Shown here: positions 1-64,000 of the stretch, one piece after another | How positions within the stretch are numbered: position 1 is the first letter of the stretch | Layout of the letters: each line of letters opens with the position of its first letter | Source: Torpedo marmorata | Lineage: Eukaryota | DNA length: 64,000 nt | Direction of reading: 5' to 3' | Assembly (NCBI GenBank): GCA_977017645.1 | Contig: OZ360220.1 | Location: 311,240,001-311,304,000, forward strand | Program-made: the position numbers and the translations under genes | Notes under the pieces: model-generated | What the model saw: only the letters and a program-made list of their open reading frames with translations | Told to the model about the DNA's origin: nothing | Database searches by the model: none

Positions 1-250
1 AAGCAGGGAAAACTTGAAAAAGAAACAAAGAACCACTAAGCAAGCAAGAAAGGGAAGATAGATTATGAAAGTACACCAACACAAGATTGTAAAATTTTTT
101 AATAATCATATAAAAGCGGAAATGAGTAGCTAAAGTGAAAGTAGATCCTTTGAAGAAGAGATAAATGAATTAATATTGGGTTATGTGGAAACAGCAGAGG
201 CTTTGGACAACTATTTTGCGTCAGTTTTCACAGTGAAGGACACGTCTAAC
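1..250 (+). mobile_element. Decayed CR1 LINE ORF2 fragment (left part; continues at 8229)
   Basis: Encodes ETAEALDNYFASVFT, typical of the CR1 EN-RT linker. It joins 8229 onward once the TAAC-flanked insertion is removed. Confidence 0.75.
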
Positions 251-1370
251 AGTTACGAATTAACAAACCCTGTTAGTACTAACAAAGGAACATCAATGAA
301 ATATGCACCAGACAATGGTAAATTCAAAAATAGTTTTTATTTAAAACTATTAATAACATAACATATCTTACTTGTCTCTAAACTTAACTCTAACTTACCC
401 ACTATGTGGAAATGTAAATGTGTGTGTGTGTGTTAAAGTCCAAACTATTTAAATTTAAACTTAAATCTGAAAAAGTCAATTTTTAAAGTCCAGTTTCCAA
501 CTTCTTTTGTTGAACTTCAGGATCCCTTTCAAATTGTAAGTCAGAAGTTATTATAAAGCAAGAATGGAGCATTCGATTTCTTTCAAACTCACACGTCTTT
601 TGATTAGTTGTCTTTCAGAGATAGTCTTCATACGAGTGTGTTCACAAGTTTCCCCCTATCTTGTTAGGGTTACGGAACTGTAATCTTCAAAATGATTTCT
701 TTCTTAATCAGGAGTAACATACGGTGATGTCCTCTTTTCTTAGAAAAGAATTTGAAAGTGGTCTTACTTATTTTAAAAGCCACTTATATGGTGTATCTCC
801 TATGATAAGGATAATACACAGAAACAGCACCTCCATTCATTCAGAGATCACTGCTCATAAAATGATTCTACCTTTCCAGAATATCAAAGTTCTTCAGAAT
901 TTAAATATTTGTCTTTCCAAAGTGTCAGCGTTTCTTCAGTCTGGTGCAGACTGTTTCTTTTCAAAATGTCCCTCTCCTTTCATTATATATTTCTCACATC
1001 ATGTGACATTACATCACCACAGTTTTAGTTTAATTTTCGAATGAATTAACTCATGCCTTTCTTCAAAATCACTTACATTCACAAAAACATCTGAACTCAT
1101 CTCTGTTCCAAGATTATAAGTGATTACGACTCCGAATAGTCTAGTACGTCACTCAAATGGCACGAGTTTGCAACAGCTGCTATCATAAGGCTTTTAGAAA
1201 CCACACATTGTCCTTAAATCACTTAAATGCACTTCTGTTTCATTGGCTGTTGTCTTCTTAGACGCGGCGACTCCACACTGAACTCTCTCTCTTAGTAATG
1301 GGTTTTTCCTGCAAATGTGCTGCGACTTGTGTGACCCTGTACCAGCCCACAACTAACCTTACTAAGATTT

Positions 1371-2298
1371 TGTTACAAATTCAAACCAGCAACGACTGAA
1401 GACGCAATGCAAAAGGGGTAAAATTGAAATTTATATTTATTAAAGACAATTAAACATATAATTTCACAATTAACCCCACTATAAAAGTCTATAAACACTA
1501 TTCTTATCTAAAAGGTGTGTGTGTGTGTGTGTAAAGCCCAGACCATTACAGTCAGTGCCCAACCCTCATGTAAAAATGGAAAAACTTTCCCCAAAAACCC
1601 CAGGTCAGTCATAAAAACCAGTCAGTCAAAAAAAATAATACAGTCCACAAAAATTCACTTTCTAAGTTCAGGTTCCAAATTTAGCTCTGTGTGCTGTAGA
1701 GAAGGACTTCTTAATGAACGTTGGAGAGAGACAACGACTGGTTATGCTTACGAATACTTGGCTTGCTTTTCTTCTCTGATGACGTTCCCTTCTTGTATTT
1801 TCATAAGGATTGCGAATTCAGATCCGTTTTGGATTAAGGCGTAATACTTGGATTTCACAGCCGGTTCCTCACAAAAGCTGTTCTCACAACTCAGGATTCT
1901 GCCGAATCATCAGGCCTTGTTTTTCTCTGGGATGCACAAGCCTGGACTTTTCTGATTCAAGAGACTCTGTGCTATTCTCCCCACTTCTTCTCTGGGATGC
2001 ACAGGCCTGGATCCTACTGAGTTCTCCTGCCTTTGCAACTCCAAAAATGCCACACTTTTAGTTTTCAATTTAGGCCTCACAATAGAGAGAGAGTTTTTCT
2101 CTCCAGCCTTATTATTCCAAAGTTTTTCTTCAAGTGTCCTTTTCACAGTTTGTCTCCCCCTGATGTCTCTCTCTGGTAAATACAAGTAGTCCTGGGCAAG
2201 TTAACTCTTTCAGTACCAGGTCCCAGTGTATACTCCAAAAGACTTCATCCTTCCTGCTTACCGTCCGCAGTCCAAACTGTCAGTCATGGTCCATAACA
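1371..2298 (-). repeat. 3' LTR of the Gmr1-like element
   Basis: TGTTACAAAT...CCATAACA, near-identical to 7232-8169, adjacent to the PPT. Confidence 0.93.
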
Positions 2299-2426
2299 CC
2301 TCCCACCAACAAAGAGAAGTTTGGTCTGCAAAAACAAAATTTTAGAAATTGAGGTGTTACAATATAAACAAAACCCACAATGTTCATCCACAAATACAAA
2401 ATATGAACTATTTTCATTGATAAAGT

Positions 2427-3659
2427 TTAACATCTAGAAAGACAATCAGCAATTACATTATCTTTCCCTTTTATATGTGTTATTACCAAATGATATTCTT
2501 GCAAAATTAGACTCCAATTCAACAACCGTCGATTCTTATTTTTCATTTTACAAAGAAAAACCAATGGATTATGGTCAGTATACACTATGAGTGGTTTTTG
2601 AGCTGTACAGATATAAACATCAAAGTGTTGTAGAGCCAACACAAGAGCCAATAACTCTTTTTCTATGGTGGAATAATTCCTTTGATGATCATTGAACTTC
2701 TTCGAGAAGTAGGATACCGGATGGTCAATGTCCTCTTCGTTCTTCTTCTGTAACAGCACCGCGCCCACAGCTTCATCGCTGGCATCCACGGCTAAAGAAA
2801 ACGGCTGTTCTAAATTAGGTGTCTTAAGCACAGGTTGGTGGCATAACATAGCTTTCAATTTGACAAATGCTTCCTGACAACCTGTCGACCATACAAATTT
2901 TTCTTTCTTTCTAAGCAAATTTGTGAGAGGGAGCGCAAGATCAGCAAAGTTTTTACAGAACTTGCGGTAGTAGCCAATCATTCCCAGGAACCTCCTCAGA
3001 GTTTTCTTACCAGTTGGAACAGGGAACTCGGAAATAGTCACAACCTTTTCCTCTACTGGCGCCAACTGCCCCTGTCCTACTACATAACCCAGATAAATAA
3101 CAGTAGCATGTCCAAACTCACTTTTACTTAAATTAACTGTGAGATTTGCTTTGGACAGTCGTTCGAACAATTGTCTGAGCTCAAAGACATGCTCTTCCCA
3201 GGTCTCACTACTTACAATTAAATCATCAATGTAAACACCTGTGTTTTTCAACCGTTGAATTACTGAATTAATCATTCTCTGAAATGTTCCTGGAGCATTC
3301 TTCATACCAAAAGGCATAACATTATACTCATACAGCCCAAAAGGTGTTACGAATGCAGAAATCTCCCTAGCACTTTTTGTCAAAGGAACACACCAGTACC
3401 CTTTTAATAAGTCAATTTTTGTAAGAAATTTGGCCTTCCCCACCTTTTCTATACAATCGTCTATTCTAGGAATAGAATAAGCATCTGTCTTTGTTACAGC
3501 ATTTACTTTCCTATAATCAGTGCAAAACTTAACCGTTCCATCAGGGTTAGGCACTAAAACACAAGGGGAACTCCAATTGGAAGTTGACTTTCGAATGATA
3601 TTGTTCTTTACCATGTAGTCAATTTCCTGATCTACCAGTTTGCACTTTTCCGCATTGAT
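2427..3659 (-). pseudogene. Gypsy reverse transcriptase-RNase H
   Basis: Motifs WSSPCVLV, CTDYRKVN, KIDLLKGYW, MPFGMKNAP, YIDD, and RNase H DAS...YSTIEKELLA...TDHNPL...NVIADCLSR. Confidence 0.93.
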
Positions 3660-5141
3660 TCAATATGGATGCTGTTTTATCGGTCTTGCATCTCCTACAT
3701 CCACATCATGATAAGCGATGGAAATTTTCTGAGGCACATCGGGAAATAAATTTATAAATTTTAAAAATAACTGACTCATCTCTTCCTTTTCTGAAGTTTT
3801 CAGATGAGCCAACTTTGTCTCCAGATTGCACAAAATCATGGAATTTTCTAACCTCCGGCTTATCAATTTCTGTGTCCCATGACCCTCTCTGAAACTGGTT
3901 TCATCTGTCTCCTCCTTACCCTGATTAATAACCAGTACCTCTGGTAAATTTTCAGTCCCTTTTTGCGGCACCTGTTCAAAATATGGCTTAATCATATTCA
4001 CATGACAGACCTGTGTGTCTCGTCTGCGATTAGGTGTTTCTATGACATAAGTGACATCATTAATTTTTGACTTAACTCTATAGGGTCCTGAAAATCTAGC
4101 CCTAAGAGGATTTGAATGGATGGGAAACAGAACTAATACGTTCTCACCAGGTTTAAAAGTTCTCATCTTAGCCTTTCGATCATACCAAACCTTCATTCTC
4201 TGTTGAGTGGCCTTTAAATTCTCCTTTGCCATCTCACAAGCCCTATGCAACCGATCCTTAAATTTGGAAACATAATCTAACAGATTTAAATGCACATCAC
4301 TATTAATCCACTGTTCTTTTAATAATCTTAAAGGACTTCTCACCTCATATCCGAAAACTAACTCGAATGGACTAAAACCAAGTGATTCTTGGACAGACTC
4401 CCTTGCTGCAAATAACAACAAATGAACCCCCTCATCCCAATCCTTTTCCTTCTCACAACAATAGGTTCTAATCATGTTTTTCAAAGTCGAATGGAACCTC
4501 TCCAAGGCCCCTTCACTTTCTGGATGGTACGCAGAGGATACAATCTGTTTAACTCTCAGTCCATCACCCACTTGTTGGAAAACGCCTGACATGAAATTAT
4601 TGCCCTGATCTGATTGAATTTCCCTTGGCAAACCTACCAAGGTGAAAAACTTTACCATAGCCTTTACAATTGACTTTGCTTTAATGTTTCTCAGAGGAAT
4701 GGCCTCTGGAAATCTGGTGGCTGCACACATAATTGTTAACAAACACTCATTCCTCGCTTTGGTTTTGGGCAATGGGCCAACACAGTCCACAATCACTCTC
4801 GAGAAAGGCTCACTGAAAGCAGGGATAGGTTGCAAGGGTGCCACCGGGGGATCCTGATTAGGTGTACCCACCACCTGACAAGTGTGACAGGCCCGGCAAA
4901 ACCTTACAACCTCCCTTCTCAAACTGGGCCAATAAAATTGTTTCATTATCTTCCTTATAGTTTTCTTCACCCCGAGGTGACCACCTAAGGGTGTACTATG
5001 AGCCAAAGTTATTATTGCATCCCTATATGCTTTAGGGATCACAACCTGCTGCACTACTGCCCATTCTTCATTGGCAGGAACATCACATGGTCTCCACTTT
5101 CTCATCAACACCCCATCTTTTTCATAATAACCCACTGGCAC
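3660..5141 (-). pseudogene. Gypsy integrase (HHCC plus DDE), upstream of RT
   Basis: AHSTPLGGHLG...CHTC zinc finger; VDCVGP, SDQG and ERFHSTLK core; GPY-like FSGPY. In-frame stops at 3660 and 5142. Confidence 0.92.
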
Positions 5142-5450
5142 TTAGTTAATCTCCTCTTCAGAGAGAACCTTATCCCTCACCTCAGCAAGATCAGGATCGT
5201 CCTTTTGCCTTGCTATTAGCTCCTGTCGGGATAGTGACAAATCTGTGCCTTTAGGTGTCTTATCAGTGGATGGGTGTAACAAAGGAGATTGCTCAACCTT
5301 TTCCAGGTGTTCTTGATTATCACTGACTTTTTCTTTCACCAAGTTATTTTCCACTGCTTTCTCTACAGTGACATTTTTCTTAGACATGGCCCTGGTTATG
5401 ACACATGCCGGATAAATATCAGAGTCTTTCTCTGACTTATCAATGACTGG

Positions 5451-5873
5451 CTAAGTGGTCATTCGCACTGCAGGAACTACTTTACCCTTGGCCAAGTCAT
5501 TGCCTAGCAACAGTGAGACTCCTTCTACTGGCAATTCTGATCTCACTCCTATTGTAACTGGTCCTTCCACCAAGTCTGAGTCCAATACTATTTTGTGCAA
5601 AGGAATGGACTCAACATCACCCCCAATTCCTTTAATTAAATTTATGTCACCGGTATCAGTAGCTTCACAAAATTCCAAGACACTATCTAACACAAGTGAC
5701 TGAGCAGCTCCAGTATCTCGCAAGATTTTCACTGGAACTTGTTTTGATCCTGCCTTAACTGAAACAAAACCATCAGTCACAAAAGGTTTAAATACATCTC
5801 TAACTTTGTCAGTAAATTTATCTTCTTCCTGGGTGTTATGCCTCTTCTCACTCTGAATACAAGCATTAGGCAT
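5451..5873 (-). pseudogene. Gypsy aspartic protease
   Basis: ILRDTGA active site and LLLGNDL. Confidence 0.88.
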
Positions 5874-5899
5874 TGCATCCTTTTCTCTCTTCTTTTTCC

Positions 5900-7097
5900 A
5901 ACACTGGACAACTTGCTAGCATATGACCAGCCTTCCTACAGTAGTGGCAAATGGGACCCGAATGGTTTTCCCTTTTCCACTTTCCTTCATCCCTTTCCTT
6001 AACACCACTTCCAAATTTACTTTCCACTTGCTTGTGATTATCCAGTGACCTTTTGGAAAATTCTACCTAACGTCCACTTAGGCTTGTGGGTTAAAGCATA
6101 TTCATCTGCTAACTTAGCTGAATTTTGCCAAGTTTTCACCTCCTTTTCATCTAAGTATGCCTTAATATCCTCAGGAACACACCTTTTTATCTCCTCGATT
6201 ATTATCAATTCTCTCAATTGATTGTAATCATTGTTTACTGCCTTAGATGTGCACCACCTGTCAAAACACACAACCTTTTCAAAGGCAAACTCTGTGTAAG
6301 ATTGGGTTGCTGATCTTTTAAAATTTCTAAACTTCTGTCTATAAGCCTCTGGAACTAACTTATAAGCCTGGAGTATAGCCTTTTTCACCGTTTCATAATC
6401 AGCAGCTTGCTCCGTGGTAAGAGTAGAATAAGCTTGCTGAGATTTTCCTTTTATTACACTTTGTAACATAAGAGACCATTGGTCTTGTGGCCATTTTAAT
6501 TTCACAGCCACCTTCTCAAAATGCTGGAAGTACTTATCTATTTCTGCCTCCTCAAATGGAGGAACCAACCTAACTTCTGCACTAGCCAAAAACCCCACAA
6601 CTGGATGACGAATTTGATCTTGGTGCTCTTCTTGTCTCCCCTCATTTTCCAACTTTATCTTTTCCAGCATATATCTCCTATTCCTCTCATCGTTCTCGTA
6701 TCTCTTTAGTTCCAATTCCGTGTCTAATTTCTTTTTTTCCAGTTCCAATTCCAATTTCTTTTGTTCCCTGTCTGCCTCCAATTCTAATTTCTTTTGTTCC
6801 CTGGCTGCCTCCAATTCTAATTTCTTTTGTTCCCTGGCTGCCTCCAATTCCAATTTCTTTAGTTCCAACTGTATGTTTTCAGAAGGTTTACCCTTGGGAA
6901 ACTGCTCTAACATGCTCTCCTCAAATTTTTTTTCTTTTATATAGTATTAGACAATTTTTCTCCCGATCTCTGCCTTTTTCATTGATGATTTTACTGAAGC
7001 AATGCCCAACCCTGTTGCTATAGCCACTAACTGTTCCTTTTTCTCCTTTTTTTCAAGTATCAGGTTCAGGTGATTCCAAAAATTTTCCTACATCCAT
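5900..7097 (-). pseudogene. Gmr1-like gag (coiled coil, SCAN-like capsid domain, CCHC knuckle), frameshifted
   Basis: ATG at 7097. LELEAAREQKK repeats. PEAYRQKFR...LRELIIIEE SCAN-like motifs. CHYCRKAGHMLASC at about 5908-5950. Confidence 0.85.
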
Positions 7098-7214
7098 TGA
7101 TGCTGGTTTTTCGTTACACACACACTAGCTTTTAATTAGCTTTACAAAAGGAATGTCTTAAACCAGACTGGGATTCCTTCAATTACCAAGATGGATTTTT
7201 TATTCAAATCCAAA

Positions 7215-7227
7215 GGACGAGCCCCCA
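7215..7227 (-). promoter_or_regulatory. Primer-binding site, tRNA-Pro
   Basis: TGGGGGCTCGTCC just inside the 5' LTR, complementary to the tRNA-Pro 3' end. Confidence 0.88.
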
Positions 7228-7231
7228 ATTT

Positions 7232-8169
7232 TGTTACAAATTCAAACCAGCAACAACAGAAGACGCAATGCAAAAGGGGTAAAATTGAAATTTATATTTA
7301 TTAAAGACAATTAAACATATAATTTCACACCAATTAACCCCACTATAAACGTCTATAAACACTATTCTTATCTAAAAGGTGTGTGTGTGTAAAGCCCAGA
7401 CCATTACAGTCTATGCCCAACCCTCATGTAAAAATGAAAAAACTTTCCCCAAAAACCCCAGGTCAGTCATAAAAACAAGTCAGTCAAAAAAAATAATACA
7501 GTCCACAAAAACTCACTTTCTAAGTTCAGGTTCCAAATTCAGCTCTGTGTGCTGTAGAGAAGGACTTCTTAATGAACGTTGGAGAGAGACAATGACTGGT
7601 TATGCTTACAAATACTTGGCTTGCTTTTCTTCTCTGATGACGTTCCCTTCTTGTGTTTTCATAAGGATTGCGAATTCAGATCCGTTTTGGATTAAGGCGT
7701 AATACTTGGATTTCACAGCCGGTTCCTCACAAAAGCTGTTCTCACAACTCAGGATTCTGCCGAATCATCAGGCCTTGTTTTTCTCCCAGCCTTTTCCCTG
7801 GGATGCACAAGCCTGGACTTTTCTTATTCAAGAGACTCTGTGCTATTCTCCCCACTTCTTCTCTGGGATGCACAGGCCTGGATCCTACTGAGTTCTCCCG
7901 CCTTTGCAACTCCAAAACTGCCACACTTTTAGTTTACACTTTAGGCCTCACAATAAAGAGAGAGTTTTTCTCTCCAGCCTTCTTATTCCAAAGTTTTTCC
8001 CCAAGTGTCCTTTTCACAGTTTGTCTCCCCCTGATGTCTCTCTCTGGTAAATACAAGAAGTCCTGGGCAAGTTAACTCTTTCAGTACCAGGTCCCAGTGT
8101 ATACTCCAAAAGACTTCATCCTTCCTGCTTACCGTCCGCAGTCCAAACTGTCAGTCATGGTCCATAACA
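7232..8169 (-). repeat. 5' LTR of the Gmr1-like element
   Basis: TG...CA termini, copy of 1371-2298, followed by the PBS. Confidence 0.93.
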
Positions 8170-8228
8170 ATATATAATTCTATAACTTAACTTTAAGTAT
8201 TAATATTAACATTAACACATCTGTTACA

Positions 8229-11200
8229 TAACATGCAAAAGAGAAATGGTATGGATACAATGGGAGGTGAGGACTTCAATCGCTATCACTAAAGAGGTAG
8301 TGCTGAGCAAACTAGTGAGACTAATGGAAGTTAACTCCCCTGGTCCTGATGGAATGCATCCCAGGATACTGAAAGAATTGTCAGATGTTGTAGTAAAAGT
8401 GTTTGTGATAATTTACCAAACTTCTCTGGGCAGGACCCGCTAGATTGAAAAATAGCGAATGTCACACCACTGTTTAAAAATGGATGTTGGCACAGGCAGG
8501 TATCTATAGCCCAGTTAGCTTAACATCTATCGTCAGGAAAATGCTTGAAGCTATCATTAAGGAAGTGAGATCTTGAGATAAAAATAGTTCCATCAGATGG
8601 ACACAGCATGGATTCAAGGACAGGATATTTTTAACAAATTTACTGATTTCTTTGAAGATATAACAAGTGCAATGGATAGAAGGGAACAGGTGGTGTTCAA
8701 GAAGGTGCTGCATAAAAGGCTAATCCACAAGATAAGGATCTCTGGTATTGGGAATAATATCAGCATGGTTAAAGGATTGGTTAGCCAATAGAGGGCAGAG
8801 AGTTGGGATAAATGGGTGTGCCTCTGAATAGCAATTAGTGGTGAGCAGAGCACCATGGAGGCCTGCAACTGTTCACAACATATTGTATATTAACGATTTG
8901 GAAGAGGGGATGGAGTGTAGAGTTTTTAAGTTTACTGATGACACCGAGTTAAGTGGAAAGGCAAATTGTGCAGAGGATGCAGAAAGTCTGCAGAGACACA
9001 TGGGCAGGATAAGTGAGAAGGCAGGGTCTAGCACACAGAGTACAATGTTTGTAAAGGCAAGGTCATTCACTTTGGAAGGAAAAATAGAACATAAGATTAC
9101 AATTTAAATGGTGAAAAAATGCAGAATGCTATGGTGTATTGCGAGTACTTGTGCATGAATCGCACAAAGTTGATTTGCAGATGCAGCAGGTAATAGAGAA
9201 GACAAATGGAATGTTGGCTTCATTGCAAGAGTTTTTTTTTGTTTTTTTTTAATTATTTTATTTAAATTTTTAAATCACACAATACATAAATCAAAATATA
9301 TAGTTTCCAAAATACAAGTGATATAAATTTCCTCCCCCCGCACCCTCCCACCCTTCCCTAACCCCCCCAACCCCACTATTCTAAAAATAGTTTAAAAAAA
9401 AGAAAAAGAAAAAAAAAGATTAATAGTGAGGAGAGAACCATCTAAAAACTAATTTTATTCTGGAGGTTAAACTTGCCAATAGACCTGATTTCTAGAGATT
9501 TCAAATCCTTAAACCCATAACTCTCATATATGGGCTCCAAATTTTTAAAAAAGAATGATATTTATTGCGTAAATTATAAGTAATCTTTTCCAAAGGAATA
9601 CATGAACGAAGTTCTGCATGCCACCTATCTAAACTTAAATCTAAATCTGATTTCCAAGTAATAGCAATACATTTTTTTGAGACAGCTAAAACAATTTGCA
9701 AAAATTCTACCTGATACATATTCAATCTATTCCTAATACTAAATTTTCTAATATTTCCAAATAAAAATAACATAGGGTCCATTGGAAACATAACGTTAAA
9801 AACTCTATCTAAAAAATTCTTAACTTTCAACCAAAAATCTTGAATCTTTGGGCATAACCATGTAGAATGAACAAAAGAACCTACTTCATTCTTACATATA
9901 AAACACAAGTCCGACAATGTCGGATTAAATTTCTTTAATTTTTTTGGTGTTAAATATAGTTGATGAAAAAAATTATATTGTACTAATCTATATCTAACAT
10001 TAATAACTTTAGTCATACTTAATTTACATAAATCTTTCCAATGATTTTCAGCTATATTAACATTTAAATCTAATTCCCATTTTAGTCTTGATTTATGTAA
10101 TCCTACTTTAGGCATTTTTCTCTGAAATAATTTATACATTTGAGAAATAAACTTATTAACATTTGCTTTAGTTATTAATAATTCTAACTCATTATGTCTT
10201 GGAGCAATCAAATCTTCTCCTAATTTCTCAATCAAAAAAGCTTTAACTTGATAATAAGCTAACCATGTATTGTCATTAATACATTAAATTTTTTCTTCAA
10301 TCTTTGAAACGTAACAAATCTTCCAGCCTCAAAACAATCTTTAAAATTCTTAATTCCTTTTGAAACCACGCTTTCAATAATTGATTATTCATAGTAAATA
10401 ATAAAAGTGGATTTTGATATAATGGCATATTTAAAGAAATTAATCCTTTCCCACCTATTTCTTTATCTACCTGTGTCCAAATTTCCAACAAATGTTTAAT
10501 AATCGGTGAATTTTTCTTTTTTACTAATAATAATTTAGAATTCTACTTATAGATAATATCCTCTTTATAATTTTCTCCTATATTATTTAATTCTATATTA
10601 ACCCAAGCAGAATTTTTAGTTAAATCAAAAAATTCATTAAGAAATTTTAATTGAGCTGCTTTATAATAATATTGAAAATTAGGAAGTTGCAATCCTCCCA
10701 TCTCATAATTCCATGTTAACTTATCCATACTCACTCTTGCTAACTTCTCTTTCCATAAAAATTTCCTGATAATAAACTTTAAATCTTTAAAAAAAATTTT
10801 TGGAATTCCAAAAGGAATTGATTGAAAAAGATATTGAATTCTTGGAAAAATATTCATCTTAATACAATTTACTCTCCCCATTAAAGTTATAGGCAAATCT
10901 TTCCAATTTTCCAAATCTTTCTTTATTTTCGTAAATAAGGGTACATAATTTAATTTATATAAATTTTCTAATTTTGTATCCACTTTAATTCCCAAATATT
11001 TAATTCCTTCTTTTGCCCCCTTAAATTCCGTAACTTCTCTACACCTAGTATAATCACCTTGAGATAAAGCCATTATTTCACTTTTATCTGAATTAATTTT
11101 ATACCCAGATATTTCACCATATTCTGTTAATATGATAGCTAATTGTTGAAGTGATGTAATAGATTTCGTCATATATATTAATACATCATCTGCAAACAAA

Positions 11201-13720
11201 CTAATCTTAAGTTCTTCCATACCTACTTTAATCCCTACTATATTAGGATCTGTCCTAATCAATTCAGCTAAAGGTTCTATTGCCAAAACAAATAAAGCTG
11301 GTGATAGAGGACATCCCTGTCTCGTAGAACGCGTTAAAGGAAATTTTGGCGATATTTGTCCATTTGTAATTACTTTAGCTGTAGGTTCTTTATATATAGT
11401 TTTAATCCAATTTATAAAAATATTCCCAAAACCTAATTTCTCTAACACCTTAAATAAAAAATTCCATTCTAATCTATCAAAAGCCTTTTCTGCATCCAAC
11501 GTTACCACCAGTGGTAAATCCTGTTTCTTTTTATATAAATTAATTAAACTTAATAATCTAGCTATATTATCTTTTGAATATCTATTTTTAATAAAACCAG
11601 CTTGATCTGGATGTATCAAATTTGGTAAATATTTAGCTATTCTATTAGCCAAAATTTTTGCCATAATTTTATAATCTACATTTAATAAAGAAATAGGTCT
11701 ATATGACTCAGTTTTTAATACATCTCTATCTTTCTTTGGTATAACTGTAATAATAGCATTCAAAAAAGTTTTTGGTAATAAATGGGTTTCCGTAATTTGA
11801 TTCAATACCTCCATATATGGAGGTATTAATAGATCTTTAAATTCCTTATAAAATTCTACTGGAAATCCATCATCACCAGGAGATTTACCACTTTTCAACG
11901 TCGATAAAACTTCATTAACTTCTCTCATCGTAAAAGGTAAATCCAAAGAATTTTTATTCTGAATATTTAATTTAGGTAAAGTAATTCTAGACAAAAATCT
12001 ATTAATTTTCAAATCATCCTGACCAACCTGGGATCTATATAAATTCTGATAATAATCTTTAAAAGATTCATTTATTTCTTGGGGTTTATAAGTTATTTCA
12101 CCAGAATTTTTTTTCCTTATAGCATTTATAGTTTTAGAAACTTGTTCTTTTTTCAATTGCCATGCTAAAACCTTATGAGCTTTTTCTCCTAATTCATAAT
12201 ATCTTTGTTTCATTCTCTCAATTAATTTTTCCGTTTTATAAGTTTGTAATAAATTATAATGTAACTTCCTCCTCATTAAACGGTTTCTCTTACGAATTGA
12301 TTTATTTCTCTGTAAATCTTTTTCCATAATCTCAATCTCCTTCTCTAATTTTTCTGCTTCCTCAAATAATCTTTCTTAATTTTTGCCGAATAGCTTATTA
12401 TCAAACCTCTAAGATAAGCTTTTAAAGTTTCCCAAATTATAAATTTATCATTAATTGATTGATCATTTATCCTCAAAAATTCCTGAATTTCCCTTCTCAT
12501 ATATTCACAAAAATCTGTCCTTTTCAATAAAGAAGAATCAAATCTCCAATTAAATATAGTTTTCTCCTTTTCTGGAATTATACATGTCATTAACAAAGGT
12601 GAATGGTCTGAAATTATTCTCGCTTTATTATGATACCTGTGATATTCTATCTTGAATTTGTGAAGATATTAAAAACAAATCTATCCTAGAGTATGAATCA
12701 TGTCTAAAAGAATAAAAAGAATAATCTTTCTCTCTAGGGTTCAATTTCCTCCAAATATCTATTAAATTCAAATCTTTCATCAAACTAATAATTCTTTTAA
12801 CTATTTTAGGTTTAACAGACGATCTAGAAGTCCTATCCATTATTGAATCTAAACAACAATTGAAATCCCCCCCAATTAAAATATTTTCCTTAGCATCTGA
12901 TAAATGTAAAAATACATCTTGAATAAATTGTTCATCATCTGGGTTTGAAACATATAAATTCATAAGAGTCCAAAATTCTGAATAAATCTGACAATATACC
13001 AAAACATATCTACCTGCCACATCTATTACTACCGATTGTATCTTAAAAGGTAGTTTTTTATTAACTAAAATTGCTACCCCTCTAGCTTTAGAATTAAATG
13101 TAGAAGCTACCACATGTCGGCTTCATTGCAAGAGTGATTGAATTTAAGAACAGGCAGGTTCTGCTGCAACTGTACAGGGTACTGGTGAGGCCACACCTGG
13201 AGTACTGCGTGCAATTCTGATCTCCTTACGTGAGAAAAGATGTACTGGAAGTGTTGCAGAGGTGGTTCATCAGGTTGATTCCAGAGAAAAGGGGATAAGC
13301 CTATGAGCAGAAATTAGCATGGGACAATACTCACTGGAATTCAGAAAAATGAGAGGGCATCTTATAGAAACCTGAACTGGATAGACTGGGACTTTTCTCC
13401 CTGGAGCACAAGAGTCCAAGAAGGGAAGGGGTTAGGAGGCGAAGGTGTGGATGGAAATAAAGCGCAAGGGAATCTAGAACTAGAGTACCTGGATTTAAGA
13501 GGGGGAAGATTTAAACGGGACCGGAGGGGCATGTTCTTAAGAGGGTGCTGGATATCTGGAATGATATGCCAAAAAAAATTGGTAGAACCAGGTACAATTA
13601 TGGCATTTAAAAGACATTTAGACAAGTATACAGATAGGAAAGGTTTAGAGAGATATTGGCCGAAAGAAGGCATATGTGATTAGCTTGGTCAGCATGGACA
13701 TTGGGCTGAAGGGCATGTTT
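8229..13720 (+). mobile_element. Decayed CR1 LINE RT and 3' end (8229-9231 and 13114-13720), interrupted by L1
   Basis: SPGPDGMHPRILKEL, YINDL...KFTDDT and LVRPHLEYCVQF remnants, with many frameshifts. Confidence 0.8.
9232..13113 (-). mobile_element. 5'-truncated L1-clade LINE (ORF2 EN-RT-zinc knuckle, broken by frameshifts)
   Basis: GGDFN and SRIDLF endonuclease; DAEKAFDR, RQGCPLSP and LFADD RT; CFIC...H...C knuckle; poly(A) at 9232-9250; TSD atgt(t/c)ggcttcattgcaagagt at 9211-9232 and 13114-13135. Confidence 0.92.
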
Positions 13721-13905
13721 CTATGATGAAGAACACCATGACCTTTTAAAAGAAAAAAAAAATCACATCACCATCTCACAAGTCTTCATCCACTTGCACC
13801 TGTATGTGAATCACCTGGAGTTAAGCAGTTATTAACAAACTCCAATCGCCTTTTCCACATACCTCAAAGCTGAAATAAAAAAAAGATAACAAATTACATA
13901 CATAC

Positions 13906-14017
13906 CTGAATTAAATCCAAAATTCCCAGTTCGCTCTCTGAGGAATCCACACAAAAGACAAAATACAAAGTTGCATAATGTCTGTAAATGAGTTTATTGT
14001 CGGCTCCCCCAATTAAC
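13906..14017 (-). CDS. AP3S1: AP-3 complex subunit sigma-1, coding exon 3
   Basis: tttcag|G TTA ATT...ATT CAG|gtatgt, 112 bp, encoding LIGGADNKLIYRHYATLYFVFCVDSSESELGILDLIQ. Phase matches exon 2. Confidence 0.96.
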
Positions 14018-14117
14018 CTGAAACAAACAAAAATCACCAAAAACGCAATACAAATTACAATCACACCACAAAAGCAACTAAATTTTACTACATGCAATAT
14101 CTACATATTCTTTAAAT

Positions 14118-14302
14118 GGGGAGCGCAATGGTATAACTAGGAGAGCTACTGCCCCACAGCAACAGAGATCTAGGTTCAATCCAGATCTCAGGTACTCTGT
14201 GCAGAATTTGCAAGTTCTCACCGTGACCATGTGGGTTACCTCAGTATGCTCCAGTTTCCTCCCACGTCACAAAGACGTGCAGGTTGGTAGGTCAATTGGC
14301 CC
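14118..14302 (+). mobile_element. Degenerate tRNA-derived V-SINE/HE1-like SINE
   Basis: B-box-like GGTTCAATCC and the core TTTGCAAGTTCTCACCGTGACCATGTGGGTT, shared with 18885-19130. Confidence 0.65.
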
Positions 14303-16550
14303 CAATAGAACCACAGAACATTACTGCACAGAAACAGGGCCCTTCGACCCTTCTAGTCTGTGCCAAACCATTTTTTTGACTAGTCCCACTGACCTGCACA
14401 CAGTCCATAGCCCTCCATACCTCTCCCATCCATGTACCTGTCCAAATTCTTCTTAAATGTTAAAATCGAGCCCGCATTCACCACTACAGTTGGCAGTTCG
14501 ATCCACACTCCCACCACTCTCTGTGTGAAGAGGTTCCCCCTCATGTTCCCCCTAAACTTTTCCCCCTTCACTCTTAAACCATGTCCTCTGGTTTGTATCT
14601 CACCTACCCTCAGTGGAAAAAGCCTACCTACATTTACTCTGTCTATCCCCCTCATCCCCTCACAATTTTAAATACCTCTATCAAATCTCCCCTCATTCTT
14701 CTATGCTGCAGGGAATAAAGGCCTAACCTATTTAATCTTTCCCTGTAACTCAGTTCCTTAAGAATCAGAATTTATTGTCATGAACAAGTCATGAAATTCG
14801 GTGTTTTGCGGCAGCATCATAGTGCAAACATTCATATTATAACCATCTTACGACATTACTATAAAAATATATATAAATAATAGTGCACAAAAAGGCAGTG
14901 TCATTGGTTCATTGATTATTCAGGAATCTGATGGCAGCGGGGAAGAAACTGTCCTTGTGCCGTTGAGTGCTTGACTTTAGGCTCCTGTGAGGACAGATGC
15001 TGCTTTTTTAAGACACCGTCTCGTGTAGATGTCCTCGATGGAGTGAAGCCTGGTGCCTGTGATGTCACAGGCCGAGTTAACAACCCTCTGGAGTTTATTC
15101 TTGTCCTGAGAGTAGGCGCCTCCATACCAGGCAGTGATGCAACCAGCCAGAATGCTCTCCACGGTACACCCGTAGAGGTTTACGAGAGTCCTCGGTGACA
15201 TACTGAATCTCCTCAGACACCTCACAAAGTATAGCCGCTGGCGAGACTTCTTTGTGATTGCATCAACGTGGATGCTCCAGGACAGATCCTCGGAGATGTT
15301 GACACCCAGGAATTTGAAGTTCTTGACCCTCTCCACTACAGAGCCCTTGATGAGGACTGGGTCGTGTTCCCCTGACTTCCTCCTGAAGTCCACAATCATC
15401 TCCTTGGTTTTGCTGACGTTGAGCGCAAGGTTGTTGTCATTACACCATTCAACGAGCTGATCTTTCTCCCTCCTGTACGCTTTCTCATTGCCGTTTGTGA
15501 TTCTGCCGACAACTGTGGTGTCATCGGCAAACTTGTATATGGCATTGGAATTGTGCCTGGCCACAGTCATGGGTGCATAACGAGTAGAGCAGTGGGCTAA
15601 GCACGCATCCTTGGGGTGCGCCTGTGTTGATAATCAGTGAGGACGAGACGTTGTTTCTAATTCGTACTGAGAAAGTCAAGGATCCAGTTGCAGAGGAGGG
15701 TACAGAGGCCTAGAGTTTGTAGCTTCTTGACCAGCACTGAGGGAATAATGGTATTGAAGGCCGAGCTGTGGACGATGAAGAGCAGCCGTATGTATGAATT
15801 GCTGTTTTCGAGGTGATTCAGAGCTGAGTGGAGAGCCAGCGATATTGCATCTGCTGTGAAGCGATTGTAACGATAGGTGAAAGTCCGGGCAACATCCTAG
15901 TAAATCTTCTCTGCACCCTTTCTATCTTATTGATATCTTTCCTGTAGTTAGGTGACAAAACCTGCACACAAAACTCCAAATTAGGCCTCACCAATGTCTT
16001 ATACAACTTTGCCAAAACATCTGTACTCAATACTTTGATTTATGAAGGCCAATATGCCAAAAGTTCTCTTTACAACCCTATCCACCTGTGACACCACTTT
16101 CAGGGAATTATGTATCTGTATTCCCAGATCCCTCTGTTCTACCGCACTCCTCAGTGCCCTACCATTTACAGTGTATGTCCTTTCTTGGTTTGTCCTTCCA
16201 AAATGCAACACCTCACACTTGTCTGCATTAAATTCCATCTGCCAATTTTCAGCCCATTTTTTCAGCTGGTCCAGATCCTTCTGCAAGCTTTGAAAAGCTT
16301 TTTTGCTGTCCACAACGCCTCCAATCTTAGTATCACCTGCAAACTTGCTGATCCAATTTACCACATTATCATCCAGATCATTGATATAGATGATATAGAT
16401 GTCCCAGCACCGATCCCTGAGGCACACCACTAGTCACAGGCCTCTAGTCTGAGAAGCAATTATCCACCACTACTGTCTGGCTTCTCCCATCCAGCCATTG
16501 TTGAATCTAGTTCACTACTTCACCATGAATACCTAGCGTCTGAACCTTCC
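14303..16550 (-). mobile_element. CR1 3' portion, interrupted by a Rex1/Babar fragment
   Basis: IYINDLD...KFAGDTKIGG, LVRPNLEFCVQ, TRGHGLR...FTQRVV. Confidence 0.85.
14761..15876 (-). mobile_element. Rex1/Babar-clade LINE 3' fragment
   Basis: KFADDTTVVG, LNVSKTKEMIVDFR, KSRQRLYFVR; tail CATGACAATAAATTCTGATTCT. Confidence 0.85.
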
Positions 16551-17269
16551 TGTGGGGGTATGTTGTAGAATCAAATGAGAATGGGGTAGAATTGACAAAA
16601 ATGTATCAGCATAGTCTGAGTGTAAATAGGTGGATGATGTCGGTGTGACTCAGTGTGTTGAAGGCATGTCTCACTGACTCGATTTTAAAATGGTGCAATA
16701 CAAGACTGGTGCTTTGGTTGAAAGGTGAGAAATGGCACAGATCACCAGTGTATATTTTATATGGAAAGGCAACATTCTGACCTCCAATTCTACAGTGTAT
16801 ATCATGCCCTGTCCTATTGCATTTTCTATTTTTCCCAAACAGAAAATACATATCTCTAATGCTTTTGCATTGCCATTGGATAACACATTTGAGACAGGTA
16901 GACCACAAAGATCAATCTTGCTGATAGGATGGTTCAATTATCATCTTTGTCTCGCACAGCAATCCTACAAGACACATACACCCTTGTAAAACAAAATAGA
17001 AGTGTAAAACGCATAACCACTTTAAAACCTCCGTCTTGGAAAAGGTCATGATAAAATTAACTTTGATGCTTTTAATGGAAAAAATCCATCAGTTCATCTT
17101 ACAGTTATGAGAAATTCAGTTAACACAATGAAACACAATATTCAGACTGGTTTTAAACTTTGAGCAGTTACACTGTATCAGTTTTCACTGGTATTCCACA
17201 CATTATTTGTGTTATTTGATTTGTGAAATCCTTACACTGTTCTTTTGTAAGAACACTAAAAATACTTAC

Positions 17270-17361
17270 ATGCCTCCTTCCAAGAAATTACAGACATTTT
17301 CATCTCTTTTTGACACCAAGTGGAATGTCTCCCTTATAATTTGTTGTTGTGTGTCTTCACT
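17270..17361 (-). CDS. AP3S1: AP-3 complex subunit sigma-1, coding exon 2
   Basis: tttacag|AGT GAA GAC...GGA GGC AT|gtaagt, 92 bp, encoding SEDTQQQIIRETFHLVSKRDENVCNFLEGG. Too short to appear in the ORF track. Confidence 0.96.
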
Positions 17362-18634
17362 CTGTAAATGAGTACAGACTCATTTATATTTTAAAGCAAC
17401 TGTCCTCACATAAAACGCTAGCAACTTAAAAAAAACCAAATCAGACACTTGTAAATGCAAACCATGGTGTTAAACAACAGCAACACCTTTTTATATGTAG
17501 CAAAGCAGCATTTGTTTGATATAGATTGGGGAAGAAGCCAAGAAGTGTAGGGTGTATGGTAAGAAAACTATAGCGAAACATCCAACTAAATGGATGCCAA
17601 ACTAAAACAAGCCCATTTTGCACTCAATGACACCAGCTTTGCTTTATGACAGTGTCAAAACTTGCAAAATTTTGAAGTGGAATGGAGACAAATATTCCAA
17701 TTTGAATAGGTTCAAAGAGATTTAAAAAAATAAATTTCTGGAAATAATGCATGTTCAAATTAGCCTGAAATACACGCATTCTGTATGGCCCCAAACATCC
17801 ACGTGTACAAGTAGGAAATACGTTACAAGGGTTTAAATAAAAAAGGCAACAACATTCCTGGATTTTTTCTCTGCTCAGGAAACTAACCAATGTTTGTATT
17901 TTATATCTCAATCAGATAGATGAATGATACCAACTCTTAAATCGTATTTTTGTCTAACTGGGTTTTCCCAGAGGTAACCCTAATAAATGCATGACTTTTA
18001 AAAATATGCTCACTACTTGTATTTTAGTTGGAGTATTTAATGATGTCTATTGTATTGCTAATTAAGAATATGCTCGTAGTCACCCCCACCCACCCTCAAC
18101 TAATTTCCAGCTGAATGAAAAATAAAAAAAATCTGCAGATGCTGGGAATATAAAACAAAAATGGAAAATGCCAGTAGTAAATCAACAGGTCGGCCTGCAT
18201 CTGTGGAAAGTGAAACAGACGCAGTTTTTCAGGAAACTGTACAACCTGTCCTCCTGCTCTGTATGTTGCAAATCACACATTCTTTTGTCTGTGTTCTCGA
18301 TCTCTAACCACTCCAATTCACTCATTGGCAAGATAACCTTATTTACAACTTACCCTCATGGGCACACCAGTTTCACCCTCAGAGACGTTCCCGCCCCACC
18401 CTCCCTGCAGTTTTACCAGATTCCTTTTGCATCTTTTTCAGTTCTGACAAAGGATCTTCAACCTGAAATGTTGGTCAGGGAACAAACTCCCAGCTTCCTT
18501 TCTAATCATTTTGGGTATAATTTTAAGCAGTACTTGCAATTTCTTTTGAGAAGTTTGTCCCTCAAGTCCTCTATATTCCCCCTGTGCCATAAAAACTCTC
18601 ACCAAAATAGCTAGACAACTTTTCTCTTTATGGT

Positions 18635-18712
18635 AAACGTTTCATTATTGTCACGTAATACTACATTTAGAATGTAATATACATGAAATTCTTTAATTTT
18701 TATCTACAAGGG
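18635..18712 (-). mobile_element. 3' tail fragment of the 5S-derived SINE family
   Basis: Reverse complement closely matches 39607-39684. Confidence 0.7.
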
Positions 18713-18884
18713 TAGTTTAAAAATAGACAGTACTGTTACAATTGTAGAGTACTGGTGAGGCCACACCAGCAGAACTGTGCAAAATTTTGGTGCCCTTATT
18801 TAAGAAAGAATATTCTGGCTTTGGAGGCCGTACAAAATATATTTACTCGATTACGGTAATTCCTGGGATGAGAGTTGTTCTATC

Positions 18885-19130
18885 ACGGTTGGCGTAGCAG
18901 TTAGCGTAACACCTTTACAGCGCCAGCGATCGAGACCGGACCTGGATTCGAATCCCGCGCTGTCTGTAAGAGTTTGTACGTTCTCCCCGTGTCTGCATGG
19001 GTTTTCTCCGGGGGCTCCAGTTTCCTCCCACCTTTCAAAATGTACCGGGGGTGTAGGTTAATGGGGTGTAAATTGGGTGGCACGAACTCGTAGGGCCGAA
19101 ATGGCCTGTTACAGTGCTGTATGTCTAAAT
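18885..19130 (+). mobile_element. tRNA-derived V-SINE/HE1-like SINE inside a decayed CR1 3' fragment
   Basis: A box TGGCGTAGCAG, B box GGATTCGAATCC, core GTTTGTACGTTCTCCCCGTGTCTGCATGGG. Confidence 0.8.
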
Positions 19131-19734
19131 TTTAAATTTTAAAAAATCACAAGCAGCTAAAGAAATTGAATCTATAATCTTTGAAATTTACGAGAATAAG
19201 AGGTAATCTTTGTGAAACATTTAAAATCCTTAGGGGACTTGGTAAATGTTGAGACTTTTCCACCAGAGGGGAAAAAAATCTCAAACAAGGAAACTTATTT
19301 ACAAGAGTACGGGACAGTCATTTAAAACGGAGGTGTGTAGAAACTTTTACCCAAATCTTTTACTGTTAAGATTATGGAGGCTAGATTATTGGGGGTTATT
19401 TAAAGTGAAAGTAGATTTTTTTAAAAAGATCAGGAAATTCAGAGCTTTAAGAAACTCACTCAGAAGAGGCCTGGGCAGATCAGTCTTCGTCATATTTAAT
19501 GACAAGGCAGGCTTGAGAAGCTAGAAGGCCTACTTATACCCCTAATTTTCTTATATTTTTATCTTTCAACTTTCAAATTCACAATTTAATCAGAGGTGTA
19601 CTGCAAGACAAAAGGCCCGTTGGCCAATTTGTCCACACCAACCTTGTTGTCTACCCAAGCTAGTCCCAATTGCATGCATCCTCCCCATATTCCTCTAAAC
19701 TTACCCACTTCAAGTTGCATTTTGCTGAAACAGG

Positions 19735-20975
19735 TTCATGTCAGATGCTATCTCCCTGGCCCTAAACTCAGCCCTTGAACACGTGGACAACAAGGACACC
19801 TACATCAGACCATCATTTATTGACTACAACTCCACTTTCAACACAATAGTACCAAACAAATTAACCCCAAAGCTGCATGACCTTGGTCTCAGCAATCCTC
19901 TTAGCAACTGGATCCTTGACTTTCCATTCTACAGACCACTATCAGTGAGGATTAGTGACAGCACCCTTCCATGATCATGCTCAACACAGGGGCATCACAA
20001 GGCTGTGTACTCTGTCCCCTACCTCTGTACATCCACGACTGTGTGGCCCAATACAGCGCCAATGTAGTGTGGACTGTGGAGGGTCATGTGACCTTTCCGA
20101 CTGGAACCTGGTCGGAATGTGGATTGCGGAGGGTTATGTGGCCTCTCCGGCTGGAATCTAGTCCAAAGTCACCTCACCTGCCAATCAAGGGTTAGATCTG
20201 CCCACCTGTGAGACTGATGTGTGATTGGTCCCCCAGGTGCCAATCAATGGTTAGATCTGCCCAGAAGTGAGGCTGACGCGCGATTGGTCCTCGCAGGTCA
20301 CGTGGACGGGCCCTGTATTGAAAATGCCGAGCACGTGGAGTCTTGCTCTCTCTGCTTTTTTGGTGCTGCCTCAAGACCATTGCTGAAGTCCTGGCTGTCG
20401 GCCACGGCCGGGCACTGGAGGGCCGACTGCAATGGGCCCGTCCCAGATCCCGAGCTGTGGTCGATGCTGGAAACCAGGTTCATTTGATATACTTGTTAGT
20501 TGTAATTAATTTACTGTTCATTAATGTGCTGTACCTGTGGGTGGATGGGCATTGTGTGTTTAACCCTTGCATTCTCAATCGGGAGTGGCGAATGTTTAGC
20601 AGCGATTTATTTACACCAGATGTGTAGTTATTTGTGTATTATCCTGGGTTAGTCTGCGAGTGTGTGCTCTTTTGCGAGTTCCCCTATGCATAAATAAAGA
20701 CCACTGTTTGTTGATAACACGTGTGCAACCTTGATTCTCTCTGAGCCCATCGTACCTATTCTTGAACACAACAGCCTCTATAAAGTTGCAGGTGACACCA
20801 GTGTCGTAGGCAAGATCTCTAACAATGACAAGGTAAAGTATAGAATAGATATAGAGAGGCTGATGGCTTGGTGCCAGAAAAACAAACTCTCCCTCAATGT
20901 CAGCAAGACCAAGGAGTTGGTTATAAACCTCCGGAAGGGCAGAGCTCACTCCCCAGTCCACTTCAATGGTGCTGA
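19735..20975 (+). mobile_element. Decayed Rex1/Babar fragment split by a solo LTR
   Basis: DAISLAL...FIDYNSTFNTI, TGASQGCVL, resuming after 20773 as YKVAGDTSVVG...LNVSKTKEL. Confidence 0.75.
20063..20773 (+). repeat. Solo LTR (about 710 bp)
   Basis: TGTAGTG...CACAACA termini; about 62-bp direct repeat with CCAAT boxes at about 20175-20297; AATAAA at 20693. It interrupts a LINE ORF. No clear TSD. Confidence 0.7.
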
Positions 20976-22259
20976 GCTAGCAAAACCTGCACTTATCAAG
21001 TTAAATTCCATTTGCATGTCTTGGGCCACATTCCCAGTTCATTTATATCCTGCTGTAATCTCAGCTAACCTTATTAAATATTGACATCAATGCTCAGCCT
21101 ACTTTCTTACTGATTACAAAGAGATTCGCCGACCCTAGGACTCCAAAAATAATTCATCAATTATGCAAGCGAGTGAGCAGAGTTGGTATGGAGATAGATA
21201 TACATGAATACATTTACATTGGTTCTATGATTACATCAGAGGAAACAGTACATTTTGAAATACTGCAATGGAAATAGAGAAAAGAGTCAAAAATTACCTG
21301 AACACATGCAAGATTTAAACTTAAGCCTTCATTCTGCTTTTTGATCAGTTTACACATTACAAAATACCTAATATCTTAAAAAGATTGAGAAACATAAATA
21401 AGAGGGACAAAAGTTCTCAATTATTTCAATAGCAGGAGTTGGATATGTCATTGACAGATTTATTTCATACCTCTGGAAACTCCCATATCTTTTTGGTCAA
21501 GGAATGGAAACACAACAATTGAGGGATTCTTTAAAAGGGGATAAATAATTGTCCTTTTCAGGTCATCACTAAAATCTAATAATCAAAATGTATGGTAGAT
21601 TGGTCAATGGCACCTTTTCAAAAAATACAGATACAAAGACATATGGACTTGCATAAATATTCTCAGAAATAGTCACATTCAAGCACCTCTTTTTTCTTTA
21701 ATTACTAAGGATGATATATACCTGGGCAACTAAACTGGAATTAATGGTCGCTTCAGTTTGCCATCACAAAATATAGTGAAATCATCTGAGAAATTATTTG
21801 ACACATTATGTTTAAACAATGTTTAATGTTTTATAGCATCTTCAATGTGGTAAATCATCCTCAGGAATTTCACAGAAACGCTAACAATACATTTAACTCC
21901 TCACCACACAAGGAGAATAGCAACAAGTAGGTTTGAAACAGCTTAAAAGAGGTAGAAAAACAGTTTTAAGGAGAGATTTGCAGACATTACAAGATTAGGT
22001 AGTTAGGTATAGGCACAACCAGCAAAAAGAACAAAGTCAGGGACATGTAAAAGGTCAAAATTCAGAAAAAAAATCTGCTGTCTCTTGTCCCGCCACAGAT
22101 CCTTCCTGTGACTGAAATTTAAAGGAAGACCACAAAGAGATTTGAAATTAAAAAACAGAATTTTAAAGTCATGAGAAGGGTGATAGGGCACGTTCTGATA
22201 TGAGCAGTAGAGTTTTGGAGGAGCAGAAATTTGAGGTGAAAAAGGCTAGACAGAGAGGA

Positions 22260-24092
22260 TCAGTGAAACACGAAAGTCTGCAGATGCTGTGATTGCAGTA
22301 AAAACACACCGAAATGCTGGAGGAACTCAGCCGGTCTTTCAGCGTCCATAGGAGACAAAGATATATTGCCAACGTTTCGGGCCTGAGCCCTTCTTCAAGG
22401 AATAAGCAGAATGAGCAAAAAACATGAAATCTCAGAATACAGACAATGCTGGTTGGGGAGGAATCCAGACAAACAAAAGGTGTTAATTGGATAAGATAAG
22501 AGAGGTGAGAATTGATAACTGTGCAAAAGGAGATAGGGAAAAGGGAGAGTGAGCTGGGACAAGGCATGCCTAGAAGTTGAGAAAAAAGTATCAATAAAAA
22601 TCTAAATTTCTCTTGGAAAGAGAGAATAAAAAAAACAAAGAAATGGATTTAAAATGTAAGCACGCAGATTAGAAATTAGAAAATGCATAACGTCGTGAGC
22701 ACTCCATCCTAATTAACCATGTGCACAGTGATTTAGTGAAGGCCTTCCCAGTTCTCCAATTGAGACATAAACCTAATTGGAAGGATTTAAATATGGGTTG
22801 CAGAAAAGTGGAAACTTCTTTGATATAACATTCGCACTTTGGAGAGGAAAATGAGAAGAACTAAAACACAAGACCTGCAAAGGAACCATTGTATCCAGTA
22901 AAATCACAAAAAGTGCTGGAGGAACTCAGCAGGTCACGCAGCATCCATAGGAAGTAAAGATATATAACCAACGTTTTGGGACAGATCTTCTTTGAGGTAT
23001 GAGCAAAAAGCAGCCAGGCGCCCTAATAAAAAGGCTGGGGAGGAGGGAAGAAAGGGCAGGGGGAAGAGCAGAGGCCAACAGGCAAAATGCCATAAATGGA
23101 CACGAATAGAAGAAGAGAGGAAAGGTGAGAATTGATCGGGAAGGGAGGTGGCTCTGTGAATGCAAAACTGGAGGAAATGAGAGGACAGAAGGAGAGGAAA
23201 AGATATTGATACAGCTTAAGTAAAGGAGAAATAAGGATGGGAGAGTGACAGGGGTGGGTGTGGGGGAGGTGGCTAACGCAAACCGGATGTTAATAACCTC
23301 TGGTTGGAGGGTGCCCAGATGTAATACAAGGTGTTGTTCCTCCAATTTGTGGGTGGTCTCAGTCTGGCAGTGCATAAGACCATAGACAGAGATGTCAACA
23401 TTGTATCCAGACTAGTTCTTAACTATCATTCGGGGCCCAAAACAGTCCTTCCAAGTGAAGCAACACTTTACTTGTGAATCTGCGGGAGTCATCTACTGCA
23501 TCTGGTGCTCCCGTTGTGGCCTTCCCAACATCAGAGACTGGATGCAAACTGGGAGATCGCTTCACTGAGCACCTTCGCTCTGTCCACATCAATGACAGGG
23601 AAATCCCAGTGGCCAACCATTTCAATTCTGCGCCCCACTCCCACGCTGACATGTCTGTCCATGGCCTCGTAACTGCCAAACCAAGCCCACCTGTAAATTG
23701 GAGGAGCAACACCTAATATTATGTCTGGGCACTCTCCAACTGAATGGCATTAACAATGACTTCTGTTCTTTGCTAGCCTACTCCTCGTTCTCCCCTATGT
23801 CTCCTTTCCTCCAGCTTTACACCCACTTCCCTCTCCGTTCACAGAGCTATTCCCCTCCCTGTTTTCTCATGTCCTCCCTTCCTTAATCACATATTACCCC
23901 TTGCCTGTGGGCCTGTGCTCCTCCCCCACCCCGCACGATTTTGCTCATACCTTGGTGAAGGGCTCAAGCCCGAAACGTTGGTTATCTATCTTTATCTTTG
24001 CTATATAAAGTACGCTGTTTGACCTGCTGAGTTTCTCCAGCATTGTGTTTTTACTTCAATCACTGCATCTGCAGACTTGCGTGTTTTACTCT
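22260..24092. mobile_element. Penelope-like element 3'/pseudo-LTR fragments (22260-22560 minus, 22860-23400 minus, 23415-24092 plus)
   Basis: GIY-YIG remnant FTCES.GVIYCIWCSRC...ETGCKLGDRFTEHLRS, and hammerhead-like TGAAGAAGGG...CCCGAAACG motifs. Confidence 0.75.
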
Positions 24093-26023
24093 AGTTTTCA
24101 ATTGCATCTGCTTAAAAACTAGTACAAATACCGCAGGCCAAATGGCTTTCTTTGCTGAAACTTCAATGGATCTGTTTTACGACCAACATCTTCAAATACA
24201 TTTTAGTGGCAACAATGCATTCTTCAGTAGAAGGGATTTGATATCTCCATTAACAAATCTGCAATCCAATTATAAGTATCATCATGCATAATCAAGGGTT
24301 GAAGGTACTTGTAAAGTAATGGAAGCAAGTCAAGGTCACTGTGAATCAGTTTTTCTATAATATACACGAAACAAGAAGTGGCTTGTGATCAATATATTGG
24401 CTTAGATCAAATGTTTTTATCCATTAATAAACAACTATAAAATGCTAGATTAAAGATGAAAACAAAGTAAAATGTAAAAATAATCCTTATCAGAATATTT
24501 CTGTTGTTCAAATATTGTCGACAGGTGTGTTTAATGGATTCTCAGCAATATTCAGTGCCTTAAAATGTACTGAACTGATTCAAAAGGTCTTAAAAGTTAG
24601 AGAACAGATTTTATATACTGTAGTTAAATGCAGCAAAATTCTACATAGAATGTCAAAAATATTAACATAAAATTAAAGTCTTTTGCCTTTCAAGTCTAAA
24701 AGGCATTTCAGAGAATACAGCACTTTATCAGACAAACACAGCAAATAATTGGCCAGTTCTTTAGCACGTTTGAGAGCAGCAAGATACCTCACGTGGAGAA
24801 GAATGAACTACAACAGATTGAAAACATATTGTACCAAAAATCAACCTATTATTCAACTTTCGGCAGTATAGCATACTAAAAGTGTTAATGCAAAGTAATA
24901 TAATGCTGACTTTTGAAACCTGATAAACCAAAATGCAAAAATACTCAGGGCAGGCTGCAGTATGCTGTCTAGGGCTCCAAAGACATCTTCATAGCGAATT
25001 CACAATGTACTTGTAGCCCTATCAATTTTGAGCATTTGCTGTTCACTTTGTGGGCAAATACAAGCTACCAGGCATGGGGGAAGGCACTTTGCAGCATATC
25101 TGAATTCTGAAAGTCCAAGACCTCCGACTCTGACAAGATTCCAAATGAGCTCAACAACATCTTATCCTTGAGGAGCACTTTTAACAAACTAATGCAAATA
25201 AATCTGAGCAGGAGCAGCTCTAAAGCCCCAACAGCATGCTCTTCCATTCAATAAGATCACAATTGATCTTATCTTACCTTCCGTTACAACTTCCTGACAC
25301 CTCTTGATCCTTTATTGATTAAACTTCTGCCCATCTTAGCTTTGGATGCACCAATTGGGAGGTAGTTAAAGCCAAAGACTTGCAATATTCAAAGATTTTT
25401 CTTAGCCAGGTTTTAAGTAGGCAATCTCTTACTCTGAAGGAGGGGGAGAAATTGTTAATGTCTCGCATTGACACCCTGCATCAGGACTGAGAATGGAGAG
25501 GGACGATAGCCAATATAAAAGAGGTGAGTAGGAAGAATAAGAAAGTGGCTCGTGGGTGGTAGGTGGAGCAATGAGTGGTGAAGGATTCTGTGTTCGAGTA
25601 CTTCAGAGCACTATCCAAGTTCAACCATCTTAAACTGACGATTCAAATTATTTTTTCCATCATTTGATAAAATAGGGAGATATTTTAAAATTGTAAAATT
25701 GTTTAAATAGGGAGCTTTTTCGGGCCTAGGTCTTTTCAATTGCTTTGGAGTGTTGGAGTTACAGGAGCGACTGGTGACTGGTGCTTCGTGAGTAAGTATT
25801 TTTGGAGTTGTAAAATTGTTTACAAAGGGAGCTTTTTCGGGCCTAGGGCTAGGTTAAGTGGTGATTAGTAGTAGTAAGAAATTGGGTATTAGAGTTAATT
25901 AGCAGTGACCTATAAAAGGAAGGGAAGTGAGTGAGTGGCATAGGGAAGGGGTGGAGCTCTGAGGAAGTACTACCGGTAAGGTTAAGTTTATTCCTATTTA
26001 ATCTAGTGTAGTTAAGAGGGGTT

Positions 26024-26933
26024 ATGGAGGCAGTTGGGTTAGTCATGTGTTCTGAATGCAGGATGTGGGAGGTCAGGGACATCACGAATGTTCATGATGA
26101 CCACACCTGCAAAAGGTGCATCCAGATGCAACTCCTGCAAGACCATGTTAGGGAACTGGAGTTGCAGCTGGATGAACTTCGGATCATGAGGGAGGCAGAG
26201 GTAGTCATAGACAGGAGTTTCAGGGAGACAGTCACCCCAAATAGACAGGAGTCAGCTAACTGGGTGACTGTGAGGAAAGGGAAGGGGGGAGACAGACAGT
26301 GCAGGGAACCCCTGTGGCCATTCCCCTCAATAATAAGTAAACTGTTTTGGATACTGTCGCGGGGGTCAGGTCTCTGGCACGGGGGATGGCCCCTCGGCTC
26401 AGAAGGGAAGGGGGGAAAAGAGGAGAGCTTTTGTAATTGGGACTCGCTGGTTAGAGGAACAGATAGAAGGTTTGCTGGACGAGATCGTAGCTCCCGGTTG
26501 GTATGTTGCCTTCCAGGTGCCAGGGTCAGGGATGTTTCTGATCGAGTACTCAGCATTCTGGAGGGGGAGGGTGACCAGCCAGGTGTCGTGGTCCACGTAG
26601 GGACCAATGACATAGAAAGAAATGGGGATGAGGTCCTGAAGAAGGAATATAAGGAGTTAGGAAGGAAGTTTAAAAAGCAGGACCTCGAGGGTGGTAATCT
26701 CAGGATTGCTGCCTGTGCCATGCGCTAGAGAGGGTAGAAATAGGAAGATGTGGAGGATGAATGCGTGGCTAAAGAGTTGGTGCTGGGGGCAGGGGTTTAC
26801 ATTTGTGGATCATTGGGATCTCTTCTGGGGAAGGTCTGACCTGTACAAAAGGGACGGGCTGCACTTGAACTGGAGGGGGACCAATATCCTGGCAGGCAGG
26901 TTTGCTAGAGCTGTTGGGGAGGGTTTAAACTAG
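26024..26933 (+). pseudogene. CR1 ORF1 (zinc finger, coiled coil, SGNH esterase), frameshifted
   Basis: CSECRMW...CKRC, DSLVR, CLPGA, VHVGTND, DGLHL. Confidence 0.88.
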
Positions 26934-26959
26934 TTTGGCAGGGGGGTGGGAATCAGAAT

Positions 26960-29870
26960 GTGAAGAGTAGGGTAGAAGAGCACCTAGATTTGAAGGAAGA
27001 GAGGAACCAGAATATTAAAGTTAATGAAGGAGAGGGTAATCAAAGGAGTGTATGTGGGGGACATTCTCTCAAGTGTATATATTTCAATGCAAGAAGCATT
27101 ATAAGAAAGGTGGATGAGCTTAGAGTATGGATTGATACATGGAAATATATAGTAGCCATCAGTGAAACTTGGTTGCAGGAGGGGTGTGATTGGCAGCTAA
27201 ATATTCCTGGATTCCGTTGTTTTAGGCGTGATAGAACAGGGGGGATAAAAGGTGGAGGGGTCGCAGTGCTTGTTAGAGAAACCATTACAGCGGTGCTATG
27301 GCAGGATAGATTGGAGGGCTCGTCCAGTGAGGCTATTTGGGTGGAATTGAGGAATGGGAAAGGCATGAAAACACTAATGGGAGTGTATTATAGACCACCG
27401 AATGGGCAGAGGGAATTAGAGGAGGAAATTTGTAAGGAGATAGAATATATGTGTAATAAGCATAAGGTGGTGATTATAGGTGATTTTAACTTTCCACATA
27501 TTGACTGGGATGCCAATACTGTAATAGGGCAGGATGGGTTGGAGTTTGTCAAATGTGTTCAGGAAAGTTTTCTAAATCAATACATAGAAGAACCGACGAG
27601 AGAGGGGGCAGTATTGGATCTCCTATTTGGGAACGAGATAGGTCAGGTGACAGAGGTTTGTGTTGGGGAACACTTTGGGTCTAGTGATCATAATACCATT
27701 AGTTTTAGGTTGATAATGGAGAAGGATAGGGCTGGGCCTAAGGTTGAGATTCTTGATTGGAATGAGGCAAATTTTGAGGAGATGAGGAAGGATTTAGAGG
27801 GTGTGGATTGGGATAATTTATTTTTAGGAAACGATGTAACAGATAAATGGAGGATATTCAAAGGGGAAATTTTGAGAGTACAGAGTCGGTTCGTCCCTGT
27901 GAGGATTAAAGGAAGAGTTAGAAAATATAGGGAGCCTTGGTTTTCAAAGGATATTGGGAATTTGGTTCGGAGGAAGAAGGATGTGTACAACAGGTATAGA
28001 CAGCAGGGAATAGATGAGGTCCTTGAGGAATATAAGGAGTGTAAAAAAAAAAAAAAAAAAAATCTTAAGAAAGAAATTAGAAAGGCTAAAAGGAGATATG
28101 AGGCTGCTTTGGCAAGCAAGGTAAAAATAAATCCAAAGGGTTTCTACAGGTACTTTAAAAGCAAAAGAATAGTGAGGGATAAAATTGGGCCCATTGAGGA
28201 TCAGACGGGTAAGCTATGTGAGAAGTCAGAGGAGATGGGGGAGATTTTAAATGAATTTTTTTTCTTCAGTATTTACAAAGGAAAGGAATATTGAGCCAGG
28301 TGAAGTATGGCAATCTGGCAGGGAGGTCATGGATAATATAAAGATTAATGAGGAGGAAGTATTGGTTATTTTAAAGAGTATAAATGTGGATAAATCTCCA
28401 GGTCCTGACAGGATATTCCCGAGGACCCTGAGGGAGGTTAGTGTACAAATAGTGGGGGCTCTGACAGAAATATTTAAAATGTCACTGGCCACGGGGGAGG
28501 TGCCGGAGGATAGCTCATGTTGTCCCGCTGTTTAAGAAGGGCTCCAAAAGTAAACCTGGAAATTATAGGCCTGTGAGTCTGACATCGGTAGTGGGTAAAT
28601 TAATGGAGTGTTCTTAGAGATGGTGTATACAGTTATTTGGAAAGACAAGCATTGATTAGGAGTAGTCAACACGGTTTTGTTCGTGGTAGATCATGTTTGA
28701 CAAATCTGAGTTTTTCGATGAGGTTACTAAGAGGGTTGACGAGAGAAAGGCTGTGGATGTTGTCTATATGGACTTTAGTAAGGCATTTGACAAGGTTCCG
28801 CATAAGAGGCTCGTTAGGAAGGTTCAAGCATTAGGTATTAACGACGAAGTAGTGAAATGGATTCAACAATGGTTGGATAGGAGATGCCAGAGAGTAGTGG
28901 TGGAAAATTGTTTGTCAAATTGGAGGCCGGTGACTAGTGGAGTGCCTCAGGGATCGGTACTGGGTCCTTTGTTGTTTGTCATATATATTAATGATCTAGA
29001 TGATAGGGTGGTAAATTGGATTAGTAAGTATGCAGATGATACGAAGATTGGTGGTTTTGTGGACAGTGAAGAGGGATATCAAAGTTTACAGGGGGATATA
29101 GGACAGTTAGAAGAGTGGGCAGAAACATGGCAGATGAAATTTAATACTGATAAATGTGAGGTGCTACATTTTGGTAGGATTAATCAGCAAAGGTCATACA
29201 TGTTAAATGGAAGACAATTGAGAAGTGCAGTAGAACAGAGGGATTTAGGAATTCTGGTACATAATTCCCTGAAAGTTGAGTCACACGTAGATAGGGTGAT
29301 GAAGAAGGCATTTGGTATGTTGGCCTTTATAAATCAGTGTATTGAATATAGGAGTTGGGATGTCATGTTGAAGTTGTATAAGGCATTGGTGAGGCCAAAT
29401 TTGGAATATTGTGTGCAGTTTTGGTTGCCGAATTACAGGAAGGATATAAACAGAATAGAGAGTGCAGAGGAGATTTACAAGAATGTTGCCTGGGTTTCTG
29501 GGTTTGAGTTATAGGGAAAGGTTGAACAGGCTGGGACTTTATTCCCTGGAGCGTAGAAGGTTGAGGGGTGATTTGATAGAGGTATTTAAAATTATGAAGG
29601 GGAAAGATAGAGTCAATGTGGACAGGCTTTTTCCATTGAGAGAGGGGAAGATTCAAACAAGAGGGCATGGATTGAGATTGAAGGGGGAAATGTTTAGAGG
29701 AAACATGAGGGGGAATTTCTTCACTCAGAGGGTGGTAGGAGGGTGGAACGATCTTCCGGCCGAAGTGGTAGATGCAGGTTCAATTTTAATGTTTAAGGAA
29801 AAGTTGGATAGGTATATGGACGATAGAGGTGTGGAGGGTTATGGGCCGGGTGCGGGTCAGTGGGACGAGG
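26960..29870 (+). pseudogene. CR1 ORF2 (APE endonuclease plus RT), frameshifted
   Basis: YFNARS, ISETW, YYRPP, GDFN, SDH; DFSKAFD, GVPQGSVLGP, YADD. Confidence 0.92.
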
Positions 29871-31095
29871 TGGGAGAATGTGTTCGGCATGGACTCGAAG
29901 GGCCGAACTGGCCTGTTTCTGTGCTGTAAATGTTATATGGTTATATTCAAAAATGACTGTACAATACTCAATTTACAAATCCTCAGATAGAAGACATACA
30001 CAATATTTGACCACAAACTGTTAAGGTGTAAGTAACATTTGTGTTGCAAAAGTACCAAGAAATGACCACCTATGGAGAGTCTAACCATCTACCCATGACA
30101 TTCAATTGTTTTACATCATCCACATCCTGGAAGTCAACTGACCAGAAATTCAAGTGCACCAGACCCAAATACCATGCACAAGAGCCAGAGGCTGGGGATC
30201 CTATGACAAATGACTCACCTCTTGACATCTCAAACACTATCCATTATCTACGAAGCTCAAGGGACACAATAGAATATTCTCCATTTGCCTGGATGAATGC
30301 AGCTCCAACAACATTCCGAAAGCTCAACACAACCCACAACTCATGAAAAAAAAGCCAGCTCGGTTAGTGGAGGTAAACAAGAAAATATGCAGATCCTGGG
30401 GTCCAGTGCAGTATACAAAAATGCTCACAAGAAACTCAAAAGGTCAGACAGCATACACTATTTGTGCTGGAGAAACTCCTGAAGAAGGGCTCATGCCCAA
30501 AACTGTGGCTGTCGTTTACTTTCTATGGATGCTACGTGACCTGCAGAGTTTCTCCAGCACTTTTGCGCACGACAGATCAACTAGTGGTCCATGCACTGCA
30601 GGGCAGTATGTACCATTTACAAAAAGCAAAGTCATAATTCACTGAAGTTACTCTGATGTAACCTCTCGCACCAATGAAGGCAATGAATGCAGGCATGTGG
30701 AAACACTAGCATTTAGAAGGTGCACTTCACTTTTAATCATATACCCAACTTGGAAATATATTGCCAATCTTTCATTGTCATTGGATCTAAATACTTAAGC
30801 ATCAAACTCAACAACACCATGGGTATATTTCACCAGAAGGACTGAATTCGTTTCAGAAGGTGGTTCACCACTATACTCTCAAGGGTAATTAGGTTTGGGC
30901 ACTACCAGTTAAGCCCACATTCTGAAAAAAAAAAAAGTTGAATTTTCACTAAAGTATTGCAAGATCATTATTACTGCACAATATTTGTGTCTCGAAAACA
31001 AAAGCAAGCCAGAGGATTGGCAAAATATTAGAACTCAGCATAGGAGATCCAAACAATAGGGAAAGCAGATTACAAGAGCAATGTAGATACATAAA

Positions 31096-31770
31096 AGAAT
31101 CAGAATTTATTGTCATGAACAAGTCACAAAATTTGTTGTTTTGCGGCAGATTGTGCAATCTTTCATATAATCCACCTTACAAAAATTAATAAAAATAGTG
31201 CACTAAAAGTCAGGAATCTGATGGCAGAGGGGAAGAAGCTGTCCTTGTGCCGTTGAGTGCTCGTCTTTAGGCTCCAGTACCTTTTTCCCCGATGGAAGCA
31301 GAGTGAAGAGGGCATGGCCTGGGTGGTGAGGGTCCTTGAGGATAGAGGCTGCTTTCTTAAGACACCGCCTCATGTAGATGTCCTAAATGGAGTGATGACT
31401 GGTGCCCGTGATGTCGCAGGCTGAGTTAACAACCCTCTGGAGTTTTTCCTGTCGTGAACGTTGGCACCTCCGTACCAGAAAGTGATGCAAGCAGCCAGAA
31501 TGCTCTCCACGGTACTCCTGTAGAAATTTTCGAGAGACTTTGGTGACATACCGAATCTCCTCAAACACCTCACAAAGTATAGCCGCTGGCGAGCCTTCTT
31601 CGCGATTGCATCAACATGGAGGCTCCAGGACAGATCCTCGGAGATGTTGACACCCAAGAATTTGAAGTTCTTGACCCTCTCCACTACTGAGCCCTTGATG
31701 AGGACTGGTTCGTGTTCTCCTGAAGTCCACAATCATCTCCTTGGTTTTGCTAACTAACGTTGAGTGCAAG
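31096..31770 (-). mobile_element. Rex1/Babar LINE 3' fragment
   Basis: FKFLGVNISEDLSW...KKARQRLYF, with the same tail as 14761. Confidence 0.82.
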
Positions 31771-33829
31771 GTCGTTGGTGTGACGGCACCAACAATGCAA
31801 TCCATGATTAACTTTGACACATTTGTATAAAGCAAAGAAAAGTTAATTAGGGTGCCTTGCAGAGTACAAAAGGAGTTGTATTATAAAACAGTGAAGTAAT
31901 TCAACATATTTTGTGACTGATTTCATGGAAGAAAGAATAAATCTAATATAAAATAAACAGCCAAAACAAATTAGCTAAGAAAATAATATTAGAGAAATGA
32001 ATGGGAATGAAAGCAAAAAAATTCAAAGGACCTGATGAATTACAGCCAATGTTTTGAAAAAAAAAATGGCTTTGGAACAGTCTCAAAACAAAATAGGACC
32101 GTCAAGAAGTTTTTTTGCACAGATACGGTCAACAGTCAAAGAAAGATACAGCAAGGAAACAAACCCTTAAGCCCTCCATGTCCATACCGATAATTTTACC
32201 CACCTACACTAATCCCATTTGCCTGCATTCGGACCATATCCTTCCATGTCCTCCCTGTCCATTAAAATGTCTGCCAAAATCCCTTTTAAGCACAGCGATT
32301 GTATCCGATTTCAGCACCTCCTCTGGCATGTGTTTCAGATATCAACCACTCAATGCAAAAAAAATTCCCCCCAGTCAATAGCTTTCTATGCTCTGTGAAA
32401 TTCTTTTAGTTCAGGTTCAATAATTTGTACCTCAGCTAATATCCCTAAAACAATACATTAAAATCAGAAAAACGAAGCTGTGACAAACTTCGAATCGACA
32501 CATCCTGGTCCACCCACATTAATGCAATGGCCAAGAAAGTGCACCAGCACCTCTACTTCCTCAGAAGCCTGAGGAAATTTGCCATGTCTCAAGCATCCTT
32601 TAACAACTTCCATTTAAAGCATGTGACCTGAGCCACGTTCACAACCTTCTGCAATTGTTGCAGTCTTCACCAAACCATTTCCTCCATCAGGCAGTGATGC
32701 AGCCTGATAGGGGAACTGGTTTGCCAAAGACTGCAAGAAATTTCAGAAGGTTGTGAACATGGCTCAAGCCACACATACCTCCTTCCTCCCCATCGACTCC
32801 ATCGATGACTCCCGCTGCCTTGGAAAAGTAGCTAATGTATTAAAATACTCATCCCACCCTGGCCACACTGCCTTCACCCCCATCCTGTCAGGAAGAAGAT
32901 TCACAACTCAGAGATGGTAGTGAATATTTGGAATTGTCTTCCCAAGAGGGCTCTGGAGATTCATTCACAGAGTGTATTCAAGACACAGATCTATTAATCA
33001 GATGCCATGGATATGGGGTTAGTACATAAAAGTGATACTGTATGTAAAAGATCAACATATAATCTTACTGAATGGTGGAGCAGGCACGTCGGACTGAATT
33101 GGCAACTTCCATTTTCCTATGTTCGTATCCTTTACAGGTGCTGGAAAAGCTGATTAGTTCCAAACACTTCTGTTGCACAAAACCATTCAACTTATCAGCA
33201 AGATATCTGCACTCAAAAATATTTAGTTTCAGGTAGATAAACTGTCTTGACAAATAATATAGCGTAATAAAGCCAAAGAACACTTGGACACCTAACTTTT
33301 CCTTTCCATCCTTTTATGTGCCACGCCATCACACCTTATTTCCCTGGCTAACCAAACATTCTTTAAGCAGAAACTACCTTTATAAATAGCATTTATAAAG
33401 AAAAGCTCAGAGTTCACTAATACCCAGTATGTAAATATTAAAATGTAATTTACTTTTGTCTTTCTTTAATCATGTTATCTGCACCTCTGTACACAGGTGA
33501 TCTCTTATTTCATGTACCTGTATACATGATTAATTTAGTTGCAACATGAGTATAGCTGGTGGTTTTAGAAAGCATATCATCTTCAATCTAAAACGTTGAT
33601 ATATTCTTTGGCAAAATTCTTGTCAAAACATGACAACAATCATTGCTTTTGCTGGGGATTGGGAACAATTTGAAATTCCCATTTTCTTTAAAGAAGTGCA
33701 TTAACTTCACACAGACAAGACGCTGGAAGCGATTGTGCCTCAACTTTCAGAACATTTTTGATCCCATTTTCAGGTTAAATGAATAAAGTAACTTTTACAA
33801 ATCACAAAAGCGAGAAGAGCTTCAGATTG

Positions 33830-34450
33830 TCACAGAGGACGCGGGTTTAGCGCTTATTTTTTTAAATGAAAAGAAACCCACATTCGAGGATAACGCTAGT
33901 TTGTGTCATGTCGAGTCCAAGAATCAAACGTTAAAAAGAAAAGCTTTGTTTTGTTTTGGGGGGTGGGGGAGAGATCGTTACTCCGGACCAGCTTCGGTCG
34001 CGACTCCACCACCTTCGACGCTGGGCGAGTGCGTCGGGAGCGCGAGCGCGAGCCCTCCGGCCGAAGCGCGCGGCCCGGGTCAGCGAGCGCGAGCCCCTCC
34101 CCCGGCCGAAGCGCGCGGCCCGGGTCAGCGGCGCGCGACAGCCGCGAGCCAACGGCCGCCTCGTCCCGCCCGCCCGGCCGGCCGGACGGACGCCCGGCCT
34201 CTGGTACTCACATAGCGCTCGTAGAACCTGGAGAGGCGCGGCTTGCCGTGGTTGTTAAATATCAGAATGGCTTTAATCATGACGACTGGCGCGCCTGTGG
34301 TCCGACTGACAGCAGCGACTGAGGCGGATTTTCTCCGAAACATGAACGAAGGTGGAAGTGCGGAACTCAGTTCCAAGTGAACTCCCCCTTCGGCAAGGCT
34401 TTGAACGGCGACGGCGGCCGCGACCGTTCAAGGAAGGTGGCCCCGCTATT
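33830..34450 (-). promoter_or_regulatory. CpG island over the AP3S1 promoter, exon 1 and start of intron 1
   Basis: Very GC- and CpG-rich tract around the start codon, including a duplicated unit GCGAGCGCGAGCCC...GGCCGAAGCGCGCGGCCCGGGTCA at about 34042-34127. Confidence 0.85.
34212..34280 (-). CDS. AP3S1: AP-3 complex subunit sigma-1, coding exon 1
   Basis: ATG at 34280, MIKAILIFNNHGKPRLSRFYERY (69 bp), then GTGAGT donor. MIKAILIF, SEDTQ and VSKRDENV match sigma-3A (AP3S1) rather than AP3S2. Confidence 0.96.
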
Positions 34451-35476
34451 TCGAAATCTCCACTTGGGCTCAAAATAAAAGATGTGCAAATCCTCAGGAG
34501 GTCAGTAAAAGGAAAACCTGGGCTTATTGCTAACTCTATTTCTCTCCAGTGCTGCCTGACCACTGAATATTTCCAATAATTGACGGAAAAGAGAAAAAAA
34601 AAATTGACATTTCAGATAAGAACCTGCAAATTCAAGATTCAATTTATTGTCATAGTAATAAAACAGTGTCATATTCCATGACATTTCTTTTCGCCTGCTG
34701 CAAGGCAGACAGATTCGCCACCGGCAGAAATTGCCTAAGCGCCTCTAATATTCCTTACAGTCAGAGAAAGAGAAGCAAAAGAAATTAAGAGTGTGTCTAA
34801 AATTGCAGAACTGGGAAGAGGTGGAGGGAGCAAAGGAAATTGAGACCAAAATTGTCATGGCCACAATTACTTTAAAAGCTGGCAGTTGGAGAGAGAAAAG
34901 AATCAACAGATTGAAACAGAAAATGTGATCTGAAACTGCTAAATTCAGTGGTAAATCCTGTAGACTGCCATGCCGCCAGACAGAAGATGGGGTACTGTTC
35001 GTCATGGTCAGGCTGGACATCATTGTGGCAAAATGCAAAACTGAAAGTCAGATCTGTGGCAGCGGGATAGAGGATTAATGTGACGGAAGATTGGAAGCTC
35101 AGGATGATCCTGTAGATTCAATGGAGGTGTTCCACAAAACAGTCACCCAATCTTCATTTGGTTCCTCCATTTTAGAGAGCACATCATGAGCACTGAATGC
35201 ATGGCACGAAATTGGAAGAAATCTGGCCTCTGACTTTGGTCTCCTACAGTACTCCAATGATGTTCAAACTGAACTTGAGTACATCAGCTTCTAATTGGGT
35301 ACATTGCAGTCCTCAGAACCTGATACAGAACTTAACAAATTAAGGGTTTTTTTTTCCTCTCTGTCCATAGATATGGGTGTATCTGGCTTCAATTTGTTTA
35401 GTTTTTTATTCTTTCCTGCCTCCACAGGCCAGTTTTTAAAGTAATTATTGCATTGACATCTTTTGTCTGTACTCTA

Positions 35477-36252
35477 ACAATAGACAATAGATGCAGGAGT
35501 AGGCCATTCGGCCCTTCGAGCCAGCACCGCCATTCACTGTGATCATGGCTGATCATCCACTATCAGTGCCCCGTTCCTGCCTTCTCCCCATATAGCTTGT
35601 CTCCGCTATCCTTAAGAGCTCTATCTAACTCTTTCTTGAAAGCATCCAGAGAATTGGCCTCCACTGCCTTCTGAGGCAGAGCATTCCACAGATCCACAAC
35701 TCTCTGGGTGAAAAAGTTTTTTCTCAACTCCGTTCTAAATGGCCTACCCCTTATTCTTAAACTGTGGCCTCTGGTTCTCGACTCTCTCAACATTGGGAAC
35801 ATGTTTCCTGCCTCTAGCGTGTCCAATCCCTTAATAATCTTATATGTTTCAATCAGATCCCCTCTCATCCTTCTAAATTCCAGTGTATACAAGCCCAACC
35901 GCTCCAATCTTTCTACATATGACAGTCCCGCCATCCCGGGAATCAACCTCGTGAACCTACGCTGCACTCCCTCAATAGCAAGAATATCTTTCCTCAAACC
36001 TGGAGACCAAAACTGCAAACAATACTCCAGGTGTGGTCTCACCAGGGCCCTGTACAACTGCAGAAGGACCTCCCTGCTCCTATACTCAACTCCCCTTGTT
36101 TTATGAAGGCCAACATGCCATTAGCCTTCTTCACTGCCTGCTGTACCTGCATGCTTACTTTCATTGACTGATGAACAAGGACACCTAGATCCCGTTGTAC
36201 TTCCCCTTTTCCTAATTTGACACCATTCAGATAGTAATCTGCCCCCCTGTTC
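35477..36252 (-). mobile_element. CR1 3' fragment (different subfamily)
   Basis: LVRPHLEYCLQFWSP...SRTRGHSL...FFTQRVV; tail repeat CTATTGT. Confidence 0.88.
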
Positions 36253-37566
36253 TTGCCCAAGAAGAGCAGAGTGAGCTGCCTCAATGACTATCGCCTAGTA
36301 GCACTCACATCTACTGTGATGAAATGCTTTGAGAGGTTGGTCATGGCCAGAATTAACTCACACCTCAGTAAAGATGTGGACCCACTACAATTTGCCGCCT
36401 GCTACAATCGCTCCACAGTAGATGCAATCTCGCTGGCTCTCCACTCAGCTCTGGATCACCTAGACAACAGAAACACGTACAACAAGCTACTCTTCATCAA
36501 CTACAGCTCAGCTTTCAGCACCATCATACACTTAGTGCTGGTCAAGAAGCTCCAAAACCTGGGCCTCTGGAATCCCCTCTGCAACTGGATCCTTGACTTC
36601 CTCATTGGAAGACCACAGTCAGTACAAATGGGAAACAATGTCTCCTCCTCACTGACAATCAACACAAGCGCACCCCAAGGATGCTTGCTTAGCCCACTGC
36701 TCTACTCGCTCTAGCCACCATGCCTGTGTGGCTAGGCACAATTCAAATGCCATCTAAGATTGCTGATGACACCACGGTTGTCGGCAGAATTACAGACAGC
36801 AATGAGGAAGCGTACAGGAGTGAGGTAGATCAGCTGGTTGAGTGGTGTCACAACCACAACCTTGCAATCAACATTAGCAAATCTAAGGAGCTGAATGTGG
36901 ACTTCAGAAGGGGGAAAATCAAGAGAACATGAACCAGTCCTCATCGAGGTGTCAGCAGTGGAATGGGTTAAGAACTTCAAATTCCTAGGTGTCAACATCT
37001 CTGAAGATCTGTCCTGGGGCCTCCATGTCGATGCAATCATGAAGAAGGCTCGTCAGCGACATTACTTCGTGAGAAGTTTGAGGAGATTTGGTATATCACT
37101 AAAGACTCTTGCAAATTTCTACAGATGTACCGTGGAGAGCATTCTGACTGGTTGCATCATTGTCTGGTATGGAGGTGCCAATACTCAGGACAGGAAAAGA
37201 CTGCAGAAAATTGTGAACACAGCCAGCACCATCATGGGCATCAGTCTTCACTCCATTAAGGACATCTACAAGAGGTGGTGTCTCAAGAAGGCCGTCATGA
37301 TCCTCAAGGACCCTCACCACCCAGGCCATGCCCTCTTCTCACTGCTACCATCAGGAAGGAGGTACAGGAGCCTGAAGACAAACATCCAATGGTACAAAAC
37401 AGCTTCTTCCCCTCTGCCCTCAAATTTCTGAATGGACAATGAACCTCAATACTACCTCACTTTCTCTCCTTTTGCGCTAATTTATTATTTTAAATGTAAT
37501 TTATAGCAATGCTGCTGCAAAACAACAAATTTTGTGACATGTTCATGACAATAAATTCTGATTCTT
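36247..37566 (+). mobile_element. Rex1/Babar LINE RT and 3' end
   Basis: [38 protein letters not shown]; tail GACAATAAATTCTGATTCT. Confidence 0.88.
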
Positions 37567-39442
37567 CCTGAATGTTCACTAATGGTGTTCATATATACAG
37601 CACAGCAGAGAGATCCCATTTTGAGAATGCAGTCAGCGGCACCCATTCAGATCTAACAATTGCCACATGATAAAAAATAATGCAGAGACTAAATATATAC
37701 CCAAAAGCAAACTCATGTCTGCACTTTGAATTACCTTACACATTTCAGCTTCCAGCTTATCTTTGATCATCATGGTCAATCCTATTTATAAGCAGAAATA
37801 TTGCCAATTCGTCCAATAACTCACACTTTATTGTCTTCTACACTAGCCATTCTCAACCTTTTTTTTGAATCGGGAGATGATGCAAGTCCTGGGAGAAGGA
37901 AGCTCTTTAGTAAAGATGGCAGAAATGGGTGGGAGTGTTTAAGTTGGTGCATGATCAGGAGGATGGTGGTCAAGAACATGGTGACAGAATGTGCCCAGGT
38001 TTGGATTACAGGTTTGTTTGTCCAATCAAATGTTTGCTAAAATTGAGCAAATGACACCCAACCAACAGAAGGTATTAAAGATATCCAGAGTGGATATTTA
38101 AGGAGAAACAAAAACATCTTTAGAATTAAGGAGAATGTAGAGGTTAAGTAAATCTCTAGATTGATTATTGCAATGACTGAGCATTTGCATCTAGTATCAG
38201 ATATGTATAATTAAATGTATATTAAAATAGAAAATTTATTATACGATGCAATTTATATAGATAGTTATTGGTGATATGGAACTAATTGAAGGAAGTGTTC
38301 ACTTGTACCTTTAAAAGCTATATGCACCATTTGGTATAACATTTGAGGTCTGATTCTATTCACCCCTGCGGTTAGTTGAGTATTGTTTTCTTCCAATAAG
38401 AATGTTTACACGTTCTGTTCTTGTCACTTGGCTTACTTAATAACAATATCGATTAACCTACAAACCCTGCACAAGCATTAAATTGGTTTTGACAAATAGC
38501 CAATTTTACAGAAGTGGGGCCAAAGCTTTATGGAACCTGTGCAAATAGCAAGCAACAAATACATTTATTTATTTATGTGGTTTTAATTGAGGATGGTATT
38601 AGCTTCAGAAGTTAAATAGCATTGTTAATTCCTCAGGATTGTTCTGGAATTTCCTGGCATTGAAAAATTAATCCAAAGGTCATTACTCGGAAATACTAAA
38701 GAGAATAAGCATGAGGGTATTAAAGAAAAACTGCAGTTTTTTAAATTATCATTGAAGATTTATTAGTCTAGGAGAAGGACACTCCGACGTAATACCTACA
38801 ACCTGAGGCGTGCTGGGCCATGGCAGATAAACCCCAGGTGTAAAGGGTGGGGCCAGTACTGCACACACTGCACTCCACCTAAAAAATCCATTGTGCAGGC
38901 TCGAAGGACATGCCCATGTCTACGATCCTTCCTAAATCTTCGTTCGCGAAGCCAAGCCATGATGATGACATCCAGCAGAGTTAACACAATACCAGCAAAA
39001 CTCCTCTGCTCTCCATTGAATTAGGTAATACATTTTTAAAATCAAAACAAACAAACAGGCAGTTTGTTTAATGTTTTATTACAATTTTAGTGTTCCAGTC
39101 ATGATTTGTTTTATTTATTGTCCTCTACATTCTATGTCTTAGAAGTAATATGAACCATGAAAGTTGATCCAATGTCTTTTTATATTAACATTTGTATTTT
39201 TGACATAAGAATATCAAATCATTCAGTTAGCTCATTTACACACAAAATCAATTGCATTTACACTTTCTATCTAACCACAGCTGTAGGATTATTTTGTTAA
39301 GCTGTTGAGTGTTTACTGTCATACTTAACACACTCTGGCCAGAACTATGCTGCACTTGGTGTAAACTGAAAGAAGTCTTCAGGTTTGACTATCATTTTAC
39401 AGTTTGACATCCAATTCTAAAGTTACTTAATTTTAAGATGAA

Positions 39443-39684
39443 AGTAGCAGCATATCAGCCTGAATACGACTGGGATTGTCTGATCTCGGAAGCTAAGCAG
39501 GCACAGGACTGGTCAGTACTTGGAGGGGAGACCTCCTAGGAACACCAGGTGCTGTAGGTTTCTGTGAGGGGCGCTGGACAAAGTAGCGACCCTCTGTCTG
39601 CCTTACGGTAGACAAAAATTAAAGAATTTCATGTATGTTACATTCTAAATGTAGTATTACGTGACAATAATAATGGAACCTTTA
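39443..39684 (+). mobile_element. 5S rRNA-derived SINE (SINE3-type)
   Basis: Head GTCTGATCTCGGAAGCTAAGCAGG...TGGTCAGTACTTGGAGGGGAGACC...GGTGCTGTAGG is a diverged 5S rRNA. It is followed by an about 120-bp tail that recurs at 18635. Confidence 0.8.
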
Positions 39685-40159
39685 AATATCAGTTACATCA
39701 GGCCAATGATTTTTACCCAGATCATTATGTTTCTATTACATAATATGCAGTTGCATTTAATGTGAATACAACATCATAAACAATGAAATATTTAATTTTA
39801 AAACATCTGTAAACTTTCCTGTAAAATAGGTGTGCCTTATTCTTTACAAACAAATTGAAAGATGTAAGTTGTAACATAACTGGGCTTGAGAAAATAATTG
39901 TCATATTCACAGTATTCTTCATGGGCAAAAACCCGACAATCCATGACAATTAAGCATTTGGGGTCTGAATATTTGACAATTTTTGCTTTGGAATTAGTTG
40001 CATATTAAAATATCTATCTCTCATCAGAGCTAATGATCTACCTCCCCACTGGCAACAAAGTGAAAGGAAGATGTCTCTCAAAATATTTGTTAAATTACAA
40101 ATCTGTAAGCAATTGCATCAACAGTAATTTAAATAGGTTGTATTGTTTTTTTCTACACT

Positions 40160-40880
40160 AGACATACAACATTACAGAACAGGATGTATGTGCCAACCAT
40201 AATGCCAAATTACATTAAACGAATCCCATCTGTCAACAGATGGTCTACATTCCCTGCCTATTCATATTCCTGTCCAAATGTCTCTGAAATGTCTCTATTA
40301 TATCTGCTTCCATCACCTCCCCGGCATTGCATTTCAAGCACCTACCACTATGTGTGGGGGAAAAATCTCCAAAACCTCCTCTAAACTTTACTCCTCTTGC
40401 TTTAAACCTTTGTCCTCCAGTATTTGAAAATTCCACACTGGGAAAAAGACTATGATTACCAATATATATCTTGTCTATACCTCTCAAAATGTTATATACT
40501 TCTATCAGGTTGTTCCTCTGCCTCTAATGGGCCAGAGAAAACAATCCAAGTTTGCCCAGCCTCTCATTATTGTGAAAACTCTTTAATCAGGTAACATCCT
40601 GATGAACCTCTTCTGCACTTTCTCAAAAGCTTCCACATCCTTTCTATAATCCAACAATCAAAACTGCACAAAAAATTCCAAATATGGCCAAACACAAGAT
40701 TTGTACAGCTCAACATGATTTGCCAATTTTTATACTCCGTGCCCTGACTGATGAAAGCAAGCATACTGTATGCCTTCTTTATCACTCTATCCACTTGTGT
40801 TGACACATTGTGAGAATTATGGACTTGCACCTCAAGATTCCTCAATAAATCACTGCTCCAAAGGGTCCTGCCATTTACTG
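40160..40880 (-). mobile_element. Decayed CR1 3' fragment
   Basis: QVDRVIKKAYSMLAFI and MRGIDK remnants. Confidence 0.7.
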
Positions 40881-40899
40881 TGTACTTTCCTTGTTTTTA

Positions 40900-41092
40900 T
40901 TTACAACACGGTAGAAGGCGATTCCGGTCATTTAAAGCCATGCTGCCCAATTACACCCAATTAACATACAACCCCGTATACTTTGGAGGGTGGGACGAAA
41001 CCAGAGCAGCTGGTGAAACCCAATGCAGATACGGGGAGAACATACAAACTCCTTACAGACAGCGCCGGATTCGAATCCAGGTCACTGGCGCT
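40900..41092 (-). mobile_element. V-SINE/HE1-like SINE fragment
   Basis: Reverse complement carries GGATTCGAATCC and GTTTGTATGTTCTCCCCG. Confidence 0.72.
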
Positions 41093-41189
41093 GGTTTGAA
41101 ACTACATGGTGCATCTTTGAGCTGTCTGAACTACTCACGATTAATAAGGAAGTATTGCAATACACAAAAGTGTCACATTGTGTCACTAG

Positions 41190-41868
41190 GAAGCAAGGGG
41201 ATATAACCAACCTTTTGGGCCTGAGCCCTTCGTCAAGGTATGAGCAAAAAGGCAGGCACCTGAATTAAAAAGGTGGGGTGAAGGGAAGGAAGTGGGGGGT
41301 GGGGGGAAAAGGCCAACAGGCAAGAGGTCATAGATGGATATGGGTGGGAGGGCAGAAGAGAAAAAATGATAGGGGAGAGGGTAGCTCTCTGAATGGAGAG
41401 GGAAGGGGATGGGGCGCTGGAGGAAAGGAGACAGAGGTGGCATGGTTAGCGTAGGGGTTAGCACAACACTATTACAGCACCAGCGACCTGGGTTTGAAAC
41501 CAGCAGTCTGTAAGGAGTTTGTATGTTCTCTCTATGTCTGCGTGGGTTTCCTCCAGGTGTTCCGGTTTCCTCACCCCCTTCAGAAGCATACAGGGATTGT
41601 AGGTTAATTGATGTATTTGGAGGGCACGTGCTCATGGGCCGGAAGGGCCTGTTACCATGCTGTTTTCCTTAAAAAAAAAATAGGGAAAGGCAGGGGAGGG
41701 GCCTAACAAAACTGGAGACTTCGATGTTAATGCCATCTTGTTGGAGAGCGCCCAGACGGAATATTAGGTGTTGTTCCTCCAATTTGCGGGTAGTCTCGGT
41801 TTGGCAATGCACGAGGCTATGGACAGACATGTCGGTGTGGGAAATGGGTGTGGAATTGAAATGGATGG
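41190..41868 (-). mobile_element. Penelope-like 3' fragment (continues at 55921), containing a plus-strand V-SINE at about 41437-41665
   Basis: Matches 23600-24000 in reverse. GAATTGAAATGGATGG at 41853-41868 continues as CCACTGGG at 55921. Confidence 0.72.
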
Positions 41869-42050
41869 TGTGGGGAATCGGTGTCGATCCTCAATCTGGG
41901 TTCTGGGGTGAGGTCCCAATCAGCAGTTTACTCTCCTGAGGAATGAAGAACTCCGATTTTTCTTTAGCCAATTCCCTTTATTTGAAACAGAGGCCTGTTT
42001 ACGGGTATTCCACAATGGAGACTCGTAGCGCTGTCTATCCTCCACATGCT

Positions 42051-42329
42051 TCACACGCGCTGGGATTCACTCTTCCACTGGTTCAGGTGGGCTCTGTGCA
42101 GCTTTAATTTGTCTTTCTGTCCTACTCTGGCGTTGGCTTCCTTGTAGCAGAGGATGGTGTCAACGCACTGAATATATATCGAGCTGAATGTCCCGTTCTC
42201 TGGCCAGGGGTTGGGACCTTTCTTTGTCCATTTCCTCCACTTATTCAATGTCTGGTCATAGTCTATCTGGAACAAACTCTTCATGTGCTCAGCAGGGGTT
42301 ACTGCTGCTGTCTTTTCCTGAATTGCTTC
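42051..42329 (-). pseudogene. ERV gag matrix fragment (start codon displaced to 53146-53148 by the Mag insertion)
   Basis: Reconstructed MEAIQEKTAAVTPAEHMKSLF...KWRKWTK...PWPENGTFS; WPxxGTF is a class I retroviral matrix motif. Confidence 0.65.
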
Positions 42330-42498
42330 TGTTATGTATACGCCTACAGGCGTATGACGTCATCACATCAACGTGATGACGTTCTGACTGATATATACTG
42401 TGTGGTGGGAGAACCATTTTCAGATTTGTATTAAATGACTAACAAAGCATCATGCCTTTGTCTGCAGTGTATTTCTTAACATAGAATACATGACAGAT

Positions 42499-42511
42499 TG
42501 GCGACGAGGAT
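42499..42511 (+). promoter_or_regulatory. Primer-binding site, tRNA-Ser(GCT)
   Basis: TGGCGACGAGGAT, 3 nt after the 5' LTR. Confidence 0.85.
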
Positions 42512-42659
42512 TCAAACGGACCTCCCCTGGGCTCCAGTTCTTGGAGTGAAGACTTAAAAAGGAATGTTTGCAGAATTGGCAGGAAGCCCAGAATATGTTT
42601 TTGTAAACAATAGATAAGGAAGCTTATCAGAAAGCTAAAGAAGACGACAAAAACTCAGA

Positions 42660-45600
42660 ATGGCTGAAGCACCGTTTGGAAAGTTCGTGGACTCCGAAGA
42701 AAACTGGTATGACTATGTAGAGCGATTTGATCATCACTGTCTTCCCTATAATATTACTGAGACTCCGCCATTCAACCGAAAACGATCGCTATTTCTAAGC
42801 CAGATGGGAAGTAAGACATTTCAACTGGTAAAATCTTTAATAGCACCTGAAAGACCAGGAACAAAAAGTTATGCAGAGTTGTGTGGTATAATAGGGGCAC
42901 ATCTAAGCCCCAAACCACCTGTAATGGCAGAAAGACAAAGATTTTATTTCAGAAAACAGAACAGGCGAATCAGTAAGCGAATTTTTGGCTGAATTACGTA
43001 AACTTTCACAACATTGTGAGTTTGGTGAATTCTTAACCGAAGCCTTAAGAGACCGATTAGTTATGGGTTTAGCAGACCACAGTGCCAGACAACGATTACT
43101 AAGTCAAAAACAAGTAACACTTGATTCAGCATATGATACAGCCTTGGGTTTCGAAATGGCCGATAATAACTTGGACATTAGCCAAGGCGATCCGCTAGTG
43201 GTGGGCAGATTTTACCGCCAAGAATGCTTTCGCTGCAGGAAACGCAATCACAGTCCTGATAATTGTTATTTTAAAAGATCAAAATGCCATCTGTGTGATA
43301 AACAGGGTCACATCAGATCCAAATGTCCAAGAAACAAAGGTAAAAAGGATAGAAAGAAAGGACTGAAATATGGAAAGCATTCACCCAGAGTAAGGGCGGT
43401 GGAAGAGAAGGATGAAAATACCAGCACCAGCACCAAAACAAACGACTCAGAAGAAGACAAAACAGTGCAAGTCATGTATGTTCGCGGATTGAACAATAGA
43501 AAAATTGGAATTCTACATCGAAGTGAAAATTAATAACAAACCTATTCGAATGGAGTTGGACACAGGGGCAGCAGTGTCGTTAATGCCACTATATTTAAAA
43601 AGACGACTGCTACCCCACCTCACCATTAAAGAGGTCGACACGGTGTTAAAAACAGTTACGGGGGAGAAGGTCAAGGTGTTTGGAAAAGTCAACATAAACG
43701 TGAAATATAAAGATCAAACACTGAAAAGATTAACCCTCTACATCGTTGACACCAAGGGGCCCGCGCTGTTCGGAAGGAACTGGCTGTCACACATTCAACT
43801 AGACTGGATGGAAATTGGATCCATAATGAACTTAGGCCTGGAAGATAAGGCCAAGCAAGATAAGGCCAAGCAAGAACTTGAGCCAGTTCTCAAGAAATAC
43901 CAGACGGTTTTTGAAAAAAACCTGGGAAAAATCCAAGGAGTCCAGGCAAAATTACACCTGAAGTCAGAGGTGGAACCAAAGTTCTTTAAACCCAGAACAG
44001 TACCATTTGCAATAAAAGAAAAAATTGAATCAGAACTCCAGAGATTGGAAAAAGACGGAATACTGGAAAGAATCCAATACAGCGATTGGGCAGCACCCAT
44101 CGTGCCAGTGCGCAAAGCCAAAGGAGAAATCCGAATTTGTGGTGACTACAAAGTCACCATTAACCAAGCGTTGCAAATACCGGAACATCCTATGCCTAAA
44201 GCAGAAGAATTATTCCAAGCCCTGAACGGAGGAAAGAAATTTACAAAGCTGGACTTATCACAAGCATACCAGCAAATAGAACTGGATGAAGACTCAAAAA
44301 ATATGTGGCAATCAATACTCACTTAGGGTTATTCACCTATACCCGAATGCCATATGGGATATCAGCAGCCCCGGCAATATTTCAAGCAACCATGGACAAA
44401 TTATTACATGGCATTAATGTAGGATGTTACCTCGATGATATTATAATTACAGGCCAGGACGACGCTGAACACCTATCCAACCTAGAAAAAGTCCTAACGC
44501 GATTGCAACAAGCAAACGTCCGTCTGCGCTGAGACAAGTGTGTATTTATGGTACCTTCCATAACATATTTAGGCTTTACAATTAACAGTGAAGGAGTCCG
44601 AATGGACACCGCAGGTACTGAAGCTGTCCGCAGAGCACCCTATCACACAAATTGCGCCGAATTGCAGTCGTTCCTGGGTTTGGTTAACCATTATAAAAAG
44701 CACATCCCAAATATGTCAACTCTATGCAGCCCTCTTAACCAATTATTGAGAAAAGACCAAAAATGGTGCTGGAATAAAGAGACTAGTCACGTGGTGGATC
44801 GCTTAAAAGAACTATTAACGTCATGCGACAATGTTCTCGTCCACTACCACCCAGGAAAAGAAGTGACTCTTGCGGTGGATGCTTCACCAGTAGGATTAGG
44901 AGCAGTGTTGTTACAGATAACAGAAAAAGGAGAACAACCGGTTGCTTATGCCTCCCAGTCTTTGACGCCTTGTGAACGTAATTATGCACAACTGGAAAAA
45001 GAAGGGCTGGCCATAATATTTGGTGTCAAACGATTCCACCAATACTTATATGGCAGGAAATTTACCTTAGTAACAGACAACAAACCACTAAGTTTGATTC
45101 TAGGCCCTAAAAAGGGGATACCAGTGCTAGCTGCAACAAGAATTCAAAGGTGGGCCATGATGCTCGCCGCGTATAATTACGATTTGAAACATAAACCAGC
45201 AACACAGAACAACCATGCTGATGCTCTGTCTCACTTACCACTACCAGAAACTGAACAAAAAGACGAGATAATTAAATGGACGGCGGAAGCTACAGCTATT
45301 AATCAAGAACAACTTCACCGCTTACCAATTACGGCAAAGACGATCAGCAAAGAGGTACGGAAAGAAGCTACACTATCAAAAGTCCTGTACTTCATATTAA
45401 ATGGATGGCCCGAGGCCAAAGCTATTTCTGAAGAGCTAAGACCTTATTATACACGACGGCAGGAGATCAATTGAAGAAGGTTGTTTATTGTGGGGAACCA
45501 GAACAATCATCCCTACAAACTGGCAAACGGCCATGTTATCCGAACTCCATAACAACCACCCCGGGATGGTTCGGATGAAGGCATTGGGACGTATGCATGT

Positions 45601-45702
45601 CTGGTGGCCCTCAATAGGCATTGATATTGAACAAACAGTAAGAAGATGTGGCATTTGTCAAGACATGCAACCCAAAGCTCCTCAAGCCGAAGCTAATCCA
45701 TG
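42660..45702 (+). pseudogene. Mag gag-PR-RT-RH and integrase N-terminus (frameshifted)
   Basis: CFRCRKRNHSPDNC, CHLCDKQGHIRSKC, MELDTGA, WAAPIV, CGDYK, YLDD, VDASPVG, YAQLEKE, LHNNHPG...CGIC. Confidence 0.92.
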
Positions 45703-46350
45703 TATTACGGTGACTTCGATCCAACAATAGTCACCTGGAGGCTAAGTGAGATACTTGTCTTTGACGCGTTTTAATTAATTTACTAACAAAGTCCAATATG
45801 TTCAAAACCTTTATTTACATAAGTGACTTGCAGTAATCTTCAATGACTTTAATATAAACAGTTCTTGTAAACGATGTATGATGAGTTCCTTTAAATAATT
45901 CTTTAAACAATTCCAAAACTATATGAAACACTGTAGAACGATGTAAAAGTTATAAAAACGATATAAAAACGGTCAATAAAGATGTGGAGACCTCACTCAC
46001 CCTCCAAACATCTTATTCCTTTCCTTTTTTCTATCTCTATTCTTGATTTGCGCATGCCCATTAGCTCCTAAACCACTGCGCATCCTACCCCGCGCATACT
46101 ACATTTCACAGACTGCAACGCGCACAATGACGTCACTCCACACTGCGCACGCGCCCGTCGGCACTCCTGCGCATGCGCAGAGCAAAGAACGGGCCGACGA
46201 CGGCCTACAGAACAACGCGAGCGCTCCATGGCCCGACGTGGCCTCGGAGCGCTCCGAGGACGGCCAACAGAACAACGCGAGCGCTCCAAGGCCCGACGAG
46301 ACATCGGAGCGCCGCAACAACGGTAAGTTAACGAGCCTATGGCTCTTACA
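45703..46350 (-). repeat. 3' LTR of the BEL/Pao element
   Basis: Minus strand TGTAAG...CGTAATA; CpG-rich U3 with a 60-bp tandem repeat; AATAAA. Confidence 0.92.
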
Positions 46351-46554
46351 CCGGCCCCTAATTATTATAATTAGATGTAATGTCTTGAATAATAATTACA
46401 CTATAAATTATAAATAACAATAACCATAACATTCAAAACAATACAAATCTTCTTTCTTCCTTCTTCATAAATCTAGAGTTTACCATAACTCTGATTCAAC
46501 AAAAGTCTGTAACCTGTGAAATATACAACAACAAATAAAGTCAGTTTATATTTA

Positions 46555-46745
46555 TCAAAGTTCCTCTGTCTCCAACAAAAGACAGACCTTGTTAATAGGT
46601 CTGTTTAGAAAACCAATCTTAGTTTTAATTCACACTTGACGCACAAGTCCTCTTTGTCTTGAAAAGTCTCAATAATTTTTTTTTTTAAGTAACCAGGAGT
46701 TTCTTGAAGTTGAATTATCCATAATAATCACAATGTCTCTTTAAA
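46555..46745 (-). pseudogene. Relic of the BEL integrase C-terminal tail
   Basis: Broken frames read DIVIIMDNSTSRNSWLL..IIETF..KRGLVRQV*IKTKIGFLNRPINKVCLLLE, the typical BEL/Pao pol C-terminus. Confidence 0.75.
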
Positions 46746-46776
46746 GTTCTTTTATCTTCAAATCTGAGTTAAAACG

Positions 46777-49700
46777 TCAATCAGTAAACCTCAAATCTTC
46801 TTCAGACAAAATAGATACAGTTTTCCTTTTGAATTTAACATGAGGCACTTCTTCAGCATGTCGTTTCACTTTATTCCTTTCTTCAGTATTCCACTTCTCA
46901 TGTGAAGAATTTAAACTCTTAGAATTAGAATTTGAATATTTATCTGATCCTTTCGATTTTAAACAGGTCTGTTTAACCACTCTGGTTTCTATCGCTCTTT
47001 CCTGCAATTCTAAATCCAATTTTGCAACTTTCAAATCAGTCTCAGCTCCTTCCGAGAAATTAATAATTTGATCTGAAGTCAAAATATCATGTGATACATG
47101 GATATTTCCATTGTCAATCCTGTTGCGGCAAACTTGAAACTTTTTAATTTCTTCATCTTGTTTGTTACATTTCTGCAATGCAATATCACATTCTTTCTGC
47201 ATTGTTAATTGTTGAACATTCAATTTACATTCTTGATTGGTTTTTAAAGTCAACTTTTTTGAGTTATTAACCAATAACTTGTTCTCTTTTAAAACATTAA
47301 TCTCTTCCTCCAACCTTTTACATTTTGATAATGCTGAATCTCTTTCCTCAATAACTGTATTCATTTCTTCAGCAGTTATTCTTTTCTTCCGCTTTCTGAC
47401 TTTGCGAGTTTTACTTACAATTAAATCCTTTTGTTTACTGTTTTCTTGATTATCTAATATTTCCAATTCTCCTTTCAACATTTTGTTCTCTGGATTCAAT
47501 TGCATTAAATTATCATTCACATTATTCTTTATTCCATCAGCACAATTTTCTGTGTTTTCCAGTTTTACATCACATTGCAATATTTCTTCATTAGCTTTGT
47601 CTGTTGTAATCTCTGAACTACAAAATCTACATTCAGATTTGTTTTCAGTCACTTGTTTTATTCCTGTATTTGATTCAATTACACATGAATGATCAATAGT
47701 ATTATTTGCAATATCTTCTAATACTTCACTTTCATCCATTTCTGACGAAATTGATTCCTTCAATGTTGTTTTAAATACCATTGATTTATTTTCACATTGA
47801 TCTGTTTTCTTTTCTTCAAAAGTGATTTTCTTATTCACAGTTTTTTGCTCTTCGCTTAACTCTTCAACTTTCTCAACCGAAATTCTATTAATATTTATCG
47901 CTACCTGTTCCTGAGCAATATCATTATTTCTTTCCATTGGTCCATTGATTGCCCAACCAAGCATGGTTCTAATAGCGTAAGGTCCATTCCTTTTACTCTC
48001 TATTACTTCTTTTGGTACCAAAACCTTTGGCACATCTGAACCAATCAGCATTTCTATCTCAGAATTAATTTCAGGTAAATATACCTTCCACAGATAAGCT
48101 AAATGATGAATATCCCTTTGATGAGGAATATTTCCTTCATTCACAGGCATCGTTTTCTGAGTATATACACTTGGAAGATCACAAAATTTTTTGTCATCCA
48201 ATCCAGCAACCTCTAAGCCTGAAACAATGTTAGTTTCAACAACCTTTTCTTGTCCCATGGTTTTTAACATAATTCTTGATCTTTTTCCTTGAATATTAAG
48301 TTTATTCATTAGTCCTTCCGTGCAAAAAGATGCAGTGCTGCCTGGGTCTAGAAATGCATATGTTTTTACTATTACATCCCCTTTCTTGGCCTTGACTTGT
48401 ACAGGCACTATTGAAAGTTTGCAGTTATCCACACCGGCCCCAGTAAGACCACTTGTCTGAACCGAGGTTATAACATTATTTTCTGTTGTTTCCTTTGTTT
48501 CTGTTTGCTCCTTTTCCAATTCCTTGTTTCTGTTATGGATATGCAAAATTCTAGGATGTTTCAAATTGCATATGTTACAATTAATTCGCTTCTCGCAGTT
48601 TTTACTGATGTGCCCTTTACACAGACAGCTAAAACATATTCCATTTTCCTTTAAGAAAGCGATCTTTTCCTTATGTTCCTTCTTTTCCAATCCTAAACAC
48701 ATTTCTAAAGTATGTCCACCTTTACAGAACAAACAACTCTTTTTATTAGGCAAACTTTCCTTTTCCTTATTTATAACTGACACATTAGTAGCAAATGTAC
48801 TCCTTTTCACTTTCGGACTAGACAGTGTGTTAAACTTCCTTACATCTTTGCCCATTGAATTATCTCTGGCATTTCCATATAGTGGATCTGTTTCAACGTA
48901 CACCCGTCGTTCAAGAAAATTTACCAAATCCTTTAAGGTAGTTTTTCGACCGTAATCTACTTGTAAATCACAAGCCAAATCTCTCCATCTATCCCATAAC
49001 TTGTAAGGTAATTTTTCTAAGATGATTCGCATATTACTATGTACTTCAAGCTCACGAATATTATCGATTTCTTCCATAGCATTACAACATCCTCTTAAAA
49101 ACAAAGTATATTCTTGCAGAGCCTTTACATCATTTTGTTTTATTGATGTCCATTTAAGAGCTTTATCCATATAAGCTAAAGCAATTCGATGTTTGTTGCC
49201 AAAATATTGTTCCAATAAAGCCTTAGCTTTGTCTAATCCTCTTTTTGAAGACATTTGTTTACAACTCTTTACCAGTTCTTTTGGATGTCCCTTTGTGAAC
49301 ATTTCCAAATAATAAAGACATTTATCACGATCTTGGCATTTATCTTCAATATTGCGTTTGAAAGATCTCATAAATGATTGATATTGAAGTGGATCACCAT
49401 CAAAAGTTTGTATCTCTTTCTTGGGTAAAGAAGAGAGAGACTGTAACTGAAACAATGATGCAGCAGTTTCATTCTGTCTTTCCTTGGATGACAATACATT
49501 GCTCTGTTCACCGTCTCTTGTTGCATGTAATGTATCTGGAAACCTCACTGGTGTAGTTTCTTCCATATTTCTGATGCTTGACTCACATAACAAAGAAGCT
49601 ACTTCGTTCGACCGAACCCAAGCCGCAGCTTTGCTTTCAGATGTTACTATTGGTACATGTGACTCGATACCAATATGCTCTTGAAAGGTTTGTCCTTGTA

Positions 49701-50637
49701 TATGTAAGTTTTGTATCCTTGGTTCTAAAATATCTATTCTTTTGGTTGGTTTCTTTTCCTGTGACTCCTTTTTTAAATATGACCTTTTATTATCAGACAA
49801 TTTAGATAATTTACTGCTAGCACCAGATACCATTGAGCCTTTTATTGCTTTCTTTTTTGCCTTGGCAATAGCAATGTTTGCTTCCAGCTCCTGCTGTTCT
49901 TTTATCTGCCTTAGCTGCTCTTTCTCTTGTCTTAGCTGCTCCATTAGCTGCTTCTCATTTTGTCTTAGCTGCTCCTTTAGCTGTTTCTCATTTTGTCTTA
50001 GCTGCTCCTCCTCTTGTCTTAGCTGCTCCTTTAGCTGCTCCTCCTTTTGTCTTAGCTGCTCCTTTAGCTGCTCCTCCTTTTGTTTTATCTGCTCCTCCTT
50101 TTGTTCTAAAATATGTTTCTCCTTAAGCGTTTTTTGTTGTGCAAAAAGAGCGGCCAAGTCAACTTCAATCTTTGTACGTGACGATGCAGAACTTGAAGTA
50201 CGAGAAACTCTGGAGCTCGAACCAGAACTTCTTTTGCTTCTCCTGCTTTCAGCATTTGAGACACTGTCACTTGCTTGTATTTCGTCCTGCAGTTCATATG
50301 TTGTCTTCATACTTACCTCTTTATCCAATTCGAATTGTATATCCTTTGCATCTTCAACCACTTCAATTTCTTCATCATTTGTTGACACAATTTCAGCCAT
50401 TTCCATTTTATCTTCTTGTTCAACTAATGAAGCTGCCTCTTCATCCTTTGCCAGCTTCAATCTTTCGATAAGAACCTTTTTATTTCCACTTATGTCCTTT
50501 TTCAGTCGCTTCAATTCTTCTTTAATATCCGAGACCTTCATGTCTTCAATACGTTGGTCCTCAACCGCAACATCAACGGTTGCTGCGTCAGCTGCTGATA
50601 CATCAGTAGATGCTGTATCAGAGGCTGCTGCGGCCAT
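46777..50637 (-). CDS. Intact chimeric BEL polyprotein: SAP domain, coiled coil, gag, triple zinc knuckle, protease, MIPOL1-like coiled coil
   Basis: Uninterrupted ORF with likely ATG at 50637 (aaaATGGcc). FDGDPLQY...F gag core; CLFCKGGH...C, CFSCLCKGH...C, CNICNLKH...LH knuckles; AFLDPGS protease. Confidence 0.88.
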   Translation of the reverse strand: MAAAASDTASTDVSAADAATVDVAVEDQRIEDMKVSDIKEELKRLKKDISGNKKVLIERLKLAKDEEAASLVEQEDKMEMAEIVSTNDEEIEVVEDAKDIQFELDKEVSMKTTYELQDEIQASDSVSNAESRRSKRSSGSSSRVSRTSSSASSRTKIEVDLAALFAQQKTLKEKHILEQKEEQIKQKEEQLKEQLRQKEEQLKEQLRQEEEQLRQNEKQLKEQLRQNEKQLMEQLRQEKEQLRQIKEQQELEANIAIAKAKKKAIKGSMVSGASSKLSKLSDNKRSYLKKESQEKKPTKRIDILEPRIQNLHIQGQTFQEHIGIESHVPIVTSESKAAAWVRSNEVASLLCESSIRNMEETTPVRFPDTLHATRDGEQSNVLSSKERQNETAASLFQLQSLSSLPKKEIQTFDGDPLQYQSFMRSFKRNIEDKCQDRDKCLYYLEMFTKGHPKELVKSCKQMSSKRGLDKAKALLEQYFGNKHRIALAYMDKALKWTSIKQNDVKALQEYTLFLRGCCNAMEEIDNIRELEVHSNMRIILEKLPYKLWDRWRDLACDLQVDYGRKTTLKDLVNFLERRVYVETDPLYGNARDNSMGKDVRKFNTLSSPKVKRSTFATNVSVINKEKESLPNKKSCLFCKGGHTLEMCLGLEKKEHKEKIAFLKENGICFSCLCKGHISKNCEKRINCNICNLKHPRILHIHNRNKELEKEQTETKETTENNVITSVQTSGLTGAGVDNCKLSIVPVQVKAKKGDVIVKTYAFLDPGSTASFCTEGLMNKLNIQGKRSRIMLKTMGQEKVVETNIVSGLEVAGLDDKKFCDLPSVYTQKTMPVNEGNIPHQRDIHHLAYLWKVYLPEINSEIEMLIGSDVPKVLVPKEVIESKRNGPYAIRTMLGWAINGPMERNNDIAQEQVAININRISVEKVEELSEEQKTVNKKITFEEKKTDQCENKSMVFKTTLKESISSEMDESEVLEDIANNTIDHSCVIESNTGIKQVTENKSECRFCSSEITTDKANEEILQCDVKLENTENCADGIKNNVNDNLMQLNPENKMLKGELEILDNQENSKQKDLIVSKTRKVRKRKKRITAEEMNTVIEERDSALSKCKRLEEEINVLKENKLLVNNSKKLTLKTNQECKLNVQQLTMQKECDIALQKCNKQDEEIKKFQVCRNRIDNGNIHVSHDILTSDQIINFSEGAETDLKVAKLDLELQERAIETRVVKQTCLKSKGSDKYSNSNSKSLNSSHEKWNTEERNKVKRHAEEVPHVKFKRKTVSILSEEDLRFTD

Positions 50638-51072
50638 TTTACTCGTCTTGTTCCTCTTTCCTTCAAGCATACACAACACTAGCCAAACAACAGTCCCCAA
50701 TGGACCAGCGGCAGCAATTCCAATCTGTGTTCTTACTTGCTAAAGATACACAGAAGGAGTCCACAGACTTATGCCTACCACTTCAAATGACTGTAATGTG
50801 CTGCAATCCACAAACGAGTTTCAACCACAACATCCGTCAACAATATCTCTAATTTTCCAAAAATAGTTTCTCCAACGTATTTATAGGACACTTTACTATA
50901 AGATTTGAAGCTTTAAATCCCTCTCTGGCTGTTATTCATGGCAGATGGATGTGGATTACAAACTGCCCCCAACTCGAGGCATCTCCAAGATAGCCACCAT
51001 TTTATATCAGTCCAAAGCACAGAGAGATTATTCTATCTTCTTTCTTTCAAACTTCTGTTCCAAACAGCCAGC

Positions 51073-51083
51073 TCTTTATTGAC
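51073..51083 (-). promoter_or_regulatory. Putative self-priming primer-binding site (GTCAATAAAGA)
   Basis: Starts 2 nt after the 5' LTR, has no TGG, and is the exact complement of the LTR 11-mer at 51355-51365. Confidence 0.65.
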
Positions 51084-51085
51084 TA

Positions 51086-51726
51086 TATTACGGTGACTTC
51101 GATCCAACAATAGTCACCTGGAGGCTAAGTGAGATACTTGTCTTTGACGCGTTTTAATTAATTTACTAACAAAGTCCAATATGTTCAAAACCTTTATTTA
51201 CATAAGTGACTTGCAGTAATCTTCAATGACTTTAATATAAACAGTTCTTGTAAACGATGTATGATGAGTTCCTTTAAATAATTCTTTAAACAATTCCAAA
51301 ACGATATGAAACACTGTAGAACGATGTAAAAGTTATAAAAACGATAAAAAAACGGTCAATAAAGATGTGGAGACCTCCCTCACCCTCCAAACATCTTATT
51401 CCTTTCGTTTTTTCTATCTCTATTCTTGATTTGCGCATGCCCATTAGCTCCTAAACCACTGCGCATCCTACCCCGTGCATACTACATTTCCCAGACTGCA
51501 ACGCGCACAATGACGTCACTGCGCACGTGCCCGTCGGTACTCCTGCGCATGCGCAGAGCAAAGAACGGGCCGACGACGGCCTACAGAACAACGCGAGCGC
51601 TCCATGGCCCGACGTGGCCTCGGAGCGCTCCGAGGACGGCCTACAGAACAACGCGAGCGCTCCAAGGCCCGACGAGACATCGGAGCGCCGCAACAACGGT
51701 AAGTTAACGAGCCTACGGCTCTTACA
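51086..51726 (-). repeat. 5' LTR of the BEL/Pao element
   Basis: Copy of 45703-46350, flanked by TSD CCATG at 51727-51731. Confidence 0.92.
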
Positions 51727-52760
51727 CCATGGAAATGGCCATCGCAACCATGGCACAGAATTCACATTGATTTCGCTGGTCCATTTATGGGAGAAAACTT
51801 CCTCATTGTTGTCGATGCACACTCTAAATGGCCACTGGTATCCCACAGGAAAAAAACAACAACAGACTAGACCATTGAAAGACTACGAAGTATATTTGCG
51901 TTATATGGATTGCCTATTGAACTCGTTTCCGATAATGGTCCACAATTTGTATCGGATGCTTTTAAAGTATTCCTACGTAATAATAATATACGACATGTCT
52001 TATCTTCACCCTACCACCCCAGCACTAATGGAGAAGCTGAACGTTTTGTGCAGACTTTCAAAAAAGCCATGAAAACTAAAAAACTCCTAAACGCATCATG
52101 GAATCACAAAAATCGCAGATTTCCTATTAGGATATAGAAACACGCCGCACTTTACAACCAAAAGAACACCGGCTGAATTAATGTTTGGACGTAACTTAAG
52201 AACAAGACTTTCCACAGTACATCCGAACAACGGCCTTCGCATACAGCAATCCACGTCTCCAAGTAAACCTACCAGATCTCTAGAAGCGGGAGAGCGAGTA
52301 CTGGTACGGGATTACCGAGACTCCAAAGAGCCGTGGATAAGAGGGGTTATTCTTAAAAAACTAAGTCCCTGTTCTATGGAAACGACACATCGACCAGTTA
52401 AGAGCAGTAGATGATCCTATGGCCATGCCTTCGGCTCAAGATCCCGATGAGCTTCCAGATGAAATTCCCTGGGCTCCAGAAATATCCGTGAGAAGGGAGA
52501 CCCCTTCTCAACCAAGTAGCCCTCAACAGACCCCTCCTCAACCAAGAGGCCCTCAACAGACCAGTCCTCTTCAACAACCCAGTCCTATACAACAGCCGAG
52601 TGAGGTTCACCAAAGATCAAGTTCACAGTCCTTGCCACCAACCGAGGTACCACACCAAAAGGCGAAGAGTCCGCAAAATATCCCGACAGAGTCGACCTCT
52701 CTGAGACGATCAAAACGGGAAAAACGTCCGCCAGAATGACTGAAAGACTATGTTCAGTAA
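51727..52760 (+). pseudogene. Mag integrase core and C-terminus (frameshifted)
   Basis: PWKWPSQPWHRIHIDFAGPF resumes across the BEL insertion; LVSDNGPQF, PYHPSTNGEAERFVQTFK. Confidence 0.9.
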
Positions 52761-52887
52761 TTCAACATTTTATCATTTTTATACTTACATTACATTGTAA
52801 TTGTAATCACCATTCGTCTAGAGGCACCATGTATTACGCTTAAATACTGCACCCACACATGGTTATTGCAGTTTATTATAAATACTG

Positions 52888-52937
<50 letters not shown>
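52888..52937. repeat. (CA)n(TA)n microsatellite in the Mag 3' UTR
   Basis: Read directly from the sequence. Confidence 0.9.
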
Positions 52938-52941
<4 letters not shown>

Positions 52942-53819
52942 CAAACATTTATTTTGTGGGGGGGGGAAAGAGTGTTATGTATACGCCTACAGGCGTATGA
53001 CGTCATCACGTCAACGTGATGACATTCTGACTGATATATACTGTGTGTGGTGGGAGAACCATTTTCAGATTTGTATTAAACGACTAACGAAGCATCATGC
53101 CTTTATCTGCAGTGTATTTCTTAACATAGAATACATGACAGCTTCCATACCAATTTATTATTTGTACAAGGATTTGTGGAGCAGACTTGCTTTTTAGGTG
53201 CACGGAGGTTATCAGCCCTCACTTCCTCTGGACTCTGCGAGGCCTTCTGATGTATCTTATCCCCCAAAAATTCCCCTTAACACTTTCTTGTTCTGTGTTC
53301 TCTTTTATATCTCTTCCCTTTTTATTTTCTCCTTTCTACTTTTTTTTTTTAGGTTAGTTCAGTGGCGGATAGTTCTGGGGAGGACGTCTCCTTGCTCACA
53401 GCTTCTACACGGCCCACAATTCGCCTCTTTTCTAAGGCAAGTTCAGTGGCGGGCACAGCCCACGAATGGTGGCCTACACCTCACAATGTGGTGGGCATGT
53501 CCCACCGTGGCAGCCTACAACTCAGTGTGGCGGGTACAACCCACTGTGGCAGCCTACTGTTCACCCTAGTGGGGCTAGTGGCGGCCTACAGCTCCTGATT
53601 CGCATAATTTTTTATTTAAAAAAATAAAACTCTTCCCTTCTCTTATTCTCTACTTAGCTTACAACCCCTTAAATTTTAATGTATGTCTCCCAGCCATTCA
53701 TTCCTTAACTCCACGCCTGATTTTTTAAATTCTCAATTATACATGTCGCAGTCGCGTACTTACCTTTGTCGGGAGGAGGAGAGTGAGAGTGTCAGGATCA
53801 CCCGTGTGGCAGTGAGCCA

Positions 53820-54652
53820 ATGACACCACAGTTGTCGGCAGAATCACAAACGGCAATGAGGAAGCGTACAGGAGGGAGATAGATCAGCTCGTTGAATGGT
53901 GTAATGACAACAACCTTGAGCTCAACGTCAGCAAAACCAAGGAGATGATTGTGGACTTGCGGAGGAAGTCAGGGGAACACGACCCAGTCCTCATCGAGGG
54001 CTCAGTAGTGGAGAGGGTCAAGAACTTCAAATTCCTGGGTGTCAACATCTCCGAGGATCTGTCCTGGAGCATCCACGTGGATGCAATCACAAAGAAGGCT
54101 CGTCAGCGGCTATACTTTGTGAGGTGTTTGTGGAGATTCGGTATGTCACCAAAGACTCTTGTAAACTTCTACAGGTGTACCGTGGAGAGCATTCTGGCTG
54201 GTTGCATCACTGCCTGGTATGGCGGCGCCAACTCCCAGGACAAGAGTAAACTCCAGAAGGTTGTTAACTTGGCCTGTGACATCACAGGCACCAAACTTCA
54301 CTCCATCGAGAACATCTACATGAGGCGGTGTCTTAAAAAAGCAGCCTCTATCCTCAAGGACCCCCACCACCCAGGCCATGCTCTCTTCACTCTGCTTCCA
54401 TCGGGGAAAAGGTACAGGAGCCTAAAGACGAGCACTCAACGGCACAAGGACAGCTTCTTCCCCGCTGCCATCAGATTCCTGAATAATCAATGAACCAAAG
54501 ACACTACCTTACTTTTCGTGCACTATTGTTTATAATTTTGTATAGTAATGTCGTTAGATGGTTAATATGAATGTTAATTGCACTATGATGCTGCCGCAAA
54601 ACACCGAATTTCATGACTTGTTCATGACAATAAATTATGATTCTGATTCTGA
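53820..54652 (+). mobile_element. Rex1/Babar LINE 3' fragment inserted in the ERV leader
   Basis: KKARQRLYF...DPHHPGHALF...SFFPAAIR; tail (ATTCTG)n. Confidence 0.88.
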
Positions 54653-54877
54653 TGAGAAGGTCAGAGGAGTTTAGGTCAATGCTGTTACATACACTCACCC
54701 ACAGGAGTCCGTCACTTGCACGAGACCACACCCGGAACTGCTGGACCATGCGGAGCCTCCTTCCCAGACTTTTATGAAAAAGGTGTCTGCTTTCCTCATC
54801 CTAAATTGGCCAGTTAGCTACAGGAAGAACCCCGCAGTCCGTCAGCCTTCTTCCATGGTCTCATCGAGATATTGGAA

Positions 54878-54894
54878 TCCTGGCTGGCTCGCCA
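54878..54894 (-). promoter_or_regulatory. Primer-binding site, tRNA-Arg(ACG)
   Basis: TGGCGAGCCAGCCAGGA, a 17-nt complement of the tRNA-Arg(ACG) 3' end, next to the ERV 5' LTR. Confidence 0.85.
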
Positions 54895-55192
54895 AATTTG
54901 TGTAGGATCGGTGTCGATCCTCGATCCAGGTTATGGGGCGAGGTGCCAATCAACAGTTTACTCTCCTGAGGAATGAAGGACTCGATTCCCTTTATTTGAT
55001 ACACAGGCTTGGGGTAGGTGGGGGGGGGCGGGTGCTGTCACCTCCATAGAGGATCAAGGAGCTCTCCAAACATACAAATGCATGGGTTTAAATTCTCCAA
55101 CGCTATCAGACATTAACCGATCTCAAAACAGTCACCTCCTAGGCAGCAAGCGTTATCCCATCAGCATTAAGCTATGCAATGTCAATCTACAT

Positions 55193-55567
55193 CAGTGGTT
55201 TTCAAACTGCCCCCCTAAACTCACATTCCACCTTAAGCAATCCCTATGCCATAAGTGCTCTGTGATTAGTAAGAGATTGCTGAAGGTGGTATGTGAGTGG
55301 AAAGAAAAAGTTTGAACACCACTGTTTTAATCGTACCTAATTGACTCGTTATGTGCACGGTTTCATAACTCCAAAGGAAATGGGCCAATGACAATTTTTC
55401 TCAAGCAAAATATTTCAGTAACTATTGGGTCTAGAGCAGTGGTTCTCAACCTTCCCTTCCCACTCACATACCACCTTAAGCAATCCCTTACCAATCACAG
55501 AGCACTTATGGCATAGGGATTGCTTAAGGTGGAATGTGAGTTTAGGGGGGCAGTTTGAAAACCACTG
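55193..55567. mobile_element. Non-autonomous hAT-type MITE (composite, about 130-bp inverted arms)
   Basis: CAGTGGTTTTCAAACT termini; 8-bp TSD ATCTACAT at 55185-55192 and 55568-55575. Confidence 0.9.
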
Positions 55568-55920
55568 ATCTACATGATGCACCACATTGTGGACCAATCA
55601 CATAGATGTGTCCCCCTCCTCTAAGGTATTTTTACAGTTCCAATTCCCATAATTCCTGTAAATCACATGATTCTAGGGAGAAACAGGACTGTTGGAAGTT
55701 ATCAGCCAGGATCAGCAACATACATTACAGAGCCTCTCGCTGTCCTTGGTGAGGGCTAATGGAATTTCAGCTTGGCTGTCGTTGCCAAGCAACACATATC
55801 CTGGGCCCACCTCACTGTCTTAAAGTATATGTAACCATCTCAGCATTCTTTCACAAAGCTAAATGGCACATGTAGGCATAATTAAAATTGATCAATCTTC
55901 ATTAGTCTACACGGGGCAGA

Positions 55921-56640
55921 CCACTGGGAGGTATCCGTTATTGCAGTGACAGAGCGAAGGTGCTCAACAAAATGATTTCCCAGTCTCTCCAATGTAGAGG
56001 AGGCCACAACAGGAGCACCAAATGCAGTAGATGACCCCTGCAGATCACGTCAAATTTTGCTTTATTTCAAAGGATTGTTTGGAGCCCCGTATGGTGGTGA
56101 GGAGGGAGATGTGGGCGCAAGTGTAGTATTTCCTGCAGTCACAGGGGAAGCTACTGAGGGGGCGATTAATGGGAAGGGAGTCCCAGAGGTACTGGTTCCT
56201 GTGGAAAGCGGAGAGGGGAAGATGTATCTGGTGGTGGGATCATATTGTACGTGGTGGAAATTGCAGAGGATAATATATTGAATGCGGAGGCTGGTGGGGT
56301 GATAGGTGAGGACAGTGTTCTTGTTGTGTCTAGGGGTGGAGGGGGCCAGGGCAGATGTGCGGAAAATAGAGGAGATGTGGATAAGGGCTGAATTGATGGC
56401 AGTAGAAGGGAAGCCACGTTTTTTTGGGGAAGGAGGACATCTTGGATGATATGGAATAGAAGACCTCGTCCTGGGACCAAATGCGATGGAGGCTGAGGAA
56501 TTGAGAGAAGGGAATAGAATCCTTTCAGGGGACAGAGTGTGAAGAGGTGTAGTCGAGGTAACTGGAGTTGGCAGGTTTGTAGAAAATGTCTGTAGAGAGC
56601 TTGTCTCCCGAGATGGAGACAGAGAGATCAAGAAAGGAAT
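55921..56640 (-). mobile_element. Penelope-like RT-thumb/GIY-YIG remnant
   Basis: KRGFPST...LTYHPT...IILCNF motifs; continuous with 41190-41868. Confidence 0.72.
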
Positions 56641-57388
56641 AAGGAAGTATAATTATTAGGTAAAGTCATTGTATCGTATAGTTTATCGTGCTGCATTTAT
56701 TTTTGTAACACTTCAAAATGTTTGCCTGATTTGATGAGCATTTCCAGCAACTGCTGTTACTTTACAACGAGAGATATCACAATGTGTCATCAGTTGTTTT
56801 TGAAGCAAACCGAGCCCCTGGAGAAATCCCAATGGTCAGTCAATGTTTTGGGTCAGGAACCTCTATCAGGACACCATAAAGGGCCCTGACACAAAAGTTT
56901 TACTGATTATTTCTACATATGGGTGCTGCCTGATCCCCGGAGTTTCTCCAGCAGTTCATTGTTTGCTCGATTCCAGCATCTGCAGGTTTTGTTTTTCTTG
57001 GTTTTATCAGCAGGTTGTTATAATGGTTTCTGCCAGCAGATGTCAGGTCTGCTCTTTACATTGTCATCGGAAAGACACATTATTACTTTTTTGTGCAGAC
57101 CATTCCCATTTCAAGGTTAGGGGAGTAATTTATATCTTAAAAACCTTTACATTTGCCAACTATCAGACAGGAATGAAACTGTAATATAATAGAAATTTGG
57201 ACAGATTAATGGAAAGGAAAGCTGAAACATTACAGCACAGAAGCAGGCCCCTTTGGCCCTTCTAGTCTATGCCAAACCATTTTTCTGCCTAGTCCCACTG
57301 ATTTAGACCCAGTCCATAGCCCTCCATACCTCTCTCATCCATGTACCTGTCCAAATTCTTCTCAAATGTGTTATGAAATAACAAACCC

Positions 57389-57672
57389 ATATAACCATAT
57401 AACATTTACAGCACAGAAACAGGCCAGTTCGGCCCTTCGAGTCCATGCCGAACACATTCTCCCACCTAGCCCCACTGACCCGCACCCGGCCCATAACCCT
57501 CCACACCTCTCTCATCCATATACCTATCCAACTTTTCCTTTAACATTAAAATTGAACCTGCATCTACCACTTCGGCCAGAAGCTCGTTCCACCCTCCCAC
57601 CACCCTCTGAGTGAAGAAATTCCCCCTCATGTTTCCTCTAAACTTTTCCCCCTTCAATCTCAGTCCATGCCC
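57389..57672 (-). mobile_element. CR1 3' end, same subfamily as 25648-29946
   Basis: Near-identical reverse complement of about 29663-29946, including the tail. Confidence 0.88.
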
Positions 57673-57800
57673 TTTAGTACTAACAAAGGAACAGCAATGG
57701 AATATTCACCAGACAATGGTAAATTCAAAAATAGTTTTTTATTTAAACTATTAATAACATAACATATCTTACTTATCTCTAAACTTAACTTAAACCCCAC

Positions 57801-58422
57801 TATAAGTAACGGTGACTTCGCTCCACCAATAGTCACCTGGAGGCTAAGTGTGGTCCTTGCTTTTGACGCGTTTTAATTAATTTACTAACAAAGTCCAGTA
57901 TGTTCAAAACCTTTATTTTCACACATGACTTGCAGTAATCTTCAATGACTTTAATATAGACAGTTCTTGTAAACGATGTATGATGAGTTCCTTTAAATAG
58001 TTCTTTAAACAATTCCAAAACGATATGAAAACACTGTAGAACGATGTAAAAGTTATAAAACGATATAAAACGGTCAATAAAGATGTGGAGACCAGACTCA
58101 CCCTCCTACATCTCTATCCTTTCTTTGTTCTCCCTCTCTAATGGCTCTGCGCATCCTACCCCGCGCATACTACAACTCCCAGCCTCCCACGCGCACAATG
58201 ACGTCACTCCATACTGCGCATGCGCCCGTCGGCACTCCCGCGCATGCGCATATCAAAGAACGGGCCGACGACGGCCCACAGAACAACGCAAGCGCTCCAA
58301 GGCCCGACGTGGCCTCAGAGCGCTCCGAGGACGGCCTGGTGAACAACGCGAGCGCTCCAAGGCCCGACTAGACATCGGAGCGCCGCAACAACGGTAAGTT
58401 AAACGAGCCTACGGCTCTTACA
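57801..58422 (-). repeat. Solo LTR related to the BEL/Pao element at 45703-51726
   Basis: Diverged copy of the BEL LTR; TSD CCCAC (57796-57800, 58423-58427). Confidence 0.88.
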
Positions 58423-60099
58423 CCCACTATGCGCAAATGTAAATGTGTGCGTTAAAGTCCAAACTATTTCAGCTTAAACTTAAATCTGAAAAAGTCAATT
58501 TTTAAAGTCCAGTTTCCAACTTCTTTTGTTGAACTTCAGAATCCCTTTTAAATTGTAATTCAGAAGTGATTATAAAGCAAGAATGGAGCATTCGATTTCT
58601 TTCAAACTCACACGTCTTTTGATGAGTTGTCTTTCAGAGATAGTCTTCATACGATTGTGTTCACAAGTTTCCCCCTATCTTGTTAGGGTTACGGAACTGT
58701 GATCTTTACGATGATTTCTTTCTTAATCATGAGTAACATGCGGTGATGTCCTCTTTTCTTAGAAACAATTTGAAAGTGGTCTTACTTATTTTAGAAGCCA
58801 CTTATATGGTGTATCTGTTATGATAAGGATAATACACAGAAACAGCACCTCCATTCATCCAGAGATCACTTCATAAAATGATTTTGCTTTTCCAGAATAT
58901 CAAAGTTCTTCAATCTGGTGCAGTCTGGTTCAATCTGTCTCAATCTGTTTCAAAATGTCTCTCTGCTTCTTCAGTAATATATCTCTCTGACATCATGTGA
59001 CATTACATCACCACAGTTTTAGTTTCATTTTCAAAAGCATTACCTTATGCCTTTCTTCAAAATCACTTACATCCACAAAAACACCTGACCTCATTTCTGT
59101 TCCAAGATTATATGTGATTACGAGTCCGAATAGTCTGACACATGTCACTCAAATGACACTTGAGTTTGCAACAGCTGCTATCATAAGGCTTTTAAAAACC
59201 ACACATTGTCCTTAAATCACTTAAATGCACTTCTGTTTCATTATTGGCTGTTGTCTTCTTAGACGTGACGACTCCAAACTGAACTCTCTCTGAGTAATGG
59301 GTTTTTCCTGCAAATGTGCTGTGACCTGTGTGTGACCCTGTACCAGCCCACAACTAACCTTACTAAGATATTTAATTCTATAACTTAACTTTAAATATTA
59401 ATATTAACATTAACACATCCATTACAAATGTTAAAATTGAGCCCGCATTCACGACTTCAGCTGGCAGCTTGTTCCACACTCCCACCACTCACTGTGTGAA
59501 GATGTTCCCCCTAAATTTTTCCCCTTTCACCCTAAATCCATGTCCTCTAGTTTGTATCTCTCCTACCCTCAGTGAAAAAAGCCTACCTTTATTTACTCTG
59601 TCTATCCCCCTCATAATTTTAAATACCTCTTTCAAATCTCCCCTCATTCTTCTACGCTGAAGGGAATAAAGTCCAAACCTGTTTAATCTTTTCCTGTAAC
59701 TCAGTTCCTGAAGTCCGGGCAACATCCTAATAAATCTTCTCTGCACTCTTTCCATCTTATTGATCTTTCCTGCAGTTAGGTGACCAAAACTGCACACAAT
59801 ACTCCAAAGTTAGTCTCACCAATGTCTTATACAACTTTACCATAACATCCCAACTCCTAAACTCAATACTTTGACTTATGAAGGCCAATATGCCAAAAGA
59901 TCTCCTTTCCTTTTTCAATCTTTTTAATTGATTTTTATAAGAAATACAATACAATGAAGAAAAGGGATCGAAACTGAAAATACATTATATGTATATATAT
60001 TAAAATAAAACTTCAAACAGTATAAATTTGATCCCCCGTCCACTGCAATAGGTGACAATGAAAAAACCATCAAAAGTATTATATATATATATATATATA

Positions 60100-61598
60100 A
60101 ATAAGTAAACAGAAAAGCACACTACTCACATGTGCCCGACAAGCTTGTTTCGTGGATCTTTCCACTCTTCAGGGGTAGTTGCTGTAAGGGATACCTCGGT
60201 TATATAGTAAGGGGTCTGGTATGTGAGTCAAATTAGGTGTTAATGGTAGACAGTGGTGTTTTGTTCAATTGGTGCCGAGTATTTAATTGCTGCATAGCAA
60301 TGCTTTGTTTCTGTGTGGACATGAAGCTCCTAGTTCATTACGCTTGTTTAGGGATGATATGTTGGTGTTGCAAATAATTAGAAGCTTTTCTTTCAAGCAG
60401 AGGTTGCATCGCTTGCTAGAACTATTGTATGCAGGGTTTGATGAAAGTATGTTCCATGAGAGGGAATAGTCTATGTTTTCGTCCTTTAGTTTCCAAATAT
60501 GTTTACTGAGTTCCGTTGCGTTCCTGTGTTTCTTGTGGCGGAATGAGGCAGTGTGGTTATTATATCTTGTTTTGAACGTGTTTTCTGTTAGTCCAATATA
60601 TGTTTCGGTGGTATTGTTGTCCTTGCGGGTTACAGTGGCTTGATAGATTACCGATGATTGAAGGCACTTGCCGTTGAGTGGGCATTTTGCCTTAGGTCGG
60701 CAGTTACACATTTGATTCCTTGTTTCGTTAATGTTATGATTTTTTAGTTGGTATAAGATACGCTTATTGTGGTTGTCGATTATCTGCGTGGTGTTGTTCA
60801 TGCAGCTGTAACTGATTTTGACGGTGTTACGGTTGAGGATCTTGTGTAGGCAGTGGTCATCCGGGAAGTGTTTATCTATGAGTCGGAGGAATATTTGTCC
60901 AATTTTGGTTTTGACATTCATACTGTAGGGTGGGTTGTACCATAGTATGTTGTTTCTTTTCCGATTTCTGTGCCTTGTATTTGTTGCGGGTTCGTAGTGG
61001 AGTGTGTATTTGTATCCATTTTGATCGAGTGCCTTCTGGTAGGGTGGTGCGGCTCTGTCAAATGATGCTCTGTCAGATGAAAGTAATGACAGTCTTCTAT
61101 TTATACCGGCAGGTATATTTTTTGTTATGGTGGGTGGGTGGTTACTTTCACGGTGTACGTATTTAAGCTGGGTATTAGGTTTTGTGTATGGCTGGTAGGT
61201 GCTATTGTTTAAATTGAACGTTACGTCCAAGAAGTCGGTAACCTTTTTATTGGCGGCAATGGTAATTCGTAGTTCATGGTTTTTGAAGATTCGGCAAATG
61301 TTCTTCTTTATATTCTCAGTGTCTCTTGGTGATACATGGGTAGTTGCTAGCCCGTCATCTCTGTACAGCCCGACATTGATGTTTAGATCTTGTAGCTAGG
61401 ATAGAAGGTAACTTCCCACGAGTTCGCAGGTCTCTGCTCCATCATAACTGCCCATGGTCACGTCAAACGCTGTATTGCCTTTCTTCTGCCATGATTGTTG
61501 GTTATGCGTGAGTATCGATTTTTTTGCGTGGATGATAATGTTGCGCTCCTGGTCGGATATGTTGTTGTATGCTGATGCGAAATCCAGTGCTTTGTTTA
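60100..61598 (-). mobile_element. 5'-truncated Penelope-like element, Hydra-type (RT plus C-terminal GIY-YIG), inserted in (TA)n
   Basis: [14 protein letters not shown] and LYRDDGL RT; CNCRPKAKC (CxCx5C) linker; VIY...YIG endonuclease; KRCNLCLKEK. One premature stop at 61396. (TA)n on both sides. Confidence 0.85.
60135..60175 (-). ncRNA. Minimal type I hammerhead ribozyme
   Basis: CCC CTGAAGA GTGGA-AAGA-TCCAC GAAA C-AAGCTT-G TC GGG: complete catalytic core, 5-bp stem II, palindromic loop III. Confidence 0.82.
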
Positions 61599-61767
61599 TA
61601 TATATATATATATATTTAAAAAAACACACCTAACCTACCCTAATAAAAAAAACAACTAACAAAAAACAGCTGAGCAGCTTATCCTGAAGGTTATATATAT
61701 TTTGTAATTTTTGGTTCCTACCATAAATCAAAAAACAAAGGAAGAGTAAATACATCTAATCACATTA

Positions 61768-62754
61768 GAAACGAAACCCATTCATTACCGAACACATTTT
61801 TAAATGCAATAATTACAGTTATACCTAAAAAAGATAGAGATGTATTGAAAACTGAATCATATAGACCTATTTCATTGTTAAATGTAGATTATAAGATAAT
61901 GGCAAAAATTTTAGCAAATAGAATGGCTAATTATTTACCAGATTTAATTCATGCAGATCAAGCTGGTTTTATTAAAAATAGATATTCAAAAGATAATATA
62001 GCTAGATTAATTAGTTTAATTAATCAACATAAAAAGAAGGAAGATTTACCATTAGTAAAAACGTTAGATGCTGAAAAGGCTTTTGATAGATTAGAGTGGA
62101 ATTTTTTATTTAAGGTATTGGAGAAATTTGGTTTTGGAACTACATTTATTAATTGGATTAAAACTATATATAAAGAACCATCCGCTAAAGTAATTACAAA
62201 TGGACAAATTTCTTCAAGATTTCCCCTGACTAGATCTACTAGACAAGGATGCCCTTTGTCACCAGCGTTATTTATTTTGGCGATAGAACCTTTGGCAGAA
62301 TTAGTTAGAAAAGATCCGAAAATAGTTGGTATTAAAGTTGGAATGGAAGAACATAAAATTAGTTTATTTGCAGATGATGTATTGATATATATGACAAAAT
62401 CTATTACATCTTTAGTACAATTGTCTGCGTTATTGAGAGAATATGGGGAAATATCTGGATATAAAATTAATTCTGATAAAAGTGAAATTATGGCACTATC
62501 ACAAGGGGATTATAGTAAGTGTAAAGAAATTACACAATTTAAATGGGCAAAAGAAGGAATTAAATATTTGGGAATAAGGATTGATACAAAATTGGCTAAT
62601 TTATATAAATTAAATTATCTACCATTATTTGTGAAAATAAAAAAGGATTTAGAAAATTGGAAAGATTTACCTATAACTTTAATGGGAAGAGTAAATTGTA
62701 TTAAAATGAATGTTTTTCCAAGAATTCAATATCTTTTCCAATCAATTCCTTTTT
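61768..62754 (+). mobile_element. L1 ORF2 RT fragment, related to 9232-13113
   Basis: YRPISLLN, DAEKAFD, RQGCPLSP, LFADD; ends at FQSIPF. Confidence 0.9.
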
Positions 62755-64000
62755 AAAAAAAAATATTTTATTTAAAATTTTTAAATCACAAAATACATAA
62801 AGTAAAATATAAAATTATGAAATTGTTTGTGATACATTTTCACCCCCCCTCCCCCCTTCCCCAACCCTCCCAACCCCACTAATCTAATAAAAATATAAAA
62901 TAAAAATAGAAAAAGAAGAAAAAGAAAGAAAGAAAAGGATAGAGTTAGGGGAATGCCAATCTATAAACTACTTCTATTATGGAGGTCAAATATGCCAGTA
63001 GACCCAATACCCAGAGATCTTCAAATTCTTAGCCGACGGCTCTCATATATGGGCTCCAAATTTTTAAGAAAAAATGATATTTGTTATGTAAATTATAAGT
63101 AATTTTTTCAAGTGGTATACACGAACGAAGTTCTGCATGCCATCTTTCTAATCCTAAATCTAAATCAGATTTCCAAGTAATAGCAATGCATTTCTTTGAA
63201 ACAGCTAAAGCAATTCGCAAAAATTCCATTTGATACATATTTAATTTCATCTTAATACTAAATTTTCTAATATCTCCAAACAAAAATATCATAGGATCCA
63301 TTGGAAACGTAATTTTAAATACTTTATCTAAAAAATGTTTAACTTTCAACCAAAAATCATAAACTTTTGGACAAAACCATGTAGAATGTACAAAAGATCC
63401 TTCTTCTTTATTACATCTAAAACATAAACCTGATAATGTCAGATTAAATTTCTTTAATTTTTTAGGTGTTAAATATAATTGATGAAAAAAATGGTATTGT
63501 ACTAATCTATATCTAACATTAATAATCTTCATCATACTTAATTTAGATAATTCTTTCCAATGATTTTCATCTATTCTTACATTCAAATCTAATTCCCATT
63601 TTAATCTTGATTTATGCAATCCTACTTTAGGCATTTTCCTCTGAAACAATTTATACATTTGAGAAATAAATTTATTAACATCTCCATTAGTAACTAATAA
63701 TTCTAATTCATTTTGCCTTGGTAAAATCAAAGCATAACCTAATTTCTCAATCAAAAATGCTCTAATTTGATAATAAGCAAAAAGTGTATTATCTAATATA
63801 TTAAATTTATCTTTCATTCTTTGAAAAGTAATAAATTTCCCAGCTTCAAAACAGTCATTAATCTTCTTAATTCCTTTTTGAAACCAAATTTTAAATAATT
63901 GATTATTAATAGTAAATGGAATAAGTCCATTTTGATATAAAGGCATCCTTGAAGAAATCAATCCTTTTCCTCCTATTTCCTTATCCGTCTTATTCCATAT
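62755..64000 (-). mobile_element. L1 3' end (ORF2 C-terminus and 3' UTR), running off the window
   Basis: CFRC...H...C knuckle; 3' UTR similar to 9250-9500. Confidence 0.9.

Follow-up and report, generated by a model that had tools for sequence, protein, structure and literature searches.

Introduction

Acutely transforming retroviruses of the gag-onc type are helper-dependent, with host cDNA in place of pol and an in-frame fusion to gag. LTR retrotransposons also acquire host mRNA. The available text of Tan et al. (2016, PMC5131818) describes LTR-mediated retrocopies in which partial host mRNAs, from several parents per element, replace an internal part of the ORF, with short inserts or microsimilarity at the joints, and which pass through later rounds as non-autonomous elements; one of them, in a mosquito, is BEL-flanked. 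Maize Bs1, as presented in the same text, is a non-autonomous LTR element that carries pieces of three unlinked host genes. Non-colinear exon junctions usually come from back-splicing, and the circRFWD2 pseudogenes of the mouse, with 33 high-confidence copies, carry such a back-spliced junction and are LTR-associated (MMERVK10C-int in the figure legend); how the RNA is written back is left open and called mysterious (Dong et al., 2016, PMC4897178). In the accessible part of a 2025 review, pseudogenes derived from circular RNA are still called rare (PMC12747553).

The window considered here, a 64,000-nucleotide stretch of the Torpedo marmorata genome, contains a non-autonomous BEL element whose Pol region is replaced by intronless, in-frame sequence from BRCA1, MIPOL1 and Elongin A, probably gained by template switches, with a back-spliced circle as the likely template of the MIPOL1 part; the probability of this reading is put at about 0.8. 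The element shares with gag-onc retroviruses the dependence on a helper, the host cDNA in place of pol and the in-frame fusion to gag, while it differs in that no envelope gene is seen, amplification is in the germline and the captured protein is not under purifying selection. As in the retrocopies of Tan et al., the Pol region is replaced by mRNA of several host genes; those retrocopies, as far as the available text goes, are single or few loci and form no long-lived, high-copy lineage with a maintained frame, and the word "circular" is absent from the main text (PMC5131818). Bs1 is a plant element, for which the available text mentions no back-splice junction. The mouse circRFWD2 pseudogenes are alike in their non-colinear exon junction from back-spliced RNA, in having many copies per circle and in their LTR association, but number 33 against at least 13,689 in the ray, a comparison that rests on the main text of PMC4897178 and that amplification inside one mouse element may narrow. 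The ray genome shows the carrier with its LTRs and target duplications, its autonomous relatives and where the insert begins and ends; the predicted circle is joined in frame to Gag-protease and to two more genes, and young copies exist. Each ingredient thus has a precedent, in chimeric LTR retrocopies and in circRFWD2 pseudogenes, and what is unusual is the scale, the three-gene in-frame fusion and the readable history. A literature search, mostly at the level of abstracts and with few subscription papers, returned no account of this element or of such scale.

Organization of the element

The element is 6,024 bp long, with LTRs that are 98.4% alike and a 5-bp target duplication, and sits inside the integrase region of a Gypsy-type element (Table 1). 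It has the two LTRs, polypurine tract and target-site duplication of the BEL/Pao group and a BEL-type Gag-protease, and its kin carry PF05380 and DUF5641 and have the order PR-RT-RH-IN. It is a non-autonomous derivative of BEL/Pao, in which coding sequence for RT, RNase H and integrase is absent. The LTR ends are TG...TA in young copies of the family and TG...CA in old ones.

Table 1. Features of the element and its surroundings in the window (positions count from the first letter of the window; L198 is an autonomous copy)
Feature	Position	Strand	Basis or remark
Target-site duplication, 5 bp	45698..45702 and 51727-51731	.	Target is the + strand Gypsy-type integrase region; flanking Gypsy domains
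3' LTR, 648 bp	45703..46350	-	631/641 aligned bases identical to 5' LTR
Polypurine-tract-like stretch adjoining 3' LTR	46351..46366	-	Same motif precedes 3' LTR in other copies
Broken BEL integrase C-terminal tail, outside long frame	46555..46739	-	L198 comparison
Elongin A piece 2, start of host exon C41:39005550; long frame ends here	46765..46820	-	86% to host exon
Elongin A piece 1, 3' part of large host exon	46827..46978	-	81% to host exon; gene named from older copies
MIPOL1 exon Eb remnant	46978..47044	-	88% to host; 81-nt in-frame deletion joins Eb to Ea
MIPOL1 exon Ea, downstream of exon Eg	47049..47122	-	Host exon comparison
Non-colinear junction of Eg end and Ea start, predicted back-splice junction	47122..47123	-	24/40 bases, ungapped, in this diverged copy
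MIPOL1 exons Ee (part), Ef and Eg, intronless	47123..47427	-	82% to host; host exons 29 kb and 78 kb apart
BRCA1 piece, spliced across host exon junction	47428..47849	-	74% to host exons
BEL gag and protease, from first ATG	47845..50637	-	92% aa identity to L198 polyprotein, residues 1-965
SAP domain, N-terminus, common to autonomous elements	50455..50550	-	PF02037, E 1.6e-7; in L198 too
Single frame, 1,320 codons: SAP-Gag-PR-BRCA1-MIPOL1-Elongin A	46777..50739	-	ORF and translation
5' LTR, 641 bp	51086..51726	-	LTR pair alignment

In the 1,320-codon frame, Pfam matches are confined to a SAP domain and a weak aspartyl protease, with no RT, RNase H or integrase. This agrees with the preliminary description of the locus, which had reported a frame that stays open past the protease without RT motifs and a broken integrase tail beyond it; about 360 codons follow the protease, and the tail is found at 46555-46739. 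The stretch 46353-46739 is 92% identical to L198, where the matching part is DUF5641. About 1.1 kb of host cargo occupies the place of the RT, RNase H and integrase, and the window copy retains shortened versions of all three host pieces. The 81-nt in-frame deletion between Ea and Eb is present in 43 of 89 copies.

The SAP domain of the autonomous BEL family has a tentative likeness to scaffold attachment factor B (Atlas score 0.88, below 0.9) and may be an older host capture.

The MIPOL1 segment

MIPOL1-like sequence had been placed at 47130..47510 in the preliminary description, which was made without database searches. The peptides quoted there are present in the ORF and the identification is right, while the boundaries are not: MIPOL1 sequence spans 46978-47427, the part from 47428 to 47510 is derived from BRCA1, and the interval ends 7 bases short of the key junction at 47123/47122. 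In a protein search, MIPOL1 heads the 100 proteins that match the segment at E ≤ 0.01 among 573 candidates; the best match is sawshark MIPOL1 (E 3.5e-22, 57% identity), and all but four of the named proteins among the 100 are labelled MIPOL1. Pfam and PDB give no MIPOL1 match, and a search of 1.84 billion representative sequences gives 38 unnamed hits, none at 1e-30.

The likeness had been judged closer than that between generic coiled coils, and DNA identity of 79-88% to the MIPOL1 exons of the same genome bears this out. Weak matches to vimentin (E 0.2) are what a generic coiled coil within a normal BEL polyprotein would offer, and an assembly artefact might also be considered; neither is tenable in practice against 93-96% DNA identity of old copies to the host exons, the thousands of dispersed copies, the bridging of the junction in seven of eight public runs and the absence of the segment from all 16 BEL loci with RNase H.

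The host MIPOL1 gene is on contig C40, where seven exons, Ea-Eg, all bounded by AG/GT, lie between a large exon and exon Eh. Their lengths are 136, 106, 130, 34, 171, 108 and 95 nt, 780 nt in all, and the set begins and ends in the same phase, with one turn free of stops in the frame of the gene. Each exon has one perfect match in a 319-kb host stretch without N, and this stretch holds no tandem duplication of Ea-Eg. In the element the exon order, relative to the host gene, is Ee-Ef-Eg-Ea-Eb-Ec; the exon junctions are spanned without introns, and the donor end of Eg is joined to the acceptor end of Ea exactly, to the base. Old copies have Ee from base 48, Ef, Eg, Ea, Eb and Ec to base 18, a total of 587 nt that is mostly 93-96% identical to the host exons (90% in L033). 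Across the 40-mer centered on the Eg/Ea junction, at least 35 of 40 bases match in 28 of 29 old copies and the central 16 are exact in 19 of the 29, while the linear next exon matches only 3-5 of the 20 bases in the right half; 30 young copies match at 22-25 of 40 positions, ungapped. A shark MIPOL1 query gives many matches in which residues 443-572 precede residues 313-408, in scrambled order (66 scored of 45,287 candidates).

Of the characters by which high-confidence circRNA-derived pseudogenes are recognized (Dong et al., 2016), two are found here: a non-colinear exon junction at splice sites and only circle-resident exons, with neither introns nor a poly(A) tail. The MIPOL1 template is likely to have been a back-spliced circular RNA, a predicted rather than observed circle of 780 nt. 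The preliminary description had proposed that a host mRNA fragment was captured in frame with gag-protease; the segment is indeed spliced, in frame and in the place of Pol, but its template was probably this circle and not linear mRNA. No linear processed MIPOL1 copy with downstream exons appears among 88 scored matches, two of which extend to such exons and both of which are the host gene. In the available part of one source, an exonic circ-Mipol1 is listed for mouse (PMC9888537).

The same splice-exact junction would arise from a linear RNA with repeated exons, produced by trans-splicing of two MIPOL1 pre-mRNAs or from a tandem duplication of Ea-Eg since lost, with the rest of the capture unchanged, and such an origin is in keeping with an insert of less than one turn that repeats no base of the circle. 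It is nevertheless unlikely, since the present host gene has every exon only once, the insert lies wholly within Ea-Eg and back-splicing is the usual source of junctions of this kind (PMC4897178). A backward jump of reverse transcriptase on linear MIPOL1 mRNA is more improbable still. The Eg/Ea junction does have 3 bases of microhomology on the linear mRNA, and the element has undergone several other switches; however, the jump would have to coincide with two exon boundaries, and on the 1,554 nt of spliced host sequence, where microhomology of at least 3 bases would allow 16,894 backward jumps, only nine of these join an exon end to an exon start. Moreover, the other capture joints fall within exons, and of the two AGs in a tandem acceptor the element junction has the upstream one.

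In one run guessed to be RNA, single contigs leave the element at the junction and enter the host linear neighbours, on either side (judged by eye), as expected if these splice sites are used. Two runs guessed to be RNA contain diverged contigs that bridge the junction, which demonstrate neither transcription nor a host circle.

The BRCA1 and Elongin A segments

The single host fragment of the preliminary description was incomplete, since BRCA1 and Elongin A are also fused beside MIPOL1. BRCA1 adjoins MIPOL1 upstream (protein match E 2.7e-75, 80%), with up to four host exons from contig C61 joined in order at 90-98% identity. Elongin A lies downstream, with up to five exons from contig C41 joined in order at about 91-98%. 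Both pieces are colinear, with no back-splice junction in either, and the best protein matches of both are electric-ray proteins. Between the two LTRs, host mRNA pieces take the place of an internal part of the ORF, as in LTR-mediated retrocopies (Tan et al., 2016). The RING, BRCT and TFIIS-N domains and complete Elongin A domains are absent from young cargo.

Nine bases are kept both by the element and by the electric-ray BRCA1 protein but have been lost from the BRCA1 gene of this genome, so the capture of BRCA1 likely predates the loss in the host. The first 185 residues of the electric-ray BRCA1 database model P0142 resemble, by eye, retrotransposon gag; the model is probably a mis-joined annotation.

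The pol/BRCA1, BRCA1/MIPOL1, MIPOL1/ELOA, pol/ELOA and ELOA/BRCA1 joints all read through in the host frame in those copies that were translated. Microhomology at the BRCA1/MIPOL1 joint is limited to about 2-4 bases. The MIPOL1/ELOA joint has a short spacer that resembles an old LTR start: it is nearly the same as the first 17 LTR bases of the same copy (L098:6115-6131 and L103:6132-6148, with 16/17 in L103), as if the switch from MIPOL1 to Elongin A had passed through the start of the LTR. Of 25 extra Elongin A matches, 11 loci were followed, and nine of these belong to a side branch (L157-L167) that has a second Elongin A piece ahead of BRCA1, in frame at both ends.

Copies, autonomous relatives and lineage

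The 381-bp interval of the preliminary description gives 351 candidates in its own genome, and the 40 that were scored are 98-100% identical. The genomic copies carrying the insert, whose counting had been proposed there, were estimated from a 19-letter motif across Eg/Ea, which has 6,743 + 6,946 = 13,689 exact matches genome-wide (control, 0 + 0), a floor because the motif fits 34 of the 70 copies examined, some of which served in its design. The count exceeds that of mouse circRFWD2 by a factor of about 400, and, provided that most copies are close to full length, the family would make up about 1% of the 6.2-Gb genome. Contigs that bridge the junction by at least 31 bases occur in seven of eight public runs, under six of seven organism labels and in seven of eight studies, one of the runs possibly being the source of the assembly. 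Among young copies, 15 of 19 have a 5-bp target duplication and 10 of 19 have frames of at least 1,270 codons; old copies were taken as the best MIPOL1 hits and young ones as the best hits to the window, so that neither sample is random.

Tandem arrays of the young element are seen at C1:1498499-1518373 (five junctions with a spacing of 4,964 bases), at C11:269574038-269601926 and at L130.

A search of the genome with PF05380 gives 6,618 candidates, of which 150 were scored. Eleven of the 16 BEL loci examined have frames of 2,018-2,134 codons and share the LTR, gag and protease with the element. In L198 the domain order is DUF1759, RVT_1, PF05380, rve and DUF5641, and from the 5' LTR to the protease this copy is 95% identical to the window element. 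None of the 16 BEL loci with RNase H carries BRCA1, MIPOL1 or Elongin A cargo, so the segment is foreign to autonomous BEL polyproteins; had it been standard there, the preliminary description would have been refuted.

Over 72 copies the two comparisons run in opposite directions: the less MIPOL1 resembles the host (96% down to about 80% identity), the more gag-protease resembles L198 (73% up to about 95%). A 70-row tree, from which L130, L221 and L226 were left out, is a ladder that starts from a star of old copies, the host among them, and leads to the 20 young rows, which form one group (98/94). The LTR pairs of old copies are about 85-93% alike and those of most young copies 96-100%. Young copies have a longer integrase tail than old ones, at 92% identity to L198, which suggests that the cargo element has recombined with the autonomous BEL family.

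Codon and indel changes in the cargo

For the window cargo against the host, dN/dS over 378 aligned codons, some of them counted twice at the edges of pieces, is 0.98 with a transition weight of 4 and 0.58 unweighted. Neutral simulation gives 1.18 (0.86-1.61), with 13% of runs as low as the observed value. Eight other young copies, picked for their long frames, have values of 0.86-1.07. No stop occurs in the 378 codons, where 13.7 are expected, and none of 20,000 neutral runs is free of stops. All nine indel classes present in at least eight of 89 copies (one of them a host-side loss) have lengths divisible by three, which holds for 28 of the 79 private indels, the cut at eight copies having been set after the table was seen; in the planned test, indels in at least three copies against private ones, the ratios are 10:7 and 28:51 (Fisher p = 0.10). 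Four recurrent stops, each in at least three copies, are found among the 89, and large in-frame pieces of the cargo have been lost along the lineage. Comparison of young copies in pairs gives a pN/pS of 0.80 in the cargo and of 0.51 in gag. For gag-protease, dN/dS between the window and L198 is 1.11, with no purifying selection visible over this short distance, and 0.41-0.54 for pairs of old copies with the window.

Taken from these codon and indel counts, selection appears to keep the open frame and not the host protein sequence, and a dN/dS close to 1 in an open frame means that no host-protein function is conserved. On its functional side, the analogy that had been drawn with acutely transforming retroviruses finds no support. 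The fusion protein might still serve the element or the host, for example through a coiled-coil tail that aids particle assembly, and this would be compatible with an origin from circular RNA. The frame has been kept through about 20-27% divergence, the MIPOL1 core is still recognizable, the last 12 Elongin A codons have one replacement and four silent changes, and the unweighted dN/dS is the low value given above. Such a function is nonetheless improbable, given the weighted values for the separate pieces (BRCA1 0.86, MIPOL1 1.28 and the Elongin A exon piece 0.93), the proportion of neutral runs that are as low overall, the loss of large in-frame pieces and the domains that young cargo lacks.

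Translation through the cargo might instead protect the RNA from nonsense-mediated decay and keep it available for packaging, and the odds that this explains the selection for an open frame are about even. The young frame stops about 430 bases ahead of the LTR and the integrase tail is out of frame, features that the idea of nonsense-mediated decay does not explain. A structural role for the host-derived tail as the reason for the kept frame has about one chance in five.

Proposed origin

In the proposed scheme, which is drawn from the structure of the copies and follows the model in the available text of Tan et al. (2016, PMC5131818), host RNAs would have been co-packaged in BEL particles and copied by template switching of reverse transcriptase. 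In the direction of minus-strand synthesis, the MIPOL1 circle would have been entered in Ec and left in Ee, so that the 780-nt Ea-Eg circle would have been read for three quarters of a turn. Since the old copies share both end points, the capture of MIPOL1 probably had a single origin. The chimeric product would have kept the LTRs and gag-protease and been mobilized in trans by the autonomous family, and repeated recombination would have brought in fresh gag-protease, LTRs and integrase tail, the cargo being passed on by descent.

The carrier, its autonomous relatives, both end points and graded copies are all in one genome, and together they point to LTR template switching as a route for circular RNA into genomes. 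The MIPOL1 insert would preserve, as a fossil, a germline circular RNA older than the split of several related species. It is also conceivable, though doubtful, that a host circular RNA has become a permanent, translated part of a still-spreading retrotransposon, with the fusion made and its tail replacing Pol as a structural or RNA-protecting module. If true, this would explain the survival of the cargo through the renewal of all other parts, in tens of thousands of copies and several ray species, and might entail small-RNA cross-talk on BRCA1, MIPOL1 and Elongin A. The family is a natural setting in which to test why non-autonomous elements retain long open frames without retaining the protein sequence. 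In annotation its copies will be mistaken for MIPOL1, BRCA1 or Elongin A genes, and they will imitate junction reads of circular RNA.

Other observations

Four cargo copies (L077, L078, L086 and L093, at 64.34-64.50 Mb of C40) lie within introns of the parent MIPOL1 gene, where the genome-wide motif density, which varies by region, would predict about 0.7 in 317 kb. In the window, a third LTR-like copy of the same family, 78-92% alike and apparently solo, is found at 57805-58402. The Gypsy-type element that the BEL element interrupts is decayed and extends over 42330-53144 on the + strand. A further Gypsy-type element occupies 2427-6946 on the - strand, with a SCAN domain upstream and with Pfam integrase hits before RT and RNase H in the frame, an unexpected order. 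On the - strand at 60283-61395, a 370-codon frame resembles what we take to be a Penelope-type RT with a GIY-YIG tail.

Follow-up and report, generated by a model that had tools for sequence, protein, structure and literature searches.

The window analysed here, a stretch of 64,000 nucleotides from Torpedo marmorata (contig OZ360220.1), carries on its minus strand a retrotransposon of the BEL/Pao type, bounded by long terminal repeats (LTRs) and a target-site duplication (TSD), together with a solo LTR of a sister subfamily. The features relevant to this work are listed below.

45703-51726, minus: whole BEL/Pao element, defined by its LTR pair and target-site duplication
51086-51726, minus: 5' LTR, 641 nt, TG...TA; TSD CATGG at 51731-51727 and 45702-45698
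51355-51365, minus: LTR 11-mer TCTTTATTGAC, the putative self-primer, with the cut predicted between 51355 and 51354
51193-51198, minus: AATAAA
51144-51155, minus: AAAACGCGTCAA, a U5 motif complementary to the sequence around the predicted cut, to which the snap-back fossils described below return
51092-51118, minus: U5 terminal hairpin GGTGACT...AGTCACC (folding prediction)
51073-51083, minus: GTCAATAAAGA, the post-LTR site, occupying the primer-binding position behind a TA spacer (51085-51084)
46777-50739, minus: frame of 1,320 codons from stop to stop, coding for a SAP domain, a BEL-type Gag that includes three zinc knuckles, and a protease motif, followed by a tail
46351-46363, minus: purine-rich tract AATTAGGGGCCGG ahead of the 3' LTR, with a similar tract in relatives
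45703-46350, minus: 3' LTR, 648 nt, with a copy of the 11-mer at 45982-45972
57801-58422, minus: solo LTR of a sister subfamily, ending in TTATA, TSD GTGGG, 11-mer at 58083-58073

An earlier description made from the letters of the window (the sequence-only reading) had placed the LTR end, the TA spacer, the two 11-mers and AATAAA at these same positions, and all of them were re-located there. The CATGG duplication on both flanks fixes the LTR end at ...CCGTAATA, and the two LTRs align with 631 matches and 10 mismatches. The LTRs, the TSD and the purine tract are those of a BEL/Pao element, with termini TG...TA instead of TG...CA. Downstream of AATAAA, three contigs from another organism, whose RNA origin is a guess, show a poly(A)-like loose end after about 51181.

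The assignment to BEL/Pao, already proposed in the sequence-only reading, is borne out by the BEL-type Gag and protease and by the relatives of the window protein, which carry PF05380, PF03564 and PF18701; the Pfam match of the window protein itself is the SAP domain only. This DNA-binding domain forms the N-terminus of Gag (residues 64-95 of the window frame). Protein relatives number 228, and the 120 listed share 41-61% identity, most of them with BEL/Pao Pfam families; those named among the 120 are bony fishes. The third zinc knuckle, CX2CX3HX4H, has the Sinbad/Pao spacing and not that of Suzu, according to the comparison in the accessible part of PMC554778, this spacing being the single character behind the likeness to the Sinbad subgroup.

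The tail of the 1,320-codon frame gave no match to reverse transcriptase (RT), RNase H or integrase, an absence that the sequence-only reading had not reported. Over its first 3,882 nt the element has 95% identity with a partner bearing a long polyprotein frame; an unrelated high-copy tail comes next. Partners with the same LTR carry the PF05380 region inside frames of about 2,000 codons. The window element is a high-copy, non-autonomous BEL/Pao derivative and, as it lacks the three enzymes, its priming must use those of a partner. At 46351-47845 (minus) the pol region is replaced by the unrelated open tail, for which 1,814 candidate places were found in searches covering the 6.2-Gb genome; the 40 scored are 98-100% identical. 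A protein of 1,015 aa with the Gag domain alone (P0002) may represent a comparable non-autonomous form elsewhere. The solo LTR at 57801-58422 is inserted within a repeat that matches window positions 273-1371, where the site is empty.

The primer position of the window element

The site GTCAATAAAGA, which follows the 5' LTR, is complementary to TCTTTATTGAC of the element's own LTR, found at 51365-51355, 45982-45972 and 58083-58073. As the sequence-only reading had stated, the post-LTR letters are without TGG, likewise in all 28 families described below, and the other three LTR elements of the window do have tRNA-type sites: TGG-type starts were located at about 7233 (minus), 42494 (plus) and 54900 (minus), recognised by how the sequence begins and not by matching to a particular tRNA. 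In a chance control, none of 4,675 other internal start points reached a 10-nt LTR complement, the longest exact one being 9 nt.

The post-LTR pattern gave 10,092 junction matches in the Torpedo genome. In a hand count of the 100 listed among these, letter 11 is variable (G 54, A 31, T 14, C 1); the exact 11-nt complementarity that had been claimed thus holds in the window copy but not family-wide, where the invariant part is 10 nt, extended to 11 by a G-U pair in most of the 100 copies listed. Among 30 close copies, found with a query that included both pairing halves and therefore ascertained, 29 have the initial 10 post-LTR letters unchanged, 27 have an unchanged LTR site and 26 have both. 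When letter 11 was examined for overwriting, it showed 8 changes on the 30-copy tree, and other columns reach 7-9. The 11-mer is indeed present in the 3' LTR and in the diverged solo LTR, but any letter of an LTR would be repeated there, and its presence is no sign of selection. The evidence for pairing is the covariation between families. The spacer ahead of the site measures 2 nt in the window subfamily, 0 in a sister subfamily and 3-4 in most others (L062 and L065 compared).

Covariation between families and a predicted intron within the LTR

The pairing co-varies over 28 families, grouped by us into 15 intronless and 13 intron families, with 21 distinct 10-mers that all start with GT and never with TGG. 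It is 10-15 nt long in the intronless families and 10-14 nt in the intron families, and in the families examined it begins 0-4 nt past the LTR end with the polarity of a primer. Loss of the complementarity in related families, which the sequence-only reading had named as the outcome that would speak against it, was looked for, and the 28 families keep the complementarity with different letters. In a cross-family matrix, cross-matches of at least 10 nt occur only between families that share the post-LTR 10-mer.

Within the Torpedo genome, 20 places were taken from 150 PF05380 matches, and 16 of them have an LTR pair. A 10-12-nt complement was found automatically in 12 of these and upon inspection in two more (L069 and L070); the exceptions are L064, with a mutated LTR site, and L075, with a truncated repeat. 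The L077 family (TCTCTGTCGAC/GTCGACAGAGA) differs from the window pairing by three compensatory changes. Of its 30 loci examined, 28 are 5' copies, and these keep the post-LTR site in 28/28 and the exact LTR half in 22/28.

The loci of this type (L077, L081-L110) are chimeric, with a different LTR and primer site stacked onto a window-type interior, and the old U5 end and old site remain about 100 nt inside the leader in all 28 5' copies. The old site shows 6/280 letters changed against 0/280 in the working site, changes that are shared by descent, the LTR half being equally variable.

A metagenome scan yielded 70 more distant loci (38-73% identity), 11 of which had LTR ends fixed through repeat divergence. 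Two of the 11, L113 and L163, pair unspliced over 12 and 11 nt. In eight others, pairing of 11-14 nt arises only once a GT-AG intron of 77-186 nt within the LTR is removed, the unspliced pairing being 6-10 nt; L157 pairs over 11 nt across a 105-nt intron after its LTR end was re-set post hoc with looser splice rules. Without splicing, and with G-U pairs allowed, the pairing of the intron families is not above chance, which is why a splice test was run: 8/10 elements with mapped ends scored 11-14 nt, whereas random internal 30-mers reach 11 nt in 1/2,000. The remaining 59 loci comprise 12 without a 5' region, 23 with a 10-15-nt complement, one discarded (the match of L155 lay in an unrelated flanking repeat) and 23 without a complement, so that a complement of at least 10 nt was not found in 23/47 metagenome loci having a 5' region, many of these 23 apparently being incomplete. 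In a viral contig collection no relative was found.

The intron, which splits the primer of these distant relatives and was not part of the sequence-only reading, is seen most directly in L178, where a GT-AG 117-mer is absent in the 5' copy and present in the 3' copy, and where the join pairs 14/14 with the post-LTR site. L174 is the joined form of the L168/L169 intron. The joined junction is thus seen in two contigs, which by their structure appear to derive from RNA, and is predicted in the other intron families. On a 41-sequence tree built from RT, from which L114 and L127 are excluded, the intron group stands apart from the group holding the window element with a support of 0.986; the tree has a midpoint root and no outgroup, and intron gain and loss are therefore unordered on it. 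L163, though intronless, is nested among the intron families, a possible case of precise intron loss.

From self-pairing to proposed self-priming

The window element likely begins minus-strand synthesis with its own RNA, without a tRNA, as Tf1 does, and we place the probability of this reading at roughly 85%. The post-LTR 10-11 nt complement an LTR stretch ending in ...TTGAC. In the transcript, both halves would pair beside the U5 hairpin. By analogy with Tf1, and in keeping with the fossil junctions described below, the RNA would then be cut right behind GAC, an autonomous partner's RNase H being the probable agent, and a 3' end would be freed. From this end RT would copy TA, then U5, then R until it reached the cut, and would then transfer to the 3' LTR. 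The plus strand would finally copy the attached primer and restore the site; if the site is regenerated from the primer in this way, both halves would stay matched while evolving. In the 13 distant families, the primer would arise only once the LTR intron is spliced out, and the intron could persist only if the spliced 5' part never serves as a template, a condition that cutting at the primer would guarantee.

Aberrant genomic junctions, taken as fossils of replication, bear on this scheme. The U5 end joined to antisense LTR starting at the 11-mer was found in 75 junctions, against 0 for a reversed-pattern control and 4 for the reciprocal junction; not all of the 75 copies are independent. They sort into 30 snap-backs, 24 cases of a normal LTR with antisense U3, 2 clean inversions and 19 other or unclassified. 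In the 30 snap-backs, U3 runs through TTGAC, about 50-76 nt of antisense U5 follow, and R is then resumed at or shortly past the predicted cut. They occur on 8 U5-end backgrounds, some of them in both LTRs of one element. Such a shape is expected if TTGAC marks both the end of the primer and the place of the template cut: minus-strand strong-stop DNA terminating at the cut could fold onto its own U5 copy and read through the attached primer. The snap-backs support the predicted cut without proving it, since the return point is a short homology and cut-free template switching could give the same shapes. The 24 antisense-U3 cases look as if they came from a plus-strand fold-back. The fossil extensions stop at 19, 24, 28, 32, about 70-79 (two) and about 160 nt without clustering, and 14/24 exceed 200 nt; those of L220 and L222 extend across all of U3 into the 3' internal region.

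Where the primer begins is a separate matter, and the odds between a 5' end at the 11-mer, as in Tf1 and as the sequence-only reading predicted (about 51365-51367), and one 20-40 nt upstream are near even. In folding predictions, the helix has a pairing probability of 0.96 for window RNA begun at the 11-mer and about 0 with 40 extra nt, an upstream hairpin competing with it in the window family. With a 40-nt leader the helix reaches at most 0.07 in 9/15 elements folded, the window element included; in L137 it is absent at every start tried, and in L070 and L062 it is weakly formed. When the whole region was folded from 51410, the helix did not form (z -0.49). A start at the 11-mer also agrees with the pairing never exceeding 15 nt and with its extension to letter 12, with the usual letters behind, in 1/100 listed copies. 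Against such a start, L178 has 83 nt ahead of its donor, and the intron families would need first exons of 3-8 nt if transcription began at the complement. Also against it, TATA-like boxes, a pattern chosen after inspecting the sequences, start 58-83 nt ahead of the cut in 10/14 intronless families, though not in the window family, and point to the site 20-40 nt upstream. The U5-end hairpin is predicted at a common position, with different letters, in L077, L069 and L113; a U5 stem-loop is reportedly required in Tf1 self-priming.

Two apparent transcript features were set aside. In families of the Torpedo genome, a donor-like GG|GTGAGT and an acceptor-like CTACAG| flank the 11-mer (window 51383-51314, minus). 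The motif at 51383 is limited to these families and has no matching joint among those listed for the contigs; it was dropped as a splice donor of the window family, though not disproved. A contig gap at 51299-51500 closed on a sister LTR and reflects a subfamily difference.

Could the pairing be a conserved leader structure, serving packaging, dimerisation or a translation switch, with priming achieved by other means? Covariation by itself proves pairing and not priming, the competing hairpin of the window family suits such a structure, and the junctions could stem from template switching on short homologies. Yet the pairing lies 0-4 nt past the LTR end, has primer polarity and always starts with GT, no replacement tRNA site is present, and the junctions are asymmetric (75 vs 4). 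Moreover, persistence of an LTR intron spliced in the 5' copy would need the 5' part of the RNA to stay uncopied. We consider this explanation unlikely.

A related possibility is that LTR-derived RNA does prime but is supplied by the 3' LTR copy or, in trans, by solo-LTR transcripts, and not by the 5' end of the same molecule. The L220 and L222 fossils, running through U3 into the 3' internal region, would fit this, as would the contiguity of the joined form with U3 in L174 and the roughly 10,000 junction copies, which imply many LTR transcripts. The fossils of the L220/L222 type are, however, explained by fold-back of plus-strand strong-stop DNA, L178 is spliced in the 5' copy only, which would disfavour the 3' copy as primer, and a cut in the 3' R would probably destroy the acceptor of strand transfer. 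This alternative appears quite improbable.

Priming of the window site by a host tRNA, tRNA half or precursor is the least credible explanation and very improbable: half-tRNA priming is known in Copia elements (PMC6317226, in its accessible part), and complements of 10 and 8 nt occur in the trailers of two tRNA-Cys genes (L187, 1560-1590, minus, and L206, respectively), but the L187 match lies outside the mature tRNA and not at a Pol III stop, both trailer matches are probably chance, and there are 21 different sites, each matching its own LTR. A tRNA match, which the sequence-only reading had asked to be sought, reaches at best 5 nt for the window site inside 30 tRNA genes of 7 amino-acid types, and at most 8 nt for any of 20 sites. 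This sample of 30 loci is not exhaustive, so the argument is carried by the covariation. Rfam gave nothing near its thresholds. Overall, the self-priming interpretation is supported, priming itself being predicted from sequence.

Whether the scheme extends to a whole branch of BEL/Pao elements, from vertebrates to distant animals, we regard as an even bet. In that case the host spliceosome would build the primer in a part of this branch, where only the spliced 5' copy could pair and the cut would protect the intron from erasure by reverse transcription; in place of a free 11-mer, the primer may then be the 3' terminus of a capped 30-50-nt leader, and the vertebrate-like branch of the window element would be the intronless form.

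Comparison with known systems

According to ICTV, Belpaoviridae are tRNA-primed, with an 18-nt site for tRNA-Arg or tRNA-Gly (PMC8742986). The window lineage shares with members of this family (Tas, BEL, Pao, Sinbad, Suzu), as far as the available parts of their descriptions go, the three-knuckle Gag, the BEL-type protease and the 5-bp TSD, and the single polyprotein of about 2,000 aa is matched in the partners of the window element. In contrast to the ICTV description, the tRNA-Arg/tRNA-Gly site is absent, and no post-LTR site in the 28 families has a TGG start. The sequence-only reading knew of no account of self-priming in BEL/Pao, and none was found in the literature searched; Repbase Reports, GyDB pages, subscription papers (e.g., the description of Suzu) and supplements lay outside this search and could hold one. 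In the parts accessible, the text of PMC3118150 contains no mention of primer, PBS, tRNA, priming or intron; PMC554778 contains no PBS or tRNA and uses 'primer' for PCR and sequencing only; and PMC3601003, PMC8220671 and PMC11042837 add nothing further on BEL priming.

If our reading is true, Belpaoviridae would be the third LTR-retrotransposon family with tRNA-free priming, contrary to the ICTV description, and self-priming would explain why tRNA-based annotation sees no primer site in these elements. The intron-split form would make the onset of reverse transcription dependent on host splicing; no such control point was found in the literature searched. The mechanism is testable on native RNA, as one genome offers about 10,000 junction copies and the cut is predicted to the single base.

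In the parts of the sources available to us, self-priming is placed in Tf1/sushi, Tcn1 and TAR/Houba elements (PMC6317226, PMC4600332, PMC7175516). For the TAR/Houba/Osr elements of Ty1/copia, it has likewise been predicted from complementarity; these are plant Copia elements, and no intron-split primer is mentioned for them in the accessible part of PMC6317226. In Tf1, it is the first 11 bases that pair, and the RNase H cut falls between bases 11 and 12 (PMC7175516, PMC4600332, accessible parts). The Tf1/Tf2/Tj1, Tf1/sushi and Tcn1 chromoviruses, as described in those parts, likewise have a primer site complementary to their own LTR and no tRNA, and the window lineage has such a site, co-varying with its LTR. 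Its proteins are BEL-type, with PF05380, PF03564 and PF18701 in relatives, whereas those elements belong to Ty3/gypsy (Metaviridae). Unlike Tf1, the window lineage may use the end of a longer leader as its primer, the primer is intron-split in 13 families, and the window element is non-autonomous and needs its enzymes in trans. The lineage is, in its predicted priming, one that works like Tf1, and by its polyprotein, which is not that of Ty3/gypsy, it is not a member of the Tf1/sushi chromoviruses.
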